From Perkinsus chesapeaki ATCC PRA-425 (taxonomy: Eukaryota > Protista > Perkinsozoa): a stretch of 64,000 nucleotides of DNA. The notes beneath the pieces were generated by a model, which had not been told where the DNA came from, did not search any database, and saw only the letters and a program-made list of their open reading frames with translations. Positions 1 to 64,000 of this stretch are shown piece by piece. The stretch is from contig JAAPAO010000011.1 of the NCBI GenBank assembly GCA_013115145.1, positions 1 to 64,000 on the forward strand. The letters run 5' to 3'. Within the stretch, counting starts at the first letter, position 1; the number at the start of each line of letters is the position of its first letter. A program made the position numbers and the translations under genes.

Positions 1-583
1 CATCATCTAGAACAACCCCTAACCCTAGATCTTCTACGGTTTCTTCAATTATTAATCTAAGTCGTCCCGTACAAGGGAGTATGTGGGCGGGCGCTTTTCG
101 AGAGGTGACGTGACGCGGGGAATAGGGCTTGCCAAGCGATTATACTTTGTTCCATAGCCAAATTATGTCTCTTGCATGAGGACCGTTGATCCTCGCCCTC
201 CATGGACGGGTAATGGTGGGTCGCCCGATGGTCGTCTTATCCATCCCAGGCAACCTAACTCACGCACAAGACTTCAGCTATGCTCTCTGTATCGCCACTG
301 TCCCCCTCTTCTCGTCTTGTTTGGTACTTTTCTCTACACTGGTGGCTGCTGGCCATCACCAGCCCACCGCGTCGTTCAAGCGGGAATACACCTCGCTATC
401 CCCGCAGGATGATTTCGCGCTTAAGAAATACTCCCATTCGAGATCTTCCATCAATTCAGTCGCGTCGGTATGATAATCTCATACATGATGTGTCTTTATA
501 GTTGCGCTCGATGATGGCTGCAGAATTGAGGTGTAGTGTGCTACTTAACAATAGATTTCGTTATTAGGGAAACATTGTCACAA

Positions 584-982
584 ATGTCCATCTCTCCTCT
601 CTCAATTCTCCTTATTGGCGTTCTTGGTATGGCCCTGGCCGACGGCAAGTGTACACCAAGTGATGTCAATGTTATCCAGAAGAGTGGCAAGTTCAACGAG
701 TTTGTCTACCACTGCAGTTACACGACTTGGGGTTCAGGCCCTGGCACTGCCGAGTGTGTTAAAAATGGTTGCGGTATTTCTCCAGGTTGTGCTGAATGCT
801 TTGGGCAATCGACTTCATGTGGTGCATTATGTGGTGGGCCCTGCGCGCTAGCCGGGAACCCCAGCGATGAAAAATGTCAAGATTGCCTCAACTCAAAGGG
901 ATGTCCTAAAGCCCTAGAGGAGTGCACCGGTATAACTAACCTTCCCCCACCCCCTTCCGATCGTAGTTCGAGCTGTGCCTAG
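584..982 (+). CDS. Secreted cysteine-rich small protein, paralogue A (intronless, 14 Cys)
   Basis: ATG at 584 is followed by a hydrophobic signal peptide (MSISPLSILLIGVLGMALA|DGKC). There are 14 Cys in the mature part, and it aligns end to end with 2460-2852. Confidence 0.85.
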   Translation: MSISPLSILLIGVLGMALADGKCTPSDVNVIQKSGKFNEFVYHCSYTTWGSGPGTAECVKNGCGISPGCAECFGQSTSCGALCGGPCALAGNPSDEKCQDCLNSKGCPKALEECTGITNLPPPPSDRSSSCA

Positions 983-1356
983 CTTATGAGCATTGCTACC
1001 CAGGAGCTAAATGTCAACTTATAGATAGGCTCATGTGGGTCCGCAGTTTTCGGAGCTCGTTCCATTGGGAACTTTTTTCGCTTATTGCCTAACAACAGAC
1101 AGACAGCATGGTACCTTTACCTGACCAGAATGGCTGTGTCCGTCTTTCGATGGTATGTACCATGTCTGTATCTCATATTTTCATAGTCCGTCCTATATCA
1201 CCGGAAGTATTGTAGCTTCTGATTCATTTCCGAGTGTTTTGTTCAAGTTAAGTAGTGGTTTTTTTGCAAGGTTATACCACACGTCTGCAGGAGGGATGAA
1301 TTCCATTGAACTTGTGAATGATTACTATGTACTAGCCAGTTATTGAATTCCGATAG

Positions 1357-1930
1357 CTAGTTGATGAAGATTCTGACCATTGCACCCGGGTTGGAATGGC
1401 CCTGAACTTTCGATGAAGACAGTTCGAGAAGGTCACCAGTCTGGACCAGACTGTGGTGTGATACTAGACTGTCGGGTATGACACCAGTGTGGTGATTGAC
1501 ATTAGCCCGAGCAAAAGCCCGCGCCTGATACGTTACGGTGACGACTCGTCAGCTTGTTATAGTTACAGTTGTGAAGAGGTAGCGCATCGGTTAGTCAGGA
1601 CAACAAGGCACATCACTCTCCTGTGGTGTTGGATTCGGGTGGCGTAAGCTACACTATACAAAATCCGATCTGGTGGGCAATATGGCGGCGTGACAAACCT
1701 ACTTGGTTCTCGCTATTCGTTGAGATTGGCATGCTGGGACTATGGAGAGTACGCGGCAACACACAACATAAAAGCGTTCTGGGAACAAGAGAATATTTGA
1801 GATCACGAGAGCAGTCATCGAAAGCCTGGAATAGTATTCCATAAGAATCATCTGATGCACAATATTCCAGAAATACCAAATCGGAACGGTTCTTATCGAC
1901 GCACCGAACACGGTACCCGCTCAGTGCCAA
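1357..1930 (-). CDS. Possible spliced hypothetical protein
   Basis: Open segments 1649-1930 and about 1357-1545 (RVVTVTYQARAFARANVNHH...VRIFIN*) lie on the minus strand. No family is recognised and the exon structure is unresolved. Confidence 0.2.
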
Positions 1931-2459
1931 ACGTGTGCTATACCACGTGCTGGAGCTTCTCCGCCACTATGCCATCTACCATGTCTACTAATACATCAAG
2001 GAGTTCTTCGAGCCGAAAATTAACATAACTTCTTTTCGTGACTGTGCACCGCGAAACTCTTGTCAGTCTCCTTGTTCGGAAACGCCGTCTCCCTTGTCCA
2101 TTATGAGGTCCCTCGCTCAACCCACGGTGGTTCCTGGACTGCGGATCACTCCAAAACGCCAGGGACTTAACACAATTCTCCCATCAAACTAAAGTCTTTT
2201 TCAATTCCTCAATAATATCGAGTCAATCCTGTCAATCTGTCTCCCGTGCAAGGTTATCATACGCGTTCAAAGAGACATCAAACGTTCAGAAACGGTAGGA
2301 GATCGGAGACGAGAAAAGAAACAATTTGCCCGGAGACGGGAAAATTGGGGCGGAGTTGGCTCGTGTGAGATGTCGTTGCGCACTCAATTGAGTTAGGGTG
2401 TAACGTAACAATCGTCCCCACTTTGGCTGGATCTGGTTAAGCGATTCAGTAAGTTGTTA

Positions 2460-2852
2460 ATGACTTTCTTTATCGTTCTTCTTGGCCTTGTGACTATCGC
2501 CAGCGCCGATGGTAAGTGTACTCCGGGCGATATCGCGGTCATCCACACGAGAAGCAAGTTTGCCGAGTACGTCTACTACTGTGGTCACCACAATTGGGGA
2601 AGCAGCGCTCCCACTACCAATTGTGTTGTGAAAGGTTGTGGTATTTCGGATGGATGTGGGGCATGCTTTGGGGAAGCGGCGAGATGTGGCATATCCTGTG
2701 CTTTGAGATGTGCACTGTTTGGAAAGAAGCCAAGCGATCAGGCCTGCCAAGACTGCCTAAACTCAAGGGGGTGTAACCAGGCCCTTGTTGACTGTACTGG
2801 TGCCAGTAACCTTCCTCCCCCTCCTTCTGAGAAAAGCCTGGTATGCGGCTAA
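2460..2852 (+). CDS. Secreted cysteine-rich small protein, paralogue B (intronless, 14 Cys)
   Basis: ATG at 2460, signal peptide MTFFIVLLGLVTIASA|DGKC. All 14 Cys align with paralogue A, with shared motifs GCGIS.GC..CFG, CQDCLNS.GC and CTG..NLPPPPS. Confidence 0.85.
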   Translation: MTFFIVLLGLVTIASADGKCTPGDIAVIHTRSKFAEYVYYCGHHNWGSSAPTTNCVVKGCGISDGCGACFGEAARCGISCALRCALFGKKPSDQACQDCLNSRGCNQALVDCTGASNLPPPPSEKSLVCG

Positions 2853-3517
2853 GCTAACCGAGTCCGGGTTATCGGTGAGTATAGCACCACCCCGTACGAG
2901 TGAATGGTAATGGGCATTGGCACTGTTATAGCTGACATACGTAACGCTCGACTTTGTTGCTCAGCGCTTGTCGCGAGTGTGGTTGGTATTTGGTGCAAGG
3001 CCGAATACACGCTGGAAAGAATCTATCCGATTGGGGTGACAATTCAATCTGCCAAGAGCTGCCGCAACCTTGGAACTCCAAAGTAGTTGCAGCCGTAAGC
3101 TCGAACGATAATTGGCCTGCTGATACAGTAACACCGTTACTGGGTGTATTTGCACTCGATGGGGCAGCACAACCGTTGCAACTTTCGTTCGGGGAATTGA
3201 AAACCCGCCGAAAAGTGATTTCAGAACAGGCTCTGGGGCGAATGTTTATTCGGAAACCGCTTCCTACGCAGCTCTTCCAAGGTGGAAGAGAAGGTAACTC
3301 AGTGAAACTGCGTTTAACTGGTTTGCAGGTAGGGCTGCGGAGGTTCGTACTGTACCGCCCATTCGAGCATAAATTAACCAACAAGATAGGTACGCAAAGG
3401 GTCGATGTCAACGTATTGTTAAATGTGAAGGAACAGACGTTTGAGCGACAGTCGCTCAGGCGGAGGGAAGCGTTGATCATCAGTGTCACCAGTCTCCTAA
3501 GATAAGAGAGCTCCTCC

Positions 3518-5904
3518 TCATCCTCTCTCAACTGTTTGATGCTTACCTCCTTTACCTCCGTTATTGTAGTAACCGCCACCTTTCCCTTTACCCCAGTCGC
3601 TGCCTTTGCCCGAGGGGCTATTCCACGCTGGGCCATTCCACTCAGAGTTCCACGAGCCACCTGAATTGAACAGGTCGTCATCTCGCGACGTCCTCTGTTA
3701 CCACCCTGCCAGTTGCTTTGCGGCTGCGAGTACTGGGGTCCCCATGCCCAATTATCTGCACCCTTGCCTGAAAGATTAAAGTACTACCAGTAAACCGAGA
3801 CAGCGTTACCTCCTTTTCCGGCGCTCCACCAGCCGCTACCATCCCCACTGTAATCTTGCCAACCTTTAGAGCCTATGAATACAAGTCTTCAAACCGTAAC
3901 AGCATATCGAAGCCTACCGCCAGGGTGGCCGCTCCACTGTCCCTTTCCAGAGGATCGTCCCTTACCACTGTGATGTGGCCAGCCTCCCTTAGAGGGTGCC
4001 GGGGGAGGCAGATCAACTGGGAAGGTAGGCCCCTCCACCGCAGCAGGCTCATCGACTGGTTCCTAAATCATGGGCAGCTTATATATGCTGAAGCTCTTAT
4101 ATACCCCTACCGCTGCAGGCTCCTCAACTTCCTTGATCGGTTGCGGCTCCTCCACCATCACTGGGAACTTCGAAGCATCCAGAGTGACTATGAAAACCGG
4201 ATGCTCGACAACGACGCGGTAATACAGGTTCTCCTTGATGGACTTGGAGGCATCCAAAAGCCAAAACCTGTCAGCCTGAAAGTTCCCTAGGCAGCACCCC
4301 ACCCTTTACTTATTGCAACGGCTCAAGTCCTGCTCCGTGTTGTTATATGGGCTCTCGTCGTGGTATGTATGGGGCTTGTGTGACATCAACACCTGAAGCT
4401 TAATAAGCAGCCATCTTCGAGCTCCTGAGCACCTTCATGAACACCGACACCTTCTCCGTCCCAGCAGCGATGTAGTCTGGTATACTGTCGGCAAGGTCGC
4501 CTAATCACTGAGCATGCGATCTGCTGCCCCCCACTTCCGCCACTCTCACGTCTCCATCTATTGCCGACCAAAGCCTCTATCAAGTCACCCGATTTAGCAT
4601 CCTCACTGCATCTGCAATACAGACCGATCATCAGGAAGCCCGGAAAGTCAATGCGTTACACTTCGTTCAGGACTACTTCTTCGCCGCCTTCCTTAGCTGG
4701 TTGGAACCGCCACTCAAGCTTCCAGTGCACCACTGGCTCTTGACGAGGCTCCTGGGGCGCCAATGTGGATTCCCCCTTAGTCGCCTCCGGATCAGCTTTG
4801 CCTGCATCGGCGTTGGGCTCCTCTGTCTTCTCCTAACCCCATCAGTCAGAAGGCGATCCCCCGCCATACACTCCCTACCGGCTGTTGTTGCTGCTGCTGT
4901 TCTCCCTTTTTAGACTTAGGCTTTCCTCCGGGGTACTTCAGGCATGAGCTATTACGCTTTGCCAGCTGGAACAGATCTGGCACTAAGTGCAGGGTCGTCA
5001 AAGGTGAACGCTTAGACAGGAAGTCTCGCAGTCTGAGGGAACGGGAGTAGGTGATGTCACTCCTGACGCTGAAGATTTCGAAATGGAGTTCATCACGGTG
5101 CTCGGGCACCACCGGTGGAGTTGCCTCCGTAGGTGCCAGCCGAAATTAATGTTCCTATTCCTGAGATCGTCCTGCTTGTCCGACCACTACCGCCAAATTG
5201 AGGTCCTCATCGGCGAAATTGATTTCTCAAAGGTGAAACTATCCTTCGCGCATTTTCATTCGGGAAGCGCAGCAGCGCATGAAATGAGCTCGACGTACCG
5301 AGTTTCTCGCGAGACGTGAATCGTTCCGGAAAAAACCTGCAGTACACTACCCCCCTCTATACGGCAATTGGCCCACTTACGTATATCGCGCAGAGTGCCG
5401 CTGCTTCGACCTAGTATTTCGATTAACCTGATAACCACTTGCCTCCCACCTCCCCCTTTCCGAACTACACTGTCATTCCGTGTCTCCAGAGAGTGAGTCT
5501 GTGCCGTGTGAGCCTTACAGGAGGCATCTTCAAGCAGGGATATATCTGCTCAGATCTTCTCCTAGTCCCCCTATCACCAGCTCACCGCGCCTCAGCACCT
5601 TCTCGTCGAACTCGTTTATCGCAACGTGCTCCACCAAAGCCCGCTTGCCTACCCAACAGTCCAGCCAAAACAGTGACCGGCCCATCACCTGTGCACTTGC
5701 TGTTGGCCTTATGAGCATTAACACACGCGAGGCTGCACGTCTTCACACTGCAGGCTGGGCAAGTATATCTGAACTCCACGGCTGATCAAATCGCCCCACA
5801 AAACGCATTGCCGCGCCGAGCTACTACTTGAATTCGCTCTTCTTGCATACTTGGCATAATGACGAGGACGCACTGGCCTCGTCTGTCGTCGAAGACCCAC
5901 TCAT
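3518..5904 (-). CDS. BCD1: Box C/D snoRNA protein 1 (zf-HIT, BCD1/ZNHIT6-like), multi-exon, with a Gly/Trp/Lys-rich C-terminal tail
   Basis: The spliced N-terminus reads LCQVCKKSEFK|YTCPACSVKTCSLACVNAHKANSKCTG|KRALVEHVAINEFDEKVLRR, i.e. a HIT zinc finger plus the BCD1-type downstream helix. The C-terminal half includes FWLLDASKSIKENLYYRVVVEHPVFIV. The 3' end is tentative and there is an apparent frameshift near 3683. Confidence 0.8.
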
Positions 5905-6010
5905 TCCAACGGTACTACTACCCGCTATGATAAGACTTAACGCAAATCGTTGAGCAGACAGTTGCACCACAGGAACGATGCGAGGGTTCGGTGAGATAGT
6001 TGGCAAGGGA

Positions 6011-6067
6011 GAGTAGCATATCATATACAGTTCGTGAGGATTTGGAGCTGAATAGTCATTCGCACTC
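6011..6067 (-). promoter_or_regulatory. SECIS element (type I) in the 3' UTR of the SelT gene
   Basis: The minus-strand RNA reads GAGUGC-GA-AUGAC-UAUUCAGCUC-C-AAA-UCCUCAC-GAACUGUAUA-UGAU-AU-GCUACUC. It has the AUGA/UGA kink-turn quartet, a 10-position helix II (8 Watson-Crick pairs), an apical AAA and a helix I. Confidence 0.85.
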
Positions 6068-6585
6068 GCGACGCTGGACAGGATGGGATGCAGGGAAGTA
6101 GCTCGGGACCTGCGAGCAATGGGGACAGTGTTTGTGTGCCACAATATGATAAAAATGTAGAATTTTCCCAGTTTTCGTCAGGCACTTGATCCCAACTATA
6201 TTCGACGAGTTGAAGGAGGCTACGTTGAAGATTGTTTTCATCGTAGTACATACTTCCCTATTGTGACGTTAATATTATACTGTTGCATTATAAACTATTG
6301 AAAGAGTAGCATATGTATGCTATTAGTACTGTACAAGCTATTACCTACTACCGCAATACGTAGCGCCAGTACAGCTTAAGCTTTGTTAAACAACACAGTA
6401 CCATTCCCACTGAACAGTTCGATAGGAAGCATTACCGCACGCCAATGAAATCCCTAACCCCATCAACTCCGGTATATTTCTTTATTACCCGTTCTCCTCT
6501 CTCCAGTCAGCGTCTACCCTTGGCAAAAATCACACCTAAGCCTTACACCTAAGCCTTTTATCGTCAAGTATACAGGAGGGCGCCT

Positions 6586-7900
6586 TTAGAACGCGAAGTC
6601 AACTCCTTGCCGTTGGAAGGCCTAAGCTGATGATACTGCTAACATCTACGTGCTTAACTGACCATAACGATATCGTTTAGCTTCGGCAGACGGCCTGCTT
6701 GCAGTGTAGACCAGATAAGAGTATTCCCCTTGTAGATCTCGAACGCCCCTACAGGAGATATGCACCTCGGCACTGGTTGCCCCAGTACTACCAGTGTTCA
6801 TTAGGATACCCTGTAGAGTAGAGCCTATGAAATAGACCGCAAAGAACGAAGTGAATTTATTGTCTTGCATGCTCTTCACCAAGTCAGGCGTGGGGATACC
6901 GATAAAGCCGCAAATGGATTCTGATAGTGACGTCCTGGTAGCGTCGCCATCGGAAGACGTTACCTCCAAAAAACACCATCGCAAACAGGAATAGCTGCAG
7001 CATCCCTATAAGAGATGATATATGTTTCACGGACTCCGAAATGGGGTACCTTGGGAAAGAACATCTTTTTAGGGGAACGAAATAAACCTCGGGACTACAG
7101 CATAGCCACTTCGAGCTCGAGAGCGCAGGGTTCTTTGAAAGAGCCTCTTCCTATCTAGTGAATTCCGAAGATTCCTAGCTCATGGGTAAAGTAGGTTCGA
7201 ACTATTGCTATTGTTATGATGAAAGATGCCCAATGGTAGTGGAGTTCAGATACGCTGATCTTTCTAGGCTCTCGAGAATATAAAATATCTATGCGTTTAT
7301 AACAGAAAAGCGGTTTTATTGAGAACATATATATCCACAGTGGACCATCCACCGCAAAGGCTCACACAGGGATCCTTATCTCAGTTATTACTCGACGCCT
7401 CGTATGTCCAGTATCGAAGTAGACTTCTGGTCCAATAATTGAGCTACTTGTTGGAATGCTCCACGGAAAGATCAGCTCTGGCAGAACCTGTCCGCGAATG
7501 AGCCCCACTCGAACGGCGGTTGCCTACTGTATCGTAACCTGGTCCTCGGGCATGGCAACATCAAGATACTCCCTATGCGGAATATCTTCCCCTTGCAGAG
7601 CTGACTTGAAGTATTCTGGCTTCATAGGATTCGCCTGAGTAGACCTCATTCGTCACCGGACCGATTGGCCTCCTATAAATGGCCCGTTTACTGTACCCTT
7701 ACAATTTAATACCATATTATATATACTTTACCCATATTGAACTATATTGCATTGTACTCTAATCACATATCAAATATAGTCATATTCACTTCTTGCTAAA
7801 ATGTCCTAAGGACACTGTCCTTTATGCCTTATTACCATCGCTAGTCCACAGAAGAGAGCCACAAGTAAGCAAAGCAGGTATAACCTTCGATTAAAGCTTC
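6586..7900 (-). CDS. SELENOT: Selenoprotein T (Rdx family) with in-frame UGA = Sec at 7472-7474; multi-exon; start codon unresolved
   Basis: The spliced product includes RRLYLLCLLVALFCGLAM|ANPMKPEY...DQVTIQ|FCQSUSFRGAFQQVAQLL...GVE|YPISESVKHISSLIGMLQLFLFAMVFFG|...DNKFTSFFAVYFIGSTLQGILMNTG|AFEIYKGNTLIWSTLQAGRLPKLNDIVM|AFQRQGVDFAF*. This matches the SelT CxxU motif, TM hairpin and TGAFEI...WS...GRLP motif. Confidence 0.92.
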
Positions 7901-8088
7901 TCAGAATGGTAAAAACAAATACTAACAGATCCGCGAATACAACGATACCTATATCTAAATCTATATCTATATCTAAATAGTTCAATTCAGTTCGAGGTCA
8001 GGTCTACAAATCTTGCACTCACTTGCATTTCCCTTACCGAATCGGGTCTTCGCGGATTTTGAGAACATCAACCTTTTTTATCGTTATT

Positions 8089-10940
8089 ATGAATCCCGAT
8101 CTCGGTACAAAGGCTGCTAAGGCTAGTAACCTCAAGAGAAGGGAGCTCAAGGCCTCTGCTGCTAGGGAGGATCAGAACTCTAAACACAATGCTAACAAGA
8201 TACTCGAAAGCTGGCTCAAGATTATGCGGTAGCACAGTGAAAGATACCAAGCAGGTTGATTGAGCGACCATTTAGAGCATACAAGGCACAGCAGCTCAAG
8301 AGAGATGTCGAAATAATATCGCAGAACCATGAAAGAGACGTTGATAGAAAAGACGCGGTTTTACAGATGCTCGACCGGGACCTTGACGAAGGTGCTCCAA
8401 CGCTTGTCTTCTTTCTGACCTATTTTGGATCTTTAGCCGAAGAACAGCATCAAGTGGCAATACGGTCTGTATTTTCCGATATGGATACGTTGGTGGAGAT
8501 CTTCCAAAGGAAACTGCGAGCTCAAAACGACAAGTTCAATCGGCAAGTGAGATCGACCTTATTTTCGCCAGATCATGTTTTCTTTCATCGTTGCGGAACT
8601 GGTCTCCGCCTGTGCGCTTCAGGATAGTATCCACGAGCAATAAAAATCGGCAGTTTATTATCGCAGATTGCTTACTGCCGACTTCTATTAGAGAGTCACC
8701 TAGCCCCATAGAAATGTTCCTTTTATTGTACGAGAAAACTTTTGTTTAAACATATGTTCCAAAAGGATACATGGAATGGATTCGCTCTACGGCTCCTACC
8801 ATAACTACTCTCAGCTGCTTCTAATGAAGGAGGAGTTCGACACAGAGCGGCGACGGTTGGTGGACCAGCATGGCCAAGAAGTCGCCGAGCTGAACTCTGT
8901 GATCGAGCAGGTGACTCGGCGCTGTATTGTGCATGGTGTTGTAAAACGGATTCAGATTGATGCGATCGAAAAGGCAAGGGAACAGAACGACCTGGCAGAG
9001 CATCAAAGCAATTATGAGATGATACGGAATAGGGATATTGAGGAGGACCATCAGATGCGATCTCATCTCGAGGAACAGATAGAAATACTTAAAGTCGGTA
9101 TAGAAGTGGCTCGGGATTCCTGGATACAGTGCAACAGAACTACCTAGATGTTTGACATATATTGTATGTTATTATACATGATTAGTTATATACTAGAGAC
9201 AGGCGCTGAATACTATGTACTCGGCCGCATTTGTGAGCCCATTTACTATTATATACTGGGACGTATACATGCCACTCAATCCAATGAGACACTTGATTTG
9301 AGTCTCGTAGCCTCCATCGGTGCCTAGTCTAGTGGAGCTAGGTGCCGATGGACGTTGCTGTACTTGTCAGGATCGATGTAATGCTCAACTGGCCTCATAT
9401 AAGCAGGCAACAGATGCCAACACTGCTGACTACAAGAACTACTTGGAACGTGATCGTAAGGGAACTCTCTAACAGTACCATCATTCCTCCACCACTGGAA
9501 GGCATTTTATCGAGTCAAGTTGAACAGAAGCTTCGGCAGGTGGATCGCATTCAGAACGATATTCAAGATCTCCGCCTCAAACTCGACCAGGTGGTGATGC
9601 CCGATGAGTGCCAAATGGCTTACTAATTTCAGAATCGAACGGAATGGGAGGGCCGAAACACTCAACTTAAACGAGAAAAGGAGCAAGTCAGGAAGCACCT
9701 GGCTCAACTGAAGGCCAGGATGCACACAGCCAGGACTGAGGAACATTCAAGGTGTCAACATTGTAGCCTGCCATACCGCTCCGTTGTTAACTGTACGGTC
9801 GATATGCCTTCGGAATATACGAAACTACCCAATCAGAGTTTTCTCGCTTTTTAGTGAATTTCCCGCAGGTTCGTCGACTTATTGCCTGTGAATGCATAGT
9901 CAAATCCGCAGTGTATTCGGGTATTGTTTTTTGCGACTAACAATCGATTGATTTTAGGATGCTGGACTTGGTGTCGAACGCTGAAGGATGCAAACGACAT
10001 TTGAAAGGGCAATTCGAACGAGAGGAACGTATACTGAAGCTGGCCGAGCTATGCAGGAAATTCGAGACGGAGCGAGAGAAGGTCTTGCCGTTCTACACTA
10101 ATGCAGATATGAATGTGGATGAGATAGATTTCGAGGTAGTAGATGGATGGAGTTTTGGAATAGCAGTTAGTTTTATGTAGATAGGATGCTCTATTGTATT
10201 CTAATATATAATATTATTATACAGCGTGAACGAGTCATTGTGGTCCTTAATAAGGACTCCTTATTGTTCAATCCGTTATCGTTCAATTCTGCTACTGTTT
10301 TTGTTTATCTGATTGCTAGAGGAATGAAGTTGTGTAGAATTGACCGAACAAAATGAAATTAGATTATAATTATCAGTACGCCACATGCCTCTTTGAGCAT
10401 GTATGTTTACCGTAATAAATAACAACTACTGCTAGTATCTCTCTTAAGAACGAAGATCTTCGGGAGGAAGTGCGAGACGTGCTTAAACAGCAAGCCAGCA
10501 ACTGTGCAAGCGGCTGCGATGAGACGACTTATCTTGACACCTTCTTCAAAAAGGTAAATCAATTAGCATTTTTCTCGGTGAAATCCTCCCCATTTGCAGT
10601 TTAATAAAATCCAGCTTGACACGCTGGCAATCGAGGCAGAGCAAAAACGACTGGAAACCGAGCGACATCAACTTAGGGATATCCTAAAGCAGTTCGTCGA
10701 CGGTAAATCGGGTTTTGAAATCATCGAGAGCATTTGTGGCAGGTGTTACCGTGAGTCCAGAGGTGCTCACTAAACCTAACCCCTTGCTTATAGTGAATGG
10801 CAGAGTCAATCTTAATCAAATGGGAGCCAGACAAGCTGCGGGTCGGACAGAACTGATGGAAAAATGTTATTGTGGCCGTCGCAGGTGCCGGCTTGCTAGG
10901 GAAGCCTGTTGTCCAGGAAGCTCAAGTAAAATTCAAATGA
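8089..10940 (+). CDS. DRC2: Dynein regulatory complex subunit 2 (CCDC65), multi-exon
   Basis: It contains the hallmark segments [34 protein letters not shown](A)[33 protein letters not shown] and [22 protein letters not shown]. Confidence 0.9.
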
Positions 10941-11290
10941 TGATGTTAAGAATGTTGTCAGTGCGATAGTGTCGAGTTGATAGCTACTGTAGAACTCAAG
11001 ACGAGATGAGGATGCGGAAATGGGCAGAATATGCCGACAGTAATCTAAACAGCATCACAGTGGCAGGCAACCCACAGGGAGCTGTTGCACTGAGGAAGGA
11101 TATATGAGATGGTACTTCGCCTGTTCAATTGGCTCAGAGTGATGGCCCTCTAAGAGAACAGTTTATCAATAATGCTATTAGCAATCAGAAGGTCTAATAA
11201 TAAAATCACGAACAGAAAATTGTGGGGAATTTCCCGTTACAAAAAGGCACGAATGAGCGTCTGACTGTTGCGGTCGATGGCGCTGCTGCT

Positions 11291-12613
11291 CTATGCCTTG
11301 AGGAGGATCTTTGTGTCTTCACTGAGGGGCGGCAACAAAGGGCTACGACATAGCGGGCAGGTCGGCTTCACTAGTTGCTGTATGAACCATCTGAATGACG
11401 ATGAGGCTGCTTAAAAGCTAGGGACTTATTCCGGCCTTACGCTCGGATGCAATCTTCATGGAAGCAATGCCCGCAGGGTAGCACTCGAATGCCGGGATCG
11501 TCACGGCAATCGGCGAGACAGATGGGACACTCAAACTGGCTCCCTCGTCTGAGCAGATAACCTTGGGGACGAGATTGAGAATCCGGATCATTCCCAGTTA
11601 TCTAATTTTTTGCTTTGAAAAGGGCATTATTTTACCCGACAGAATGCACGAAGGTGACTAGTGCCACTTTGAGGGAATATCATACATCAAAAATGCCACG
11701 AAATCAGGAGAAATCTCTTCGCCAATCATTCATCAGGCAATAGAAAGGATGTATATTTGATATCAGCCAGATGGCAATCGCACCAGCTTTAAGGATTTCC
11801 CTACAGTACGGGAAAGAGCTTTGCTCCGAGCGATTGAGGGAAATCAAAATTGGTTACACTGCACTGGATGTGGAATGGGAGATTCCAAAGCTCCTCATGT
11901 ACTAGTTGTCGCAATAAAATAAGACATAGCGTAAAATAAAGAGGTAATTGTTAAGAATGTACACGTCCAGTGTGGCTTATACTGTATTGTTATATATACA
12001 AAGATTCAGCCAAGCTTTGTGAAATATTGCCCGAGAGAAATATAGAACATCCAGTGAAACGCAAACTTCAACACTACCGAAAGGCGCTAAACACATTCCA
12101 TCTCGGTGTGAAATTTCATGTGCCTCAAAGCGCAGCTCTATCACCCTTTAGTACAGTAGGCCTTCATTCGAGGAGAAAACGCCACCATCATAATCATCGC
12201 CGTTGTAGGACTCAGTGCTAGAGCCAGTGCATAAGGAAACTAGGCTCATAATAGACCCCTGCGATTTTAGAGGAACCATCGACGGGCCTTTAGACGCTGC
12301 CTGAGATAATAAAAATGACACATGACACTGCTTAGCCTTCACCGTACTTGAGTTGTGTTTATGACTTTGGTTTTATCCATTAGTTCCTGCAGCCGAGCCT
12401 CTTGCTGCTCACGAGTGTCGCATCTCGGCGGCGCAGGGCTGTGGTACGGCGCTCGGAACACTAACCGACCGTTTCGTCGCTCCACGTATTTATACTGGAA
12501 AAGGGAAATGGTGGACAGAGGGAGGAGAGGAGGGTTACCCAGAGAACGACGAGGACTGTGGCAAATATTACAGCAATTATTATCGAGATAAAAGGCCAGC
12601 TATTGAAGGACAT
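11291..12613 (-). CDS. Membrane-anchored RING-H2 E3 ubiquitin ligase, multi-exon
   Basis: N-terminal TM segment MSFNSWPFISIIIAVIFATVLVVLW|YKY. C-terminal ECPICLADCRDDPGIRVLPCGHCFHEDCIRA|WFIQQLVKPTCPLCRSPLL is a complete C3H2C3 RING that is absent from the ORF track. Confidence 0.85.
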
Positions 12614-12853
12614 TATTAATTGAAAAACATATACCAAACTGAGCGGGCAAAGAATAACAACGTATAGGGGCGTGGGGAGTAAGGCTCCAAATATCTAAGT
12701 AACGCATGGTGACTGCGAAAAGTCCAGTTGTTGGGTTTCAGCGTTAGGGAAAAGCAAGTGAGTACAAGAGACGCAAGACTTATATGCCGAGCGACGAAGA
12801 GAAGTCCACCGAACTTGTGCCTTGAAAGCACTTGTAAGTTATTAACATGTTGA

Positions 12854-13162
12854 ATGGCCAGCCCTTCCCCATCGTCTAGGCCTCTATTAGAGGAAGCGCC
12901 TGATAGGCCTTTATCCCAATACCCCAGTATGGGTCTAAATAGTAGGCAGCTATGGCTGAGCCAGATATCAGTAATAGTAATGGCTCTACTGCTCACTGCG
13001 GTAACTGCCGTACTGTTTGTAATAGCCAGTCGGTGCTCCACTGCAAGAGCGTTCTCTGATCCGTGGTGTGAGCACATACCGACGCTCTTTATGCTGTGGA
13101 CGGCCGTATTTTGTGGCGCAGTGACGGCAGTATTTGTGGTCTACTATGGACGAATGAAGTAA
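12854..13162 (+). CDS. Small two-TM hypothetical membrane protein
   Basis: A 102-aa ATG-started ORF with two hydrophobic segments (ISVIVMALLLTAVTAVLFVIA and LFMLWTAVFCGAVTAVFVVYY). No family is recognised. Confidence 0.5.
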   Translation: MASPSPSSRPLLEEAPDRPLSQYPSMGLNSRQLWLSQISVIVMALLLTAVTAVLFVIASRCSTARAFSDPWCEHIPTLFMLWTAVFCGAVTAVFVVYYGRMK

Positions 13163-13583
13163 TAAGAAGCCTCAGTGTAGTATTCAATCCACCTGTGCCA
13201 TGAACCATTGTGTGATAATTTGTCTACCTTCGAAGGAATAGTGTTATCAATATCCGTGGATGGCACGCTTTTCCTGGGGCATTTGCCCCTTCGCTGCTCT
13301 GGCCCAGGATCACATCCGACGAATAGCTTCCAAGATCGTTTAGGTGTTCTCTTGCAGCGAGACTGTAGCATCATATTCATATCAGGAGTTGTGGGAAATG
13401 CGGTAGGCTACCGTGTCTATCTCGAGAAAAAGATATGTCCAAAGTGCCCAGCTGTAAATGCAGTACCAGGTATTTTGGAATGTATTTTAGTAGTTAGTGC
13501 ATTTTGTGGTAGTTGCAATTCCACTGAGCAATATCCCTTCAGCACTTCTCCCAACGGTTAGCAAGCCACATCAGTTGTTTTTA

Positions 13584-14457
13584 ATGTATAATAATGTCTC
13601 ATGCTTTCATCGATGTTCTGCCGTTTCGGTCATTCAAAGACGGTTTAAAATTAGTATCAGAGAAAAGGACCTGGAAAAGCACTTCACAAGAAGTCCGGGT
13701 CCAGGCGGCCAAAATGTGAATGCGGTAATGAGGTGCTGAGCGTACCCTTCCAGACTGGTGCTGCATATCAGTCACATACGAGATGTCAGCTTATACTGGA
13801 CTTTGCGAAATGCGCAAGTTGGCTGCCGGAGCAGGTTGTAGTGAATTTGAGGTAGTATGGGTTATTTTGTTAAGTCTATAATGACACCATATGAGTCTAA
13901 GTCTTGCCGTATCGAAGTTAATCATTTATATGTCATTTGTTTTACCACCAACAAGGTTTATCCACGGTCATAATGGGTTTGCCTTTTTTACAATAACCGA
14001 TGCCATTAGTATACTAAACATAGTGGTAGTACCAAGGTAAATTGTATTATTTTATAATGATATAGAAGAGTATGTTATCTTCAGGAAGCTAGAGGCAAGA
14101 TCGGGTACGCTAACTAGGAGCGGAAATGCTATAATGATAACCTGTCACGAAACACGGTCACAAATATCCAATTATGACAGAGCACTTCGAACGCTGCAGC
14201 AGAAACTGGATGCAGCTGAGGCTTATAAGGAGGTTGGTGATTCGAGTCGACAGGGGTGGTGACAGGGTTTTCAGGAAGAGAAATTGGAGTTTGGTGACTG
14301 GTTGAAGACTGTTAAAACTGAAGAGGAAATTCAGGAGTAGGAAAGTCTAGTTGGCGGTGTTGCTAGTGTGGGCTGCTGAAGGTACCATGAATATAATAGG
14401 AAAAGACGAGGTAAAGATAAGCAGCATAGAAAGATGAAAAAAGAGCTTAAATACTAA
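13584..14457 (+). CDS. ICT1: Organellar peptidyl-tRNA hydrolase, ICT1/ArfB-like (RF-1 GGQ domain), multi-exon
   Basis: DLEKHFTRSPGPGGQNVNA, then IMITCHETRSQISNYDRALRTLQQKL, and a basic tail NRKRRGKDKQHRKMKKELKY*. The start codon is tentative. Confidence 0.8.
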
Positions 14458-14611
14458 CTCCATGGATTCGGTGACGTTTCTGAGTGTTACGGTGTTGCGT
14501 CCGTAAAGAGTGTGCGCATGCGTGCATACCGTATCTTGCGCTGTCGGCACAACTTTAAGTGTATACCCGGGACACGATCATACGAGTACATATATCTCTC
14601 GCATATTTTTC

Positions 14612-15330
14612 ATGCTGTCTCGCATTGCATTATCGTCCCGAGCTGTCCTACCTAAGGCTACCGCTGCTATAGCGACCCGCTCATTCGCTTCAACTGCGGC
14701 GCATTGCTCTTTTCCGGGTACACTTAACGGTCCTGTCTGCTACGAGGACGACATAGCTCATGTTCAGGTAGGGGGTGATGGGTTCAATTCATCGTGCTAC
14801 TGTAGAGTGTACTGCATACAATTTATAGGTGTATTGGGGTAGCATAGCTGTTCATCTCGCAGACTTAATAGATTTTTCTGTAGTTGTGTCTGATTTCCCG
14901 TAATAGTTGTAGAGGTAGTGGTAGGGCTCACCAACGGTTCAAGTCATTTCGTATGCAGCCGTATTATATTTTATTGATGTATTGACTTCCTCTTATTTTG
15001 TCTCTTTATTATGTTTGATAATTTTCACTTTTCACACCGTGAATCACACGTACTGGTCAAATCCAATACCAAATCAACTTTGATTCGTATATAACCATCC
15101 TCTTCCTCGTTGATATACATATAATAACCTATTCTCGACCGCTACTTCACCACCTTTCTGATAGTACAAAAGCCTAAGGTCTGAGGTGCATTAAGTTACT
15201 GTATAGGCTTCAGACAGGCAGGGATGGTGATCAGGTTAATAACGGGTACAGCAAGAAGTATGCCGAAGGTTGGGAGCGCATTTTTGGAAAGGAGAAGAGC
15301 GAAGGCGGCAAAAAGGGAAACAAGAAATAA
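14612..15330 (+). CDS. Small putative mitochondrial protein ending in a YSKKYAEGWERIFGK motif
   Basis: It has an Arg/Ala/Ser-rich presequence-like N-terminus (MLSRIALSSRAVLPKATAAIATRSFAST), a roughly 440 nt AT-rich intron, and a final exon LQTGRDGDQVNNGYSKKYAEGWERIFGKEKSEGGKKGNKK*. Confidence 0.6.
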
Positions 15331-15768
15331 ATACACTTTGTTAAAAACCAACTGTTACATTGACACTGCTACATCTGTTCCTTGAGCACTTAGTGGTTTG
15401 CGTTTAATCTGTGCACTGTATCCATACTCATGATATAGCGTATAATCTTATCTAAATTATATATTATTTGGTTAGCATCAAATAACAGTGATCTGCAATC
15501 AATAATATTATATCATTATTTTCAATGTTTTTCTCCTAGAGCACTCCTTCCACCGGACTCCTAACAGTAACCTATATAGTAGTATAGCCGCGGGTTCGGT
15601 TAGTAACCGACGGTTAATCGTGAAAATTGTTATGCTTGCTCGTCCTAAGCATTTCCATACATTTGTTTAATATATGGGGAAATCTTGTATTTGTCTTTTT
15701 TGTCCATGGTTTTATATTCGCGTATTAATTGATAACTATACATAACAGTTGCCTGCTTGCTTTCAACT

Positions 15769-18700
15769 ATGGCGGAAGTACCGCTGTCAGCGTCCAATGT
15801 AGTGGCGGCACTAAACGCTTCGATATCGACAGATGCTGCTATGAGAGGGATGGCTGTTCAACAGCTCCAGCGGTGGGAGGCTGCACCGGGGTAGTAGGGG
15901 GATGATTGGTGAGCTGAAGGGACAGGACACTTCCTAAATCGAATGCAGTAGAGTTGAAACGGTGTGCAGCTTCGTAATAGCGTTTTTGATATGGACTTTA
16001 GTACTGAGCTGCTTCCTCATGTTACAGTATTATTTTTACCTTTATTTCGGGTCTCGAAATTTCTGTCATACTATTTAATATCGAGTGCTTTTCGGGGTAC
16101 TGGGAGTATTGAACTGAGTTGGATAGGCAGGCCTACCAGTCAGGGGCCCTGCCGCTGGGTGGGGTATGCCGATTGCAACTGCGCAACTGCTCAATCATAG
16201 AGCTCATATCTACCGATCATCCTTTTTGGACGCTGCTCTACATGCGTTCGTATACATCTACATACAGACCTTTATTATGCATATAGACGGCGGGGGCGGC
16301 GGCCGGCATACCTTTATTATGCATATAGACGGTACCTGACACTTCCATGTAAGGTATGCCTTGATGCTTCTTGAGATCTACCTTGACGCCAGCACCGATT
16401 CACAGTCGAAGTTCCTTGCTATTACAATGTGCAAGAATACAGTAAGCTTGTCCAAACAGCTCCAGCGATCGGTCATTATTCAGGTTGGTCGTAATTGGCA
16501 GCCTCGGTCATCTCATTCGATCAGCCAGCAGGAACGGGATCAGTTCAAGCGCAGAGTAGTACCGTTGCCATTTGCTTGGAAAACGGGTCCACTTGTCAGC
16601 TGGTTGAAGTATTGTGTAACACTGACCCCTCCCGTATCCAGCACCTTGCTGAGTTTATCCTACTCCTGCGTAAGGTGTGCCGCTCCGAATTCCCAGCTAA
16701 GTGGCCGGAGATGGTCAACTGGGCAACAAGTAAGTGGAAATCCTGGCACGATGGGACTTATCGTTTCTAGGCTCCGTCAGATCGTTAGCCGCTAACATAG
16801 CTGGGATACCTCGTGACCAAGCGCTGGGGCTACTGAGGATCGTCCACGGTGTTGTGAAGGAGCAACAGACCAAGAAGTTGCTGAGCGCCAGGAAGCAGAC
16901 CTTCGAGATTGCCCCACACATACTGGAGGGGCTCTTGCCTGTGTGGCAGCACTTTTCTGGTAGGAATGCGGTCCGGGGTGATGGCTTATCTTTTGGTAGG
17001 TGCAACGTCTGATTGGGAGCTCTGTCGTGTGGTGGATGGTACTACGTTGATACTCTTGTGCATTGGCTTCCAAAAGCTCTATCTTGTGCCATCTGGTCTC
17101 AACATAGTATCAAGTGTGTTCCAAAGGTTAATGCTAGTGGTAAGCCCGTAGTCGTTGTTCTGGAGCACCAGCGTTTGATGGACAACTTACAATGACCGAT
17201 GCTTTTCAATATTACAGCTTTTCCACGAAGCATGTTGTATTCTAGAAAATCTTCACGATCTGTGCGTCTTTTGCTGTATTGCGTCGGTAGCCCTTTCGGG
17301 GAGTTTTTGTTCCCTGCAACCGCGACCATCATCACGTCGTTTTACTCGGCTCATTACGGCATCGCAACTCCAGTCCGGGTTTTATTTGATATCTGGTAGG
17401 TGAATGAATACCCGAAAAGCTTCAAAGACCCTTATTACGAGAAGGACTTGAAGACACTGTTGAAGTGGTTTGCACAGATTGTCCACACCCATCCACTTGC
17501 ACTAGCCGATTGCGGCGTCGACAAGATGCTCACTGTGATACTTGGTAAGATTATGAAGCTTTGCTTTACCAGATGGATAGACCGTCATTAGCTCCTGGCA
17601 GCGGTTGGATCAACAAGAAGGATATGCCGGACTTCTTCGATCGTTATCTTATTAACATTGTCCAGTACTGCATGAACTGTACAGCTTATCGTAAGGGTAT
17701 CAGTAACGTTACGGCCAGTCAAGCAGAGGACGAGCAAGTGCGGCAAAAGCTGGTAAGATTCATCAGGTTGAGGACTGCGCCGTCGTTGTTCATTGGATTT
17801 GAGGAGTCAGATAGGTGCAGAGGATGGATGTTGCGCATTAGTGTGACATCGTTATGTAGCTGCTTTATCAGTAGGAGCTTCCTAGTAGGAGCATTTTCTT
17901 ATCAACTGTTACATTTCCTTCGTATCACTAGTGACATATTTCCTATCAAACTCCCTATATTATATCTCCTCCTCCGTATCACTACTAACACTTCCCCAAG
18001 GGGCTAGATGACCACTGATTGGATTGCCTGCCTAGACTCCTCGGTTATTTGCTTTTGGCTTTGTCCTCGTTCACGACCAAACTGCCCAATATGAACTCAG
18101 ATATCAACCCTTCATCCCCAATTCATGAGCTATATTACCAACTCCGGCGGCCTCGGCTCCGCCATTGTCGAGCCTGTTATCAATGCTGGTCTCTGCGTGG
18201 ATGAGCAGAATCTCAGAGACTGGTTTGAAGACCCTGACGAGTATCTCACTGGTAGCTCCTATCAACGATACTTTCACTCTGCCAATGTGCTGCCATACAG
18301 GTCCACCGTGTGTCGCTACCGATCTCCGACTAGCAACGGAGGCTTGCCTGCTAGCCGCCCAACAGGACCCCTTCACTGAGGCTCTGGCGGAGTACGTGGC
18401 AGCTGCCGCCAATGGCCTCGTGCAGTGTAGGGATGGAGCTGTGCTTTGTGATTCGACCATGTCCCTTTTCAGCTTTGGCGCAATTGGCGAACGCATTCTC
18501 AGCGGCCGATGCTGTTCGTTGTGATGCTGTGGTATCACTGTTGAACCTGTACCATACTATCTTACGGAAAATAGGCGAGAACGAGACCGACCCCAATAAG
18601 CGGTAAGTGTTCCCTTGGGGTACCAACTGGAGGCGATGGGGGTGTGAACTTCGCCATCCTCATCATGAAGATTCGTATCTGAAATTCCTTATGGAACCTC

Positions 18701-21700
18701 TCAGATCTGTGCCGCAATTTCGCACGAAATCTGTCGGAGGTTTGGTCTTAGAAACTTCGGAGGCGCTGAAGTTTTCTACTGGCTGGAAGAATACACTACC
18801 CACAACTCCTCCGATGGGCACATTAAATCTATGTCTCGGATTCAGATACGCCTCAGTGATTGTTGATCGAATCGCCGTACCTATATTGCAACTGCCGCCA
18901 ACTCAGCCTTATGTTGTCCTATTGAAATACCGTATCATGATGGTAAACTGCGAGAGGCCAGTGTTGTCCCTTCATTCTCTGGTTCAGCTTCTCCGGACAT
19001 GGGCAGGAGAGCTTGCAACATCCCAGCGAGTTGAAGTGGCTGTGGGGGCCATGGGTAGATGCTTGGAATCAAACCAAGAGCATCCTGGGGTAACCAGAGG
19101 GATTTTGCTTGTGATTCTCAAACAGTGTGTCTTCGTTGGAGATATATGTATATATATAAGATATTTCCCGTTTGGTGCGAGGAGGGTAAAAAATTTCAAC
19201 CTGTACTTGATTTAGTATATTTCGACCATCTCGTAGAATAAACAGTTATTAGCTACTTCACTGGGTAGCGACTGTATAAGCTGTAGCGTGGGCAAACCAT
19301 GAGAGAATGGCAGCGACTGTTTCGGTCGCGGACAGGGGGGACCTAGAGTACTCTATGTCTCACGGAGCCTTGCTAGCTTCTAGATAACGGCAACAACATC
19401 CCGGAAGGGCCTCTACATTAGATATAGCGTCGGCCAAAATTTGCCGAGAGGGGCTCGAAGTAGTTGCAAGTCAAACAAGAAATGACTAATATCTTTTCGT
19501 CTATCATTTTACCAATTCGATACCAAGTTTATTGCTACTTAAGGTAACCTCCTTTTCAAGGTGTGGAATTATCTGACTAAGATCCCATATTGGTTACTAT
19601 ACCATTATTAAACGTAGTATTCTCTACGGCTCCTTCCCCGTAGGTTCGGTTCCAAGCAGTGCTGAGTCTACGTTCCTTATTTGACCGTGATCCTGAGCAT
19701 CCTGTGTGGGTGTCCAACGGCCTTCTACGCGGTATCATTGGCCGAGCTATGGACATGCTTGGGTCATCTGGTGGTGTCAATGTAAGTCCGAGTCTCTCGC
19801 TCAATGCCCTATGTTTTGTTTCGAGGTACCTGAGGCACAGTGGCGGCTTCTGACTGCGGTGACGAGCTTCGTGAATGAGAGTGAGCTCAGCGATGCGCTG
19901 CAGATGCCACTATTGCAGAAACTGGTACCACCTTGATCCGTTAGTGAGCCCACTGTCTGTCAGGTTGATCTCTGGCGTAGTCCCAGTACAGATGAGCTGG
20001 TAAAGTTTGCCCTCTTGGACCTGGTCAAGGGACTCCTAGCTAATTATTATTCGGCCTCTACTGTGAGAAGATTTCCCCATTCTCGATTGCACCGGTACGA
20101 TTCCATTTTAGTATTCTATTGGTAAGGAGCTGAAGACCTATCCAGCTGTGATTGAGTGTAGCCTAACTATTGCCATGGATGCCTCTGGCCTCGCTCCCAA
20201 CCAGCGTAGGCTATACAGAAGCCTCCTGTGCAGCGAACTGGCGTTATGTCAGCACCTTACCCTTCCTCGACTGGGTCTAGTCCCACCTGTTCTCCGCTAA
20301 GAGTTGGCCGATCTCAGCCAAATCCACCTCCGCCATCGCCGGTTAACCAAGGTAAGTCTGGCGATCAAGCTTGCTCCTGAGTCTATATATCAGCTACCAT
20401 AACAGGAGCGTTGTCGGCAACACAGGGAGCATGCTCTACTATTAAGGAAGCCGGCCTGGCTCTGTTGGTCAGTGTGCTCCGGGCTGTGCGAGGCGAGGAT
20501 CAGGTAAAATGTGTTCGCAGGGTAGAAAACCTGAAGCTTCTCTATCAGGTGTCCCACGTCTTGCCGCTCTTCTCGCAGTGCCTTACCCGATTCTCACCAG
20601 AGATTGTTGAGAGTAAGTCGACCAAATAAAGTTTCAATGCAGTATAATTTTTGCAGGCCCCGAATTGAACGAAGTGGATATCGATCTCATCACTGAGTTT
20701 GTTGCACTGCATCTCCTACCCGACTACAACCCTAATGCCGCTGAGGCGGTTAAGTCGAATCCTCGGCAACAGTTCTCTCCGCAAGGAGCAGAAGCCTTAT
20801 CACATCACTCCGAGGCAATCGCCAGAGGAATTAAACAGGTGGATGTTTCCAAACATTTTTACTTTGTTTCATGTCGTGCCTCAGCATCTCCAGCATCGAA
20901 TAGATCTATATTCCCAAGATCCCACCATGAACGCCCCGAAGGCCGCTGACGATCGGCTAGCGGATAAAGTATTTCGGTAAGTAGCCCTTCTTTAAGTGAT
21001 CGGAGTCGTGACTTGCAGGTTGGTTCGTATGCTATTAGTCGTTGATGGCCGGCTAGTGGATCAAATCGTTTTCCCACTCTACCAGGTAGGCTCTTCTGGC
21101 CGCCTGTAGTTCTTATGGACTCTCAGCACTTCATCACCTTCTTCCCAGCAGATCGATCGTCAAGCAGGTCGTCCTCCGCACCACTCTATCCGTGAGCTCA
21201 GCCAGTGTGAACCACTTGTCATTTGATTAAACAGGTTCCGGGAAGAGCCTTTGCTGATGACATTCGCAACTGCTATGGCGCACCACCCTCAGAAGTTCCT
21301 AGCGCTCGCAGCCAGTGGTGGACTAGAGTCTGTGGCAGTGGGAGCCCAGAAGATCATGGGATGTAAGTGCAATCGTTCTGAGGGAACTTCTTATGGTGTT
21401 GATCATCACTTAGTGATGCCACTGGGCGAGCGAGGCTCTACGTCTCCTTCTCGGAGAAGTACTGCTCTACTTGCTCGATCGTTTGTCTTCATTGTCGTCA
21501 TTTAGGCTATTTGCTGCCGTCGGTTAACCAGCGATGTTTGGTTTTAGCTGTGCCGTTGATGCTGTTGTCTGCAGTTGCGGATAGCAGGGTTTTGGGCGCG
21601 GATGCCAAAGGCTTGTGGGTGTCCCTGTGGAATCAGGTAGGCGGCCTTGATTCGAATAAAGCTGTTATGTTTCCTCTTTTGTCAGTTGGATTGCCTTGTA

Positions 21701-22148
21701 GACCAGGTTGAAGCCAGTCAGGCTAAGGCTGGCGGTTCGTCGGGTGTGAGCGGGCTGCTCACATCTACTCTCCGAGAGCTCCGATCGAAGGTGCCTTCCC
21801 ATGCGAAAATGCCGTAAGGGATTCTTTCCCCAAAATTCGTGACCGGACATGCCCTTAATGCCTTTAGGTACCCCTACAGAGTTAGTGCTTGCATGATAGC
21901 GTCCAGCTTGCCGCCAGATGTGCTACATGCTCAAGATCAGGATATGCTGGAGTGGCTCCTGAAAGTTGCTGTGAGAGTGGTATGCTCGTCGATATGTTAG
22001 AGTTGATCGCTATACTCGACTAACTGTATCTCAGGTCACTACATTCGATCAACGGCTCGGCAACGGTGCAGGCCAAGCTCTGCTCAGCTTCATCGAATCT
22101 GATAGGCTTACTCAAGTCGTTGGACAAGTTGCTTCTTCATCTACGTAA
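15769..22148 (+). CDS. IPO11: Importin-beta family karyopherin, most like importin-11 (KAP120), more than 25 exons
   Basis: IBN_N-like start (VVAALNASISTDAAMRGMAVQQLQRWEAAPG), then SKFLAITMCKNT, LLLRKVCRSEFPAKWPEM and DEQNLRDWFEDPDEY, with HEAT-like helical exons running to a stop at 22148. Confidence 0.75.
16268..16332 (+). repeat. 23-bp perfect direct repeat flanking a 19-nt GC-rich spacer in an IPO11 intron
   Basis: ACCTTTATTATGCATATAGACGG occurs at 16268-16290 and 16310-16332, with spacer CGGGGGCGGCGGCCGGCAT. Confidence 0.9.
18603..19560. mobile_element. Oversized (958 nt) IPO11 intron containing a transposon-related dispersed repeat
   Basis: The intron runs gtaag (18603) to ttttcaag (19560), against a usual 40-60 nt. 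Segment 18983-19116 aligns without gaps to 24915-25048 (about 21 mismatches in 134 nt by hand count). Confidence 0.6.
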
Positions 22149-23528
22149 TCATTGATCGCCTTAATTATGTGTTTCTATAAAAGAAAAATTTGACACTCCA
22201 AATGCGTTGTTAATTAAAAGGTCCTTCAAATGAGAATAACTCTTCCTGTCATGTCAGCATTACCGGTCGTGCAATGTTTCGATGAGCGAGAGTAGAAGCG
22301 CCTTATCTAGGTTGCATTATGTGGAGCGATGAGCACAGAATTCGAAGACTTTGAAAAAGCGAAGGACTGGGAAAGGCGTCAGTTCTCATTCGCTAGAATA
22401 GACCGAATACTCCTCGTCATGAGTGGATTGTTCAGATAGCGATCCAGAAAACCTCATGCGACACTCTCAGTAACTGTCCGGGCGCTATTAGGACTCGAAA
22501 GGAGAGTTGCTAGCTCGCAGGGCCTCTAATATAATCGGGTGAGGGATGTGAGGTAACAATTATAGACCTTGCAAAATTTATCCGACATCCTCATAGCGAC
22601 ATACTCCTCCTTCTCAATACGTAATGACAGTTGCCTAGCTTATTAGCCACTTTGGAGTCCTATCGGCTTCTTACCTTTCGACGACTTCCCAAACTTGTCC
22701 GTAGCGGACGTCGCTCAACTAAGAGTTGGAGTTCCCCCAGCGTTGGTAAGATATCTGGTAGTAATGTGGAACCACTGCGTTGCCTCCTCGTTTTCAACGA
22801 GAGTAGCATAGCGGAGAGATTCTGAAAGTAGGGAGCCGAGTTTAAGCTTTCTGATAGGAATCGGTCATTGATCTTGGAGTGCGCAAACACATATGGGCGT
22901 TCATAATGGCACAGTCAGTTTTACAGGCTTTGTAGTTTTGTTATGTTCTTCTACAGGCCTTAAGCTGAATGGTTGAATACCACGATAAATCATAACTGGC
23001 AATATGTCACATAATCTATGTGGTATAATTATCGTACTATAATATATATAACTTCTACTTCCAATACGTCAAGTGGAACATTGATGATTCGCGGCCAGTA
23101 GAGGCGTGGTAGCTGAGTTACATTCCGCTAGCGGGCGAGCAGCCACATGAACTGGCGCCAAGACTGAGGAACGCAACAATGGGACTATACTCGATTGACA
23201 GGAGGGCTTTCAGGAAGGCTCTTGCGCCAAGGCTAGCTAAGATGCGATTGACGAGCTGTTTTGACACTGAGGAGCACACCGAGCCTTCTCGGCTCCGGGC
23301 ATTGCTTGTGCCTGCTAGTACATTATCGAAACTAGGACATACGATTCGTAGTTTGTCGAGCTTCGGAAGCTCGAGAAACTACGAAGGAGAAAAAATAAGG
23401 CACGTGCCATATATCATTTATTGAGTATCTCTTACTGAACCAGGTTCAGTGAACCTTCTTTTGAGGAGAGGGATGAAAGAATTGAGGGGGTATTGGGATA
23501 TGTATAATATTATCTCAAATTGTGCATG

Positions 23529-23969
23529 TTAAATAATGGAGAAAGATGGCCCGATATAAACGTAACGAGATACCCCTTTTTTCCAATACATAAGAATGGT
23601 ATTACTTGGGTGGTAGAACGTCAGCTGCTTGAGAGTCATCTCAGATTGCATCCTTCTAAAGATAAGTTCGAGTTCGGGCGGCACGGGCTGCACCGAATTC
23701 AGAGTTATAATCCCATCAGAGCTTATACCATAGTGAGCAGAAAAGTAGTACCGCTTGGCGAGATCGTAGTACAGGACAAACGTGAGGTTGCACTGACCAG
23801 TCGGCGAGCTCGCGAAGCGGAGTTCACGGACAGGGACGCTCTCAGCAGTCGAGCTAAAGTTGAATCCATATGCACCAAATAAGCACCCAGGGCGTGTCGG
23901 CTCAGCCGCAAAAGCAGACGAGGTGGCTAAGACGCTGATGAGGCATGCGATGGTGGGGAAAGTTGCCAT
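23529..23969 (-). CDS. Secreted hypothetical protein (signal peptide, beta-rich, intronless)
   Basis: A 146-aa ORF with a clear signal peptide (MATFPTIACLISVLATSSAFA|AEP). No family is recognised. Confidence 0.65.
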   Translation of the reverse strand: MATFPTIACLISVLATSSAFAAEPTRPGCLFGAYGFNFSSTAESVPVRELRFASSPTGQCNLTFVLYYDLAKRYYFSAHYGISSDGIITLNSVQPVPPELELIFRRMQSEMTLKQLTFYHPSNTILMYWKKGVSRYVYIGPSFSII

Positions 23970-24639
23970 TTGAGCTGACAGGAAATGTCCACTGTTAAGG
24001 AGGTGAGCTCTCGTGAATAAAGCAGCTCGATAGTGGAGACGCCGTACACCTGACGCGTGCTATCATGTAGAAAGGCTCGAAGTACGCCATCAACAAGCAG
24101 CAGAATTTTGGATGCGGCTCCAGGTTGGTTACTCTGTGGTAGCAATCTCACTTTGTGATACAGGCGGGAAGTGAGATCCACGAAGCGGATCCATGGAGCG
24201 CTACAAGGCAAGAGCGCTCCAGAAAAAACATCGAACCACTCGGTAGTGATAGTAAAACGAACAAACAGATGAAGTCGCATGTTGGAATAGGTTTTCTCAA
24301 CTGCGGTTGAATGCAGATCTTACGCAGTGTGAAAAGCAACTCACATTAGTAATTCATACAGAAACTTCACACCAAAGGAAAGGCTGGTCAGTTTAGACGA
24401 CTACGATTGAGAGGGCAATCCAAGGGCTGGCAGCATCGGCGCAGGTCCGCGATGCTTACGACGCTCCTTCCTTAGTTGTCGTATCTCTTCGAGTGTCACA
24501 CCTTCAACACTTAACCTTTATCACTCGAGATACTTCCTGGCTGATCTGAAGTGCTTTCGTATCAGCAGGAGCGTAAGATCTGCGAGTCGGTGAGAGTCCT
24601 CCACCCGCAGCGGGTGACCCGCTGAACGAATACCGCTGA

Positions 24640-25080
24640 CGAGCTGGAGGAATTCCCGACTCTAATGGTCGTAGCAACCGACCGGTAACTTACCGGCGGT
24701 AAGCAGCCTCTATCGGAGCAAAATCAGGAAGGAATTTCACCCCATATATCACACGATCTCCCCTAGCTTCGGCCTGCTCTTGAAGGAGCGTCTTCTGCGA
24801 CGAGAAATCCCCGAATGTTGAATCAGCATTGCTCATAGAAGCTGGACTAGTTCATCTTGTTTCTTCTCGGCCGCAGCAACAGTAAGACACCGTACTGGTC
24901 CCTTCTTTCTATTTTTCAGCTCCTCCGGACATGGGTGGGAGAGCTTGCAAGGTCTGAGCGAGTTGAAGTGGCTGTGGGGGCCACGGGTAGATCCTTGGTA
25001 TCGAGTCGGGATCATGCTGGGGTAACCAGAGGGAGATTGCCCGTGATTGTTTTTATTCAAGATGATTTCCCAGTGCTATG
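24640..25080 (-). mobile_element. Degenerate IS630/Tc1-like DDE transposase relic
   Basis: Minus-strand translation of 24690-24830 gives DFSSQKTLLQEQAEARGDRVIYGVKFLPDFAPIEAAY. This resembles the DF..QK..L.E....RG..IF.PKFH.ELNPIE motif around the third catalytic residue of IS630/Tc1-type transposases. Stops and frameshifts are present. Confidence 0.6.
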
Positions 25081-25886
25081 GGGGTTTTGATATCAGTCAA
25101 CGCCTAAGCCATCAACTCAAGATGCTCGGCTGATTGGGTTGGATGACAGAGAGAGACAGTGCATTTCTCTGCTCTGTCGCACGCGAACTAGCTCCACTGG
25201 AGTTAGGACACATGCCCTCCGTGCTACTCACACAAAAAATAACTCGTAGCCTACGTAGGCAGCGCGAGTGACCTTCACATTCCCTACGTTACAGGAATAA
25301 CCACGGGGAGGTCTCTGAGCTCTATTCCCGTACTTCTTAATTAGTTCTATACGGCACTGAACTCGCTCCATAACTGGACCTACACCTTCCATGTGATTCA
25401 ACACACGATATAATATACCGAGCATCCAAAACCGTTAGACTAACAGGGGACACGGTTATTTGGCTTTCTAGAAAGCCACAGGCTGCCGGCTAGGGAATAG
25501 GAGGACTGTCTCGCTCGTAGAGGAGCGGGAGGCCCAGGCTGCTCTATGCCTCGCAGATCCTTACTAAGTAGTAGATAATGAGCCATCAGCCTCACATTGG
25601 ATACCAGCTCGAGATGATGTAGAGATGCCTGTAGGCCTACAGATGACTCCGAAGTGCATATACATCATGCACAGTAGACAATGCTCCAGCAAGGGGGGCT
25701 AGTTCATTTGAACTGCAGTACTATAATTGCAATACCGAGTAGGATAAGACTCATATCATATGCTGATTTATCTTAGCCCTAGTTATAGTATGATCAAGGG
25801 GATCTCTAAGGGACGATACAGCTTTAGCTGTTGTACGTACTACAATGCACTATGGTCAATCAGGCTTTAGTCTATTCTTTGCAATG

Positions 25887-26286
25887 TCATTTATCCTTAC
25901 AGTAAACCACGACCAACAATGAACCGATTAATGAAGTCAGCAACATTCGACGATGATTTGCATAGGACCGCTCGTCCGATGTCGGCTGACCAGCCTCGAG
26001 ATCGATCTCGAGGGCTCTCCGTAGAGCGAAGGGTATCGTGCTTGACCTTGATTCTTCCGGAAGGAACACCCGTACCTTAGAATCGTCTGTCGGTCCGTGG
26101 TATATCACAATTACTAGCAGCTATGAACCCTGAAGAGCACGCTTTGAAGGAGCGAGATAGTGAGTGCAAGTTTATTCCACCAATATACTGATATGTAAAC
26201 CTCAGAGAATATAATGAAGGCAGAGGGAATCCAAGACCCTGAACCGACAGCTCAGTTGGTGCGACTCGAGGCATGGGAGGACCCAC
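25887..26286 (-). CDS. Hypothetical spliced protein with a TM-like segment
   Basis: Consecutive open segments MGPPMPRVAPTELSVQGLGFPLPS and ...HRRMLLTSLIGSLLVVVY. The 3' end is unresolved. Confidence 0.3.
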
Positions 26287-26457
26287 TTTTACAGCGAGAT
26301 AAATGCAAGAAAATCATCGGCAACTTGAATGTGAGCTGGCTACTCGACCGTGCGCGTTTCCTCTCAAAGTAGCCAACTGAGACTGACTACTTCCAGTAGC
26401 TCCATTTACTGAGCTTGCTGTTTTTAGGACCGTGGGACACGACCCAAAAAGCCATAC

Positions 26458-27904
26458 ATGAACGAGCTTGCGTCCACTCTTCACGAGCTCCTTAAAATGA
26501 TACTGGCATACAGGTTCAAGATTTTCAGAGATATCCCAGAGAGCCAGCTAAAAACTATGCTCAAGGGATTGCGTCTTCTGAAGCTTTTCCCTGGAGACCA
26601 TGTCTGGCAAGAAGGCCAGGAAGCTAATCATGCATTCCTTGTACTAGCATGCGGCGGAGACGCCCGCATTCGAGTACTGACGAAGCACAGAACGGTAACA
26701 ATCCTGAAACCGGGAAGTTGCGCGGAACCAGTGAAGAGTCTACATGTGAGCTCAGCGACTGTCACAGGAAGCGGACGCAGCGCGAAAGTATGGAGCTTCT
26801 GCTCATACTTTTATTCCGCGAAATCCTTGACACAGTGAACGCAGGTCCTGATCGCTGTTCTCGACATTCGTGAGCATCTCGAGCCCAACAGGAAACTAGA
26901 TATCCCGATTCAATGGCAAGCAATCGTAGCGTCAGTCCGTAACTCCCCGCCATTTCGCGAATTGAGCCTTGCACGAAAAGAGGTAACTCGGCCTGGTAAC
27001 TGCACTGCTGGTGGCTATGTTTTCAATTTTAGGTTGAGATGTTTGTTAGTTGTTGTCGAAGGCTGGCTTCAATGAAGGGCTGCCTTCTTGATCTATTGCC
27101 CGATTCCTTTTTTATTGTTATTGCCGGATCCGTTCGTGGCATCATATTGATTGATGGCCGCGAGGTTCCTGTATGGGAGATGCGTCGTGGTGTTCTGTGG
27201 GTGGACCAGCTTGCTGTATCCAAGGATGCCAAGGCCCATATTAGCCATTTCGTGGCTTACGCTGAGGGAGAAACTCAGGTCGGTCTCTTGAGGGGCCGTT
27301 GCAACCTGCACTCAGCAGTGCTAACTTAAGTGATGTCAGATGAGCGCTTCTCTTAGGTCCTATGGATGCCGCGAGAATGGTTTCTAGCGATCTTGGGACG
27401 ACTGAAGCATCTCAGGCAGTGGTTCATTGCACACGACAAGCTGGTCACCCGAGCTATAGAAGACAATATCCACTTTAGTTTTGAGGCGAGACCACGAATG
27501 AAGATGTACATAACGCTTCCTCTCCTCAGCTCCTGGACAAGCCGGATTTCAATAGAAAATCCGTGGCGTACATGGGCTGGATATCCGACAAAGTCTCGAA
27601 AGCTGCAGATACTCCTTTGGACGTTTACAAGGAGCTATGGAGATCTCCTGGGTACGGAAGCCAGGAATCTGCTCGCCGTTTGCGGAGCTTCGACAAAGTG
27701 ACTATGCGTTTCAGGTTCGACGCCATAAGGTGCCGAATGGATCGGCGACGAGGAAGACAGCCTACCATTCGACCAGCTACCTCTGCTGCCCTTAGCTTGC
27801 AAGGGAGCTCGGGTAAAACGCGTCAAAGCCTGGCCATGCTTGGCTCAGTGTTGAGTACCGGCACGCTCCCCAAACGACCAGTTCGCCCGAAAACCGCCTT
27901 GTGA
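26458..27904 (+). CDS. Cyclic-nucleotide-binding (CAP_ED-like) domain protein with two degenerate domains
   Basis: FKIFRDIPESQLKTMLKGLRLLKLFPGDHVWQEGQEANHAFLVL...VTILKPGS is a first cNMP-type beta-roll, and PDSFFIVIAGSVRG...VWEMRRG is a second. The 3' end is tentative. Confidence 0.6.
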
Positions 27905-28362
27905 AAATATATCTGGCATGTTCAGTGTTATTGTAATATTTGTCGTGCGATGCGCTATTCACCAAATGATGTTCGTATTCCTTTGTTCCCTGTTATTGCG
28001 TTTGAAAAAGCAGTATGCACTTCAGTGCTCTACACAGAGATCTGAATGAAGTCCGAACAAGTTTGCAAACTTCACGGAAAGATCTTTTCATTCCTTGTTC
28101 GCTTGGAGTATCCAAGGTTCGGCTCGGTTGACAGCTTCCTCTCGGCAACAGGTAAGACGAAGATCCACGGAGTCCAGGGTGCTCTGCGCAGAGGTTGGTT
28201 GTCTGACACGCATGTCCATTGATTTCTCGCATTCGCCCAAGGCACGCACATACACGCCTCAATCAGCTAAGGCCTACAGCAAAATGGTGGTGATGATTGA
28301 ATCGATTGATCTTTTAGCACCATGCCTCCCTTTCAGCTTTTTTGCATCCCAACTAATCCTTA

Positions 28363-28728
28363 ATGTCTGACAAGTGCCTCTTCGACAGAATGGGTGGCGC
28401 TGCTGCCGTTGACGCTGCTGTTGAGAAGTTCAATGAGAAGCAGGTTGTCGACCCTAAGGTTGGCCATTTTTTCAAGGGGAAAGATATGTCAACCTTGAAA
28501 GCTCACCAGAAGGACTTCCTGTCCTATGCCTTTGGCAAGCCTGGTCACGAGTATACTGGGCGCTCTATGAAGGAAGTCCACAAAGGTCTGAATATTAAAG
28601 ATGACGAGTTCAACGCCGTTGCCACTAACCTCGAGAACACTCTTAAAGAACTGAACGTTCCCGCTGGCGAGACTTCTGAAGCCATGCAGATTGTGGAGGG
28701 CCAGAGGAAGAATATCGTTGGCCAGTGA
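28363..28728 (+). CDS. Group I truncated (2/2) haemoglobin, copy 1
   Basis: LFDRMGGAAAVDAAVEKF...DPKVGHFF...LKAHQKDFLSYAFG...YTGRSMKEVHKGL...FNAVA: GG motifs, CD1 Phe, proximal His F8. Intronless. Confidence 0.95.
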   Translation: MSDKCLFDRMGGAAAVDAAVEKFNEKQVVDPKVGHFFKGKDMSTLKAHQKDFLSYAFGKPGHEYTGRSMKEVHKGLNIKDDEFNAVATNLENTLKELNVPAGETSEAMQIVEGQRKNIVGQ

Positions 28729-29684
28729 GCTCGCTGTTTTCTAATCCTCCATATCCACGCTATTGTTTCCAGTTTGCCGTACGAGGCACTTCACTATCAT
28801 CTCATTATCATCTCATTATCATCTGACTTCGTCACTACGTGTAGGCCAGTAGGCATTACAGTGCCTTGACGGCATTGCCATGGTCTCTTAAGCATCAAGT
28901 GTCGAGTTTGTGAGTTTTCTCCAACCCAAACCTAAATAGACCTTCACATTCAGCTGGAGTTCCCTTCGTGCATCGGAAGCCCTTGAGCGGATTTGGGTCT
29001 TACATGCTTCCAAGTATAATAACGAATCTATCCTTCACGCATGCTCTATAAGCAAATACCTCAACTGCTGAATACGACGTCGCTCCCGATGTCGGCTCTG
29101 CAAGATCGTCTAATGCTTAGTACTTTCTCACCGTGGTAATGTGAATGAGCAACCGGAATTCCGGCGTTTATCTCGTGTGGCTGTATTAGGAGACCTATCT
29201 GTGTCACCCTATTAAGCATTCCGAAACCAAAGTTGCCCAAATGGTCCCTCTGCTTTCTGAAAGGTAATCATCAACAGCTGTATGATGAAGGGCTTGGACT
29301 GAAGAATGTACTGAGATTCTGTTGCTGTAGAGATTCAGGGCATCGGCTCCCTTTCTATTGGCACGTGGCCACATAGTCTGTTCCCTATTGTCAGGTCTTT
29401 TCCTCTGCCGCTCGTTAACCAGTGTATCCCAACGGTCGCCCTGATATCCATTAAACCAAGTATGAGATCTACAACCGATTCTAGCGAAAAAGTGGATATC
29501 ACTAAATCTGTTCTACGTCCCCAGTGTCATAGTTTTTTCGCGTTCGCCCTGGGCACGCATACACATACACCAATTAGCTAATGCTCAAAGCAAAGTTAGG
29601 GCTCGTCTAATCTATTGTTGTTTGCTACAGTGCCTTCCAGTAAGGTCATTACACACAGTGTTATTGCTGGTTGAATCAGCTTTA

Positions 29685-30050
29685 ATGACTGATAAGTGCC
29701 TCTTTGACAGAATGGGTGGCAAAGCTACCGTTGACGCTGTTGTTGAGCAATCCTATGATAAGCAGGTTGTCGACCCTAAGGTTGGCCATTACTTCGAAGG
29801 CAAAGATATGTCAACCTTGAAAGCTCACCAGAAGGACTTCCTGTCCTATGCCTTTGGCAAGCCTGGTCACGAGTACACTGGGCGCTCTATGAAGGAAGTC
29901 CACAAAGGTCTGAATATTAAAGATGATGACTTCAACGCCTACGCCAATAATATGAACAACACTCTCAAGGAACTGAGTGTTCCCTCTGGAGAGGCGGCTG
30001 AAGCCATGCAGTTTATTGAGGGTCAGAGGAAGAACATCGTTGGCCAATAA
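29685..30050 (+). CDS. Group I truncated (2/2) haemoglobin, copy 2
   Basis: ATG at 29685 (MTDKCLFDRMGG). Same length and motifs as copy 1. Intronless. Confidence 0.95.
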   Translation: MTDKCLFDRMGGKATVDAVVEQSYDKQVVDPKVGHYFEGKDMSTLKAHQKDFLSYAFGKPGHEYTGRSMKEVHKGLNIKDDDFNAYANNMNNTLKELSVPSGEAAEAMQFIEGQRKNIVGQ

Positions 30051-30717
30051 GCCTCTTAGGCATTTTTATTTCGCTATAGTCAGTCTACACCTTTATCCAA
30101 CTCGTCTTTGGGGACGTGAATTTCGCGGCGGCGTATTCGTCATTATGGGGCATTCCGCACCCAAAATATACTTTTCATTAGCATCGTCAGCTGCCTTCGT
30201 AACTTGATGCAGACTATTAGGCATTACAGTGCTCGATTACCATTACTGAAAGCATTCGCCATGGTCTCTTATCGCCAAAGTGTCGAGTTTACGAGTTCAC
30301 AAGCACAAATAAGCCCTTCAGCAACGGATAGGATATCATATCTTGTACTATACGGTCTTGTGGTAAAGCCAGTAGCGAGTGTTGCTACCTATGTAAGCCA
30401 GTGGACAAGTGCCATAGGGCATGCTGGCGGTAAAGTTTAACCCTTCATTTGCAGCCACTGTTCCCCTAATTGTGATATTACTGCTTTCACTATGTGTAAT
30501 AGTTTCGTTCAGTGAAAAACTTATGGTGTGAATAATCTGGCAGCCTGGTTCCGTAATAACGTAGCCGGCTTCCGTTCCCTTACGAAACGTTCCCATACGG
30601 GGGTATCTAAGGTTGACCTGTGCCTTTCATAGAGGGGACCCTTTTAAGCTATCTTATGTATCTTTTTGCTGTCTTTCGTCACGAAGGTTTATTAATATCA
30701 AGCGTTACTTTCCTTCA

Positions 30718-32789
30718 ATGCAATCCTCCAACTACGTTTATTGGGAGAAGCAAGGCGCCGATAACCTGTGTGCTGTCCACTGCGTCAATTCTCTACTGCA
30801 AGGGCCCTACTATAATGGTAATAGGGTCCGTGAGTGGGTGGAAGTATCTGAACCTCAGAAGCGGATCTGAACTCGTTTGCTAGAGACCTGGATAGGGAGG
30901 AGGAGGCGTTGCTCGGCACAAAGATACCTGACGGTCAGAGTCAGAATTATGATGCTTCCGGCAATTATTCAATTGGTGTTATAGAAAAGTGCTTGAAGCG
31001 CTTTGGCGAACTGAAGGTAGGTCTGCGAGTTCGGTGGAGATTAACTGGTTTGGCTAGTGTGTAAATATAATGGGGGCCAAGACCAGGACCGAAGTTTTTT
31101 CGGCACCGCAGTTGGAAAGCGGCTACGTCTGCAACCAGAGCAATCACTGGTTCAGCTTGAGGAGGTACCCATCATAGCACTCTTGCTTGTTTCACAACTC
31201 TGTCAGAGTCGGGTCAGGGTCTCCTGCGTCCCAGACTTGGTGGAATTTAGATTCCCTTAGACTACAAGCCCCTAAGAAGCTCTCAACTCCTACTGAGCTG
31301 TCCTCCCTTATTCAGTCAATTGTCGGACAGGTAAGGCTACCATCAGTTGAGATTAAGCACTAGTCCTCGGTTCAGGGCTACACTGTTTTTGTCATTCGCG
31401 GAGACGTCCCCTTACCTCAGCCTTCTAAGACTGCCAACTCCGGCGGTAGTGAAATGACGTTGGTTAGGGTTTGGGAATTCCGCCCCTTCAGGTATGATGA
31501 CTCTTTCCTCTAATAACGGTATGAAGGGCATGTATCTTACGGAGAGGGAGGCAGCTCAGATGGAGGCAGCAGCTCGATCCAAAACGACTGGGAATTCATT
31601 TGGTACTGAGGGTGTGTAGCCGAGGTTTCATAAGAAAAAGGGGGCAATTATACGGGGTTCTACGGAAAGTATAAGGGCCCGGCTTCCCTAGCTTGTCTTG
31701 TGCCAGGAGGTGCGAAGCTGCTTTGCCGGCATTTTTACTGTTTTTAACGCTGTGTTGGGTGGGTTGGACATGACTGCCGCAGAGATAGCGCGGATAAAAC
31801 CTTCTCGTGAACTATCATAAGTTATATATATTATCCCACAAGAGTTGCTTACTGTGATCATGAGTGATCATTGTACGTCGCTCTGTAACTCATTGAACCT
31901 TCAATGCGAAGCATTGTATAAAAGGGAATGCACCGGATGGGTGCTAAGAAGGTATATCTTAACGCAGCGTTTTCTTCTAGGTGGCGGTGCTAGTGGTGAA
32001 GGTGAGGGCCCCTCAGCATTCACCATGATAGCCCCTAGTGGGGCCAGGAATAACGAGCCTCCTCAGAAGGTGCGCCAAGATGGTCTGTAGAGGGATTACT
32101 ACTCCCCCTTAGACCGACTGGGATGCTCTTGGCTCTGGAAGATCTCTGGGCACATCTACAGACAGCAGCGGCCCATCTCCTCAACCGGAAATCGAGGATC
32201 CAGACCTCGCTGCGGCCCTCGCTGCCAGCCTCAGTGATGTACGTTACTCAACGTAAAGCGTATGATCTTCATGGTGCAGGTAAGCTTGCCAGCGCCTCCT
32301 GATGAGCCGGCGTCTGGTCCGCGAGTGACAACGGTGCAAGTGAGGCTACCCACGGGGAAGAGGTGGACGAGAAGATTCAACTTGGATACCAATACACTCG
32401 GGTAGAATACGGGAGCTAAGCGATCTGACCATACATGAGTACAGGGACTTGTTCCTCTGGATGGAGTGGCAGTCACTGCAAGACAGCAAGACTAGTGGAG
32501 GAACGATGCCACTGTTGACCTCCCTTGGAGGGTACGATGTGCTGAAGCAGGTAGTAGAGGGTCGAGGATTTGGGGGCTTCGGGAGAGATGGAAATTAGGG
32601 CTTCGGGCCATCTCGGCGGAAGTTTCACCGCATTCCGAGAAGCCAGAAGGTGACCATCAGCGGCGAGCCGGCTGAGATAGAGTACAAGTCTCTGGGGGAG
32701 GTAGAATGCCCGGCAACGAGTGGATACCAGGCTGGCGGTTTCAGGCCGGGTTCGAGACGGGGCAGGAAGCGGTTATTTTGCAGTTGTGA
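30718..32789 (+). CDS. ATXN3: Ataxin-3-like Josephin deubiquitinase with UIM and C-terminal UBX domain
   Basis: YVYWEKQGADNLCAVHCVNSLLQG (catalytic Cys), CNQSNHWFSLRR (His), WWNLDSL (Asp), UIM EDPDLAAALAASL, and UBX VTTVQVRLPTGKRWTRRFNL...SLGEAGFETGQEAVILQL*. Confidence 0.88.
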
Positions 32790-32902
32790 AGAATAGATAA
32801 TTATTATTAGTGTTGCTTTCAGTGAAGTCTCGGAAAGTTGTAGGGTTGAGTGGGGGAGGGAATGATTGGAGTCAGGCTACCTCCTGCTTGAATGTTATTT
32901 AC

Positions 32903-35651
32903 ATGTTCAATAGACTCTTCGGCTCATCATCATCAAAGAAGAAAAAGCGACAAGAGACCTCGCCGAGCCCGACGCCGCCGGTGCCACTGAAAAAGCCTAA
33001 GTTAGCTGCTAAGAGCGCGGAGCTTACCCTTGGGGACAAGCCCTCCTCTGCGTTCCTGGAGAAGGTAGAACCAGCTTGGTACTTTTAGCGAAGGCCGCGT
33101 TTCAGAAGAAGAGCAAACAGGCGTGCGCGACATGTGGGTCGACAGAGTTCAGGGAGGCCGCGGATTGGGGGTATCTCATTTGTGCGGTATGCGGCGAAGC
33201 ATCATCGCAGCGTATCGAAGAGCAAGAGTTCGAGGAGGCAGAGCAGCGCGGAGGGATCCGTGCTATGAATATAAGTAGTACTCCGGCGGGGGTTGGTGGG
33301 AACGGCGGCGGTGGTACTAGCGGGGGACTGGATCGTGCAGGTGGAGAGGAGATAGTAGTAAAATCAGTATGAACTATAATATTAGGTCTTATCGTATTCA
33401 CTTCTCTATCTCTGTTATATTGTATTCTAGACCATTATTAGGTAAATTAACAAAGAAGGATCCAAGTGGCAAACGGCTGACGAGAGGACCTGCTGGTGGA
33501 GGAGGCCGGGTCCGGACAGGGGAGCACCGATCTCTGGAGGAGCTTCTCTATTGCTTTCAGCTATGTCTCAAGCGAGTGGCAACGGAGGTAGTATGAGGGA
33601 CATGGGTTCCTGTTGGGAGTGTTTATATAAGGTATGCGACGCCCTCCAGCTCGGCGAGGCGGCACGTAAGCGAGTTCTCGAGAACACTCGAGATGCTTGG
33701 AGGGAATATCTTGAATTGGCCGCAACCGATCGAGACAGAACGACAGGACAGCCCAAGGCCTTCCTGAGCAAAGTCTTCTACGATCGCCACATCAATTCAC
33801 GGACGTACGGCAGCCGGTTCTTCGACCCTGTTGTCGGCACGGCGAGCAAGCGGATGGACATGGCCTTGGCGAAGTTCGAGGAAAAGCAGCCAACTGACGA
33901 GGGAAAGCGGCCGGTAATGGGCTCGAATGCCCGGGGACTGATACGAGCTTTGGAGCAACGGAATTTACAAGCCCCAGCGGGGAGGATAACAACGCGGCGG
34001 GGAAGGAGGATAAAGATGGACGAAGGGGAGATGGCGGACCTTCTGTACGAGCATGATTGGCTGGCGAGGAAGTTCAACATGCCCACTGATGCTCCGCTGC
34101 CCTCTGCCTTCTTGCAGAGGAGCGGCCAACTGAAGGATACGGACTACGAGGGCAGGCGACACGCAGTGAGGATGAAGTTCAAGAAGGAGAGAGCGAAGGC
34201 AGAGAAGGCATGGGCACTCGAGGAGGAGCAGCGGATGGCGATAGAAGAGGAATTGGGGCACTCGGTGGAGTCATCATCGCCACCACCGGAGACAACAAGT
34301 TCAACTATTGATGAGGGCTCACCGACGCCACCGAAAAGCGAGGAGGAATGTTCTGAGCAGGAGTTCCCTCTTGCCATTTTCCGGCCGACCCTTAGTGAGG
34401 TATCGAGCGTTGCAGCGAGCGATCTGGCCGAGATCACACCCTCTTTGGAGCCGCCATCGGAGCCGCCATTGGAGCTCCAGGAAGCCAGCTCGAGCACTCC
34501 GTCTCCGGCAGGCTTCTCAGAGGAAGAGCTGAATGACCCTCTGGCGTTGGACGAGCCTGCAAGTGGCCGTTCTCTGCCTCCCTTAGACTTCCCTTTGTTG
34601 CTGTCTCTCGTCCTTCTTGCACTGCGGCGTGCGAACTACGGTGTGGTGAGCGGACGGATGGTCGAGTGGATCCTCACCGGTGCGGTGGACTATAATCGTT
34701 TGCATGTTTTGTTGCCTGCTGAATTGGACCCGATGACGTTCCGGTCGGAAATAGAGGGCAGCTCCTCTGTACTTCGCCCTCGATACCTGCCCTGCAGCTA
34801 CCAGCTCGACCAGATCCTAATGCGTCTTCGAGATAGATTCAACCTAGTTGTACGACAGGCTGATAACCCGGTTCAATCTTTCCATTCAGGTACCTCCCCT
34901 TCCTGCCGACTGTCTGGTCATAGAGGCTCTCAAGGCTATAGGTTTCCCCGAATGCACCGTCTTGGCTCTCCGCCTCCTTGATTGGCTCGTTGCTCCGCTT
35001 TGCCCTCTGTATGAGGTTGAGCACTTCCCCAGCTATCCGTTCGGTAACCTCTACAGTATGTCGAGTAAAGCCGAGGACGTTCTTCCTCCAGAGGAGACAG
35101 AGCCATTGGATCCTCCTATCCACGGCATCTGTCCCCTGCCGCTAACCTGTGCGGCACTGGTTGTGATATCGGTGAAACTGTCTGTTCCTGGCCTCTATGA
35201 AGAAGCCGATGGTTTGCTTCCTGAAACTCATCAAATGAGTCTTGATTGTGTGCGATGGTGGACCCGTTTCACTCGAGAAGAGCGTTTCGATTTCCTAATG
35301 TACTGCGAAGAGGAGCTTTTCAGCGACTACAGACCTTGCCTCGCTCCAGAGCTCCAGGCGCGGCTTCGGCCAGACCGACCGTATCACCCACTCCAGTGCA
35401 AGCGAGGACGGCGACCCGATTTACAAGTCTCTGAGTCGCCTCCCGCACAGTACCGAACCTACTATCGGTCCCGAGGCGCTTGCCGTATTGAATTCGATAA
35501 CGGCCAAATGCCGTCCGTCTACGCCTGGCTGCTGGATTCGGTGTGCTCTGTCCTCCATACGGATGGTGATGATTTAGACCGCGAGATATCCAGCCTCGAG
35601 GATTGGCTTTTCAAACGAGAGGCTCCTGCTCGGCAGGATGCTAGCAAGTGA
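32903..35651 (+). CDS. Rrn7/TAF1B-like RNA polymerase I initiation factor
   Basis: N-terminal zinc ribbon CATCGSTEF....GYLICAVCG, LLYCFQLCLKRVA, and DFPLLLSLVLLALRRANYGVVSGRMVEWILTGAVDY, which resembles the Rrn7 cyclin-fold segment. A long acidic/Pro-rich insertion is present. Confidence 0.7.
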
Positions 35652-37957
35652 TTGTCTTTACTGTCTTCTGGTAGCAATGCTCCTTAACAACGTCAAATCT
35701 ACGTACATAATTATAAATGTGTATCATTGTGATAGCCTTTACGTTTCGATTACGCCATGTCTTGAATTCTACGAGTTAACGAATGATGATCCGCACTACC
35801 GCTGGTCTTAGTCACCCTTCTAACGCCTCTTAGTCTAATACGCATTAGATGGCTGCTTTGCATCGTGCAGCACTTGCTTGCGAGTTTTAACAGAGGAGAG
35901 CCAACGCTCCCTGGAAGAGTACACTCACCGCTCATGCGGTATGCGTGTGGCAAAGGCGAGCCCCGCGAAAAAGGTTGAAGTGAATGTCAAACCAGGAAGA
36001 GTTTCGCAAAACCAGACCGATAGAAACAGGAAGACCTGAGTCGACAAACAATAGGGAAGGGGGTGTGAATGCAATCCGCTTCTCAATCGAATTCGCGTGG
36101 ACCTGCTAACGAGCGCCCACTGACATGCATGCCTGTAATATGCGCGGAAGCACTTCAGTTGACTGCCCGAACGGAGTAGGGACCCACGATAAGGGAGTTT
36201 CTCAAGTATGCCGTGGCTACAGCTGGGGCCTCTTGCAATAGCTCCGTCAAAGAGATGATTCATGCCAACTGACGGAAGACTGAAGAGGTCTGAAAAGCTT
36301 CCCACAACTGCACGATACCAGCCACAAAAGGAACCACCGAGATTGACTGACACCACGACCGTTGTTGAGCAACCAGATGCTCGATTACGAATAATAACCT
36401 TGGCTGCTTGCACCTGCTGCAAGAAGAACAAATGGCGGCGTGCCTACAGATGTCTTATCGTGCGCTGCCACAGGTAGCCGCCTATGCTCGAGAGAGAACA
36501 AACAGACAAGTAGATGAGAATGGCCCCATGGGCCGACTGGACAAAGACGGGGTTGATAGTAGCAGTAGTAGGCTAGCTACGAAGGCTATACCCAAAGAGA
36601 ATAGGCCGACACTCGTAGTGTATCAAGGTGATGAAACTATATCACAGAAGTTGACATAGGGCGGCATCTTCATATTTGACCAGCGTCGATTACCTCAGCA
36701 TTAGCTCTTGGTGAATGCCTCAATACCGAAGATGACGCTGTCCTTCACACAGTATAGAGTCGACACACGCTTATGTAGCCTGCACTGAATGGTATCCGGA
36801 GTCGGCATAGTATAGGGCACATTTGGTAGATAAGATGCGAGACCAGGTAAAAGTGTCACCTCGTACTCATAAGTTTCACCATGAAAAGTTAGACTAGCCT
36901 CGGATAAGGGTCTCACACCTCCGCGGGACAGAATGGCAAAGCACCAGCAGGTTGCAGATGAAGGTGGCGAGGTTGTACATAAAGATGTTGATCGAGTGCG
37001 ATTAGGGAACTTGTATACCCACGGAATGTTTGCTCCAGAAGGTCCCTCAAGGTGAGGGCCTCAACTCATGAAGTACTGTACGCATATCGAGTTGATGCAC
37101 CTCAGTCGGGCTCCTCGACGATAAACCCTCAACTCGAATGCTAAGTCGATAATCTGTTCTCTTTCCCTCTTACGTAGCGGTTATTCGCTCAGAAGTGTCA
37201 ACCTCGCTGCCTGGCCACTCCGGCGTCCCGTCTGGAAGTCTTGGTATGATCGCAACGATGCGTGTCGGAAATAGTGTTACTCCCATTCGACTGGAGGAGC
37301 AGGAGGCGAGGAAGGGAGCATCAAAGGGTCACCGAGTAAGCCTCACTCTCATGAGAGGAACTAGTCAACGCACAAGATTGCGAGACGAGTGCGTTGGAGC
37401 GAGCGTCGCCGCGAAATGATTGGCAGTTCTCACGAAAGGGTGAGCCCGCATTGCCCTACGCGAAGCCGCCAGAAGCGCTGTTCAACGCGTTCTGCCATAC
37501 ATCGTATTATCTGCTGTTATGCATTTTGAAGAACTCAATGAGAGGCATGGCAAGGAGCCCCTCAAGTGATTGAATGAGGACGACGCCTCGCTGCCCGCCG
37601 ATAATTTATCAGGATGTATGCATCAATCGCTGTCCTTCTGCGCGAAGAACCTCTCATTGCGGACGAGTTTGATAATATAATATGAATCCAGGCAAAGCCC
37701 CTGATCATGCAAGAGCTGTTATGCATTATTTAGACTTCTAGCGATCCTGTCCAACTCGCCCATACAGCAATGATGATACGATGAAACAATCTTAAGAGCC
37801 ACATATGGCGTCTGAAGCGGCATCCAATGCGGATAGTATAGGTGTCCGAGACATAGGGCCTCTTCTTTCATTCACCTCTTCGCGAGTGTTTGCTTTCATT
37901 ATGTGCCGATTACCGTAACGCGTTGATGACAAGACTTTGAACACAACGCTAGAAAGT

Positions 37958-39031
37958 TCACATGAAATTGGTATCTTCAGGAATTAGCTTGCAAAGCTCC
38001 TTCACTATCTTTCGGGTGGACCGTCGATCCTCAGTCTTCTCTCGCCGCAGTTCTCTCTCCAGCCGTTGAACTTCTACTGACGGATGTGCCATCATTGCCA
38101 AATCACGGTGAGCCGCAGCATACTGAGACAGCTCACGAGTCAGCAGCGGAAAGGATAAATACGTCCTACTTTCGACCGCCGAGCCTGAGCCTTGGCCCGC
38201 CAAAACAGAGCCTTGTCCCGCATGCCCGAGGCACTTTCCTCAGCATCCCCATCGAGTGCCGCCCACGCTGTAGAGATGTACATGCACCGCGTTAGGAGGG
38301 CAATGGCGACCTGTCAAGCATTTTAGCAAATATATAAACAAACCCAAAGTACCGAGACTTCCTGAGAGCTGAGGCGTTTCCGTCCAAGCCGCGCCCGAGC
38401 TGAGTTGAGCATCATAGCGCACTGCGCCTGCGTGAGCCGTTTGTCCATAGGATCGAACAGCAACAGCTTGCCCGAGTCCGTAACTCTAACGGGTGTCTGG
38501 TCAGGAGAGTCCGATGCAGTCATGGTCTTCTCGTCGACTAGTAGCATGTCGGTGATAATCGATCCATCGCTTTGACTATGATAAAGTACTCGGGCCACCT
38601 TAACTTGTCCGTGTGAAGTGTAAATGCAAAAGTGGCTTCCCGAGGATATCCGAAGTCGCCTGTGACACGGTTATTTCTCCCTACCCTTTATTTCGTTATT
38701 ACCTTTGTATTTCCTCGAGTCCACTTTCATACCACTCTGAAGCTGCCTCGAAATCCTTCAGCTTGAACAGTGTATTCCCCCACCCCTTGACGGTCTCGGC
38801 CATGCCTGCCGCATCCATGCCTTGGACCGCCTCTGCAGCCGAAGCCTTGTCACTCTCGAAGTCCTCTAATGGCCGCACCTTCTCTAGGGGAACTCCGTCT
38901 AGCTCGGAATCATCGTCGAGTATCATGTCACAGTCATGACTGCCAACCCAGGCCACCGTGCCTCGCCGCTGCTCTTGGGTATCCGAATCGACCACACAGC
39001 GTACATGAGCTCCCACTTGAGGTGACGTCAT
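37958..39031 (-). CDS. TPR-containing protein with an N-terminal SH3/Tudor-like beta domain
   Basis: VGAHVRCVVDSDTQEQRRGTVAWVG...LDGVPLEKVRPL, followed by the TPR helix AETVKGWGNTLFKLKDFEAASEWYESGL and CAMMLNSARARL. Confidence 0.7.
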
Positions 39032-39186
39032 TACCAATACAATAAAAAGGCATTCTGACAGGGATGAGCTACCGACTAACAACGCGACACACAAGGCACT
39101 GAAACCGAGACACAAAGTATTTGGAGATTAATCAGTCCTCCTGTCGCAGCTCCTCCTTAAGCTTGCACCTGCAATAGCGGAGCGGT

Positions 39187-40401
39187 TCAACTTGGCAAGA
39201 CACCCGAGCCGAGTACCATCTCTTGATCTCCATCTCCATCAACTGCCACGAACTCACCATTCTTGATTGTTGACTTCACCACTGTAGTGACCACGGGAGT
39301 AGTTCCGACAGGGAACTTGTAGCCAGCTGGGTTGCGGAAAGTCCTGAAGTGACGGATCCGTGCCGTAGGTTAAATTTTCACAAGTACCTGGGCGTGGGGC
39401 GGGCTGCTGGCCTGATGTGCTTCGGCGAGTTGTCCTTGGTGATGATAACGCAATCCACATTTCCACCAGAGCCGAGATCGTTCATAACACCGCCGGTGAT
39501 GGCCTTCTTGACCAGCTCCACCCCTTCCTCAGCAGTCATATTATCCTTGTACCTATTCACAGTGCCATAAACCAACATACCCTTACAGCGTCCCAGCCTA
39601 CCCAGTCTCGAGAACTGACATGGCGGCCAGACTGCCACTGCCCATGGCTGCGAAGGGTAGGGAATCTGTGGAGCTAGCAGGAGGAATGGGTGCTACAACG
39701 GCAAGCGTGGGACCTACCCATGGGGGTAGATCTGATAGAGCTGAGGTCCCTTGACATCTACACCTCCGAGAACCTACACGGAACAATGCCACCGAGGGTT
39801 TCAAGAGGGAAGCTCACCAAAGCGCATCCGACGTAGCCTTGGTACTGGAAAAGGTAGTCGGACAATCGCTTCACGCAAGTGCCAACACGGGGCTGAGGAC
39901 AGCGGGATCTCTAGCGGCCGGACCTCCCCGCTATTACCTGAGCCTGAGTGGCCAGCCTGTGCAGCTCCATCTGACTTCGAACCTTCTTGGTAGTGTGCTC
40001 GAGGTCCGCAGCAGTACCAGCACCGGCTGTGAGGCGGTAGAGGTTAAAGGACTATTGCAAGGTTGCTATTACCGCAATAGATATTCTCGGCGATGTAATG
40101 CAGCTTGTTGCAGTTTTTATCGGCGACAATAGGCCCCATGGTGGCTCTGGTATCAGCACCAAGAACCACACATGAAGCACATACCACACCGCAGATGGTC
40201 GTACCTAACAGGAGGCTCCTATGAAGGGTCTGAAGGTGGCAATGAGGAAGTATAAGGCACAATAAAGGTAATGAGAAACTTGGAAGAATGGCCCTGGCGG
40301 CACACAGTGCCCATTCTAGTTCCCATGGAGGCCACAGATGTCTCAAGTAACCCACCGGTCTTCATAGTAGCGAAGGGACGGACAACTCCATTGGCAACCA
40401 T
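39187..40401 (-). CDS. PSMB7: 20S proteasome subunit beta type-7 (beta2, PUP1)
   Basis: Propeptide then MG|TTICGVV...[49 protein letters not shown] and [14 protein letters not shown]. Confidence 0.95.
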
Positions 40402-40586
40402 TAGCTTATTACGCTTGACCTGAGATGGATTCTGAGCACCGAAGCATTCCGGCAGCTAGGGTACATTATCGAAACTGAAACCTCCACGATTCTCAGCGAT
40501 CGCCGATACGTACTGGGAGGAAGCTGAGTCCATTGGTGATTGAAATACGACACAAAAAACCCTAAAAGGGATTGAACAACAGTGGA

Positions 40587-41468
40587 CTAAACGAAATGCG
40601 ATAGGAAAGTGAAACAGCTATTCTCGAGGGTCATCTTTAATACAGTCAAAAATATGATATACCCCATTGGACCGATCTCGCATGGCAACTTGAAGGCCGC
40701 AGCTGGCACAGTGGACCTGAGCTGGTAATAGGCAAGAAAGGAGCAGTTCATTACAGGGTTGTAAGTGTCCGGCCCATCCTTATATGAAGTGACCTTACTC
40801 TCGTCCACAGTGCAGTTCCGCACCTCCAGAGCTCTGTACTGGTTACTATACCTGAGATTGGTGACATCCATGCCGGGAGTACCAGCGACGGTGGTACCGT
40901 GCATGCTGTTGGCAGACATAACATATTTGGGTGAAGCATTGAGGGCATGACAGGACCGCATCTGAATGCCTCACTTTCCGCCGTCTACTGCCGCTACCCG
41001 GCTCCTCAGCAGCCGACTCCCCGACGTGGGTAAATTGCTTAACGAACCTAACTCGAGGATAGCTGCTCATAAGAGCCCAAGTAGTACTCTTCGTCTTTAT
41101 CGTCCATATCAGGATCATATAGGTCGTCTTTGAGAGGGTCCTCGGCGAAGCGTTTTTCCTGTTTTTCTATCAGGTCGTTCGATCGCTTCCGGATGGGACT
41201 TGAGCTGTCGGTATCCTGGAGGTTGTGCGCGTCTTCATGACGACCTCCGAGTTTCTAAAATTTATATCGATGAGTTAGCGATTGTGCTCGCAAGACGACC
41301 TAATTTGAATCTTCCCCGCTCAAGTTCCGAAGCGTATCCTAGTCAAGCTCTCCCGCTTCCTCTGCGACTCTCCTTTCCCCACAGCTGCGCCCGGCTTACT
41401 TCAATCCGCGTTATCAGGTGATGTGACGTCGAACAAGAGAAGTCTGTCGGCTCCCACTCGTCGCTCAT
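40587..41468 (-). CDS. EAPP: E2F-associated phosphoprotein (EAPP)-like zinc-binding protein
   Basis: DLYDPDMDDKDEEY, SDAVLSCPQCFTQICYVCQQHARY and NQYRALEVRNC. The start is tentative. Confidence 0.8.
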
Positions 41469-41518
41469 TCTAGCCCCATCCACCAAACCGCGCTGGACCG
41501 CCATTCGCCATCATCAAT

Positions 41519-41539
41519 ATCGATCACCAGGGCGCGCGC
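41519..41539. promoter_or_regulatory. Candidate bidirectional-promoter motif ATCGAT-N5-GGGCGCGCGC
   Basis: It lies between the divergent EAPP-like (-) and NAC-alpha (+) genes. The same composite motif occurs at 50774 and 62254. Confidence 0.5.
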
Positions 41540-41711
41540 TAAAATTCCCTAAAGCTCTTGAGGTTCACGGGTTGCCTTCTGGTTCTGTAATCGGTTCCGC
41601 TACCTCTGAGAGCGGAAAGGTGGGAGGAATCCTAATAGGGGGGTGTTGGGGATGGGATTAGTGCAAAAGATGGTATGAGAATGTATAGTGCAGTTGCCAA
41701 TCCGTAGTAGC

Positions 41712-42366
41712 ATGTCCCGTGTTGAAGAGATCCCCGCTAAAGAGGTCGAGGAGGGTGTTGTCGAGTCCGATACCGACACTGATGATGAGATGCCCACTTT
41801 GGAGGCCACCAATGGTGAGGCTCCCGAGGGTACCATGCCCATGCCCGAGGGCCGCAATAAGCTCAACCGTGCTGAGAAGAAGGCACGCAGGGCCATGCAG
41901 AAGCTCGGCATGAAGGCCGTTCCCGATGTCGTCAGAGTCACTTGCAGAAAGGGCAAGAACGTAATGCTTCCGCCCCCTCATTCGATCCACTGTTGATTAT
42001 TCCTTTTAGATCCTCTTCGTCATCTCCGAGCCTGATGTCATGAAGGCCCCCCACGCCGAGACTTACGTTGTCTTCGGCGAGGCCCGAATTGAGGACATGT
42101 CAGCCGCCTCTCAGGCCGCTGCCGCCTCTCAGTTCACTTCCACTCCTGAGGTCTCTAAGGTCGAGTCCGCTGACTCTTCCGAGTCCAAGGCTGCTGCTAC
42201 TGCTGAGCCCGAGGAGGATGAGGGTGAGGTTGACGAGACTGGTGTTGAGGCCAAGGATATCGAGTTGGTGATGAGCCAGGTCAACTGCTCCCGAGCTAAG
42301 GCCGTTAAGGCTCTTAAGGCCGCCAACAACGATATCGTTGAGGCCATCATGCAGCTCTCTCCTTAA
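41712..42366 (+). CDS. NACA: Nascent polypeptide-associated complex subunit alpha (2 exons)
   Basis: [17 protein letters not shown]...[10 protein letters not shown]|[12 protein letters not shown]...[14 protein letters not shown], and the UBA domain [26 protein letters not shown]. Confidence 0.97.
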
Positions 42367-42443
42367 GCGGACTAGCACTTGCTGCTTGGCAACAGTTACA
42401 TTGTTTCTACTACAGCAGCCAAGACATCATATACCGTATTGAG

Positions 42444-45400
42444 TTATAGTAAACTGTTAAATGACTTACTGAACTCAACATCAATAGGACACCAACGCCA
42501 AGCATCATGGGATGCGTTCGGGGTTGACCTGCTCCTTCTCATATGGTTTGCATTAATAATGTGAACTGGTTCGTACTGGATTGTTGATCGTTCCCTTTCG
42601 GGAATACCTCCTGATAGAACCATCAGTTCCAAAGTCGTCGTTGGCCTACCATATATCTCAGCGGCCCCCAGAGCCCAATCACCGATAGGTCTGCTGCGCC
42701 GCTTTCCAGTTTGTTCCATCCCATGAGCTGACCGGAGGACTTCTCAAAACAGCCCAGGAGGCGCCTCACATGCGCTTCTCTCCCTAAGTTGTCTTTCTCG
42801 CTTCAGATCGTCCACCCACCTTTTCCGTACTGTTGTCATTATGTGGTCGGACAACGCTCGGGAGATATCCGCCTGAACCAGGAAGGCGCATCTTGACGGC
42901 GGGAACAGACCATCAGCCTCCTCCTACGTCCCTAAGGGCGGAGCTCAAGCGTTTTGCTCGCATGGAAGCGCTTTGGCACTTTTCTTTTATATCGTCAACT
43001 AGCTCGACCATGCCCCTAAAAGCACAGCTCCCCCCACGATGCCCATCCAGCTCACCTCAGCATGGGTATCCAAGGCACCGGTTCGATCTTTTCCGTGTCC
43101 CGACGATGCGTGGCATTAATGATATCCGACAGGGCAGTCTACCAAGAACCAATCCCGCTTTCGCCAGACTTCGGCTTACCGCGAGGCTACGGCTCCGCGG
43201 CTTGGAGCATTCCTTCGGTTCCACACCGGAGGAGAGCTGGCTCTCAGGAACCATGGACAGGGACCGGCTTGTAAGCAACTTCTGGGGTGGGGCGTTGGCC
43301 CCTAGAGGCTCCGCTAGTCTATGGCAAACCCAGAGCTCTTGGGACCTAACTCCTTGGATAACTATTATATGCCTCGGGCCCTCCATTGGGGTGTAGTCCT
43401 GGCCTCGGCCCTGAATGTTGTTAGTTACCCTGTAGGGTCGTCCAACAGTGACGCCTACATTGGTGATTGTGTCACCATGCTGTCCCATAACCCCATCGCA
43501 GCCCGTATTCCAATGACCAGTGTAAGCCCGCCGCATTATATCGAACACTATAGCTCGCTGAGCGATGGGACGTAGCGTTCTGTCTCGAGCCTGAGAAGCG
43601 CGGGGAAGATAAAAGCGCAGCATTTAACGAATATCACCCGAACAGCGATCCACGAGCTTTCCATGAACTCGAATTTCTTCATTACGAAATCTGAGGAGCG
43701 AAGTGCTTTAGTAACCGTATGGAGAGCTTACGCGATTCCGCACCGAAAAAGGGGGACAAGTCCACCTGGGTATTAACGTCGATGGTGACGTCGAATGGTC
43801 GACGGTGCCTATCGAGTCTGGTTTCATAGTAGAGAATCCTGCTCTGGAACTCCTTGGGGAGGCACTCGTCATCGGACTCATAGGGTAGGTAGGCAAATGC
43901 TTGGAAGGTGTTGAAGGTGGACGCTTCCCATTCTCGGACGCGACTCTTGGTTCGTCGAGTGGCCTGCCGCACTTGCCGGTCGGTCTCATAGAGAAGATTC
44001 GATAACCGACCGCCCATAGGAAAGCGACCTAGGATTCTCGAAAAGTGAAAGCGTATCCCCATCGGAGCGCAAGACGGGCAAGCTACAGACAACACCCAAG
44101 GACATGTTAAATAGTGATGGTAAATATCTCCTACATGCCTATCACGGCTACCCTCGACTATTATCCACACCCTCCTCATCGGAGTCCTCAATAGGGAACA
44201 GGCCACCGAAGGAGGAATTCGAACCGATGCTTTTGATGCTTTTTGCAGACCGTACAGTGCCAAGCTGTGATCTTCCACTGCTCGGAGTTTCCAGATTCGC
44301 GGAACTAACGGAATGGTGTCTTCCCATTGTAGGGAGCACAGAGAGAGTGTTCTGAGCTGGTACCGAGGAGCCTGGCAGGAACGGCACTGATGGCTGACTG
44401 AATTGGACATTAGGCGTCCCAGGCTGCGATCCTGCCGATCCTCGAGATGACGTAACCCCAATACTGCTGAGCAGGTTGAATCTGCGAGTTTGGTTGCTTC
44501 CGGAGCTGCTCTCGCCAGACAGTGAGTTCCTTTTCCCTGTCTCGACCAATTCCTCGGCAGCACTCATTAGCTCATGGAGATACGCCGTCACTTTCTCTAA
44601 AACGGCACACTTGTTGAGAGTCTCTACGCTGTTCGGAGAGAGGTCGGCTGCTTCCTGGAAGGAGAGCTGCAGAACCGTGGCTCGCTCCAAGGCCTCAGCT
44701 ATTCCATATCGCTGGAGCAGCATCGGAATCTCCCTTCTCCTACTTAGCTCCACAGAGATCTCGGAATTCCAGGTAGCATCGGTGCTGTGGGTAATATGAC
44801 CTAGCTCGGGGAATATAACGCTGCAAATTTGCCCTATTCTATCCACCTCCGCGCCAAGTTCAACTAACCGAGTGAGCAAGTCAGAGGGTAAGCTCGGAAG
44901 ATACAGACCGAATGTCGAGGATGTCATAATGAGGCTCACAAGGGCTTTATTCTGGGCCTCCACGGCGTTGATCAAACATTTCGTCATCAGCTCGTGCATT
45001 TGGGGCGGCGGTGCCGATGCCTGGCATATCGGCAACAACATCTCGAATGAAGCTGTTCCTTTTGAAACCATTGATGCCTCTATCAGTGCAGCGATCGCTT
45101 CCTCCTCAGGGATACCATCAGGATAGCAGTTCTCCATGAGCCATTTTAGTGTCTTGTCTTTATTAGCTTTCGCTGCTATCGCCAGGCAGGTCCGGTCAAG
45201 GTACTGAGTCGGTTTTGTGAATACAACCCTCATTTCCTTCAGTACGTCTAGTGACGGCACCTTCAAGGTTCTGACTGCCAACTCAGCAAGTGTCTCGCCG
45301 GCCTCTGTGGTGTCGTCGTTCAGCAGTGCAGGTTTACTCATAACCGCATTGTTGACGAAAACCAGGTTTTTCTTGTGTAGAGCCGCGCACACCTCAGCAA

Positions 45401-48400
45401 CTCTCACGCGCTGTGGCCCAAGATGACGCAAAACGATTTCCACCAAGTCCTCCCTTCCCTTTTTCAGTGCAGCCTCTAGTGGACTAATTCGCGCCAAGCC
45501 CTTAACGATGTCCATGCTCCCCACACACTGCGTCACATCAGCGTTACCGTGCTCGATCAAAATTTTAACACAGTCAAAGTGTCCCATAGAGATGGCGCCA
45601 TAAAGCGCTGTGAAGGTCGTAGGAAGCACCCTGACACGAAGGCGTCCGAAAGCCAATAACCACTTCCCGCAACTTACATGTTCACATCTGCATCCAAGTC
45701 GATGAGCTTCTTCACTATTTCGGCTTTTCCCGCATTTGCTGCTACATAAAGGGGCGAGCATCCCGACTTGGGGTGGAGTGAGTTAATCGCTCCCTGAGCA
45801 ACGGTAAACTGCCAGATCCGCCCGTAAGGGCTTCTTACGTCTCCTTTCGACAGTGTCTCAAACACCGCTATTGAGCCTGCTCTGGCCGCATCGAAAAGAT
45901 CCGCCGCTTTGATGGAATTGATTATCTCTCGCTGGTCGTACTTCGCAGCTACATCTAGTATCTACGAGGAATCGATCTCTGTGATTCCAGTGGAGCTAGC
46001 CCACTGTTTCCCCTAGTCTATTGGTGGCGGTAACCGACGCCTTAGCCTCAATAAGAGTGTGCACACAAGTAACGCTGCCTGCTATGGTGGCCAGATGCAA
46101 CGCTGTGTACCCACAACCGGGAGGGAGGCCAGTGTCCCGTGTAGAGTATGCCGGATCAGTTGTACGGTCGTCTAGATGGTCCGCGAACAGGCCAGTGTTG
46201 ATCAACACGTCCACCATCTATGATGAAAGTGCTTAGGAGATCCTTGAGCTGAAATGTCACTTACGTCTGAGTGCCCCTGCTCGGCTGCGAGATGGAGCAG
46301 ATTCCGGCCCTCGTTGTCAATACCACACAAGGAGATAAGCCTTTGAGCTATGTGCACTGGACTGTACTGGGAAGGGGTCACGTCGTCATTCTCCACAGTG
46401 TCACCGTAGAAGATCTAAAGGGAAGAGGTAATAGACAGATGAAGGTGAAGCAGGTGTCGAGGGCTACCGAGAGGATATCGAATTGTGATGCTCCACGACT
46501 GCGCTGCTGCTGCTGGCGTTTAAGCCCATCGTTGATTATCGCCATCGCAACATCTATTTCATTTTGCCTCACCGCCGCAGCCAGTAACTGAAGTATGTCA
46601 ATATCTTCTTCTTGTTGTTAACAACTTGTTGCTCTCTACCTGCATCCTTATGCCTTTATTGCATGCCAGGAATTGTGACAGTATCGGCTCCCTGTCCGGG
46701 CCTGTCATCATCAACACACTTAGAACAGTTGATCTCGCTAGGACTGCTATCGCCGATATGGAGGAGGATCGTAAAGCCATTTGGAGGGGCAACATGTGAT
46801 TCTTGGTCGGGGACTGCAAACGGATAATGCTACCACCAGATCAAGCAGTCAACGATGTTCCTTACGTCACTGGTCATGTTTTCTACTCCTCCCAGATTCC
46901 CCAAGCTCTGGTGGATATTGTCCTCGTGATTGGTAATATTATAGAACACGTTCGTCTGAAGCGGGACACCTTATACACAACGAGAAAAAAGCAAATGATG
47001 ACATTTCCCCTTTCGAGGTGGCGGCCATAACCCCTTTGTGCCAGACCGCGACCAACTAGACGCTCTAGCTTACCTGGCTTCCAAACGAAGTTAGAAGATT
47101 CAGAACTCGGGTGTTGCCGGTGAAACTTGGAGTCACGAGAACATGCTCACCAAAACCGCTGTGACTATCGGGGCTGACACCAGCGCCTGAGAGAGTGAGA
47201 AGAACTGTTACTTAGGGACCTTGGGAAAATAGTTGTGAAGTAGTTAGAAGTAGTCCTCATGTCAACAGGAGATAACAACGTCATCAAGTCCAGCCTGCTC
47301 TAGGCATTGATTATCCATTAATGTAGATTGAACGACATCGAATGCATATGTAAACCTACAGAGTAAGTCTTCTATAGCTCCCAGTACTCCATCCTCCTCC
47401 TCGGTGTCGTTTGTTCTCAGCGAACAGTAAATCATAAGCCTTTTCTGTTGGAGAACTTGATGGAGAGTCGGCATGCGTTCAGCCAGTTCGTCAAAGTCGC
47501 TGGACAGCAACTTATACACTTCGACGAAGTTGACACATATGGCGCTCCGCTCCCAGTAGTGCTCGATAAACAATGACATCTCTCCACAGTAGCCGCCTCG
47601 CACTAGAGTCTTCACCGCCGGCGTTGAGAATGGAGCTCCGAGAGCTGAGACCGTTGAGCTTGCAGGCGGAACGAATGAATCCGAACGCATACCGGCGTCG
47701 TTCTGATATGAAGTGAAGCCCATCTCTGCAGTGTTGACCAGTTTGATCGCTCCATTGGCAACGAATATCATTCCTCCCGATCTCTCCCCGTGCAAAAAGA
47801 CAATGTCCAGCGGAGCGAAGTATCTGGAGAAAACTCTAGCAATGTAGATGATTGAGTCTCTGACATGTTCTTGGTGATTCCCGCGACCATGCCCAGCATC
47901 TCGTCATCAAGGCGTCGGGCAAACCATGGGTATGTCCGCAGGACTTTGCCCATGATTCCGACAAGTACTTCACTTTGGAGACCCTCCGAGGAGTGAAGAA
48001 GCCTAATAAGTTGACGAGGTTGCGATGCTGCACGTGAAGGGAGCACCCACTCCATCAAGTCCGTTTTGGTGCGTTCTCTTGCCTGATTCTCAAACAGCTG
48101 CTCCAAGAACTCCACAACTCGACGCTGGAGACCACCATCCAAGTGAGTTCGGTTCATGTACCTGCAGTATATAATGGTATTGCAAGCGCGGCCGACGTCG
48201 TCGGCCACATCCATGAGACTTGCCTTGCTACCGCCTTTAGCCGAGATCTAAACTGGGCGGCCACCTCATCATATGTCAAGAACAGGGCACAGAGCAACCC
48301 GGAAAAGAGAGCGAAGACATTACCAGCGATGATCTCAAGGATGATGCAAAACCTGGAAAATGCTCAATTCTGGAATGGTCGTGATGACGCGATGCCTGAC

Positions 48401-50679
48401 TTCACTTACACTCTTTCCCTTTGGTTTGTCGCCGATATGTCACCGTAGCCCACAGTAGTGATTGTGGATGAGACGAAATAGAGGGCAGCAGTAAACTGAC
48501 GGGAATCTGGTGCCGTCCAAAGCACCTCCGATCGGTCTTCTTCTAGGACCTACAGATGATGATGATGATGATGATGATTGCGTGACTATCGACAACTCTG
48601 CCTTACTCTGATCCAACCGCCGACACCCTCTTCCTCATAGTAGCCTTTCATTCCAATATACCACCATAGGCAGGCGCTCCAATGACAAAATATGATTAAC
48701 AAAGATACCAGCTTGCCAATGCCAAGCAACACCGTCCATATCTCGCTTTGGGCTCTCCTCTCCAGCACGCCCATGACTCTATGGCGCAGATACGATAGCC
48801 GATAGACAAGCAAGACGCGAAGCATTCGTATAGCCAATGCCTCATGGGACATATGCGGCTCATACACCCACGGGAAGGCACTGAGCAGATCGAACACCAG
48901 CCATGTTTTAGCGTAGTGCTTCATAGCCTGTCGGGTATTGGTTATTAATGCACCAGCTCGTTGGTAACCAGTAGTAGCGCACACTGCTATATTGAGGCCA
49001 GCGTATACATCTGACACCCATATGAGTGCCAAGAACTCTATTGTGTCCGGTTGGTAGGAGTCGTCATTAAATGCCAAATGATGGGGTAATATTAGCACTT
49101 GCCACACGCCCAGGATGAGGCCTATAGAGTCCCAAGTCATCCTGAGTAGAGGCAGCAGCTTAAGCTTGAGGTAAGGTTAAAGCTTAAGATGCTTACCTGA
49201 ATCTGCCACTGACATCGCTCATGTCCCTCAGGAATGAAAGCAGCCTTGGTGGCATCCAGGAAAATAGCGAACAGCTTTCGATGCCGTCCAAGTCACCGAG
49301 CGTTTTACCTCGACCGTGTTTATGTTGCTTCAGAAACTCCCGCACCTGATAAAACCGAAGGACCACATGAATATTCCACAATGGACCCCAACTGAGCCGA
49401 GGACACCAAAGTCGATCCCTAATATTTCCGCTACACCACAGGTTCTATCAGGCCAGATTCATTCGCTAGTCACTCGTGCATAACTCGAGCTAGACTGCAT
49501 GTCATTTTCGAACGTGACAAACTTTTGCTGCGTTGAAGGCTCCTTCAACTTGAAGGAGTTCCTCTGTATAACACTGTGCAACACAGAGGAGGTTTTTAGT
49601 TGCACGTGTGCTACATGAAAAAGCTAATAACACTTTCACCATAAACGGGTATGGAGTAGCTCACTCACCTTCCTGCGATCCTCTTCGGTCATGCCCTTGG
49701 TCTTTTGGGCAAAATCAAGTACGGATGCCGGCAACGCGGAGGCATTCGATGCGAAGTTCCGAGAGCTCAACGACGTTATCCGCTTGTCGGCTCTTCCCAC
49801 AATATCTCGACGGTACCGTTCAAGCAGTGCCTTGAGGCCTGTCTCGCTCTCCATCCTACACAAACAGTGAACACGAAAGGGATCATCGTTGCCTACTCCT
49901 CGGAGGTTGGTGTAGCTTCCGCCACTGCGCCCCTTCTTCGATTCCCTAAACTACCGATCGACGAGCTATAGCCGGTTCAGCTTGTTACCTGCCAGCTCTC
50001 GTGACTTCACGAACGACCCGCGGGCTCCTTCACGACTGCGAAGCCGATCTAATTGGCTACTGAGCGACTTGCCAGACTCAGAGCCGCTCGGCCGGGCTTC
50101 CGGGGGTGACCCAGCCGTATCTCCGGAGCCTGACTTTTTCACTTCGAGAGGCGGGGAGTTGATTGTAGCGCTGCTCTTCATCGTTAAACGTGGTGAGGTT
50201 GCGCCAATATCGGCATCGGCCGACCGAAAGCGTTCGACAAAGGACATGGCCTTAGTGACTCTGGGCGAATCCGTCGCACCTGCTGTCATGTAAAGCTCGG
50301 CACTCTTCATTTTAGCAGCATATTTCGAGGACGCGAGTGGGCGGGTACGATCTGGTGCTTTATGTCGACGTTTGACTTGACGCTCAGAAGTGGGCGCGCT
50401 GAGGGTACTGCCGTATGGAGACTTCCCCGTAGTCATCAATGCATTTGCTAGTTCTTCCTTAAGGACCTCTCGTAGCTCTCTCCGGAGCTCAGGGACAAGG
50501 GCCTCGAACAGCTCTATCACAATCTGACAAAACAAGTCCAAGAGACCAAAGAGCGTTATTGTTACCTTCTTCACGGACTTGGTCACTTCCTTCGCGACAT
50601 CATCGGACTTCTCGCCTTTGGAATCTAGGTTGATGCTAGAGGTTGGCCCAGAGGTGTCCGCGTGACGGAGGCGTATCAT
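42444..50679 (-). CDS. Large cyclic-nucleotide-regulated K+ channel: 6TM-pore, CNBD, multiple ankyrin repeats, C-terminal extension
   Basis: S1-S5 WDSIGLILGVWQVLILP...HYAKTWLVFDLLSAFP...IIFCHWSACLWWYIG, pore LYFVSSTITTVGYGDIS, CNBD GGYCGEMSLF....ERSAIC, and ankyrins GRNLLHLAAEQGHSDV, GYTALHLATIAGSVTCV and GCSPLYVAANAGKAEIV. The core spans 44148-50679. The join to 42444-44082 is inferred from a frame-preserving intron at 44170-44083. Confidence 0.8.
48555..48578 (+). repeat. (GAT)8 microsatellite in a channel intron
   Basis: Eight consecutive GAT units. Confidence 0.9.
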
Positions 50680-50773
50680 TCTACCTCCTACAGGAATGTC
50701 AACTGAAGGGATCTAGCTTAATGCTTCACCGCGGGCCGCTGGAAATCCGAAAGCATACGGGCGTCTACTTCAT

Positions 50774-50796
50774 ATCGATAATTTCTGGGCGCGCGC
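50774..50796. promoter_or_regulatory. Candidate bidirectional-promoter motif ATCGAT-N7-GGGCGCGCGC
   Basis: It lies between the divergent K+ channel (-, ATG 50679) and L12 (+, ATG 50861) genes. Confidence 0.5.
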
Positions 50797-50860
50797 CGAT
50801 CATCTTGCGCTGAACGTACCACTGCGCAAGCGGCCTTGCGGAAAATCACTTGTGTTTCTT

Positions 50861-51890
50861 ATGGCGAGTCGATGGCTCAGACCTGGCCAGGCGTGTCTAC
50901 GGCGCCGCAAAGGTGTCCGGTGTGCCTCTACACGATCCAGTGTTGATGAGAACGCCTTCAACCTTATGTTCGATTTAAAGGACGAAAAACGGAACCATCT
51001 CCGGGAGATTGTCGACGAAGTGAGGACCACTTCCGATGGCAATGGGGGCGAATGAGTCCTCAGATCATGACGCTTGAGCTCCGGGATGCTAAGGACCTGG
51101 CAGACCTGCTAGAGGCATCTATTGAGAACCCTAGTGAGGCGCTGGTAGCACGGCGCGATTAAGTTGCTTATAGGTTTTTTGGCAACCACTGTGGTGCCCG
51201 GAAGGCGACCCTTTCCGCATCCTATGCACATGTTCTCTGCCCTGGATGCTGCCACGCGGCCGGGGATGTATCAGCCCTATGGCCAGGGCGGAATTTTGCC
51301 CCAAACAACGGCGCCGGTTCAGCATGAGCCGCCGCCTGCCAGCACCCAAGGACCGAGTAGCTCTGTGGTGGGGGTTTTGCCAGTTTTGGTGTCCTCAGAG
51401 GTGCCTCAGGCAGAGTCTGAAGCACCGACTGTGGAGGAGACCAAGAAGGCAGCGGCCAAAGCGGACAGCACCAGTGTGGTTACATTGAAGCTTATCGGTT
51501 ATGAGGACGGGAAAAAGGTCACCGTGGTGAAGGAGGTCAGACGCCCCTGCTCTATAATGTGTACGTAGGCTCTTACTATAGGTCCGGGCGCTACTGGGCC
51601 TGGGGTTGAAGGAATCCAAAGACATGGTTGAGGAACTGCCAAAGGTGAGCTTGATCTGGTGGAAGATTGAGACTCGTGGAACCAGTAGAATGAAACGATG
51701 AAAAGTTAAATTAAGATATTTTATAACTAGGCAAGATAGGTTAAAATAAATAATATGATAAATGGGCATTTTTCGGAGGGTGGACATGGGGCGGCGTTTA
51801 CAGATACTTAAGAAGGGGATGGACAAATCTGAGGCACAAAAGGTGATAGATAAGTTCAAGTCGGCCGGGGCGGAGGTCGTGCTGGCCTGA
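50861..51890 (+). CDS. MRPL12: Organellar (probably mitochondrial) ribosomal protein L7/L12, multi-exon
   Basis: Arg-rich presequence, IMTLELRDAKDLADLLE, and the C-terminal domain VTLKLIGYEDGKKVTVVKEVR|ALLGLGLKESKDMVEELPK|...KSEAQKVIDKFKSAGAEVVLA*. Confidence 0.9.
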
Positions 51891-51944
51891 CATGTCCGCC
51901 TTTACTGAGGGTGCTGGCCTGACATGTCCGCCTTTACTGAGGGT
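51879..51944 (+). repeat. Perfect 32-bp tandem duplication spanning the L12 stop codon
   Basis: GTGCTGGCCTGACATGTCCGCCTTTACTGAGG occurs at 51879-51910 and 51911-51942. Confidence 0.95.
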
Positions 51945-52016
51945 AAAACGTTTCGTGCAAGTCCTATTAGTGCGTAGTTGCCGAGTGGAGCCTCTGTTTC
52001 ACATCAGTTCGCTTGT

Positions 52017-54799
52017 ATGACCTATTTCGCCAACCCAGCCGGGCAACCCCCTCCTCCGCCTGGCTCACCTCCACCCGCCGCGGCCCCACCTCAGCCTGAG
52101 TTTGGATACCATCACCAGCAACGGCACCAGTGGTCACGGGTACAGTGGGCCGCGGCCCAATGGATGTGCTCTACTGCGTGGTCGTTTCAGCCCCAACCGG
52201 CTCTACCGAAAGCAGCGCTGGCCCATCCTTCAGCCGAGGCAACATCGCCGGAGACGTCACCAGTGAGTGTGGCATCGGCACCGAGTCCACATGACAGCGA
52301 TGGTAAAAGGGACGGCTTAGGAAGAGCTAGATCACTGAGGCCTCAGGGAACGTCACTTTCGGAATGCCTCATAAACTTGGGGCCCGGCGAGGTCTGCCAG
52401 CTGGGCGAACTAAGAAGCGGCGTAAGAATCACATCCATTACTATGGATATTTATGGTTAAGGGCGGCGTGCATCCTCATTTCGTGCCGCGCGGTCGGATG
52501 ACGATGGGAGCTCTTCCTCCAGCGCTAGCTCCCCTGAGGAGGGCGGAGAATCACCGAGTCACCCGCGAAGGTCTCAGTCGTTCCACCCTTTGCTTTCGGA
52601 AAAGTGTGACTCGAGGGAATTTAACGAGCATGAGCCGAGGCTCCTCGAGATGGACGGACCATTGTGGTACCACCTGCACCGTGGTTTTTATTTCCCCCAG
52701 TGGTGCTTTCATCAGGCCCTACTGTGGGCGTAGAATTGTCCCAGTTAGCCCGATTATGCATCTCTCGGCTGATGTGGTTTGTAGAGTCTCCAAGGTGATA
52801 GCATCTGAAAGGCGGTACTAGTGGGAAGGGGAGCGTCGTCGGGCCGGGCCGGGCCATTTCACGGACAGGTGCATAGCTCTTGATGTTGTCGGTGTTCCGG
52901 CCCCTCGGTTACCCGAGGGGGATAGTGGTGGCCATCGAATTGTGGTGGACCATCTTGTCATCGCAACCATGCATGGGGTCACTGTTATTGGCCCGCCCAC
53001 CGCCAAGGGAGACCATAAAATGTTAAGGGACATGCTGGCGGCTCAGCTCATAGGCCATCTCAAGGTGCTCGCCAATTCCTCATTGCCCATTGGTCTTATC
53101 ATCCCGCTCAGCTATACCGTAATACGGTCCATGTAGTGATACCGCGGGCCGACACTGTAGACCGGACGTGCCGCTTTCTTGGGCTTAAGCACGGTGCGTG
53201 TCGGTAGTGCATGGTCCGAGCTAGGATATCCTCCGTAGGTGCCTTGACAGGCATGATCAATGTAGTGCAGTGGGTACGTAAGTGGGCCGCGGCCAAGAAG
53301 GCCCACGGTGCAGCCGTCCTAGCGAAGAGCATCGTGGCGGTAGGTGGCCAGATCGGACATGTTGTGGCATGCCGATCCTCAGGGGCTTGAAGCTTCGGGC
53401 GGAGGGGAGCTCTCGGTCGAGACTCTGTGCAACTTCTTCCTTCCGTACAAACCACACTTCACCGGTCCTCCGACGGAGAACGTCGAAAGGCTGCCTAAGC
53501 ATGTTCGTTCGCACGCTATGGCTCACGTAGCATTCTTCACACGGAAGGTGGGTGGAGGAGACGGTCATCGCTGGGCCAGGTGGCGCCTTCTTAGGTGTTC
53601 CTTATGTTCTTCACGCGGGCCACGGATCCTGACGCATCCACTGTTGCTGCCAGAAGTGATGATAGTCGGGAGGAGGAGTGCGTATCCGTTGCCACATCGC
53701 AGCCAGAGCCGGGTGATCCTACCACCACCAGTGGCAAGTCTCCGATGGCCGCTTTGTCCGGGGCTGATGTCCAGGACATGGCTGGTGTGGCCGACGGCAT
53801 TCGCCAGCTGCGACAGGGCAACAGCGGTGCTGTCCAATGCCCCCAAGCTACCTAACTATGAGTTTCTGAGCTCCGCCAGGCTTGGGTTCATGGCCCTTAT
53901 CTTTGGTGTCCCATCAGACCGCGTTGATGCATGCTGGTGCTCCAAGGCGAGGTGCCCTCTCCTCCAGCCCGGCCCCTAAGACTCCGGCACGAACCCTCAG
54001 AGGTGGACTCGCCAGCCACAGGCCGCCGCCCTCGCGTGGGAAGGCTCTACCGGTTCGGGGTGGTATGATGGCTGCAGCTAACGTTACTTCGCTGCGTGGC
54101 CGGCGATCCATTGCGAAGGCTGGCACAGTGGTCCGGGCCACCTGGAAGCCGCTGAGCTCTCGAGGAGGTTTAGCGTCTCCCTCTGCCGCCAGCAGTCGGG
54201 TCTCGAGGAGCCCACTAGCTCGGTATCCTGGCAGCGCCCCTTCCACCACGATTCCTCGCCCGCTTACTGTCACACGAAGGCGAGCAGACCCTCCCATCGA
54301 CCTCACTGGTGACAGCGAGCCTTCTGCTCAGCGAAGCGCAGCAAGGGCTCGGCCATCGTCCCCTCGACCGTGCACTGTTTTGCGTAGCCCACGACCCTAT
54401 CTGTCCCCTCCGGCTGGTCAACCAGTAGTTAGGCTTACCCCAGCGGCGGCGGCAGAGCCTGGAGTGGTGACACCTTCTGTGAAGGTTTCTCCTTCGGAAG
54501 GACCGCCTCCGGCCAGCACTATTCTTAGTGTGAAAGAGAGAATGGAGGTCTTGAAGGCGAGTCTTGAGGCTGCTGCCGAAGCTGGGAAGGCAGCCCCGAC
54601 CGTGACCGAGCACGCGAGTGGCCAGCTTTGTCAGAGGACTCGAGACCCTTCAGCGTCTGAGCAGGTGGGATTTCCAAGCAGTCTCGTGGGGGGGAGTCGG
54701 AGCTGTGTTTTTAGAGAGACCCTGACACTAAGGATTCCCCATCACCGCGACCAGACAGCGCCACGGACAGAGGCGCGGGAGAACGGCTACCGACGCTGA
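52017..54799 (+). CDS. Low-complexity protein with a degenerate DEDDy/EXD-like 3'-5' exonuclease domain (paralogue 1)
   Basis: Pro-rich N-terminus, spliced RVSKVIASERR|CIALDVVGVP...HLVIATMHGVTVIGPPT, then ELSVETLCNFFLPY...VERLPKHVRSHAMAHVAFFTRKV, then a Ser/Pro/Arg-rich tail. Boundaries are tentative. Confidence 0.55.
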
Positions 54800-55109
54800 G
54801 CCCTGAGGAGAGAGCGTCGTTGGCCACGTCAGTGTTGTCCTTCATATCCCACGAATTGAAAGCCGCGGCCCTGTCCAGAATGTATCTGTGCCGATGACTT
54901 TCGGTAATGTACGTATGCCACCGCTGAGCGGTGTTGTAGAATTCATACTGTGCCGAATTACTTGCTTTTTCATTGCTCCACATGGATTGAGTTTCATAAG
55001 CCTCGGGAGGGGGAGGCTGCCGACTGGAGCGCTGTCTTTCCTTACAGTTGACTACTGGTCGGCGACTATCACACCAGGACCATATCCACCACTGCGGCTT
55101 CGACTGTCC

Positions 55110-58100
55110 ATGGCCAATACGTATGATTATTATGCTGGTCAAGGATATGACCAACAACAGCAGCTTCAGGCAGCAGCAGGAGGAGGAGGGCAGCGGTTTC
55201 TTATGTCCTCGTCCTCCTCCACAGACCGTTCGTTGCCGCCTTCTACGGTCCCTATGCCTCTGCCACGATACCCTTCTCAACAGTCTTGGGAGGAGCCCCC
55301 TCGGCATCATCATCATCAGCAGGATTATGCTTCTCGTGGCCCTGAGTCGTGGGGCACCAGCGCCAACTATACCGGTGCCAACAACAACGACCCTCAAGGA
55401 TGGTATCAACGTGGCCGCTATGAGACATCCTACTACCCCTCCGACCGCCTCGGTTACAACTCTAGGCCTATGCAGGCCTCAGCAGTGCCTCATCCGCTAG
55501 CTCCGCCGACGTTTCCAGAGTCGGGTTGGCCGCCGCCTCTCGGCCCTACTGGCACCACCCTACCTGTGGCCAAGCCCCTGCCGCCTGATCGCTCTCGTGG
55601 CTATCAGGATTTGGATGCAGCTCCTGGAGACTCCGGCAAAGGATCGAATAGAAAAGCTTCCGCTGCTGCTGTTGCCGGCGGCTCCCGACCATACGGTTCT
55701 GACGTTCCACAGTCGAAACCACAGCAGCCGGCACAGAGGATCTGTGGGTTGCTGACGATGATAGATGCCTCCAGAGGCTTCATCCACTCCAAGGCCACCG
55801 GCCTGTCGAAAGTGGTCTTCCATATCAGTCAGTGCAGCAGCGTCCAGCAAAAGCAAATGGTAAGCATGATAATTTCACCGAGTGAGCTGTCTGCTGTTTT
55901 AGTTGATCGACCGTTTTAAGCGTAATGCGTCACTCGCCAAAGATATGCCTGTAGCATTCTCCCTGGCGCGGCACCCTAATGGGACCTGTGTGGCCAAGTC
56001 GGTGACCCTGTACTATGTGAAGCCTCCAGCTGGCCAAGAACAACGACCCCAGGTCAGATCTACCGTCATCCTTCTAGATAGCTTACATTCAGGCCACATC
56101 TGCACCGTCGGGTACACCAACGGAAGTCCTTGAACGAGCGCGCAAGGTCCAGGAGGCCGCGGTTGCAGCGGTGGCCTCGGCCAAGGCACTGTATCCGACG
56201 GCTAAGCGTGGTAAGGGCTCTGGGCCGAAGGCCTCGGGGAACCGGAAGAAGAGGAGATCGTCACCTCCACATCCGCCGGCTCCTCGTAGAGGGAAATCGT
56301 CGAGCCCGAAAAAGGGCGGAGGGATTATGGCGTCTCCGCGTGGCTCGGCTCCGGTGAGGAGGTCGTTCCCTCCTGCTACTGCCAAGGTGGGTTCGAAGCT
56401 GATCAAACGCTGACACTTTGGGTGGTTCAGGCAAGCGAGGCGAAGTCCCCGGGTAAAGCTCCGCCCCCTTCGACACAGCATTTGGCACCGAACGATCTGG
56501 CGAACCCGAATGCTCCCATACTCGGGGCACTTGCACAACTGACTGTCCCTCCGGGATTCCCACCACCGCCTCCTCCTCCGTCGGCCATGCCACCGGCAGC
56601 GAGTGCTAAAAGCCCGTCTAAAGCAAAGCAGCAGCCCTCGGCTCCGACATCATCGCCGGTGGTCCGGGATTGGCGATCGAAGGGGGCATCACCGAAGGCT
56701 GAGGGCAATAAGGACTTCTCCTACAAGCAGTCGGCTGAGCATCCCCTGCGGCTGGTGAAGGCTGGAATACCCCCGAAAGTCAAGTCACCAGCAAAGATCC
56801 CTCCGAAGGCGCCACAGGAGCCTCCGAAGGATGCAATTGAGGTCGAGAAACCTCCGGCCACGGACAAGCAGGAGCCCGAGGCCCCGACGCCCTCGAGTAG
56901 GGTGGTGGTGCTGGCCGTCCTGTCAACCGCTTCTATTCTATCATTAGGTGCACCCGTCACTGCAGAGCCGAAGAAGCCGGCAGCACCGACGCTACCAATT
57001 GATAGCAGGACCGAGGCAGAGAAGGAGAAGTCGCCGACCACCGGGGCCAACAGACGATCGATGTCCATTACTTCTGCCGCCGCCTCCAGCGTGTCCCCGA
57101 TATCAGTGGCCACACTCGTCGAGTAGGCCTCACACTATGGCCAGTTTAAAGATCTCGTTTCAGAGACGACCGCAGGGGTGACATCCCCGAAGATGATTTG
57201 GATTTCACTTGCGACAGCGACGGCTTTGCTCGGGGCAATGTAGTCTTTAAAGAAGGATGGTTGCCCATCGACCCGTAGGCCACCGGCTTAGGCAGGCCCC
57301 CCAACGCTCAGCTTCCCCACTGTAGGCCCAACGTTACAGTCACCCTTCTGGGCAGCACGTGCGAAGATGTCTCCAGAGCCATACGGCGCATCTGTGCTGA
57401 GAGATCGTGAGCCTTTCCGCTGCCCGGTGAAGCAGCCAATACGCTTGTCAGTTGCGTATCTCTGGAGGTTGTGGACGTCCCCATCGAGCGTGGGTATTCC
57501 ACGAGAAGCTCCGTGCTGGCCATTGGAACGCGTCACGGCGTCACAGTTCTTGGCTGCGATGGTCCGACCACTGGGAGGGCTTCAAAGAGCGACAATGAGG
57601 AATGGACGGTGGCCAGGACTGTCTTGGCAAACCACCTCTTTGGCCGGGCCTCTGTACCTCACCGTCGAGCTGCCTCGAGGACGCATTCCGCTTCAGAGTC
57701 GATCCTCCACGGTCCCGCTGGTCGTCGGCACCTCAAATGGCGCATCTCGACTTTGCCGTTTTCTCGGAATGCACGACCTCTCCAGAGAGGAGACACTTCA
57801 GTGTGTCGATATTGTGGATGCCATAAAGAAGATGTTGGCACAGTCGGAGAAGGGCGGTGGCCAAGGTCTGCCACCTCATGCAGATGTGCTGATCAAGGAC
57901 ATTCGTATGGTAGGCATTCCGCAGCAGCGGACTCCGGCCTGTGGACGACTTGCCCCTATTAGTTCCACGATGCTCGATCGCTTCCTATCACCTTATCGAG
58001 TCTGTGCAATTTCTTCCACCGGCCCCACCGAGTACTGCTAGGATCCACCAGGCACTCCAACCGCGCCTTCGACCTCGGCCATGTAGCCTTCTATACCAGA

Positions 58101-58626
58101 CGAGTACAACTGTGGGGAACCACTTCAATCAGGAGGCCTTCGTTGGTTAGGTCTTCCAGCAGTTTAACAAGCTCTTCACGGGCAAGCCGACAGAGGCACG
58201 AAAGAGGAAGCGTCCAGCAGCATCAGCAGCCGCGCCAGCCGCCGACCCCAGGGTACTTTTCCGTCCGCTTCCTCTGGGGGTTGGTAGGGCCTCCTCCTCC
58301 TCCTCGCCGCTGCCCTGCTGTTCTTCTTGTTTGCCAGTTAGAGGAGGCTGCAGTGGTCAGGTCACGGGCTTTGTTGGCAGGTTCAGAGCAAGCAGGCTGG
58401 CGCTAAGCAACCTATCAACGGTAGCGCGATGCCTAAGACTACCGGGGGAGTGGCAACAATCGATGGTGAGGTAGGGCGATCAAGTAAGGTTAGACGCACT
58501 GAGGGCAAGGGGACGGGGCACAACGGAGCCGGTGGTCTCTGCGAGGCTGACAGGAGGCTCGTTAGAGATGCCGTACTGAGTTTTATACAAAGGGAGCTGC
58601 AGGCGAGCAAGGACCGTTGGACCTGA
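55110..58626 (+). CDS. Low-complexity protein with a cold-shock-like OB domain and a degenerate EXD-like exonuclease domain (paralogue 2)
   Basis: Q/G/Y/P-rich N-terminus, CSD-like ICGLLTMIDASRGFIHSKATGLSKVVFHISQ...LAKDMPVAFSLARHPNGTCVAKSV, then RAIRRICAERS|CVSLEVVDVP...VLAIGTRHGVTVLG and LGHVAFYTRRV. There is an apparent frame discontinuity near 58030-58070. Confidence 0.55.
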
Positions 58627-58839
58627 GCTCGCTTGCGCCGCCCCGAATCACTAGTAATATTAAAAAGGTCTTCTAATCTGGTGGGATTATGGTGGCTGCC
58701 GACAACTCTGTCGTGGCCATTATTGTTTATATCATTTGAACGTATACGTACTGTTCCACAAGGATCAGTTCCAACACTATCGCACTGTTGCGTTTGAGTA
58801 TCCCACACGTGGGAGACGTGCTCCTCGTCAGTCACCACT

Positions 58840-61007
58840 ATGGCCTCCTCCTCGCTGGCCAGTCGTCATCAAAGCACCGACCGGTTCCGTGTCTTGCCAA
58901 CTGCTGACGATGCCCAACTCGTCCATCGGAAGGCGCTATGGGATGCTCGAGGATGTGAGCAACTGGGTAGTGGCCTTCGGTTGGTGACCTCCATTTAGGT
59001 AACTTGACCCTGAATGAGTCGGACCTCACGGACATGTCAAATGACGTCCTCGTCGACTACCTCCGAATACTCTACTTCAACGACATTGATATCTACTTCT
59101 TGCTGGGTAACTCCGACAGAGTCCAACCGAACAGACCGATATCCTACGAAAACCCCTGTAACGAGCGGAAGGCTCTCTTCGTGGCCAAGAAGCTGCTGGT
59201 CGCCCACGGTGCCTCGAGCCAAAGAGTGGCAAAGCTTCAGGCAAAAATAGATACATTTTGCGGCCCAGCGAATGGTGTTCATGTCTCCTCTACCTGTGAG
59301 GAGATTGTCCCTTACATTTCTGAGGTGGCACCAAAGTGCGAGGTGGGCAAGAGGCCTTCTAACCTCGGTGGAGGGGTCGGCTTGTACGCCAAGGAGAATG
59401 TCTCTGCTGGTAAACTACCCCGTAGCATCGTGCTCTAGCGCTCCGGTTCAGGTGACGTTGTCATCAGGGTTCCCGAGGGAGACCTCCGCATCATCAACAT
59501 CTACGAGGCCGCTGCTGACCCAGAGTTCGGCCCGGTCGTGGCGGACCTGCTGGCAGCTGGGCACCACATTGACACCTGTCTACTGCTGTACTCTCTACCC
59601 CCTTCGTGGCGTCTCCAGTGCAGCTCTCAGATATCTCGTCCACGTCTACAAGTCAGCCAAGCTCCGCTCGTTGCCTTCAATAGCGTCCTTCATACAGTAC
59701 CTACCCGAAGAGTTCTCTGGCAATCTGATGGAGTGGCCCCTCGAAGCCTTAGACGCCCTCGGGATCCCCCAAATACGGCGGCTGGTAACCCCCTCAGTTC
59801 GCTGCCTCGCGTCGATCACTCCCTTTCCTAAGGTCACACAACAGATGGATCTCCTCTGGGGGATTCATCGAGCACTGCCGGCCGGCCTGTGTAGCAGCTT
59901 CGACGAGGAGCTCTTGTGGGCGCGGTCCCTGTGTGACAGTAGAGCTTTCGCGCTGGATGTAAGTCTCTTCTTTGGCACACTTTGATTAACGCGCTGCTAA
60001 GTCTAGCATTTCGTATTAGCTTGTGAACAGTCCTGGTCTACCATATTTCCGCAGGTGCCGCCACCTACTTGGTGCCCCCAGTGGCTGGAAAAGTACCTCA
60101 CACCGGAACAGCCAATCACATGCGTGGTAAGATAGTCCTCAACAATTGTCGATAAGCCACTAGCAGATCCCTGGGGCAGACCTCCTCAACCACCACCAAA
60201 GAGGGCAGTGCGGCTTCCCTCGGTTCGACAAGGATAGCCGCTCCTTCGTCATCACCGCCGAGGCCAATGTCCCCGCAGGCTCCGAGCTGTTCATCAATTA
60301 TGGCGGACTGCAGAACTGGGAGCAGCTCATGTAGGCAGTACGCGGATTCAAAGAAGTTACAAAATCTCAAGTCCCTTTCGCATTCCTGGGGATCTATCTG
60401 AGACTCATCAGGTATTACGGTTTCTGTGAGTTCTCCCAGAACCCCTACGACTCTGTCACTCTCGACTTAGCCGCCCCAGGTGCGCAGGACGGCCTGCAAC
60501 TCGACACCATAGGTCGGTGTCACCCATACCTCTCCACCTCGTCGAGCACCTCCGATCAGGTACAGAACACGTCATTCGGAGGGGATCCCCGACAGTATCG
60601 CCGAGGCTCTGGGAGGCCCTCACTAACATGGCCGGCGTAGAGCATCCTGAGGAACTTGAGGAAGGCGCTGTAGACTCGTTAGTTGCTCTACTTAGACAGG
60701 TCAGATCGTCACTTATCTGCATTGGTAACTGGACTGCGACAGGTCACACTCGCGCCAGCTCCCGAGACGTCCTCTGCGAATGACTGGTGGATGGACGACT
60801 ACGGTGAAGTTATTGCCAAAGTGAGTGCTCTTCTGGTCCTTCTTGGCCATCGTGTGCGCTCAGTTCCGAAGTTCACAAATGGCCCTTGTCGACGACGCTG
60901 AGCGTGTGCTCCGTGAAATGGTAGCGAAGGACAAGAAAGCCAGAGCCGTCCATAGCGGAGGGCAGGCCGGCTATCGGAGAGCGAAGGCTTTTAGGAAGAG
61001 ACGATAG
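58840..61007 (+). CDS. SET-domain protein lysine methyltransferase (Rubisco LSMT/SETD3/SETD6 class), multi-exon
   Basis: GGGVGLYAKENVSAG|DVVIRVP, LLWARSLCDSRAF, PGADLLNH, AEANVPAGSELFINYG..QNWEQLM|YYGF and NPYDSVTL. Confidence 0.9.
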
Positions 61008-61394
61008 CCCGCCGCCAACTTGTGCTTTCACAACGTAAATGACTCTGTTTCTTTACCAGTTTTGACTCTCTTGCGTTGCAGTTGCAAGCGATTTGGTTCC
61101 AGATCGGGCAGTGGATTGCTTTTCCTGCCGAAATAGGTTTGGAAACAGTTCGAGCCGGAGTCAGTTTCTCATTTGTGTTCCCACACATTTGTCGGTGCGA
61201 GCTATATTGTGTATCTGCATCTGAATCACTAGGCAGTCGCGTAGGTAACCAGCTTGGCTCGCGTTTGCGGAGGAATAAACTATCATCATATCGCTCGAGG
61301 CAAGTGCGTGAGATGGGCTGAGGGATACTGCAACACAAAGCTCCTATGGTTAACATCAAAGGCTCACAACAGATCTATAATACATGCATGCCAT

Positions 61395-62202
61395 TTAGAC
61401 AATTCTCACTCTTCTCAACGTGAAATGGGCTTCTCGTATTGTAGCAAGCTCAGCAGGCGTCAGCTCCCGAATGACTCGTAGCAGCTTGTACGTTAAGAAC
61501 ATCAAGTAGACGTATAAAAGTATCCAAAAGATCTGAACACCTCGATAGAGAGAAGTGATGGCAGGGAGAGGCTTACCAAGGGCCACAGACCGTCCGATAT
61601 GAAAAACCCAAGGTGGAGTGCTATAGCGGCAGTGAGATAGAATGTAAAAGAGAATAGAATCGTTGGGTTCCGAAGTCTGAGGGGCGTTCAATGTGATTTC
61701 TGATGTTGCGTTGACCTACCGTGTTCCGACTATCCCCAACAAAGGCAGAAATGCTTTCAATGCAATGAGACGGTGCTCGTAGGACAGCAGCCATAGAAAG
61801 CTCGTTATCATATCAAACACACATAGTATTTGAATGTTGCTCACATACCTGCATAATGTGGCTTATTTGTTAATAATAGGACTCAAGGGAACACCTCAAT
61901 AGTCTTCCATAGAGAACAGCGCGATCTATCGATACCAGCGTTTCAAAGGCATCCCCTGGAGGGACCACTTGGGGCTGTAGAGCAGCAGTTTCCTCGGCTA
62001 CCGGTCGCCCAACAACGACGACATCGTTTCCTGAAAACAAGGTTCGTAGATCGGCTCTCGAGTGTAGCGACGAGCAGTTCGCTGCGGTAGAATGCAGTAA
62101 GTTTTTACCATCCCACACCAGGCTAGCTCTTCTAGATCCCCTACGAGAAGAGCTGGAGCATTCATCCTCCATGATTGCCTGGCATTCAGCTTCGTCTTCC
62201 AT
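61395..62202 (-). CDS. Hypothetical multi-pass membrane protein, spliced
   Basis: First exon MEDEAECQAIMEDE.... A later hydrophobic exon reads SLYRGVQIFWILLYVYLMFLTYKLLRVIREL. The 3' end is unresolved and may extend to about 61000. Confidence 0.45.
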
Positions 62203-62253
62203 GATTTATCAGTCAGGGTGGAAACTTTAGGCCAGGAGACTTCGCGCGTCTGA

Positions 62254-62274
62254 ATCGATCAAGTGGGCGCGCGC
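62254..62274. promoter_or_regulatory. Candidate bidirectional-promoter motif ATCGAT-N5-GGGCGCGCGC
   Basis: It lies between divergent ATGs at 62202 (-) and 62323 (+). Confidence 0.5.
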
Positions 62275-62322
62275 GGTTGACAAAAGAGCCTTTTCACTTC
62301 AGTAGTTGTTTGGGTTTGCCTT

Positions 62323-62752
62323 ATGGATGCGTCTGCTACTCCGGATGAGCTGAAGAACGTGAAAGCTTGCGAGTGCTGGAAATGCCACAAGCCAACTCCT
62401 CGTCTCAGTGAGCAGAATTGAGCTCATGGATGCCTGATTTGAGCGGTATTCATGTCAGATTATTGTGTGTGGTGCGGCAACTTCCTACTTTCCACTACCA
62501 AACCTATGACTGTGGAGGAGACAAAGGAACGACTAAACACTCAAATGTGATACGAAGAGTAGCCAGCGTGGAGAATTCGTCCCTTTTAGGCAAGACAGGT
62601 CAACTCAGAGCGAAACGAGCCCTGCGGCAGGTGGGAAAAGATCAGCGAAAGAGAACGAATCTACCAAAAAGCAACGTGTCGGCGAGTGACGTTTCATAGC
62701 ACCAATTGTTGAGTTGAACAAGTTGATAGAAGCCTTTGCTGAACTCAAATGA
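62323..62752 (+). CDS. Small zinc-ribbon (CxxC...CxxC) protein, spliced
   Basis: Spliced reading MDASATPDELKNVKACECWKCHKPTPRL(N)YCVWCGNFLLST..., ending PIVELNKLIEAFAELK*. Confidence 0.55.
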
Positions 62753-63076
62753 GACACCATCAGAAACGGCACAATCGATCGTATGCATGTCACCATCTGT
62801 CTTTGCCTTTGGCAATACCACGGGTATGTAACGGATCCAATAACTCGTCTTTGCGCCGGCTCTCTAAGCGTTGAAGCTACCAAGAAAAGTGACTCAAGGC
62901 TGGCGTGGCTGGCTCACCTCAGCGTCGATCAATGCCTTCTCCTCGTCCACGGACATGGCCCATTTACTCCGTTCTTGTGGTCCTGTTGCCTCGTTCCATT
63001 GCTTCATCTCATCCAAGGAGAACTCGAGCGCTCTAGGAATCTCTGAAATCACAGTACAGTGAGAATCCTTATGGGA

Positions 63077-63250
63077 TCATCTCGACCTACTAAATATCTT
63101 TGGATCTTGTATTTCACTCATTAGAATCCATCCGCAGCCCACCAGTATGCCTATGGTGTTCATCATTCGGCGGTACTCTTTGGTGCCTGGTTTCTGCACC
63201 GCTGTTTTGTACCGGTGCCAGGCTTGGTTGAGCCATTGGAAGCTCGACAT
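63077..63250 (-). CDS. Small single-TM protein (57 aa)
   Basis: MSSFQWLNQAWHRYKTAVQKPGTKEYRRMMNTIGILVGCGWILMSEIQDPKIFSRSR*. Confidence 0.4.
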   Translation of the reverse strand: MSSFQWLNQAWHRYKTAVQKPGTKEYRRMMNTIGILVGCGWILMSEIQDPKIFSRSR

Positions 63251-63333
63251 CGGCAACAAGAAACGTCCCACAGAATGGCAAACTCGACAACTGCAATTAG
63301 GGAAACGATGAGATAAAAAATCATGTCCGAAAT

Positions 63334-64000
63334 TCACATAACGACATAGTCGGTCTTGCCTCCCTTCGTCACAAGCTTGTATATAGCGCCGTTATCAGCC
63401 GTGATAGATCCCTCTGAAAAGCACAGTGCGAGGAGAATTCCCCCCCAGACTCACCGCTCCAGGCGACGATCCTCCCAGCGAGCTCATCACAGCTTGTCCA
63501 GGCAGTCCAGTCTTCATTAGGCATAGCCTCACGGTTGCCGGGGGTATCGAGGGTGATTGGAGCAATACCGATAACCTGGACGGGAGGCTATTGCGCATGG
63601 TAGGTGCATGTACTTTCGCTCGCAAAGTAACGTCAGAGGCCAGGCTCCCTATAAGATGATGAACTGCGGCTTTTGCGCTACCGTAAGCCAGGCCCCACGG
63701 GGTCGGACGCTCGACACAGGCAGCACCTTAAGTACACAATGGGTTGATGGAACCGACAAAAGGCGCACCAGGGAGCAATAGAAGGCCGTTGTGTTTGAGG
63801 AAGTCTCCGGCAAGCTTAGCTGAGATGAAGCTTGGATAGACCGAGGAGGAGTACATGGCCTTCACCGAACTAACAAGAGCTGCATCGAGAGGGGATCACG
63901 AGACCTACTCGAAGATAGCATCGTCGTTGGCGCCACCCATAGCGAACCCGCCGCTGACGCAGACGACAGAGTCCAGAGGCTGACCGCCTAACAGTCCTGC
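63334..64000 (-). CDS. QDPR: Dihydropteridine reductase (5'-truncated by the window edge)
   Basis: LDSVVCVSGGFAMGG, PTPWGLAYGSAKAAVHHLIGSLAS (YxxxK) and IAPITLDTPGNREAMP...WT match the QDPR short-chain dehydrogenase signature. Confidence 0.9.

Follow-up and report, generated by a model that had tools for sequence, protein, structure and literature searches.

The window (the whole stretch of 64,000 nt of Perkinsus chesapeaki DNA that was analysed) carries on its minus strand a selenoprotein T (SelT) gene with an in-frame TGA codon, a candidate SECIS element (6011..6067) downstream of its stop codon, and beyond that a gene for a BCD1/zf-HIT protein. The exons of SelT are defined by the cDNA contigs of four small public runs (454 libraries), which were placed on positions 5300-7800. 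These contigs give the minus-strand GT..AG introns 7527-7488, 7391-7050, 6963-6921 and 6791-6749, and a fifth intron, 6662-6622, is given by an 11-letter loose end of the cDNA; the joining of 6663 to 6621 is found in the X5 contig and agrees with the C-termini of two other proteins, P0002 of Perkinsus olseni and the transcriptome open reading frame P0004. The TGA lies at 7472..7474, in an exon, 7487-7392, that is present in the cDNA contigs, and the spliced frame around it reads ...TIQ-FCQS-U-SFRGAF..., which places the UGA in a CxxU motif (CQSU) at the known selenocysteine (Sec) position of SelT. From the TGA to the stop codon (TAA, 6586..6588) there are 414 nt, a whole number of codons, and the protein ends in ...LNDIVM-AFQRQGVDFAF, the same C-terminus as that of P0002 and P0004. 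P0002 bears the UniRef name selenoprotein T, and both it and P0003 match Pfam Rdx. Only a single copy of the SelT 3' region was found when the genome was searched for a second one.

The public P. chesapeaki gene model P0001 (window 6586-7900) has 100% identity over the query exon. It misses the Sec exon through a wrong splice, reads into the intron 6662-6622 and ends in ...VMVS, so that the true C-terminus AFQRQGVDFAF is lost. At the other end of the gene, a loose end at 7635 that is shared by three contigs matches 7837-7866, and therefore a further upstream SelT exon is expected across an intron of approximately 201 nt (window 7636-7836 for the intron and 7837-7940 for the exon); this exon ends in ATG and codes for a hydrophobic stretch in frame. 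The MMETSP open reading frames P0004 and P0005, from two Perkinsus species, open with an antisense translation of SelT exons 2-1 (window 7552-7638, plus strand) and then run into the sense C-terminus; this inverted chimera is found in both of them.

The 3' UTR of the SelT mRNA

The 3' UTR of SelT consists of two parts, of 97 nt (6489..6585) and 152 nt (5958..6109), separated by a GT..AG intron of 379 nt (6110..6488) that follows the stop codon, precedes the candidate SECIS and places an exon junction 97 nt past the stop codon. The joint is carried by two cDNA contigs, X1 record 1 and X2 record 3, which come from two runs on the same sample; each extends from 6624 to 6489 and continues at 6109. 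In the minus-strand reading, X1 record 1 reaches 5958 and then goes on with AC, a run of twelve A and letters that do not match the genome; since the genomic sequence near 5958 is not rich in A, the run represents a poly(A) tail rather than internal priming. The mature 3' UTR is thus 97 + 152 = 249 nt long, and the hairpin lies entirely within its last exon, ending 51 nt before the poly(A) site. In the gene, the AUGA of the hairpin starts 527 nt past the stop codon; in the spliced mRNA it starts at nucleotide 148, and the distance from the UGA of the CQSU codons to the AUGA is approximately 565 nt.

The RNA that bears the hairpin is a minus-strand transcript, spliced and polyadenylated, and the final 36 coding nt of SelT are part of it. 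Because no single cDNA contig joins the exon of the UGA to the hairpin, the link between them rests on the last coding exon that they share. Upstream of 6624, the 100 letters that precede the shared sequence in X1 record 1 and X2 record 3 differ from the expected SelT exon; the first 30 and the first 18 of them had no match in the window or the genome assembly, and they may stem from chimeric cDNA, from DNA that was not assembled or from an alternative 5' part.

The ATG of the BCD1/zf-HIT gene (5902..5904, minus strand) follows the SelT poly(A) site at a distance of 53 nt. The second exon of this gene matches zf-HIT, and the gene call for its P. olseni counterpart carries both zf-HIT and BCD1. 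A preliminary description of the window, made from the DNA letters, had set the hairpin approximately 520 nt downstream of the SelT stop codon and had extended the 3' UTR to within approximately 110 nt of the BCD1 start codon. The first distance holds in the genome (519 nt from the TAA) but not in the mRNA, in which removal of the intron leaves the AUGA at 148 nt; the second describes the end of the hairpin, 107 nt from the ATG, but the 3' UTR itself continues to approximately 5958, leaving 53 nt. Its placement of the hairpin in the SelT mRNA agrees with the cDNA, in which the hairpin is found on a spliced, polyadenylated RNA together with the last SelT coding exon, the UGA exon being on separate contigs; polyadenylation occurs near 5958, downstream of the hairpin, and not upstream of 6070.

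Structure and sequence patterns of the hairpin

Read on the minus strand from 6067 to 6011, the hairpin is GAGUGCG-AA-UGA-C-UAUUCAGCUC-C-AAA-UCCUCAC-GAACUGUAUA-UGAU-A-UGC-U-ACUC, and it can be divided into helix I, a K-turn core, helix II and an open apical loop with the AAA motif. The 5' arm of helix I, GAGUGCG (6067-6061), is followed by an unpaired AA and then UGA (6060-6056), with C6055 next. The 5' AUGA of the non-Watson-Crick quartet accordingly occupies 6059-6056, with CGA before it, as also in the remaining P. chesapeaki SECIS candidates. The strands of helix II, UAUUCAGCUC (6054-6045) and GAACUGUAUA (6033-6024), pair at eight of ten positions, the mismatches being U.U and C.A; together with the apical loop of 11 nt they span 6024..6054. 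The AAA (6043-6041) is unpaired, begins 12 nt past AUGAC, and has a C before it and the rest of the loop, UCCUCAC, after it. The 3' UGAU of the quartet (6023-6020) is the partner in the G.A / A.G tandem, and the 3' arm of helix I (6018-6011) pairs with 6067-6061 over 7 bp with one bulged U, a helix that was regained by folding when the core alone was held open. The sequence and coordinates given in the preliminary description agree exactly with these, and its helix II of eight paired positions out of ten and its flanking helix I were both found again.

In form 2 SECIS elements there is an extra mini-stem and the AAR motif lies in an internal bulge, whereas in form 1 the AAR lies in an open apical loop. 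The constrained fold leaves the apical loop of the SelT hairpin as an open CAAAUCCUCAC of 11 nt, and hence form 1 is predicted. The hairpin takes the SECIS shape when it is folded with the core held unpaired, at -9.1 kcal/mol, the lowest stability in the set of SECIS candidates. Without constraint its minimum free energy is -11.1 kcal/mol (z = +0.48), no more stable than random sequence according to an energy model that gives no credit to the G.A tandem.

Three sets of pattern rules were applied. A SECISearch-like descriptor (ATGA, one nucleotide of any kind, helix II with at least 8 of 10 positions paired, AA 10-13 nt on, and a 3' GA) has one match on both strands of the 64-kb window, which is the SelT site; dinucleotide shuffles gave 1.7 +/- 1.3 matches per 128 kb, from which approximately 0.003 would be expected in the 249-nt UTR, for a descriptor that was partly shaped on the SelT candidate. 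When the rules were relaxed to at least 6 of 10 pairs, RUGA, and AA or CC, and the joined mature 3' UTR was included, the SelT hairpin was still the sole candidate both in the mature UTR and between the stop codon and the BCD1 ATG. A descriptor derived from the other SECIS candidates of P. chesapeaki, CGAATGA...AA...TGAY, has the SelT site as its only match in the window, and it matched shuffled sequence 0.02 times per 128 kb, with a match in 6 of 300 shuffles. A metagenome scan for the core pattern found nothing.

The Rfam SECIS models (RF00031 SECIS_1 and its sister models) did not match the SelT element at the gathering score or at E-values up to 10 in scans that covered the window, 2.2-kb and 151-nt stretches, six related loci and the whole genome, and they likewise had zero matches in the whole genome, at the loci of the five other candidates and at the P. 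olseni orthologue. The Infernal-type check proposed in the preliminary description thus yields no match to the hairpin with the Rfam models, and its term "canonical" fits the pattern of primary and secondary structure but not these models. The Rfam result is treated here as a blind spot of the models and not as evidence against the SelT element.

A covariance model built from four of the other P. chesapeaki candidates, with SelT left out, ranks 6066-6011 first among the full-length structural matches in the window, at 10.7 bits. The E-value of this match is 2.5 over the 161 kb searched, which is not significant, and approximately 0.01 when scaled to the 628-nt stretch from stop codon to poly(A) site; two partial matches without the helices (the GGACGAAUGAA string) rank above the SelT site in the same search. 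The P. olseni SelT orthologue scores 14.3 bits with this model. An earlier covariance model (R1), built from two glutathione peroxidase (GPx) elements, found the Sep15 and SelK elements and missed those of SelT and SPS2, and was dropped as overfitted; MAFFT alignments of five and of three elements shifted SelK out of register, and no model was built from them.

The P. olseni orthologue and other SECIS candidates

In P. olseni, represented by two alleles or strains in four assemblies, SelT and BCD1 are again neighbours and the same hairpin is kept between them (L012:5485-5527 and L014:1809-1851), with the sequence GAGUGCGA-AUGAU-UAUUGAGCUU-(A/G)AAA-UCGUUGCAGAU-GAGCCCGAUA-UGAU. Identity between P. 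chesapeaki and P. olseni is 70-78% over 6077-5993, compared to approximately 35-45% elsewhere in the UTR and its intron. Within this block, AUGA, AAA and UGAU are unchanged while the apical loop varies in both length and sequence, and the two species have in common GAGUGCGA-AUGA, UGAU-(A/G)UGC, the AAA and the register of helix II. In a three-row alignment, 88% of the pair cells are standard in register, compared to 27-51% when the partner strand is slid, and 90% of the helix I cells are paired over the two Perkinsus species. Helix II differs at four positions, one of which is a compensatory change: position 5 is C-G in P. chesapeaki and G-C in P. olseni. At position 10 there is a single-sided change from C-G to U-G. 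This covariation comes from two species only and does not exceed the shuffle control (171/500). The P. olseni element differs from that of P. chesapeaki, for which form 1 is predicted, in having a predicted 3-bp mini-stem after the AAA, as in form 2, a longer helix I and a folding energy of -21 to -23 kcal/mol, compared to -9 kcal/mol in P. chesapeaki.

The 3' UTR intron also appears to be shared. Because the sequence on the acceptor side, CAG/GUyCyGAGCUACUUCC (the slash marks the splice boundary), is conserved in P. olseni and the donor context, ACGG/GUA, is similar, P. olseni SelT probably has a 3' UTR intron of 108 nt at the same place (L012:5322-5429). Word searches for a P. marinus orthologue returned no P. 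marinus genome protein, and a more distant SelT transcript (L023) has no SECIS pattern in the 124 nt after its stop codon.

Family searches of the P. chesapeaki genome yielded a pair of GPx genes, one SelK-like and one Sep15/SelM gene, and a selD/SPS2 gene that has a TGA in frame; a SECIS candidate lies downstream of each on the appropriate strand: L016:2785-2825 (plus strand) and L017:539-494 (minus) for GPx, L019:510-470 (minus) for the SelK-like gene, L020:1204-1158 (minus) for SPS2 and L018:1900-1944 (plus) for Sep15/SelM. An Rdx family search of the genome recovered no further small selenoprotein genes. The five candidates and the SelT element have in common CGA-AUGA-N, AAA 10-12 nt on and UGAY, and all six fold into helix I, core and helix II with only the core held open. 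The five others have an apical mini-stem of 3-5 bp (predicted form 2) and helices richer in GC, whereas SelT alone has the open loop; the folding energies are -21 to -30 kcal/mol for these five and for the P. olseni orthologue, compared to -9.1 kcal/mol for SelT.

Components of the Sec machinery are encoded in the same genome. Three tRNA-SeC(TCA) genes lie on different contigs (L001:1500-1586, L002:1500-1586 and L003:1501-1587), and SepSecS is present. A fourth tRNA-Sec locus (L004) scores 54.8 bits against the Rfam tRNA-Sec model and has no ARAGORN call. A selB family search of the genome for eEFSec returned only generic translational GTPase matches.

Function of the hairpin and comparison with known systems

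The minus-strand hairpin at 6067-6011 is, with a probability of roughly 90%, the SECIS of the P. chesapeaki SelT mRNA. The preliminary description had read it as a SECIS that supports Sec recoding of SelT, and this reading draws support from the position of the hairpin in the 3' UTR and on the coding strand, from its conservation in P. olseni, from the layout that it shares with other candidates of the genome and from the presence of Sec machinery. According to established knowledge of eukaryotic SECIS function, from which the mechanism is inferred, the tandem G.A pairs of AUGA and UGAU would form a kink-turn to be recognised by a SECIS-binding protein of the SBP2 type; this protein would recruit the Sec-specific elongation factor with Sec-tRNA(Sec), and the ribosome would then read the UGA at 7474-7472 as selenocysteine instead of stopping.

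It is very unlikely that the hairpin is a chance look-alike without a role in recoding, in which case the true SECIS would be elsewhere or the UGA would not be read as Sec. The weak folding (z = +0.48), the lack of an Rfam match, the covariance-model E-value of 2.5 over the whole search and the shaping of one descriptor partly on the candidate are all compatible with chance, but chance offers little reason to expect a sole UTR candidate that stays the sole one under relaxed rules, when the number expected by chance is approximately 0.003 in the UTR or, with the independently derived descriptor, 0.02 per 128 kb; nor does it fit the island of conservation in P. olseni, in which the pairing is kept, or the fact that the CxxU UGA occupies the known Sec position of SelT and that the genome encodes tRNA-Sec. 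The conserved block might alternatively serve the neighbouring gene, as a promoter, leader or trans-splicing signal of BCD1, or might direct SelT polyadenylation, with the SECIS shape as an incidental property. The letters that are conserved are the ones that define a SECIS (AUGA, AAA, UGAU and both arms of the helices, in which one change is compensatory), the loop being variable, and the same layout is found behind five unrelated selenoprotein-family genes, which together make a BCD1 or 3'-end signal a most improbable account, even though the BCD1 ATG is only 107 nt away from the block and the poly(A) site only 51 nt, short intergenic spacers need such signals and the covariation is thin.

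A kink-turn core with tandem G.A pairs is also common to C/D-box RNAs, so that a snoRNA-like or other kink-turn RNA that happens to sit in the UTR would present a similar core. The sequence has no C box (RUGAUGA) or D box (CUGA) arrangement, Rfam has no snoRNA match at the hairpin, and the element belongs to a polyadenylated mRNA; an origin of this kind is extremely improbable. The SelT hairpin, read as a SECIS, is very probably functional and is a component to be expected in this well-known system. The SelT SECIS is a missed annotation of a well-known class and not new biology.

The intron between the stop codon and the SECIS allows one further, speculative proposal. Splicing moves the AUGA from 527 to 148 nt past the stop codon and leaves an exon junction 97 nt past it, and therefore intron retention or junction-dependent mRNA surveillance could conceivably tune SelT output, for example with selenium supply, although this is unlikely.

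The hairpin completes the case that SelT of P. chesapeaki, a parasite of oysters and clams, encodes a true selenoprotein. For the annotation of Perkinsus and related alveolates, it matters that the Rfam SECIS models miss every candidate examined here, that a genus-level descriptor (CGA-AUGA, AAA 10-12 nt on, UGAY) detects Perkinsus SECIS candidates, and that SECIS searches should permit introns within 3' UTRs. Among the papers searched there was none on Perkinsus SECIS elements; a SelT SECIS has been reported in the syndinean Amoebophrya, which is related to Perkinsus (PMC6394959).

Compared to the eukaryotic SECIS of form 1 (type I, as represented by the SECISearch descriptor and Rfam RF00031), the SelT element is unlike in its Rfam score, which is below the reportable level, in the two mismatches of helix II, in its low predicted stability, and in the spliceosomal intron that the gene carries between stop codon and SECIS. 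It shares with form 1 its site in the 3' UTR of an mRNA whose coding frame includes a UGA, the AUGA/GA quartet, a helix II of approximately ten positions, an unpaired AAA 11-12 nt past the core, an open apical loop, and a helix I below the internal loop.

Follow-up and report, generated by a model that had tools for sequence, protein, structure and literature searches.

The minus strand of the 64,000-nt Perkinsus chesapeaki window (the whole stretch of DNA analysed here) carries, from 7921 to about 5958, a genuine and expressed selenoprotein T (SelT) gene with a conserved SECIS element, which is mis-annotated in the public record. We hold it to be highly probable that the in-frame UGA of this gene is read as selenocysteine (Sec) by means of the SECIS in its 3′UTR, the insertion of Sec being the step that we infer. 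The rebuilt coding sequence has 7 exons and 543 nt and encodes 180 aa; the TGA is codon 42 (Sec residue 42), and the TAA stop lies at 6588-6586. The gene contains seven introns, all GT-AG, of which six precede the stop codon and the seventh lies in the 3′UTR, and its mature mRNA is about 0.9 kb long. The first-pass annotation had placed the gene at 6586-7900; position 6586 is indeed the last base of the TAA, but the gene exceeds that range on both sides, to 7921 and to about 5958. Its features, with the evidence for each, are as follows.

7836-7921, minus strand: exon 0, with the spliced leader at its 5′ end (acceptor AG 7923-7922), open in the SelT frame and signal-peptide-like; its 3′ end is the sole in-frame ATG (7838-7836)
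7635-7835, minus strand: intron, 201 nt, GT-AG; RNA contig joint 7633->7835 in X1 and X3
7528-7634, minus strand: exon 1 (ANPMKPEYF...EDQVTIQ); sequence and RNA contigs
7488-7527, minus strand: intron, 40 nt, GTAGGC...GGACAG; joint 7485->7526 in X1, X2 and X3
7392-7487, minus strand: exon 2, 96 nt, FCQS-Sec-SFRGAFQQVAQLLDQKSTSILDIRGV; RNA contig pieces 7389-7485, 100% conserved around the TGA in P. olseni
7472-7474, minus strand: in-frame TGA, predicted selenocysteine codon; minus-strand sequence and conservation
7050-7391, minus strand: intron, 342 nt, GT-AG; joint 7046->7389 in X1, X2 and X3
6964-7049, minus strand: exon 3 (YPISESVKH... and first hydrophobic helix); RNA contigs and splice model
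6921-6963, minus strand: intron, 43 nt, GT-AG; joint 6920->6964 in X3
6792-6920, minus strand: exon 4 (second hydrophobic stretch, ...LMNT); RNA contigs, 100% identical to P0001
6749-6791, minus strand: intron, 43 nt, GT-AG; joint 6747->6791 in X5
6663-6748, minus strand: exon 5 (GAFEIYKGNTLIWSTLQAGRLPKLNDIVM), Rdx-matching part; Pfam Rdx E=0.004 with exon 5 alone
6622-6662, minus strand: intron, 41 nt, GT-AG; X5 loose end at 6662, whose reverse complement CCTTCCAACGG is the start of exon 6
6489-6621, minus strand: exon 6, with the last 11 codons, the TAA stop (6588-6586) and the first 97 nt of the 3′UTR; RNA contigs and P0004
6110-6488, minus strand: 3′UTR intron, 379 nt, GT-AG, between stop and SECIS; joint 6107->6487 in X1 and X2
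5958-6109, minus strand: terminal 3′UTR exon, with the poly(A) site near 5958; X1 end and T-run on the plus strand
6011-6067, minus strand: SECIS hairpin; AUGA 6059-6056, apical AAA 6043-6041, GA 6022-6021, conservation in P. olseni

Removal of the intron at 7527-7488 gives GTT ACG ATA CA/G TTC TGC CAG AGC TGA TCT TTC CGT (the slash marks the joint), so that the spliced minus strand reads VTIQ-FCQS-TGA-SFRGAFQQVAQLL. Further along, the hydrophobic stretch that begins with YP, the TGAFEI and WS motifs and GRLP are all found in the expected order, with the frame changing at GT-AG boundaries. The first-pass proposal of an in-frame TGA behind a 40-nt intron, followed by SelT-like exons, is thus borne out by the sequence, the splice sites and the RNA joints. 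The C-terminus, ...IVMAFQRQGVDFAF, is identical in the MMETSP ORF P0004, and an alternative frame of the last exon, ending ...LRPSNGKELTSRSKGALLYT, was ruled out since the loose end of contig X5 and P0004 both give the former ending. The zf-HIT/BCD1 gene that lies downstream is syntenic with P. olseni.

Assembled RNA contigs from four public runs belonging to two studies were mapped to positions 5300-8300. All of their joints read CT..AC on the plus strand, which is GT..AG for a minus-strand gene, and they cover five of the six introns before the stop as well as the 3′UTR intron, the 41-nt intron being covered through a loose end. The first-pass annotation had called for RNA evidence that the UGA is retained in the mature message, and the exon that carries it is kept in spliced assembled contigs from three runs: the exon-2 piece 7389-7485 in X1, X2 and X3 includes the TGA, and the mature mRNA therefore neither removes the codon by splicing nor stops there. 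The whole mRNA was chained from overlapping sets, no contig covering all of it, with exons 0-4 in X3, exons 4-6 in X5 and P0004, and exon 6, the UTR intron, the SECIS and the poly(A) tail in X1 and X2. At the 5′ end, X1 and X3 carry a loose end at 7923 which, reverse-complemented, is GTAGCCATTTTGGCTCA, a spliced leader of the DinoSL type; the spliced leader of P. marinus is ACCGTAGCCATCTTGGCTCAAG (PMC3101222). At the 3′ end, X1 stops at 5958 in a T-run of the plus strand, which corresponds to the poly(A) tail.

Some of the transcriptome material is aberrant. Upstream of 6624, the contig connecting the last exon with the SECIS carries 100 letters without a match, joined at a point that is not an AG; this 100-nt loose end is absent from both strands of the window, and the contig is probably a chimera. 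The MMETSP ORFs P0004 and P0005 have odd N-termini that derive from spliced exons 1 and 0 in antisense orientation, joined to exons 4-6 in sense orientation. They were rejected as isoforms and are regarded as fold-back cDNA artefacts or chimeras.

The public gene models differ from the rebuilt gene. A word search with exon 4 retrieved P0001, a "hypothetical protein FOL47_000536 [Perkinsus chesapeaki]" of 183 aa, with 100% identity, along with two P. olseni proteins and one transcriptome ORF. One of the P. olseni proteins, P0002 (FOZ61_002142), is named "Selenoprotein T" by UniRef. P0001 and P0002 represent the same locus and its orthologue, respectively, and exons 3-5 are correct in both. P0001 starts at an ATG (MVLNCKGT) without RNA support, switches frame within exon 2 (...EDQV/LPELIFPWSIPTSSSIIGPEVYFDTGHTRRRVITEIRIPV/YPISE..., running into the next intron), so that 41 of its residues are in a frame without conservation, and ends in ...IVMVS rather than in the C-terminus given above; the joints specific to it are not found among those of the RNA contigs. 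P0002 passes from ...ITIQ straight to YPIPD and lacks the 96-nt exon with the CxxU motif. The expectation that standard gene callers would mis-model this gene was therefore correct, exon 2 being out of frame in P0001 and skipped in P0002.

In order to evaluate the coding status of the UGA, we compared the gene with two genomic copies from P. olseni (L001/L002 and L003/L004). Both copies have the TGA and its 27 surrounding bases (AGGTTCTGCCAGAGCTGATCTTTCCGTGG) without change, whereas the adjacent intron is unalignable. Among the 26 codons of exon 2 that follow the TGA, 11 differ between P. chesapeaki and P. olseni, of which 8 are synonymous and 3 conservative (F>Y, I>M, V>T), a substitution pattern that, judged from the alignment, bears the signature of a translated frame under purifying selection. 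Two unrelated, intronless homologues from environmental assemblies, L005 (ORF P0007) and L006 (ORF P0006), have ORF calls that begin just past the TGA site; read upstream in frame, they give ...VVTVQYCDS-TGA-SMRGTYQQLAQ and ...EVLIEYCTS-TGA-QYKSTYNQV, respectively, which align column for column with the P. chesapeaki ...QVTIQFCQS-TGA-SFRGAFQQVAQ, with the TGA in the same column. The recoding of TGA 7472-7474 put forward in the first-pass annotation is supported by the conservation of the TGA, by selection on the later codons and by a SECIS on the same mRNA, with the insertion step deduced from these. On the strength of these comparisons, the UGA of P. chesapeaki SelT almost certainly codes for selenocysteine.

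The distinguishing marks of SelT in relation to SelW are a Sec-containing thioredoxin-like fold with C-x-S-U and a hydrophobic insertion by which the protein is anchored in the ER membrane (PMC4840926). In the P. chesapeaki protein the CxxU follows the first beta strand (VTIQ-F-C-Q-S-U) and aligns with CDSU in L005 and CTSU in L006. Between this CxxU helix and the half with TGAFEI, Kyte-Doolittle windows exceed 1.6 from HISSLIGMLQLFLFAMVFF to ...ICGFIGIP. With respect to the Pfam Rdx model (PF10262, cut-off 22.6 bits), the P. olseni orthologues P0002 and P0003 and the transcript ORF P0004 scored 23.5, 25.0 and 23.5 bits, and P0001 scored 21.8; TIGR02174 (SelT/SelW/SelH) gave an E-value of about 2e-4, under its cut-off. 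The Rdx match is limited to the C-terminal half, since the fold is interrupted by the hydrophobic insertion and the true exon 2 is missing from the public models. The closest Atlas clusters, which are based on language-model features and serve as leads only, were "selenoprotein T homolog CG3887" (0.92) and "putative SelT-like protein". The best PDB match was the Rdx member MIEN1/C17orf37 (2ljk), a weak match over TGAFEI...L..G..P (E=0.086); unlike P. chesapeaki SelT, MIEN1 is soluble and has neither the hydrophobic insertion nor Sec, and the kinship is at the superfamily level only. With the CxxU at the Sec position, the hydrophobic insertion and the Rdx-matching C-terminal half all present, the SelT identity first suggested for this locus holds, and these sequence features place the predicted protein in the SelT branch of the Rdx family.

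A blastn comparison of the locus with P. olseni gave three conserved blocks, two of which are coding exons. The third, the sole alignable 3′ island, is a 75-80 nt segment at 6067-5993 with the sequence GAGUGCGA-AUGA-CUAUUCAGCUCC-AAA-...-UAUAU-GA-UAUGCUACUC. Within it, the SECIS 5′ core (GUGAGUGCGAAUGA) and 3′ core (AUAUGAU) are invariant between P. chesapeaki and the two P. olseni copies. The quartet is made by the AUGA at 6059-6056 and the (U)GA(U) at 6022-6021, likewise invariant in all three copies, for which folding predicted the same hairpin shape. In a SECIS, helix 2 is expected to have 9-12 pairs and to carry, in an apical loop or bulge about 10-13 nt after the quartet, an unpaired AA(A). 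Here the AAA follows the AUGA at 12 nt, and helix 2 is paired at 8 of 12 positions in P. chesapeaki (4 mismatches) and at 10 of 12 in P. olseni. At one helix-2 position both partners have changed in compensation (C-G in P. chesapeaki against G-C in P. olseni); three other changes are one-sided with pairing kept or gained, and in one pairing is lost. The apex of the P. chesapeaki element is short by 4 nt and forms an open 11-nt loop (type I-like), and that of P. olseni has an AAA bulge with a 3-bp mini-stem (type II).

The thermodynamic and covariance-model results are less favourable. The P. chesapeaki hairpin has a folding energy of -10.9 kcal/mol with z=0.16, no better than shuffled sequence. 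Rfam scans of 5200-8200, of the whole window and of 5985-6090 (106 nt) returned no SECIS at E<=10, and the P. olseni element matched SECIS_1 (RF00031) over positions 1-64 of the 64 in the model with 20.1 bits (E=0.067), where the gathering score is 35. Given that the gathering threshold is not reached, membership in the SECIS family rests on motifs, position and conservation. A further candidate returned by a SECIS script, a GUGA...GA at 6532-6496 in the first UTR exon, was rejected because of its poor helix, its non-canonical core and the lack of P. olseni conservation at that place.

The hairpin lies in the 3′UTR of the UGA-containing mRNA, since in contigs X1 and X2 the last coding exon continues through the spliced UTR and the hairpin into the poly(A) tail. 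It starts 564 nt after the UGA in the mRNA. A SECIS can thus lie behind a 3′UTR intron, and tools that read only the genomic sequence right after the stop misjudge its distance, here 526 nt after the TAA in the DNA and 147 nt in the mRNA. The flanks of this intron, ...ACGG/GTA... and ...CAG/GTyCyGAGCTACTTCC, recur in P. olseni L001, from which the intron is probably conserved in that species, at about 5322-5429 of L001. Through this intron, an exon junction would remain on the 3′ side of the UGA as well as of the true stop, which might link mRNA stability to Sec decoding.

Three other explanations have to be weighed against the reading of the UGA as Sec. If the UGA, a standard stop codon, were a real stop, the gene would give a 41-residue peptide only, or would be a decaying pseudogene, and the downstream exons would be untranslated; the absence of an Rfam SECIS from the window and the thermodynamic weakness of the hairpin would suit such a case. 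However, purifying selection acts on the exon-2 codons after the TGA (of 11 changes among 26 codons, 8 are synonymous and 3 conservative), the frame runs on through four more properly spliced exons to the conserved Rdx C-terminus, the TGA occupies the same column in four independent sequences and the SECIS core is invariant between species, and we regard a true stop as highly improbable. It could also be supposed that the UGA is left out of the working transcript, through skipping of exon 2 as modelled in P0002 or through different splice sites of the kind seen in P0001, and that the protein lacks Sec. Both public models do bypass the TGA and, exon 2 being 96 nt long, its skipping would preserve the frame. 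On the other hand, exon 2 is included in all three RNA contigs that cross the region, with joints 7528/7487 and 7392/7049, an exon 1-exon 3 joint is not reported among the RNA contigs, and the splice sites needed by P0001 are in no contig, its 41 residues moreover being in an unconserved frame. Skipping would furthermore delete the CxxU redox centre and helix 1 of the Rdx fold. Avoidance of the codon is thus very unlikely.

The last explanation concerns the strains themselves, as those used in the RNA runs could have Cys or another sense codon at the TGA, with Sec and Cys forms being polymorphic in P. chesapeaki. It arises from the fact that X1, X2 and X3 each have one base differing from the genome in 7389-7485, for which the position within the piece is not given and which therefore leaves room, strictly speaking, for a changed TGA in the RNA contigs. 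Only three of the 97 positions would affect the codon, however, so that by position alone the chance of the difference touching the TGA is about 3 in 97 (~3%), and the genome assembly and the two P. olseni copies all have the TGA. A full-length read-through ORF was absent from the transcriptome searches whose length range covered such an ORF. A word search with residues 1-75 of P0001 for ORFs of the RNA contigs, made in order to place the base difference, gave no match, nor did metagenome contigs scanned for an exact pattern of the spliced exon 1-exon 2 junction with NNN at the codon. We therefore attach very little probability to this polymorphism, about as little as to a true stop, and retain the reading of the UGA as a Sec codon.

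The 5′ end of the gene is more puzzling. Exon 0 is open in the SelT frame over all of its 28 codons (VFVFTILRSFNRRLYLLCLLVALFCGLA), and its cross-species score is 36 in this frame as compared with 25 or less in the other frames. It contains a signal-peptide-like stretch, RRLYLLCLLVALFCGLA, that is homologous to the P. olseni leader (...SFILAKFYRRFSLLPLVLLSFGLAS). Nonetheless, P. chesapeaki has no in-frame AUG from the upstream stop (8000-7998) to the spliced-leader junction, and inspection of the spliced-leader sequence revealed no AUG there either. The first in-frame AUG, at 7838-7836, coincides with the predicted cleavage site and stands in place of a TCG or AAG in P. olseni. An ATG at the head of the leader is present in L001 and absent from L003, and translation of the sequences reveals an extra in-frame ATG 14 codons upstream in both P. 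olseni copies. An in-frame AUU/AUC-CUG is common to P. chesapeaki, where it lies at roughly 7908-7903, and P. olseni. It is conceivable, though we consider it rather doubtful, that P. chesapeaki SelT has an ER signal peptide without an AUG, translated from a near-cognate start just behind the spliced leader or left over from a recent swap to a leaderless start. Initiation at non-AUG codons of trans-spliced mRNAs may even be more widespread in Perkinsus.

As to the mechanism, the SelT pre-mRNA receives the spliced leader by trans-splicing and is freed of its seven GT-AG introns, and the mature mRNA retains the UGA (7474-7472) within the F-C-Q-S-U redox motif. The SECIS hairpin would then recruit the Sec machinery (SBP2, eEFSec and Sec-tRNA), the UGA would be decoded as selenocysteine, and the product would be a predicted 180-aa thioredoxin-like (Rdx) oxidoreductase, held in the membrane by its central hydrophobic hairpin. 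As regards this machinery, eSelB (eEFSec) is listed for P. marinus (PMC4342817 additional file 2), and according to this listing the Sec elongation factor is present in the genus Perkinsus. No tRNA was found in the window.

Mammalian SELENOT has a CVSU redox centre and is located in the ER membrane (PMC4840926), and by analogy with it the P. chesapeaki protein would be expected to reside in the ER and to act as an oxidoreductase. The two share the thioredoxin-like (Rdx) fold with C-x-S-U after the first strand, the hydrophobic helical insertion that SelW is without, the C-terminal half with TGAFEI...WS...G.LP, a similar size and a 3′UTR SECIS. Unlike its mammalian counterpart, the P. chesapeaki protein has the motif CQSU instead of CVSU and a signal-peptide-like N-terminus without an AUG, and its gene is trans-spliced, with seven short introns and the SECIS behind a 3′UTR intron. 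Among alveolates, a SelT with a type II SECIS is known from Toxoplasma gondii (PMC3737529), and a Sec-containing SelT from the syndinean Amoebophrya, a relative of Perkinsus (PMC6394959). Compared by description, these are likewise alveolate genes with a single UGA-Sec and a 3′UTR SECIS, and the P. olseni orthologue shares the type II shape of the Toxoplasma element (AAA bulge and mini-stem), in contrast to the P. chesapeaki element, whose apex is 4 nt shorter and has the open loop of a type I-like form.

Given that the UGA almost certainly encodes Sec and that the public models are wrong, the present case is a missed annotation and not new biology. SelT as a family, its motif and the mode of recoding are textbook knowledge, so that what is known of SelT or of Sec decoding is unchanged; a Sec-containing SelT was already known from animals, Toxoplasma and syndineans, and the Perkinsus gene is a further member. 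What changes is the public record, in which P. chesapeaki SelT stands as a "hypothetical protein" with 41 wrong residues and P. olseni SelT lacks its catalytic exon. The selenoproteome of Perkinsus gains one member, which bears on the redox defence of these shellfish parasites and on surveys of Sec use in alveolates.

The SelT first exon in P. chesapeaki encodes a signal-peptide-like leader that is in frame with the rest of the gene and has no AUG of its own, the spliced leader being attached directly at 7921. The features of the locus considered here, in window coordinates, are as follows.

Features at and around the SelT gene
7836-7923, minus strand: signal-peptide-like first exon of SelT, compared with two P. 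olseni genomic copies, L001 (3950-4100) and L003 (310-450)
7552-7635, plus strand, and 6589-6879, minus strand: parts of the chimeric MMETSP transcriptome ORFs P0004 and P0005
6110-6488, minus strand: 3'UTR intron, 379 nt, GT-AG, from two RNA contigs
about 5300-5900, minus strand: zf-HIT/BCD1-type gene, next gene 3' of SelT on the same strand

The sole AUG in this exon (7838-7836) coincides with the predicted point of cleavage; the P. olseni codon there is TCG or AAG. In L001, unlike L003, the leader opens with an ATG, both P. olseni copies have an extra in-frame ATG 14 codons further upstream, and an in-frame AUU/AUC-CUG is conserved in the first exon of the two species. P. chesapeaki SelT would either use non-AUG initiation or have recently lost its leader. 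Just 5' of the spliced-leader acceptor lies a microsatellite-like run, GATATAGATATAGATTTAGATATAGG (7941-7985, minus strand); positions 7938-7983 were treated as a repeat and left out when the RNA contigs were placed on the window.

On the 3' side, the zf-HIT/BCD1-type gene is syntenic with L001 5677-8064, and its start is no more than about 100 nt from where SelT is polyadenylated; two of its introns, of 41 and 40 nt, are visible in a contig of RNA-seq run X5. In the region of this neighbouring gene, Rfam gives a weak hit to Afu_294, a C/D-box snoRNA (5217-5300, minus strand; 19.7 bits, gathering score 43, E=1), which is probably due to chance.

P0004 and P0005, from two Perkinsus species, each join spliced exons 1 and 0, read in antisense, to sense exons 4-6, with a GAAGAG microhomology at the fusion point of P0004. 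They look like fold-back cDNA artefacts, and the antisense-sense fusion accounts for the unusual N-terminal sequences of the two database proteins. One RNA contig, found as X1 record 1 and X2 record 3, runs from the last coding exon through the spliced UTR and the SECIS to a poly(A) tail. It extends 5' of 6624 by 100 letters that are absent from the window, with no AG acceptor at the junction. This contig may be a chimera, or may come from a second locus with a common 3' end.

The 379-nt intron separates the SelT stop codon from the SECIS. The exon sequences on either side of it are conserved in P. olseni, whose counterpart intron would lie at about 5322-5429 of L001 and measure about 108 nt. 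With an exon junction lying 3' of the UGA as well as of the true stop, the SelT mRNA might be sensitive to nonsense-mediated decay.

Follow-up and report, generated by a model that had tools for sequence, protein, structure and literature searches.

Have two adjacent genes of Perkinsus chesapeaki, a parasite of clams, kept an exonuclease-like domain for binding nucleic acids instead of cutting them? Gene A (52017-54897) and gene B (55110-58626) lie on the same strand of the 64,000-nucleotide stretch of DNA analyzed here (the window; all features given below are on its plus strand). In our preferred reading, to which we assign a probability of roughly 0.55, they form a duplicate pair found only in Perkinsus whose shared domain is a very divergent DnaQ/DEDD 3'-5' exonuclease fold without the catalytic set, serving as a nucleic-acid- or partner-binding module in an RNP scaffold. 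Known cases of nucleases turned into RNA-binding modules (Exu, Egl, EXD1, Maelstrom, Ssd1, PML) are mostly animal or fungal, and perkinsids, which parasitise shellfish, are a sister lineage of the dinoflagellates. If the reading is true, the conserved perkinsid pair would represent an independent alveolate case of such a conversion and would offer a way into the little-known regulation of RNA in Perkinsus.

Gene A and gene B are tandem duplicates

Gene A runs from ATG to TGA over 52017-54897 and encodes about 790 amino acids after splicing, an assignment that draws in part on the exon map of KAF4677597. Its start, MTYFANPAGQ, is kept in P. olseni and P. marinus, and its last exon (54715-54897), which was read from the sequence, agrees with the tail of the P. 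olseni protein. Gene B extends from ATG to TGA over 55110-58626; the P. olseni model has MANTYDYY at its start. The gene ends had been placed correctly in an earlier reading of this DNA (the original prediction), except for the start of gene B, which had to be moved to 55110.

Both genes contain a common domain of about 230 residues, located at 52605-53620 in gene A and at 57210-58180 in gene B. For gene A the domain exons are approximately those ending at 52667, then 52710-52814, 52869-53064, 53112-53198, 53244-53339, 53383-53547 and from 53595 onwards; for gene B they are 57165-57274, 57326-57406, 57452-57653, 57697-57909, 57963-58103 and from 58151 onwards. Public models served as the full-length sequences, and the window sequence was searched exon by exon. 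The public spliced models align over about 226 residues with 30% identity, and BLASTP gave an E value of 1e-19 for A against B of P. chesapeaki and of 2e-20 for the cross-species pair of P. olseni A and P. marinus B. Judged from these alignments, the similarity far exceeds chance.

Moreover, tblastx revealed colinear blocks in the two genes, two of which go beyond the motifs listed in the original prediction. One is the CRFLG block (A 53103-53186, B 57688-57771), which appears in another frame because introns intervene. The other is a conserved C-terminal helix, LSPEERASLATSVLSFISHELKAA in gene A (54796-54867) and LCEADRRLVRDAVLSFIQRELQAS in gene B (58537-58608), the latter also kept in P. marinus; in both genes it follows the shared domain. 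The motif coordinates of the original prediction proved correct throughout: CIALDVV begins at 52870 and CVSLEVV at 57453, and the His of HVAFFTRKV and of HVAFYTRRV is encoded at 53524 and 58080, respectively.

Four introns of the domain have identical positions and phases in A and B. The first (A 52815-52868, 54 nt; B 57407-57451, 45 nt) is in phase 2 and splits the codon preceding the Cys in both genes, as the sequence reading and the exon map agree, which bears out the common intron proposed originally. The second (A 53065-53111, B 57654-57696), the third (A 53340-53382, B 57910-57962) and the fourth (A 53548-53594, B 58104-58150; 47 nt each, between TRK and VF in gene A) are in phase 0. A further intron, at 53199-53243, is present in A and absent from B. 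Because of the BLASTP E values of 1e-19 and 2e-20 over about 226 amino acids and the four introns matching in position and phase, A and B are paralogs, and we regard them as ancient tandem duplicates. The composition of their flanks is biased towards P, S, A, Q, G and K or R, and pLDDT there is very low in both AlphaFold2 models. BLASTP, tblastx and composition bear out the proposal of two tandem paralogous genes carrying an ordered domain set within low-complexity sequence.

The predicted fold of the shared domain

The original prediction described the domain as an apparently dead DEDDy/EXD-type exonuclease domain, which is supported in part. Structure models argue for the exonuclease part of this description. 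For residues 575-815 of P. marinus B, the ESM Atlas model matched clusters of RNase D, 3'-5' exonuclease/HRDC, Rrp6 and Pol I exo with TM scores of 0.54-0.59 over 166-183 aligned residues, and the feature search reached 0.92 to a PF01612-bearing cluster, with 24 of 30 matches in the exonuclease cluster set. Similarly, the model of P. chesapeaki A (residues 318-545) matched clusters of PF01612 and Pol I exo with TM scores of 0.54-0.60, and rows outside the DEDD group reached only 0.35-0.47. The nearest predicted structures of both paralogs belong to the PF01612 family and align over 163-183 residues. Feature matches of paralog A were to other DEDD/RNase H-like families, namely the arenavirus NP C-terminal domain (the best match, 0.88), RNase_H_2 and a WRN-like exonuclease. 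The ESM models of the whole proteins had low mean pLDDT values of 0.45 and 0.50. Support for the predicted DnaQ/DEDD exonuclease fold comes from a single kind of evidence, language-model structures and embeddings, and A and B are not independent tests of it. A NYN/PIN-like domain was considered too and dropped, as no structural or feature match pointed to one.

The original prediction had named AlphaFold with Foldseek as a check. The two AlphaFold2 models had pLDDT values of 36.8 (P. marinus B, 4 sequences) and 34.5 (P. olseni A, 5 sequences), and at this level Foldseek and VIA-align found no meaningful match for either. Nevertheless, the order of secondary-structure elements in both low-confidence models agrees with the DnaQ layout. 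The domain would comprise a strand-helix lead-in, beta-1, a beta-2/beta-3 hairpin, alphaA, beta-4, an ExoII helix and an ExoIII helix. In gene A, CIALDVVGVP (52870-52899) is the predicted strand beta-1, and LVIATMHGVTVIG (52954-52992) is the predicted hairpin according to tblastx and the secondary structure of the AlphaFold2 model. The corresponding predicted beta-1 of gene B is CVSLEVVDVP (57453-57482), which reads LDVVDVP in P. marinus.

Sequence methods, in contrast to the structure models, did not support the assignment. Pfam, NCBIfam and PHROGs returned nothing for the domain with the exons or the full public models, and hmmscan with PF01612 found no match in the exons or in four full public models at E values up to 1. 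A six-frame scan of the genome with PF01612 at E up to 10 yielded 11 exons, all of them outside the window; ordinary PF01612 genes occur elsewhere in the P. chesapeaki genome. A scan of the same genome with PF00929 gave nothing in the window. Our own HMM of 33 canonical PF01612 domains reached at most 0.6 bits for the family. It gave nothing with paralog B and a weak local match of IATMHGVTVIGPPTAKGDHKMLRDMLAAQ of P. chesapeaki A to the region from beta-2/beta-3 to alphaA (P 0.016-0.046), a score attained by 1 of 400 shuffles. When the family was compared by hhalign with five Perkinsus PF01612 domains nothing was found, and with the 33 canonical domains the probability was 0.2-0.3%, the score of 14.9 being equalled by 36 of 150 column-shuffled controls. 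The family profile matched PDB sequences of bL12 only, through the mis-fused part of the models. A word search with a Perkinsus WRN-like domain gave two matches. Searches with E. coli RNase D were unsuited to building a profile, all of the matches listed being enterobacterial with at least 88% identity.

These results leave room for a novel alpha/beta domain that occurs in Perkinsus only and has no relation to DEDD exonucleases, with the fold likeness being an artefact of single-sequence prediction. Such a domain would explain why no sequence or profile method ties the region to PF01612 or to any other family, why AlphaFold2 was unable to fold it and why an exhaustive search finds it only in Perkinsus. 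However, both ESM models land on DEDD exonuclease families with TM scores well above those of the next folds, and the order of motifs and secondary-structure elements agrees with the DnaQ layout. We consider a novel domain rather unlikely. Compared with RNase D, Rrp6, WRN-exo and the Klenow exonuclease, the DEDDy members of PF01612, the Perkinsus domain resembles them in predicted fold, element order and the acid of beta-1; it differs from them in having no detectable sequence or profile similarity and in lacking DxE, Yx3D and, in paralog B, the ExoII Asp.

Loss of the catalytic residues

That the domain is dead, the other part of the original description, is consistent with its motifs. The proposed absence of DxE (ExoI) is borne out within the beta-1 strand in any register: all members read L[DE]VV[GD]VP, with the first acid (D or E) kept throughout and Val in place of the Glu. 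Residues of the other motifs were mapped by motif and are uncertain by a few positions. The ExoII-equivalent region of gene A, VVIPRADTVDRTCRFLG (53136-53186), carries an Asp in P. chesapeaki and P. marinus (ADTVDRxCRFL) and N or D in P. olseni (TDVL(N/D)R); in this register paralog B (SNGASRLCRFL) has no Asp. The ExoIII-equivalent region of gene A, LSVETLCNFF with HVAFFTRK (53407-53547), is without Yx3D, and neither Yx3D nor Hx4D was found in the five public protein models or in the ExoIII exon of P. marinus A. Paralog A reads AH[VM]AFFTRKV and paralog B GH[VT]AFYTRRV, with no Asp after the aromatic/His position. The initially suggested replacement of the final Asp by His needs correction: by motif register the conserved His of HVAF falls at the ExoIII Tyr position, and the Asp position is occupied by Phe or Tyr.

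The two-metal catalytic set would accordingly be lost, with the ExoII Asp surviving at most in paralog A and Yx3D turned into H-x-A-F-[FY]. Since the domain lacks the catalytic residues, the proteins would be more likely to bind RNA than to cut it. A DEDD-fold nuclease that is still active through a remodelled site of invariant Glu/Asp, His and Cys is very improbable in our view. Several polar residues are indeed invariant in both paralogs and all three species, namely the E before beta-1, the D/E in beta-1, the H of HGV, the C of CRFLG, the C of LCNFF and the H of HVAF, and such a site could draw on the ever-present first acid of beta-1 and the candidate ExoII Asp of paralog A. However, the ExoII Asp is missing from paralog B and the ExoIII Asp from every member. 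To our knowledge, all characterised DEDD nucleases require the full carboxylate set. Moreover, in Maelstrom the loss of this set abolishes activity (PMC4408791).

Comparison with exonuclease-like binding modules

Instead of an enzyme, the preferred reading sees in the domain a module that may bind nucleic acids or partner proteins, like Exuperantia, Egalitarian, EXD1, metazoan Maelstrom and the PXL of PML. Exu and EXD1 are catalytically inactive DEDD-fold RNA-binding adaptors, and in EXD1 the exonuclease-like domain serves binding, not cutting, within a larger adaptor protein. Egalitarian and Exuperantia, in which such a domain likewise serves binding within a larger adaptor (PMC5785220), offer a precedent for RNA-binding DEDD pseudonucleases, as do Maelstrom (PMC4408791) and the PXL of PML (PMC13659232). 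The proposed likeness lies in an exonuclease-like domain that would be used for binding within a larger protein. In contrast to these proteins, the Perkinsus family has no SAM-like domain (Exu), Lsm domain (EXD1) or dynein-adaptor motif (Egl) and is restricted to Perkinsus. Homology to EXD1, Egl or Exu, or a set of partner domains in common with them, was not recovered: Pfam showed only the mis-fused bL12 and SET domains, and the exhaustive search only Perkinsus proteins. The PXL of PML, a scaffold protein of nuclear bodies, is an exonuclease-like module to which nucleic-acid binding is ascribed (PMC13659232); its lineage is unrelated and its flanking domains differ, and the comparison is by analogy only.

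The metazoan MAEL domain has the DEDD fold without catalytic residues and binds single-stranded RNA (PMC4408791). MAEL and the arenavirus NP, which combine the DEDD fold with an ECHC zinc site, share with the Perkinsus domain the presence of invariant Glu, Cys and His. However, the invariant E, C, H, C, C and H of Perkinsus are arranged and spaced differently from the E...CxxH...C of MAEL (PMC4408791). Besides, the HMG box of Maelstrom is absent from the Perkinsus proteins, and Pfam Maelstrom (PF13017) had no match on them; a scan of the genome with PF13017 gave no match in the window, and its controls gave none either. It is conceivable, if quite unlikely, that the invariant Cys, His and Glu replace the carboxylates and hold a structural or regulatory metal, in parallel to the ECHC site of Maelstrom and arenavirus NP, and that A and B form a heteromeric scaffold of RNP granules or RNA silencing unique to perkinsids. 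The OB-like module, the prion-like arms and the common C-terminal helix might then contribute to this A-B scaffold.

Flanking regions and a possible scaffold role

Most of each protein would be low-complexity sequence, which surrounds a single folded domain of about 230 residues, with the common, putatively amphipathic helix at the C-terminus. In gene B, the N-terminal region (55110-55733) is of low complexity and prion-like, with P, S, G, A, Q and Y in abundance and pLDDT below 50. It is followed by a possible CSD/OB-like module (55734-56040, with an intron at 55860-55902 inside) that contains GLLTMIDASRGFIHS..KVVFHISQC and, further on, PVAFSLARHPNGTCVAKSVTL. AlphaFold2 predicted for this module, at low confidence, the order beta-beta-beta-alpha-beta-beta. 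It shares 26% identity with the N-terminal half of E. coli CspA, and its RNP1 and RNP2 positions are occupied by GF and VVFH. The Pfam CSD model (PF00313) did not match the module, and a scan of the genome gave nothing in the window. Just past the exonuclease-like domain lies the basic patch RKRKRP (58199-58216; RKRKRQ in P. marinus), which resembles an NLS and may act as a nuclear localisation signal, as far as its sequence suggests. Under the preferred reading, the low-complexity arms together with the possible cold-shock-like OB module of B and the NLS-like basic patches could make the proteins RNP scaffolds.

Conservation, distribution and public annotation

When 1.84 billion proteins were searched exhaustively with a profile, the family turned up in Perkinsus alone, where each genome has two copies; this answers the call for a genome-wide count made with the original prediction. 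A word search with the P. marinus B domain returned the two B orthologs and nothing else. P. marinus has its genes in the same succession, bL12, A, B and SET, and the P. olseni model contains bL12, A and the start of B. Against P. marinus, pN of the domain was 0.117 (A) and 0.101 (B), compared with 0.28-0.29 in the flanks. With pS at 0.72-0.83, which is saturated, domain pN/pS was about 0.13-0.15, based on codon counts pooled across exons. The domain of both genes is under strong purifying selection, and the genes are therefore not transposon debris. That the locus is untranscribed debris with artefactual gene models, an outcome that the original prediction had named as refuting it, may draw on the public models being wrong at both ends and is effectively refuted by open exons, splice sites, synteny and domain sequence kept in three Perkinsus species, by the low pN/pS at saturated synonymous sites and by the presence of only two copies in the genome.

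The public models of this locus are wrong in three species, with bL12 and SET fusions, a skipped exon and an unannotated ortholog. Because Pfam does not see the family, its members are currently labelled "bL12 domain-containing" and "SET domain-containing". In FOL47_000552, bL12 is mistakenly joined to gene A, the exon at about 52462-52667 is left out and the model ends at 53852. FOL47_000554 takes an internal Met (55254) as its start and erroneously runs on into the SET-domain gene downstream of B. In P. marinus, gene A is present but unannotated, and the B ortholog XP_002786444 ends at its natural stop, with the SET gene separate.

Gene structure and duplication

Genes A and B lie in tandem on the plus strand and both contain short introns. 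Gene A starts with an ATG at 52017 and stops with a TGA at 54895-54897; after a gap of 212 bases follows gene B, which has its ATG at 55110 and its TGA at 58624-58626. The P. chesapeaki proteins at the locus are KAF4677597 and KAF4677599. Comparison by tblastx yielded a colinear run of blocks common to both genes, namely CxxL(D/E)VVxVP, LxIxTxHGVTVxG, TVxxVV...RxCRFLG, LSxxxLCNFF and HVAF(F/Y)TR(K/R)V, the third of which lies in a different frame because of introns. About 300 codons past the HVAF block the genes also share a C-terminal helix, (A/D)xxSVLSFIxxELxA (54796-54867 in A, 58537-58608 in B). The original prediction had placed the first block at 52870 and 57453 and the HVAF block at 53524 and 58080, and all of its motif coordinates were correct when checked against the window sequence.

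The public spliced models of A and B are 30% identical across about 226 residues. BLASTP of P. chesapeaki A with its own paralog B gave an E value of 1e-19, and that of P. olseni A with P. marinus B gave 2e-20. Four introns match between the two genes in both alignment column and phase. The first (52815-52868 in A, 57407-57451 in B) is in phase 2 and splits the codon preceding a Cys, and the others (53065-53111 and 57654-57696, 53340-53382 and 57910-57962, 53548-53594 and 58104-58150) are in phase 0. One further intron, at 53199-53243, is found in gene A only and has no counterpart in B. When two different exon profiles were searched in six frames against the full 41.7-Mb assembly, A and B were the only copies of the domain recovered.

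Conservation in Perkinsus

A profile of the first domain exon was run exhaustively with HMMER against 1.84 billion representatives. It identified four true clusters, every one of them from Perkinsus: gene A of P. chesapeaki and of P. olseni, and gene B of P. chesapeaki and of P. marinus (XP_002786444, 908 aa, whose ends are natural). The tandem order is kept in P. olseni, since a single model continues there from A into B, and the P. marinus locus has the order bL12, A, B, SET as in P. chesapeaki. In P. marinus ATCC 50983 the ortholog of gene A is intact and unannotated on GG671811.1 (our locus L015, about 7448-9900). A literature search turned up no publication on the family in this genus.

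Exon-by-exon counts between P. chesapeaki and P. marinus gave a pN of 0.117 for the A domain and 0.101 for the B domain, whereas the flanking low-complexity exons reached 0.28-0.29; pS was saturated in all three (0.72-0.83). Both genes are under strong purifying selection centred on the shared domain, and the reading of these regions as transposon debris was therefore discarded.

Fold of the shared domain

Predicted structures point to a DEDD-like fold for the shared domain of A and B, to which we assign a probability of roughly two in three. For residues 575-815 of P. marinus B, the ESM Atlas model had its nearest structures in the RNase D, 3'-5' exonuclease/HRDC, Rrp6 and Pol I exo clusters (TM 0.54-0.59, 166-183 residues aligned), and the feature search scored 0.92 to a PF01612-bearing cluster with 24 of 30 hits in the same set. 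Residues 318-545 of P. chesapeaki A were likewise nearest to PF01612 and Pol I exo clusters (TM 0.54-0.60), followed by non-DEDD structures down to TM 0.35-0.47. Its feature hits at 0.85-0.88, which serve as leads only, were an arenavirus NP exonuclease, RNase_H_2 and a WRN-like exonuclease. AlphaFold2 models of the two full-length public proteins, built with four to five existing sequences, had pLDDT values of 36.8 and 34.5, and structure searches from them were meaningless. At this low pLDDT, both models place a hairpin, a helix, beta1, beta2, beta3, a long helix and helices over CRFLG, LCNFF and HVAF in an order compatible with the DnaQ layout.

Sequence searches returned no match to the domain in Pfam, NCBIfam or PHROGs, and the family profile found nothing for it among PDB sequences. 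Throughout, full-length sequences were taken from the public models, and the window was queried one exon at a time. Across the genome the PF01612 HMM matched 11 exons of ordinary exonuclease genes, none of them in the window. When the family was aligned by hhalign with a canonical PF01612 set (30 bacterial and 3 Perkinsus domains) the probability was 0.3%, and 36 of 150 column-shuffled controls attained the alignment score. An HMM of these 33 domains gave a marginal local match to P. chesapeaki A in the expected beta2/beta3-alphaA register (P 0.016-0.046, reached by 1 of 400 shuffles) and no match to paralog B.

Catalytic residues

The original prediction described a pseudonuclease lacking DxE in which the final Asp had become His. 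The absence of DxE was borne out: the first strand of all five public models reads L[DE]VV[GD]VP, with DxE absent in any register. The change of the final Asp to His needed correction. In the last helix, the five public models, and likewise the P. marinus A exon that encodes this helix, carry H-x-A-F-[FY]-T-R and neither Yx3D nor Hx4D; by motif register, His would stand in for the ExoIII Tyr, and the ExoIII Asp would have become Phe or Tyr. On the same mapping, the conserved D/E would be the first ExoI position and Val would replace the ExoI Glu, and the ExoII Asp may be kept in A (ADTVDR) and missing in B (SNGASR). Both paralogs share several invariant Cys, His and Glu residues, which are reminiscent of the MAEL ECHC zinc site without reproducing its pattern (PMC4408791).

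Elsewhere in the genome, two near-identical canonical PF01612 genes (L005 and L007; G000:C3170:18411-18998 and 20882-21460) form a tandem pair spaced by about 2.5 kb. Both retain intact DxE and Yx3D-type motifs and would be suitable positive controls in nuclease assays.

Proposed function

By analogy, A and B are best read as a pair of putative RNA-binding scaffold proteins. Their closest analogues are RNA-binding pseudonucleases with a DEDD fold. EXD1 is one of these. Egalitarian and Exuperantia (PMC5785220) and metazoan Maelstrom (PMC4408791) are others, and the PML PXL module, described as an exonuclease-like module that binds nucleic acid (PMC13659232), is a further analogue. The Perkinsus proteins additionally have long arms in which P, S, A, Q, G and K or R are abundant and, beyond the domain, the C-terminal helix common to both paralogs.

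Gene B has a Q/Y/G-rich N-terminus and may encode a cold-shock-like or OB-like module (55734-55859 and 55903-56040). This stretch shares 26% identity with the N-terminal half of CspA and carries GF and VVFH where RNP1 and RNP2 are expected; its AlphaFold2 confidence is low and Pfam CSD gave no match to it. NLS-like basic patches of the KRKR type occur after this module (RKKRR, 56240-56260) and after the domain (RKRKRP, 58199-58216), the latter being conserved in P. marinus.

Neighbouring genes and annotation

Upstream of gene A lies a gene for a mitochondrial-type ribosomal protein bL12 (50861-51885) with a stop codon of its own at 51883-51885. In both P. chesapeaki and P. olseni, the public models splice over the final 12 bL12 codons and fuse bL12 to A, and gene A is therefore named 'bL12 C-terminal domain-containing protein'. 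In P. chesapeaki, FOL47_000552 splices beyond the bL12 stop into gene A, omits the exon at about 52462-52667 and ends at 53852. FOL47_000554 begins gene B at an internal Met, splices past its natural stop and joins it to the downstream SET-domain gene (58834-61004), which is a separate 551-aa gene in P. marinus. An exact 32-nt tandem duplication of 2.1 copies (51879-51944) overlaps the bL12 stop and runs into the beginning of the 3' flank.
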